Below the pieces are notes generated by a model. It saw nothing but the letters and a program-made list of their open reading frames with translations, searched no databases and was not told the DNA's origin. From Candidatus Hodarchaeota archaeon (lineage in GTDB: Archaea; Asgardarchaeota; Heimdallarchaeia; Hodarchaeales; Hodarchaeaceae): 13,607 nucleotides of DNA. Shown piece by piece: positions 1 to 13,607 of this stretch; the stretch's first letter is position 1; every line of letters begins with the position of its first letter. Location: the NCBI GenBank assembly GCA_029856365.1, contig JAHQWW010000102.1, positions 1 to 13,607 of the forward strand, given 5' to 3'. Position numbers and translations under genes: made by a program.

Positions 1-143
1 GAGTGGAAAGTTATTATACAATAGAAGGATATTTATCTAATGATAAAAAAATGACAAAAAATTATATATTTGATTGTGCTAGTTTAAAACTTAAAGTGCT
101 TCTATACATTCTCGAGGATCAAGTCCAAAAATACGGTGATTAA

Positions 144-359
144 ATGAGTCCAACTGATTATACAACAGTTTCTATTCCAAGAATATTGTATGAAAAGATT
201 CAAGAACGCATTAAAGGAACTGGTTTCACATCGGTCTCAAGATTCACTGTTTATGTTCTCCGTGAGTTAGTAACAGAGACGAAGAAAGGAAAAGAACCTT
301 TTTCAGAACAAGATAAAGAAAAGCTATTAGAAAAGCTCGAAAAATTGGGGTACACATGA
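144..359 (+). CDS. Small ribbon-helix-helix (CopG-like) protein with C-terminal acidic helix ending LEKLGYT
   Basis: 71 aa. N-terminal alternating strand TTVSIP, then helix (RILYEKIQERI), turn (TGFTSVS) and second helix (RFTVYVLRELV), which is the RHH pattern. GGTGA RBS 4 nt before ATG. Paralogous to 604..810. Confidence 0.8.
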   Translation: MSPTDYTTVSIPRILYEKIQERIKGTGFTSVSRFTVYVLRELVTETKKGKEPFSEQDKEKLLEKLEKLGYT

Positions 360-603
360 AAAATTGAGGGGCCATCACTCTCAGGATCCAAAATTGTCTA
401 AAATCTCCATACCCAATTAATTATATCAATTCTTTGATGGTCATGATGTGATTAAAGTTTTATTGGTGTTTTATCGAATTTCTCTCTTATCATAATAGTT
501 AATTAAATATTCTTTTTTCTTCTTTCATAATTCTATGACCCTTCAAAATTATGATATAGTATTCATTTTATATGAAAATTATTATGGCTGCAGGTAAACA
601 ACG

Positions 604-810
604 ATGGACAAAGATAATAAAACAATAACGATTTCTAAACATTTATATGAGTTGTTGGAGCGAAAAATACAACAAGATAAATTCGATTCAGTTGATAATT
701 ATGTTGAACATCTCTTGTTGCAATTATTGCAAGTAGAGGGTTCCGAAGACCTTGATCCCGAAGAAGAAGAGAAAATAAAACAACGTCTCGAAAAACTAGG
801 TTATCTTTAG
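604..810 (+). CDS. Second small RHH (CopG-like) protein with C-terminal EEEEKIKQRLEKLGYL tail
   Basis: 68 aa. KTITISKHLYELL...FDSVDNYVEHLL aligns by eye with ORF 144..359. AGGT RBS-like element upstream. Ends 13 nt before sat. Confidence 0.8.
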   Translation: MDKDNKTITISKHLYELLERKIQQDKFDSVDNYVEHLLLQLLQVEGSEDLDPEEEEKIKQRLEKLGYL

Positions 811-823
811 AGGGTTTACAACA

Positions 824-1969
824 ATGGCTAGACCACATGGAGGGCAACTGGTAGACCAAGTATTATCAAATAATCAATTGAACCGCATAAAAGAAGAAAT
901 TAAAGAACTTAAACCAATTCCTATTGACTATGAAACATTTATTGAGCTTGAAAATATTGCAATAGGTACATTCAGTCCACTGGAAGGATATATGATACAG
1001 CAAGAAGTAGACTCTGTATTGGACACAGGTCGTTTGACGAATGACTTAGCATGGACCATTCCAATTACTTTCGCTGTTGACAAAGAACAGGCAAACCTTC
1101 TTGAAAAGGGGAATCAATTTGCTTTATCATATCAAGGAGAAGTAGTAGCACTTTTGGATCTTGAAGATAAGTTCATCCCAGATAAAAAACACTGGGTAAA
1201 AGCAGTCTTTAACACTACAGATGAGAAACATCCCGGAGTCAAACGAATATACAAAAGAAAAGAGGTCTTACTAGGAGGAACCATTAATCTCTTAAAGCGA
1301 CCTAAGGTTCCCTTTCCTGAAAATCGGTTAACACCTAAAGAAACTCGAGTGTTATTCAAAGTAAAAGGTTGGAAAACAATAGTAGGTTTTCAAACAAGAA
1401 ATGCTCCCCACATCGGACATGAGTATGTACAAAAAGCAGCTCTAACTTTTGTTGATGGGATCTTCATAAATCCTGTAATAGGAAAAAAGAAACCAGGAGA
1501 CTTTAAAGACGAAGTAATCTTAGAATCCTACAATGCACTAATTAATCATTACTATCTGCGAGAACGTTCAGTTCTTGTTACACTTCTGACAGAAATGCGA
1601 TATGCAGGGCCCAAGGAAGCTATTTTCCATTCTATCATGAGAAAAAACTATGGGTGCACTCATTTTATTATTGGTCGTGATCATGCGGGGGTAGGTAACT
1701 ATTACCCTCCATTTGCAGCTCAAGATATTTTTGATGACTATCCAGACATTGGAATTGTTCCATTGTTTTTTAGATCTTTCTCTCATTGTACGAAATGTGG
1801 ATCGGTGGTAAATGAGAAAATTTGTCCCCACTCTTCTGAACATCATATAAATTTCAGCGGTACAAAGATTCGGAAGATGCTTATTGAAGGAAAACATCCT
1901 CCTAAAGAGTTAATGAGACCTGAAGTAGCGGATATCATCCTCCAATATGAAAATCCATTTGTTGAATGA
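824..1969 (+). CDS. sat: Sulfate adenylyltransferase (ATP sulfurylase, Sat type)
   Basis: N-terminal PHGG, FSPLEG, catalytic FQTRNAPHIGHE (QxRN/HxxH), MRYAGPKEA, GRDHAGVG, FSGTKIR and MRPEV motifs. C-terminal CTKC-x8-CPH putative Zn site. Confidence 0.97.
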   Translation: MARPHGGQLVDQVLSNNQLNRIKEEIKELKPIPIDYETFIELENIAIGTFSPLEGYMIQQEVDSVLDTGRLTNDLAWTIPITFAVDKEQANLLEKGNQFALSYQGEVVALLDLEDKFIPDKKHWVKAVFNTTDEKHPGVKRIYKRKEVLLGGTINLLKRPKVPFPENRLTPKETRVLFKVKGWKTIVGFQTRNAPHIGHEYVQKAALTFVDGIFINPVIGKKKPGDFKDEVILESYNALINHYYLRERSVLVTLLTEMRYAGPKEAIFHSIMRKNYGCTHFIIGRDHAGVGNYYPPFAAQDIFDDYPDIGIVPLFFRSFSHCTKCGSVVNEKICPHSSEHHINFSGTKIRKMLIEGKHPPKELMRPEVADIILQYENPFVE

Positions 1970-1988
1970 GAATATTGGCGGAAAAATA

Positions 1989-3383
1989 ATGAATGATCGT
2001 AAAATGTTAGTTATAGGTCTTGACTGTGCTTCTCCACGATTAATTTTTGAAGAATTTCGAGATGATCTTCCAAACTTATCTAAATTGATCAATAATGGAC
2101 TTTCTGGTAATTTAAGATCATCAATGCCTCCAATTACTATCCCTGCCTGGATGGTCATGTTTACGGGGAAAACACCTGGAAAACTTGGATTATACGGTTT
2201 TCGTCATAGAAAGAGTAATTCATACACAGAGATTAGAATAGCTACTTCAAAAAATATCCAAGAACCAAAAATATGGGACATACTTAGTAAAACAGGACGA
2301 AAATCTTGTTTATTTGCAATCCCTCCAAGCTATCCTCCCCCAGTAGTAAATGGTTGGTTAGTAAGTTGTTTTTTGACCCCCAGTTCAAAAAGCAATTATA
2401 CTTATCCTCCTGAACTAAAGCAAGAACTGGAAAAGGATTGTGGTCCATATATTCCAGATATTGATTACCGCTCTGGTGATCGTGATAATATTTACAACCA
2501 GCTGTTTGGAATGCTAGATAATCACATGAGCATGATTATGCGATTGCTTAAAGAGAAACCCTGGGATTTTTTTGCATTTGTAGAAATTGGCGTAGATCGG
2601 GTTCATCATGCGTTTTGGCGCTACTATGACAAAACACATCATATGTATGAGCCCAACAGCAAATATCAACATGTTATTCGTGATTATTATAAAGCAATAG
2701 ACAAATATCTTGGTGAAATCCTTGAATTAATCGATGACAATACCTACATTCTTGTAGCTTCTGATCATGGTGTTAAAGCCATGAGAGGAGCATTTTGTAT
2801 AAATGAATGGTTGATTAAAGAAAAGTATCTAGTATTAAAACAAATCCCTGACAAACAAATGCGATTATCAGAGGCAGAAGTTAACTGGACAAAGACCAAA
2901 GCATGGGCATGGGGAGGATATTGCTCAAAACTTTTTTTAAATGTTCAAGGAAGGGAAGAGAAAGGAGTTATAAGAGCAAAAGATTATGAAAAGGAGCTTG
3001 AAAAACTAAAGAAAAAATTACTCAATCTAAAGGATGATAAGGGACGAACAATGAAAAATATTGTTTTTCGTCCCGAGGAATATTACGACAACCCCAAGGG
3101 AGACTATCCTGATTTAATGGTAATATTTGATGACCTTTATTGGCGAGCAGCTGGAACAATTGGCCATGATACCCTGTACCTCCTTGAGAATGATCTAGGT
3201 TCTGATGATGCAATGCATGATTGGGATGGGATGTATATTTTATATGATCCAAAGGAAAAACTTCCGAAAGGTAAGATAGATGCGAAAATAGAAGACATAG
3301 CTTCGACTATTCTCACGCTGTTTGATATAGAAAAACCTGCAGATTTCAATGGAAAAGTGATATTAAATGACACAAGAACATAA
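1989..3383 (+). CDS. Alkaline phosphatase superfamily protein, type I phosphodiesterase/nucleotide pyrophosphatase (NPP)-like, cytoplasmic; substrate unknown
   Basis: IGLD metal ligand, PPITIPAW (Thr nucleophile, codon 2136-2138), TGKTPGKLG, DRVHH, ASDHG and C-terminal MHDWDG motifs. No CxPxR sulfatase motif and no signal peptide. Start set to ATG 1989 (after GGCGGA, downstream of the sat stop) rather than 1947. Confidence 0.9.
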   Translation: MNDRKMLVIGLDCASPRLIFEEFRDDLPNLSKLINNGLSGNLRSSMPPITIPAWMVMFTGKTPGKLGLYGFRHRKSNSYTEIRIATSKNIQEPKIWDILSKTGRKSCLFAIPPSYPPPVVNGWLVSCFLTPSSKSNYTYPPELKQELEKDCGPYIPDIDYRSGDRDNIYNQLFGMLDNHMSMIMRLLKEKPWDFFAFVEIGVDRVHHAFWRYYDKTHHMYEPNSKYQHVIRDYYKAIDKYLGEILELIDDNTYILVASDHGVKAMRGAFCINEWLIKEKYLVLKQIPDKQMRLSEAEVNWTKTKAWAWGGYCSKLFLNVQGREEKGVIRAKDYEKELEKLKKKLLNLKDDKGRTMKNIVFRPEEYYDNPKGDYPDLMVIFDDLYWRAAGTIGHDTLYLLENDLGSDDAMHDWDGMYILYDPKEKLPKGKIDAKIEDIASTILTLFDIEKPADFNGKVILNDTRT

Positions 3384-3906
3384 TGGATTTGTACTATGGT
3401 TTACTGGCTTATCTGGTTCTGGAAAAAGTGAACTAGCAAGCAGGGTTGCTGAAAAATTAAGAACCTTAGGTAAAAAGGTTGAGATTCTTGATGGGGATAT
3501 AGTTCGTCAAAGTTTAACAAAGGATCTAGGTTTTACAGAGGCAGATCGAAAAACCAATCTTGAACGGGTCACTTTTGTAGCTAAACTGCTCAGTCGGAAT
3601 GGTGTGGCCACTTTAGTCTCGTTTATTTCTCCATACATTACTTCTAGGGAAGCAGCTCGGAAAGAAACAACCAATTTTATGGAAGTATTCGTCAAGTGCC
3701 CAGTGGAGGTTTGTATTGAGAGAGATACAAAAGGTCTTTATAAGAAAGCGATTGCTGGCGAAATAGAGAATTTTACTGGAATAAGCCACCCATATGAAGA
3801 ACCTCCAAACCCAGAAATAGTTGTTGAAACAGATAAAGAAACACCTGAAGAGTGTGTTACAAAGATTATAACATATATCAATGGGACAGGACTCTTAGAT
3901 AGATGA
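3367..3906 (+). CDS. cysC: Adenylyl-sulfate (APS) kinase
   Basis: WFTGLSGSGKS P-loop, LDGDIVR, DLGF, SFISPY, RDTKGLYKKA and FTGISHPYEEP motifs. Overlaps the upstream gene by 17 nt, consistent with an operon. Confidence 0.97.
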   Translation: MTQEHNGFVLWFTGLSGSGKSELASRVAEKLRTLGKKVEILDGDIVRQSLTKDLGFTEADRKTNLERVTFVAKLLSRNGVATLVSFISPYITSREAARKETTNFMEVFVKCPVEVCIERDTKGLYKKAIAGEIENFTGISHPYEEPPNPEIVVETDKETPEECVTKIITYINGTGLLDR

Positions 3907-3907
3907 C

Positions 3908-3933
3908 GAAAAGAAGAAAACAATATTCTTTTC
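3908..3933. terminator. Possible bidirectional terminator between convergent cysC and the nucleotide-sugar dehydrogenase
   Basis: 8-bp inverted repeat GAAAAGAA (3908-3915) / TTCTTTTC (3926-3933) fills the 30-nt convergent gap, with T-rich runs on both strands. AT-rich, so the stem is weak. Confidence 0.35.
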
Positions 3934-3936
3934 CTA

Positions 3937-5313
3937 TTAACATCGGAATTGTCCTTGTCCCACTCCTCGATAACTGAAACCTAATTTAACAACCTCTTCG
4001 GGATCAAATGTCCTTCTTCCATCAATTATTATGGGATTTCTTCTCATTATTGATTTTTTGTGAGCTAAATCCATGTCCTTGTATTCTTGATGTGCCGTAA
4101 CAACGATAAAAGCATCTGAATCGTTGATAACTTCATCTAAATTCGTTGAAAAAGGAAACTCAACTGCTTCTTGGCGAACATGCGGATCATGAACATTATA
4201 TTGATAATTCTTTTCGTCTAGGAGCTTTATCAAGTCTTTTGTGGGAGTATTTCGTGGATCATCTGAATCTTCTAAAAATGCCACTCCAAGGACAGCAATC
4301 TTTAAATCGTGGGGATATTGTCGGTTGGTTTCGGTAAAACACTCCTCCAATAGAGTTACAACATGTCTTGGCATATTCATGTTTCTAAAGCGACTAGCTT
4401 CTACTACATTAAGTTTTACAGCCTTTTTTCCGTACTGCGTTAATCCATATTTTAATAACCAAGGATCTTTCGGAAGACAATGGCCACCCACTCCTGCGCC
4501 AGGTAGATGCATATTACGATGAGGATTTCCTTTCCCCTTAATAAAAGGGAGATTATTCACAAGTTTTCTTACCTCATAAACGTCAACTCCTAACGACTCA
4601 CAAACTAAGGCTATTTCATTTGCGAAAGCAACATTGACATCTCGATAGGTGTTCTCAACTACTTTTGCAAGCTCAGCTGTTAACGCAGTTGTTGGGATGA
4701 TATCGTTTTTCAAAACTTGTTTATAAAACCAAACTGCTTTTTCTGAACTCTTGGACCCCACCCCACCCACTATTCGGGGATAGTTCAAGATATTATAAAT
4801 CAACCTACCAACCATGACTCTTTCATAAGCAAAAGCGAGGAAAAAATCTTTCTCACACTCCAGTCCAGATATCTTTTCTAATATAGGTTTTACAATGAAA
4901 TCTGTTGTACCAGGAGCGCAGGTTGATTCGATGATGACTGTTGTACCTTTTGAGAGATGTTCCCCAATTTGATGACAAACTTCTTTTAATGACACATATT
5001 GTGGAATGTTATTTTCATCGGTTGGTGTTTGAACATCAATTAATACATAGTCCATTGCTTTAACGCTAGAAATGTCATCCGTTACTGAAAACGTTTTTTT
5101 CTCTTTGACAACTCTGGTAATTAATTCTGGAAGTCCAGGTTCGTTTTTAATTGGACATTTTCCCTGATTAATATGGTCAATTTTCCACCCTGATCGTTTT
5201 GAACGTCTTTGAATACCAATAACCTCAAAGATGTCAGTATCAGCCAACAAGACGGCAATGGGAATCCCAACATAGCCCATGCCAATTACAGCTACTTTAG
5301 TGGCCATTTTCAT
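3937..5313 (-). CDS. Nucleotide-sugar 6-dehydrogenase, UDP-ManNAc/UDP-GlcNAc dehydrogenase (WecC/TviB-like) family
   Basis: Rossmann VIGMGYVG, VQTP, IIESTCAPGTT, AELAKVVENTYRDVNVAFANE, catalytic GVGGHCLPKDP, DDPRNTP and IIIDGR motifs. Alternative start at 5307. Confidence 0.92.
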   Translation of the reverse strand: MKMATKVAVIGMGYVGIPIAVLLADTDIFEVIGIQRRSKRSGWKIDHINQGKCPIKNEPGLPELITRVVKEKKTFSVTDDISSVKAMDYVLIDVQTPTDENNIPQYVSLKEVCHQIGEHLSKGTTVIIESTCAPGTTDFIVKPILEKISGLECEKDFFLAFAYERVMVGRLIYNILNYPRIVGGVGSKSSEKAVWFYKQVLKNDIIPTTALTAELAKVVENTYRDVNVAFANEIALVCESLGVDVYEVRKLVNNLPFIKGKGNPHRNMHLPGAGVGGHCLPKDPWLLKYGLTQYGKKAVKLNVVEASRFRNMNMPRHVVTLLEECFTETNRQYPHDLKIAVLGVAFLEDSDDPRNTPTKDLIKLLDEKNYQYNVHDPHVRQEAVEFPFSTNLDEVINDSDAFIVVTAHQEYKDMDLAHKKSIMRRNPIIIDGRRTFDPEEVVKLGFSYRGVGQGQFRC

Positions 5314-5450
5314 CAGGTCTAAGCAAATTAATCTCGAATTAATTAAGTCATGTAGAGATGTAAAAGTTGGTAATTTGGAAACTCCTTTTTAAAAATAATT
5401 AAAACTTCAAACATGAAAGTAGGATATAGCTATTAAGAGATGTTCCCAAT

Positions 5451-6674
5451 TCATCCCACGTTGAAATAATGGGACTTTGAATGAGATTCGTTCACGATAG
5501 ATTGTGAGCTGAGACGTAATTCAGCAACCTTGGAGAGTACTAGAAGTCCGAATAGACTCCCAAGAAACTGATCTTCGGGGGTTGGAAAGAGAAGAAGACA
5601 AAAAGCTGACACTAAGACAATTCTATTGATTAAAGGAAGATGTCTAGTAGTAATGATAGCGATAAAAAATAGAATTACCACAAACGGGGCATACAACATT
5701 TTTACATTTAGAAAATAAAATAATGCTGAAATTGGATTGAAATAATAAGACGTTATTTCTGATCGTAGGTCTAAATTCAGATTAAAGAGAATCGTGTTTT
5801 GGACAACATTAAACCAGCCGAAAGGCCAAATAATTAACAAATCAATAAACAGAATTACGACAGCATCAATGAAATACGACCATTCATGCTTTTCAATAAT
5901 TCTGGAATAAAAATAAATAGCTACAAATGGTAATATGTAGAATTTAGCAAGAAGACCAATACTTATAGCTATAATCAGACCAATTCTTTTCGTTTTGGTT
6001 GAATTTATTTCCTCCTCAAGCATTATTATACTTGCTATTATAAGTGATAAAAATGTTGTACAAGCGCTATAATATAAGGAGGTTACAATTAGTAATAGTA
6101 CGTATGGAAGTTTCGCATCCCAGTTCAAGTCTGGAGTTTTGATAGCAAATACGAGTGCTACAAATACGTTAACTATAAAATTAACAAAAACTAACACTCT
6201 ATAATCCCACTGATTCAATAAAATGTAGAATAATAGATAAATTGGAATTTCTGCGGGTGGATAGTTAAAATAAGAGTATGATATGGAACCATCAGCTAAT
6301 TGATGATAAATTACTGGTTCTAAATAAGGATTTTGGCCATTAGAAAGAGCAGAAAATAATGTTCTGTAAACATGAACTATTTCTGTATTCCAATCCATGA
6401 ATAAGGTTATCACAATGGCTGATATTATGAAAGGAACAACCCAAGTACGAAATAACCTATTGTAGAAAAAATCAGATGCTGAAATCCACCTTGAAACCCA
6501 AATAACAAATAGAACTATTGTAAGAATGATAACAGGGGCAAAAGAATATATTGCTTCAGGTACAGGTTCTAAAAAAACTATAATAAGGTTTAGAATAATT
6601 AAAGTTATTGCTAATGATAATTCGAGCCATTTTTGATGAATTTTCATCCCCTCATTTTCGGAAGAATTATTCAT
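5451..6674 (-). CDS. Polytopic membrane protein, GT87/DUF2029-like (GT-C fold) lipid-phosphate-sugar-dependent glycosyltransferase
   Basis: 407 aa, about 10 or more hydrophobic segments. A loop after the third TM segment carries D...LSNGQNPY...YFNYPP, and GLLAKFY occurs later; these resemble GT87 signatures. The CDS is secure; the family call is by eye. Confidence 0.6.
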   Translation of the reverse strand: MNNSSENEGMKIHQKWLELSLAITLIILNLIIVFLEPVPEAIYSFAPVIILTIVLFVIWVSRWISASDFFYNRLFRTWVVPFIISAIVITLFMDWNTEIVHVYRTLFSALSNGQNPYLEPVIYHQLADGSISYSYFNYPPAEIPIYLLFYILLNQWDYRVLVFVNFIVNVFVALVFAIKTPDLNWDAKLPYVLLLIVTSLYYSACTTFLSLIIASIIMLEEEINSTKTKRIGLIIAISIGLLAKFYILPFVAIYFYSRIIEKHEWSYFIDAVVILFIDLLIIWPFGWFNVVQNTILFNLNLDLRSEITSYYFNPISALFYFLNVKMLYAPFVVILFFIAIITTRHLPLINRIVLVSAFCLLLFPTPEDQFLGSLFGLLVLSKVAELRLSSQSIVNESHSKSHYFNVG

Positions 6675-6938
6675 TAATCACAATCCCTTGGAGCTCGGTT
6701 TAGAAAATTTAAACGAACAAGATTGGCTTGTTTAACGGCTAAATACTGCTCAATAGAGCAGGCCATACAACATCCTTGACAATATAAAAAAAATTGTGTA
6801 TTCTTTCTTTGTAAATGGGCCTTGAAACATATCCTGGAGAGGTACATCCATCAAGCTCCAAATTGAAACTCTGTCACATAGTGAAATGTCTCCAACCATG
6901 GAGAGATTAAAAGATAGTAACTCGGTAAATATATTGAT
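6674..6938 (-). pseudogene. Degenerate C-terminal SPASM/Twitch Fe-S domain of a radical SAM protein (frameshifted remnant; not in the ORF track)
   Basis: Manual translation gives ...ELLSFNLSMVGDISLCDRVSIWSLMDVPLQDMFQGPFTKKEYT[frameshift at T8 run, 6786-6793]FLYCQGCCMACSIEQYLAVKQANLVRLNFLNRAPRDCD*. This resembles the SPASM pattern GdV.pC...l.e.pL.ei....C..C...C. Its TAA overlaps the ATG of the next gene (TAATG at 6672-6676). Confidence 0.6.
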
Positions 6939-7050
6939 TCATTTATTGATCCTATGAACTGAACACAAAAGATTCATGATTTATCAATAATATCGAAATT
7001 AAGACTGTTCCTTTAGCAAAAACCAATGAAGATAAAATTTGTCTAAAAAG

Positions 7051-7062
7051 GTGTAATTACAC
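7051..7062. promoter_or_regulatory. Perfect 12-bp palindrome GTGTAATTACAC in divergent intergenic region; candidate transcription factor site
   Basis: Seen directly in the sequence, between the divergently transcribed GT87-like and IPCT-like blocks. Function is inferred only. Confidence 0.3.
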
Positions 7063-7325
7063 TAAAATAACTAAGTAAAAGGAATTTTTCTTATTTTCCA
7101 GTCAGAGAATACTAAGACCCTGTAAAACAGAATTAAGTTAAAAACAAGTATTCAAAAGTAATTAAAAATTCCCCTCCTATCCGATAATGGAGATCAAACA
7201 TGAAAGTAAGATATACCACAAATGTTTTTGACTCATTTCATAAAGATTATGTACATTTTCTGAACATAATAAAGAGTTGTAAGAAGTTCTGATGTTTGAT
7301 TTGTAAAGCTTCAATGGTGTCTTTG

Positions 7326-8081
7326 ATGGCTCAGACTTTCGTGATTTTAGCAGCAGGTTTCGGATCAAGATTAAATCAATTACCTTCTTCTATTCCCAAA
7401 GCGTTAATAAAGCTCCGCAACCGACCAATTATAGATTTTGCCTTGGATAACATTGCAAATTATCTCCCAGAGATTAAAACAACCATTATAATTACTGGTT
7501 ATAAGAAAAAACTCATAGAAGAATATGTCGAACTTAATGCCTCAAAGTACTCGTTCGACTTGCATTGTGTTTATGCGTTGGATTATAAAAAAGGAAATGG
7601 GAAATCACTCTCTGCAGCCGAGTTTTATGTGAATGATCGCTTTTTTTTAGCCATGTGCGATCATTTATTTGAAGCACCTCATTATCACACAATTAAACTG
7701 GAATCGGACAGGGAAACTGATCTGTCTTTATGCATTGATTTCACTCCGAATTCTCACATTCAGCTAGAAGATGCAACGAAAGTTTTCACAGATAGCGAGA
7801 ATAATATCTTACATATTGGGAAAAATCTGTCAACTTGGACTGCCATTGATACTGGTCTTTTCTGTCTTTCTCCATGTGTTTTTAAACGATTAAAACAAGT
7901 TTCAGGTAAAAATGTATCAGTTACTGATGGAGTTAATCAGATGATACGTCATGGGGATTGTGTTAAGGGGGTAGATGTATCAGGAAGCTTCTGGGCTGAT
8001 ATTGACACTCTTACAGATCTAAAAAACGTAGAGGTTTATCTGTCGGCTGATGAAAGTTCGAGAGAATCTGAGGGAGAATAA
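7326..8081 (+). CDS. NTP transferase, most similar to CTP:L-myo-inositol-1-phosphate cytidylyltransferase (IPCT; LicC-like family)
   Basis: VILAAGFGSRL, PKALIKL..RPII, KKGNGKSL, LAMCDH, LEDATKV, AIDTGLF and WADIDT..DL motifs. The GNG.SL, M.DH, ATKV and DTG.F elements are typical of IPCT. Start chosen at ATG 7326 (alternatives 7314 and TTG 7296). Confidence 0.8.
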   Translation: MAQTFVILAAGFGSRLNQLPSSIPKALIKLRNRPIIDFALDNIANYLPEIKTTIIITGYKKKLIEEYVELNASKYSFDLHCVYALDYKKGNGKSLSAAEFYVNDRFFLAMCDHLFEAPHYHTIKLESDRETDLSLCIDFTPNSHIQLEDATKVFTDSENNILHIGKNLSTWTAIDTGLFCLSPCVFKRLKQVSGKNVSVTDGVNQMIRHGDCVKGVDVSGSFWADIDTLTDLKNVEVYLSADESSRESEGE

Positions 8082-8152
8082 AACTATCATTTTTGAACTA
8101 CCAAAACCGATGTAAAATAGTAACCAAATTAGGAATATTAGGAGTTCTTGGT

Positions 8153-8878
8153 ATGTCTTTACAAAAAATATTCACGAAGTTCTCACATAGTAAGATAGAA
8201 AAATCTGAAGATAGCTTGTGGAAAGAAGATATTACTTGCCGAATCATGCAAAAAATATCCATGCCTATCGCCCGATTTCTCTATCCGTTCGGTTTTATTA
8301 CTCCAAATCGAATCACATGGTTTCATTATTTCTTAATTATTCTTGGATCAATAATTTTAATTATCGCTGAGGAAAACATTATATTACTCTTTTTAGTTGG
8401 GTTATGTCTTTGGTTGTCTGCTCTTGTTGATGGTCTCGATGGCCAACTAGCGAGACTGAGAGGAACATCAAGCAAAAAGGGAGAGTGGCTGGATAGAGTA
8501 TTAGATGAAGGAAAAGGCTATCCCTTTTTCTTAGCAATAGGATTACATATCCAAGACTCAAGTGGAAATTTCGCTCTATACCTATTCGAAAATCATCTAA
8601 TGACGTTAAATGTTTGGTTTACAATGACTATCGTGTTTGCTTGTGCTTCTTGGCTAAGTATCATGACTTCCTTCGGTACTTGGATATTAAAAGAACCCAT
8701 TGTAGTGAGTAACGGAAATGTCTACATTGTATGGTTCTTCTTACTTTTCAATATATTAGATTGGTTTTTATTCCTCTTTACCATTGGTGTATTTTTAGCA
8801 ATGGTGTGGACACTCTTTGAAAAGACTTTTTTCACCCCCGCAAATCCGATAGAAACAAAGGAGGCGCCAGATTCATAA
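8153..8878 (+). CDS. CDP-alcohol phosphotransferase family membrane protein (DIPP synthase / inositol-phospholipid synthase-like)
   Basis: Full signature DGLDGQLAR-x8-GEWLDRVLD (DxxDGxxAR...GxxxDxxxD) and ITPNRIT, with multiple TM segments. ATG 8153 follows AGGAG (the track start is TTG 8093). Confidence 0.88.
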   Translation: MSLQKIFTKFSHSKIEKSEDSLWKEDITCRIMQKISMPIARFLYPFGFITPNRITWFHYFLIILGSIILIIAEENIILLFLVGLCLWLSALVDGLDGQLARLRGTSSKKGEWLDRVLDEGKGYPFFLAIGLHIQDSSGNFALYLFENHLMTLNVWFTMTIVFACASWLSIMTSFGTWILKEPIVVSNGNVYIVWFFLLFNILDWFLFLFTIGVFLAMVWTLFEKTFFTPANPIETKEAPDS

Positions 8879-8931
8879 TAAACAATTAACTGACATCACT
8901 GAGGAAAGAATTTCATAATTTTTGGAGAAAA

Positions 8932-10095
8932 TTATAATCCAGCATCTTCGCGTAAAATTTGGGCCTTGTCGATCTTTTCCCAAGTAAAATCTGGATCGTC
9001 ACGACCAAAGTGGCCATATGCAGCTGTCTTAGCATAGATAGGCCGTTTAAGTTTAAGCTGTTCAATCACTACTCCAGGTCGAAAGTCAAAGTGCTCTTTA
9101 ATTAAGTGCAGGATGTCTAACTCAGGAATAACATTAGTTCTTCTCGTGTCTAAGTTGATACATAAGGGTTTCGCCACACCGATCGCATAGGCAATCTGAA
9201 TTTCACATTCATCAGCTAATCCTGCAGCTACCACATTTTTAGCAGCCCAACGGGCAGCATAAGAACCAGAACGATCTACTTTCGAGGGATCTTTCCCTGA
9301 GAAACAACCTCCACCGTGGGATCCAACACCACCATATGTGTCCACAATTATTTTACGTCCAGTTAAGCCAGTGTCTCCATGAGGACCCCCAATAACAAAA
9401 CGTCCCGTCTCATTGATGAAATACTCGGTATCATCTGTTAAGTATTTTGATGGGATCACTTTCCTGATGACTTTCGCAATGATATCCTCCTTGATTTCAT
9501 CATGAGTGACATCCTCACTATGTTGAGCAGCAATGACAACAGTGGTCACACTAGAAGGCTTACCATTACTATAATCCACTGTAACTTGAGACTTACCATC
9601 AGGCCGTAACCAAGAAATTTCCCCATTCTTTCGTGTAATAGCAAGTTGCTTTGTGAGGCCATGAGCTAGCACAATTGGGAGGGGCATCAATGAGTCAGTT
9701 TCCCTACAGGCATACCCGAACATCATCCCCTGATCTCCTGCTCCCTGGTCTTCTGGACGAGGTCTTTCGATACCCTGCGTGATATCTGTACTTTGCTCAT
9801 GGATAGCATTTAACACTGCAACCGAGTTGTAATCAAAACCCATTTTAGAATCAATATAGCCAATGTCTTTGATTTTATTGCGAACAATGTCTTGAATATC
9901 AACATATGTCTCTGTTGAAATTTCTCCACCGATTAAAGCCATTCCAGTGGTCAGATACGTCTCACAGGCTACATGGGCACCAGGATCTTTCGCTAAAATC
10001 GCGTCTAGAATTGCATCTGATATTTGATCAGCCATTTTATCAGGATGGCCTTCAGTAACAGATTCAGAGGTAAATAAATGTCGTGTAGAAACCAT
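8932..10095 (-). CDS. metK: S-adenosylmethionine synthetase, bacterial/eukaryotic type
   Basis: [60 protein letters not shown] and YGHFGR motifs. Confidence 0.98.
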
Positions 10096-10136
10096 TATTC
10101 CATTCCTTCATTCCTTATTTCTTAGTAATATTTTAT

Positions 10137-11408
10137 TCAATTTATTTTGTAGGAAGACAAATCTAATTCATTGATTAATGTTGATCTGGCTTCTTTAGCC
10201 CCATCAACCATTGCTAATAGCATTGTATGGAGATCGGTGAGTTTTTGAACGGGTCTTAATCCACAGTCAGGAGCTACTAATAATAAGAACGCTCCTTCTT
10301 CTCCTAATTCATCATATAAGGCTCTTGTTTGATAGAGAAGTCGATCTCGAATAAGAAATTTAAGTTGATTATACGCGGTTTCAGACCGCAACTCTTCATC
10401 AGTAAAACGACGATCAGCATGAACTTCTAAAACTCCAAGGGCAAATTTACAACGGCTCCCCTCTTTATATGCTTTGATTACACTTTCTGTTCCTTCTTTA
10501 TATGCAGGACGGTTACTATGAGACGTTCCAAGGGTTTTAGAATCACGATTAGCGTACTCAAGACTGCAATAATCCCATGGAACCTGTGGTAGATCTTCAT
10601 ATAGAATGTCATAACGATGAGAAAAGCATGTATGAAAACCTATCTTGCAATTATGTTCTTTTGCTATTCCTCCAACGCTTTTGAAAAACCTGGTGTAAGC
10701 TTCCTTATAGATCTCTCTGTCACCTGGAATAGTAGTGTAAGCAGGTTCGTCGGAAATAATAAAGCGAACCCCCGCCTTAATCGCTTCTCTCACCTCAGGG
10801 ATGAACACATTGTCTACTAAATCAAATAAGAATTGAGAATCACTTGAGGGTTTAATTGTCCAATTAAAAATTGTATAAGGACCAGTAAAGCAAAATCGGA
10901 GGGGCTTTTTGGCTATTTTTTGAGTGTACTCCAATTCATCGATGTAAATCTTTTTTTTACGTTGAACATCCACGTTTTTTACACGAACGCCTGGTTTATA
11001 AAAACGATCATCAAAAGAGCGGATATGCTCTTTTTCTAAATAAATACCATCGATATCTTTGGCAGCATGCTCGTACATCTCTCGTCTCCACGCTTCTCCA
11101 CTAAAAACATGATCTAAGCCTGTACTTTCTAAAAAACGAACATTAAAGCGTAATCTTAGCTTTAACACCTCCATTTGCCACTCATCGATATCTTTCGCGT
11201 TGGAAACTGGTCTATTTAGAAGAATTGAGATAGCTTCTTCAGGATCTCCCAGATCTAACTTAGCCCACCAATAATTAATTTCCTCAAGATGTTCTGAGGG
11301 GATTTTTCTCCCTTGAAGGGCAAGAATCGTCGCGTTAAGCTTCCTGATAGAACCCACCTCATGAGTTGGTAGCAAGCTATTGAATGTATCATATTGATTA
11401 GTTGTCAT
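10137..11408 (-). CDS. metE: Cobalamin-independent methionine synthase, single catalytic (core/C-terminal) domain
   Basis: THEVGS, SGEAWR, FTGPYT and DEPA motifs, and Zn ligands HTC, LEYA and APDCGL. 423 aa, so it lacks the N-terminal barrel of ~750-aa MetE. Lies 41 nt upstream of metK on the same strand. Confidence 0.85.
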   Translation of the reverse strand: MTTNQYDTFNSLLPTHEVGSIRKLNATILALQGRKIPSEHLEEINYWWAKLDLGDPEEAISILLNRPVSNAKDIDEWQMEVLKLRLRFNVRFLESTGLDHVFSGEAWRREMYEHAAKDIDGIYLEKEHIRSFDDRFYKPGVRVKNVDVQRKKKIYIDELEYTQKIAKKPLRFCFTGPYTIFNWTIKPSSDSQFLFDLVDNVFIPEVREAIKAGVRFIISDEPAYTTIPGDREIYKEAYTRFFKSVGGIAKEHNCKIGFHTCFSHRYDILYEDLPQVPWDYCSLEYANRDSKTLGTSHSNRPAYKEGTESVIKAYKEGSRCKFALGVLEVHADRRFTDEELRSETAYNQLKFLIRDRLLYQTRALYDELGEEGAFLLLVAPDCGLRPVQKLTDLHTMLLAMVDGAKEARSTLINELDLSSYKIN

Positions 11409-11539
11409 AACATCATCTATTCTACCTGAAATTATTCAAGAGCTTTGTAAAAGGTAAACATACTTATTATGTATGAAATCAAAGATTCTTTTGAATAGAG
11501 ACTCGGAGGATTATTAATTTCCATGAAGATTGAAATATT

Positions 11540-11553
11540 TTGCATTAATGCAA
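11540..11553. promoter_or_regulatory. Perfect 14-bp palindrome TTGCATTAATGCAA upstream of the metE-metK operon; candidate operator
   Basis: Seen directly in the sequence, about 130 nt upstream of the metE start. Function is inferred. Confidence 0.35.
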
Positions 11554-11594
11554 GTCAATGTGAAAGTTTGGAGTTTATCTTTCATATTTTACTG

Positions 11595-11617
11595 AAAAAA
11601 AAATTCCTCACGGGAAT
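11595..11617 (-). terminator. Putative terminator for the LAGLIDADG gene
   Basis: The minus strand reads ATTCC-CGTGA-GGAAT running into a T9 tract (11603-11595), about 55 nt after the stop at 11672. Confidence 0.45.
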
Positions 11618-11671
11618 ATTCTTTTTACTTTTCTATAATGGGATAGGGGGTATTCTTAGATTTTTTTATTC

Positions 11672-13153
11672 TTATTTATCATTTACAAATAATTTACGCA
11701 AATCTTCCCGATCGTAAAGTACTTGTAGGGAAAATCCTCCTTCTTGGGCAGTGGCTTTTTTGGTTGGTATAATGCCACGTGCCACAAGCCTAGTTTTTGC
11801 CTCCTCAACCATAGTAACGGTTATAAAATTATGTTTTCGAGATTGTGGGTGAGAGCGATGACCATAATTTTTATGAAATTCTTGGATTAGAATTTCAGGG
11901 TCACAGGAAGGAGAAATTGCCCAAAATTTTTGTCGTTTTGAAGTACCCTTCAGCTTGACCTCACGAATGAGACCCATTTTGAGTAAGTAATTTAGTCTTT
12001 TGTAAAATTTCTTGGGATTTTGCCCTTCTAGTAGAGAATAGAGTTCAGGATGGTTCCGAAGTTCTTTTGTATTACGAATTTGGTGATCTCCAAGTATCCT
12101 AATGATGGCTATACAAACTTCTTTTACTCTGCGAATCTGATATCCTCTCTTGAGTGAGAAAGATGATGCTAACAATTGAAATTTCTCTTGCTTATGCCAA
12201 AGACCCAATAGAGGGTCCTGTGAAAAGCACTGATATAAGTCAACATGAAATTGTTCAATCCCAGCTTGCCGAAGTTGAAAATAATGTACATCTGGACTTT
12301 TCACCCGAGGTGGGTAAGGTGAATGATCATATCCCAGTTGGTCGCACAAACGCATGATGTATTCTAAAGTAGTTTTATCTTTCTGAGTGAAAGATATTGT
12401 TCTACTCACAGAACCATCATCAAGAAGAAAAGCAGCAAGGAATTGTACTTTCCAATCTTTATACGATAGAGGAAGATCAAAAACATATTGGATGAATTTT
12501 GGAGTACCTAGATCCTGTATCGTTATCCCTGGCATTGTACCTATTATAGCATAAGTTAATGCCTTAGGGTAGTAAACCTTTATGCTTTTACCACCTGATA
12601 GACGACTTAAGCGTTTAATGAGAGCACGTATATGATTCTGATGTTTAAAAAGTTGATTCCATTGAAGTTTTGGGAATACGTGATCCTTATCTTCAGAAAC
12701 ACTACCATCACCGATGATATGACAAATTAACCTCCAAGCATAAATATCAATGTTGAAAGGAAACGATAAAGCTTCTAGTTCACCATTTCGGTGAAAACGT
12801 ACTGCTTGAGTTGATTTCTCCACCACCTCGAGATCTAAACCTATGCCTAAGCAGATTTTTTGAAGGTTGGGAACTATTATCGTTTGATGGGGATTGTTAC
12901 GGATGTTAGATAAGATATTTGGGCTTATCTTCAGCTGTTGAGAGATTACTGACAGAGTGAATCCTTTCAAGTAGTTTGAGAAGATTTCCCACATTTCCCG
13001 TCGTAATAATACATAGAGGTTTGTAAACTCCCATAAATGTACCGTGTGAAACGGTTTACCATTGTGAGACGACCATGGGCTGTGAAAACCCCGAATTGCT
13101 CTTTTTGGAAGTGGTGGTAGTTTCCTATGGTCTATATAATGGTGTTTACTCAT
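11672..13153 (-). CDS. Free-standing double-motif LAGLIDADG homing-endonuclease-like protein with N-terminal XRE-like HTH and C-terminal winged-helix/HTH domains
   Basis: Motif 1 is AWRLICHIIGDGSV (~12698-12740) and motif 2 is QFLAAFLLDDGSV (~12407-12445), followed by ISFTQK. Also an N-terminal TLSVISQQLKISPNILSNI HTH, a FYKRLNYLLKMGLI wHTH recognition helix and a terminal TKKATAQEGGFSLQVLY HTH. GAGG RBS upstream. No intein splice motifs. Confidence 0.7.
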   Translation of the reverse strand: MSKHHYIDHRKLPPLPKRAIRGFHSPWSSHNGKPFHTVHLWEFTNLYVLLRREMWEIFSNYLKGFTLSVISQQLKISPNILSNIRNNPHQTIIVPNLQKICLGIGLDLEVVEKSTQAVRFHRNGELEALSFPFNIDIYAWRLICHIIGDGSVSEDKDHVFPKLQWNQLFKHQNHIRALIKRLSRLSGGKSIKVYYPKALTYAIIGTMPGITIQDLGTPKFIQYVFDLPLSYKDWKVQFLAAFLLDDGSVSRTISFTQKDKTTLEYIMRLCDQLGYDHSPYPPRVKSPDVHYFQLRQAGIEQFHVDLYQCFSQDPLLGLWHKQEKFQLLASSFSLKRGYQIRRVKEVCIAIIRILGDHQIRNTKELRNHPELYSLLEGQNPKKFYKRLNYLLKMGLIREVKLKGTSKRQKFWAISPSCDPEILIQEFHKNYGHRSHPQSRKHNFITVTMVEEAKTRLVARGIIPTKKATAQEGGFSLQVLYDREDLRKLFVNDK

Positions 13154-13607
13154 TTTTTTCCTCTTTAAGGTTGTTTATACTTCCTACATAAAGGTTAAAT
13201 TCTTTGAATTTCAATTTTAGATACTCCCTCCTATATTTAAACTCCCATTTTTTATACTTGAAATTGCTGCTCAAAAGAATTCATATTTATGAAGGATGAA
13301 TAAGGAGTCTTTTTGAATCTATGTCCAAAGAACGTAATTTCAAGGCTAATTATAGTCTCATAATTGGCTTAATTACAATGAGAATAGATAGAAACTTAGC
13401 AGAACCATCAATGAAACCAATAAAATATAATTGATCATTTACTCTATCTTAAATCTGAGTTAAAGTGTTTATATATTTGGTGGTCTTAGAAAGTCTGAAA
13501 GAGCATTTTAAGCCGCCTATTTCATGAGTTGGTAATAAAAGATTGAAGGGATTATTTTGATCAATCATCAAGCAGCAATCTCCCTTTTTTGTAATATTTC
13601 GAGAGCT

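Follow-up and report, generated by a model that had tools for sequence, protein, structure and literature searches.

A family of putative RHH regulators at the head of sat-cysC operons shares its C-terminal tail with enzymes of sulfate-ester and PAPS metabolism

Organization of the locus

The DNA analysed here (contig C128; "the window" denotes this whole stretch of 13,607 nucleotides) belongs to a 4.24-Mb genome of Promethearchaeota type with 35% GC. The following features, given in window coordinates, are the subject of this work.

144..359, plus strand: P0001 (71 aa), an RHH-LGY protein, diverged paralog of P0002 found in this genus only
294..353, plus strand: tail of P0001, ending in LGYT, the weaker match to the tail HMM (22 bits, E 1e-3)
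489..507, no strand assigned: 19-nt block ATCATAATAGTTAATTAAA, candidate operator/promoter, invariant in three genomes of the genus, with diverging flanks
604..810, plus strand: P0002 (68 aa), putative RHH-LGY regulator and leader gene of the operon, with orthologs heading sat-AlkP-cysC in relatives
745..807, plus strand: tail of P0002, an acidic run, an amphipathic helix and LGYL (tail HMM 36.5 bits, E 2.6e-8 in its own genome)
824..1969, plus strand: sat (ATP sulfurylase; PF14306 and PF01747, E 9e-89), starting 13 nt after the P0002 stop
1989..3383, plus strand: tail-less AlkP-fold enzyme of the subfamily here called AlkP458 (PF01663)
3367..3906, plus strand: cysC (APS kinase; PF01583, E 1.3e-60)

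The reading frame of the AlkP-fold enzyme opens at 1947, and the size of its orthologs (approximately 459 aa) suggests that translation probably starts at Met15 (1989). Translation of the two small reading frames confirmed that, as the initial annotation had stated, both proteins terminate in an acidic helix followed by LEKLGY and one further residue, T or L: P0001 ends in ...EKLLEKLEKLGYT (...LEKLEKLGYT; Tyr codon TAC, 351-353) and P0002 in ...EKIKQRLEKLGYL (...QRLEKLGYL; Tyr codon TAT, 802-804). LEKLGY is the longest identical run between the two paralogs, which share 33% identity overall, in agreement with its earlier description as their best-conserved stretch. A search of all six frames of the whole 4.24-Mb genome with a 21-column tail HMM returned just two matches, P0001 and P0002, and no further tail-bearing protein; given this two-place result, the likeness of the two tails is more than would be expected by chance. 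Orthologs of P0001 are present at the equivalent position in genomes G138, G210 and G061.

A family of small proteins with an RHH-like core and an LGY tail

An exhaustive phmmer search (E < 1e-3) collected 190 clusters of related sequences, nearly all of them 62-90 aa long (typically about 70) and aligning end to end. Their common architecture places an RHH-like core first, then a disordered acidic linker and finally an amphipathic helix of three turns with LGY as its cap; both P0001 and P0002 have this length and organization. The Tyr had been described as penultimate, which is correct for these two proteins but does not extend to the family as a rule: in 141 of the 149 sequences examined, LGY is followed by one (77 sequences), two (52), three (10) or four (2) C-terminal residues. 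The Gly and the Tyr are the only invariant positions in alignments of 120 full-length proteins and 140 tails, so that conservation of the Tyr among homologs, on which the initial proposal depended, is borne out; the two Leu residues located 3 and 6 positions before the Tyr are more than 90% conserved. The last 21 residues follow the consensus [FY][ST]xE[ED]EEx-hydrophobic-[KR]x[RK]L[RK]xLGY-hydrophobic.

LxxLGY is a common helix-capping (Schellman-type) pattern, which explains weak matches to CheR_N, PG_binding_2, HMA and POTRA. The invariant Gly-Tyr pair fits a Schellman-type C-cap, while the absence of Phe at the Tyr position keeps a chemical role for the hydroxyl open. Several known C-terminal signals were rejected from the motif itself: an HbYX proteasome-activator tail by the invariant Gly before the Tyr and the 1-4 residues after it, a PIP-box by the lack of a Qxx[LIM]xx[FY][FY] pattern, and a PDZ ligand by the variable offset from the C-terminus.

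No Pfam or NCBIfam model covers the family, and P0002 itself matches none. P0001 matches Pfam RHH_1 with an E-value of 0.007, under the cut-off, and RHH_1 is matched by 5 of 120 family members. In the PDB, the family profile matches the NikR RHH domain best, with a weak E-value of 0.01, and the ESM Atlas automatically names clusters of this family "CopG family". The AF2 model of P0002, a monomer with a mean pLDDT of 70, presents an extended N-terminus and helices at residues 12-24, 30-41 and 52-64, the last of which is the tail helix and is preceded by a disordered stretch at 45-50 (pLDDT < 50); no beta-strand is called in this monomer model, which would be in keeping with an obligate dimer but does not prove the fold. 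The resulting kinship with RHH proteins is weak but consistent, and suggests that P0002 and its diverged duplicate P0001 are RHH (CopG-like) transcription regulators of a widespread, uncharacterised family. Two longer proteins, P0141 (185 aa) and P0214 (214 aa), are fused forms of RHH-LGY; in one of the two forms an extra RHH domain precedes two complete RHH-LGY units in tandem, and in the other a larger N-terminal region is followed by a single unit.

RHH-LGY genes head sat-cysC operons and are preceded by a conserved putative operator

Analysis of gene order revealed that the RHH-LGY gene lies immediately 5' of sat in approximately 30 of 40 Asgard loci, spanning many families. The same arrangement was found in about 60 of 80 loci from Thermoplasmatota, Bathyarchaeia, Hadarchaeota, Aminicenantes and other groups, a set gathered with a closer subset of family sequences as query, as well as in three Acidobacteriota-type bacterial loci and in close relatives of the host. 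The order seen in the window, with P0002 leading sat, the AlkP-fold gene and cysC, conforms to this pattern, and genes of the family take the lead position in sat-(AlkP)-cysC operons from several phyla of archaea and from some bacteria. An AlkP gene is located between sat and cysC in only about 17 of those 80 loci, many of which have the simple order RHH-sat-cysC; the presence of AlkP-superfamily genes elsewhere in genomes with the latter order was uninformative, such genes being nearly ubiquitous.

Among 201 Thermoplasmatota genomes, 64 have a tail hit, 67 have Sat and 50 have both, and in 47 of these 50, which include kin genomes that are not independent, a small tail-bearing reading frame lies at most 1.6 kb from sat. 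In seven Thermoplasmatota genomes (G356, G362, G371, G397, G407, G427 and G447) the open frames that contain the Sat genes measure 577-713 aa and may represent Sat fusions; none of the seven has a tail hit, and another type of Sat therefore seems to come without the regulator.

Upstream regions of RHH-LGY genes contain TAATTA hexamers at 10-bp phase, in arrays of 2-5, just before the start codon. Scanning with the 16-bp pattern TAATTA-N4-TAATTA, allowing at most one mismatch, identified 104 sites in 63 of 81 upstream regions (8.6 per kb), compared with 10 sites in the remaining 842 kb of the same loci (0.012 per kb), an upstream enrichment of roughly 700-fold. About 15 of the 24 sat-linked Asgard RHH-LGY genes have the element. 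This operator constitutes the strongest evidence that proteins of the family may bind DNA and regulate their own genes. The canonical operator is absent from the window at up to one mismatch. The candidate block at 489-507 contains one perfect TAATTA and a degenerate partner, positions 490-505 differing from TAATTA-N4-TAATTA by two mismatches. No operator was found upstream of P0001, a region that is not conserved.

The tail is shared with enzymes of sulfate-ester and PAPS metabolism

The tail HMM, run against all six frames of 300 Asgard and 201 Thermoplasmatota genomes, retrieved mostly small frames, together with frames of 330-580 aa. All 18 of the large tail-bearing frames (>300 aa) tested, from these approximately 500 archaeal genomes, matched PF01663 or PF00884. 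Starting from one 573-aa NPP-like enzyme of the COG3379 type, the uncharacterised "predicted AlkP superfamily phosphohydrolase/phosphomutase" (PF01663), the tail was identified on 105 of 120 archaeal and bacterial homologs, which terminate in ...YSxEExxxIxxRLxxLGY[LI]x. An HMM of these long NPP-like enzymes gives the small proteins 22-30 bits through the tail only. The enzyme tail of the form EEE..RL..LGY described in the initial annotation is a real one, homologous to that of the small proteins. In regulators and enzymes alike the Tyr is invariant and never replaced by Phe, and the preceding Gly is likewise invariant. The AF2 model of the tailed 573-aa enzyme (105-row alignment; pLDDT 89) places the tail in a terminal helix at 556-568 (pLDDT about 82) behind a linker of lower confidence (about 66).

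The tail also occurs on two proteins with a PAPS-reductase domain (PF01507), of 225 and 269 aa (L073:4166-4975 and L187:1074-1751, both on the minus strand), which end in ...IMERLRLLGYM (L073) and ...IIERLQSLGYF (L187), and on a 202-aa APS kinase (L184:566-1174, minus strand), where the full 21-residue element is appended after the normal end of the protein. As judged by sequence, this homologous 21-residue tail is confined to proteins of sulfate-ester/PAPS metabolism. Many operon APS kinases finish in a tail-like ..RL.ELGYL helix (L054, L058, L060, L063, L095 and L096); the CysC encoded in the window has no such end and finishes in ...NGTGLLDR.

Three truly tail-less members among the 120 NPP-like homologs resemble one another, and the two that were looked up directly follow a tail-bearing paralog. 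At L093:3235-6509 and L094:2437-5747, a tailed NPP-like gene with its tail-less paralog directly behind it is part of a polysaccharide-synthesis cluster with glycosyltransferases and a flippase, an arrangement that suggests a hetero-oligomer with one tail per pair. Tail-less long NPP-like enzymes located near RHH-LGY genes present a basic, K-rich terminal helix, for instance ...KKKIEKLKETKKI or ...IAKLKKLGKI (L055:8704-10281 and 10694-12280; L068:464-2044; L098:8272-9804; L166:3278-4864 and 5277-6854), which looks like a diverged, Tyr-less version of the tail.

Tail-less enzymes and the supply of the tail in trans

The initial annotation had proposed that the small proteins supply in trans a tail that the adjacent enzyme lacks. 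The AlkP-fold enzyme encoded between sat and cysC indeed ends without a tail, at ...FNGKVILNDTRT (...GKVILNDTRT). A tail was found, however, on none of 120 homologs of its subfamily (about 458 aa), indicating that the operon enzyme did not lose a tail and that nothing has moved from one protein to the other. AlkP458 enzymes of archaea and of bacteria share more than 50% identity. Two database entries (P0082 and P0118, 686-689 aa) are fusions of the subfamily with APS kinase, which argues that AlkP458 works directly with APS or PAPS.

We examined the relation between fused tails and neighbouring regulators in a sample drawn independently of the tail, comprising 62 strong PF01663 hits from 100 good Asgard genomes and counting as neighbours RHH-LGY genes within 4 kb. 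Among frames of intermediate size (425-488 aa), none has a fused tail, 33 have a neighbouring RHH-LGY gene and 7 have neither. For long frames (490 aa or more) the corresponding numbers are 3, 2 and 10, and for short frames (under 400 aa) 0, 1 and 6. A fused tail and an adjacent RHH-LGY gene never coincide in this sample, nor was any RHH-LGY gene detected in the 17 loci chosen for a tail-bearing enzyme. The predicted anticorrelation holds to that extent, but most of the exclusivity reflects the subfamily to which an enzyme belongs, and it lacks significance when the long class is considered by itself (3 fused, 2 adjacent, 10 neither). The associated expectation that tail-less enzymes preferentially neighbour RHH-LGY genes is not supported among long enzymes, since 10 of the 12 tail-less long NPP-like genes lack such a neighbour. 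Five of those ten lie in genomes without any tail hit, which argues that the tail is an accessory and not a necessary part of the catalytic machinery.

A natural comparison within the genus is suggestive. Genome G255 (96% complete, no Sat found) encodes one NPP-like enzyme, with a fused tail, and has no RHH-LGY gene. In genome G240 (70% complete, no Sat found) and in genome G138, where Sat is encoded elsewhere in the genome, a tail-less NPP-like gene directly follows an RHH-LGY gene. The G240 and G138 enzymes are 36-37% identical to that of G255, with part of the G240 C-terminus masked in the record.

We modelled the complex of residues 15-478 of the AlkP-fold enzyme with residues 37-68 of P0002, providing alignments for both and running three controls. 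The pair obtained a score of 0.47 (0.45-0.51 across runs) against 0.02 for the best of the three controls, which amounts to weak support for docking, in a range where scores are more often wrong than right. In the calibration, 58 of 80 solved complexes and 2 of 110 mismatched pairs attained the mark; only 7 of the 80 solved complexes, together with both passing mismatches, did so at a score of 0.60 or under. At least 81% of contacts are common to the individual runs, and the pLDDT of the partner is at least 59. For this one pair, the complex prediction called for in the initial annotation thus passed weakly. The broader proposal of a docking or catalytic module acting in trans gains from this model and is weakened by the lack of tails throughout AlkP458 and by the many operons that have no AlkP gene.

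An autoregulator with a portable docking tail

The reading that we favour, with a probability of roughly 0.55 for the regulator assignment and the docking model taken jointly, is that P0002 is an autoregulator whose portable tail docks on enzymes of its own pathway. The RHH core would bind tandem TAATTA hexamers at 10-bp phase before its own gene and so autoregulate the operon, the site being degenerate in this genome. The last 21 residues, carried on a flexible acidic linker, would constitute a portable helix, present as well at the C-terminus of enzymes of sulfate-ester/PAPS metabolism, and probably serve as a protein-docking peptide. On the regulator, such a peptide could tie repressor activity to the AlkP-fold enzyme of the pathway, here the tail-less enzyme of the operon, in a manner akin to the CysE tail or to CymR with CysK. 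What the sequences show directly is the family, its link to the operon, the operator pattern and the sharing of the tail, whereas docking as such, the choice of target and a possible influence on DNA binding are proposals. Among the possibilities raised initially, a coupling of enzyme state to RHH DNA binding fits best, on account of the conserved operator of the family, and it is the link to the enzyme that we infer.

The alternative to which we give most weight, while considering it unlikely, is that the tail is a self-association helix comparable to the tetramerisation helix of P22 Mnt, making RHH dimers cooperative on TAATTA arrays and oligomerising the enzymes with no contact between regulator and enzyme. 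Operator arrays of 2-5 sites at 10-bp phase suit cooperative binding, and an amphipathic three-turn helix on a flexible linker is appropriate to the task; tail-less and tailed NPP-like paralogs are encoded side by side, as oligomers would be, and the basic K-rich terminal helix of tail-less enzymes beside RHH-LGY genes could pair with an acidic tail. Self-association nevertheless leaves unexplained why 21 near-identical residues are limited to one pathway across four unrelated folds; an invariant Tyr that is never Phe is unusual for a purely hydrophobic bundle, and the tail model docked, albeit weakly, on the tail-less AlkP-fold enzyme. A less probable variant retains docking with a different receptor, the tail binding Sat, CysC, or APS, PAPS or PAP held between two tails. 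Sat is the most constant neighbour and is without a tail in every locus examined, APS kinase and PAPS-reductase-domain proteins are tailed, and many operons lack AlkP. Yet a tail-bearing enzyme is present in G255 (96% complete) and an RHH-LGY and NPP-like pair in G240 (only 70% complete), and no Sat was found in either genome; these genomes weaken Sat as a universal receptor.

We regard as quite improbable the proposal that the tail is a catalytic module in trans, its Tyr shuttling sulfate or another group covalently in the manner of DltX and PatC. The invariance of the Gly-Tyr pair in regulators and enzymes would suit such a role, as would an operon context that makes PAPS and an acidic run before the Tyr, a feature of known Tyr-sulfation sites. 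Many NPP-like enzymes, and whole genomes, nevertheless lack any tail, AlkP458 is never tailed, many operons have the regulator and no AlkP, and the Gly-Tyr pair fits a plain helix C-cap. The small proteins are moreover highly charged, soluble putative DNA binders with a conserved family operator and no hydrophobic span, and no membrane-bound O-acyltransferase (MBOAT) family was detected among their neighbours, so that the analogy with DltX/PatC-type small membrane proteins is rejected. We hold it similarly improbable that an AlkP-fold enzyme reversibly sulfates or otherwise modifies the tail Tyr using APS or PAPS, which would allow the regulator and the tailed enzymes to read the pool of activated sulfate. 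Least probable of all is convergence, in which a common helix-capping pattern would have arisen independently with no common function. LxxLGY does occur in many unrelated domains, and the C-terminal helix of ordinary APS kinases is often a similar ..ELGYL; the similarity, however, extends over 21 residues, with the [FY][ST]xEEEE cap among them, the HMM of the enzyme family recognizes the small proteins at 22-30 bits, and all large tailed proteins from the unbiased six-frame scan belong to the sulfate pathway.

Relation to known systems

The docking-tail autoregulator would resemble RHH (MetJ/Arc/CopG) repressors with C-terminal extensions in its small N-terminal RHH-type core, its tandem phased operator repeats before its own operon and a C-terminal add-on that sets regulatory behaviour. 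Such extensions include the tetramerisation helix of P22 Mnt and the ligand domain of NikR. Unlike these repressors, P0001 and P0002 fall under the cut-off of every curated model, and the 21-residue add-on recurs at the end of enzymes from the pathway under regulation, a feature that has not been reported for Mnt, NikR or CopG. In the cysteine synthase complex a flexible C-terminal tail of CysE docks on CysK, filling the cleft of the enzyme until a metabolite displaces it, and in Bacillus subtilis the transcription factor CymR is controlled by binding to CysK. The present case shares with both the setting of sulfur assimilation and, to judge from one weak model, the docking of a tail on an enzyme; it differs in the folds, the tail sequence and the enzyme, and in that the tail is also fused to enzymes.

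RHH type II antitoxins (ParD, RelB, CcdA) similarly combine an RHH N-terminus with a disordered C-terminal partner-binding segment, for which the tail is a candidate here, and with control of their own expression that depends on the partner. Conservation of the tail extends across phyla, without the co-variation with a toxin seen in those systems, and no toxin family was found, the neighbours being sat, the AlkP-fold enzyme and cysC; this assignment was rejected. The operon enzyme is itself a shorter relative, of the same fold, of the COG3379-type enzymes, 105 of 120 of which bear the same tail, whereas its subfamily of about 458 aa ends after the catalytic domain with neither linker nor tail.

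A literature search turned up no publication dealing with the motif, with COG3379 enzymes of the present kind or with RHH proteins that regulate sat/cysC. Across several phyla of archaea, and in some bacteria, the first gene of PAPS operons appears to encode a repressor from a single undescribed family whose operator can be recognised, which would make it possible to predict this regulon in lineages without cultured members, Asgard archaea among them. Through the common tail, a set of uncharacterised proteins of the AlkP-fold, sulfatase and PAPS-reductase types is marked as belonging to a single system, and the 21-residue peptide offers a concrete handle for finding what connects them. Should the tail indeed dock the repressor on an enzyme, it would add a new example to the gene control systems of sulfur metabolism that are coupled to an enzyme.

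Other features of the locus

The operon adjoins sugar-nucleotide and CDP-alcohol genes (3937-8878 of the window). In a close relative, a classical PF00685 sulfotransferase (L002:730-1746) is encoded about 4 kb upstream of the small genes, and a conventional PAPS user therefore exists in this neighbourhood. A 493-aa protein encoded on the minus strand at 11672-13153 has weak LAGLIDADG_3 and HTH matches and is unrelated to the findings reported here.
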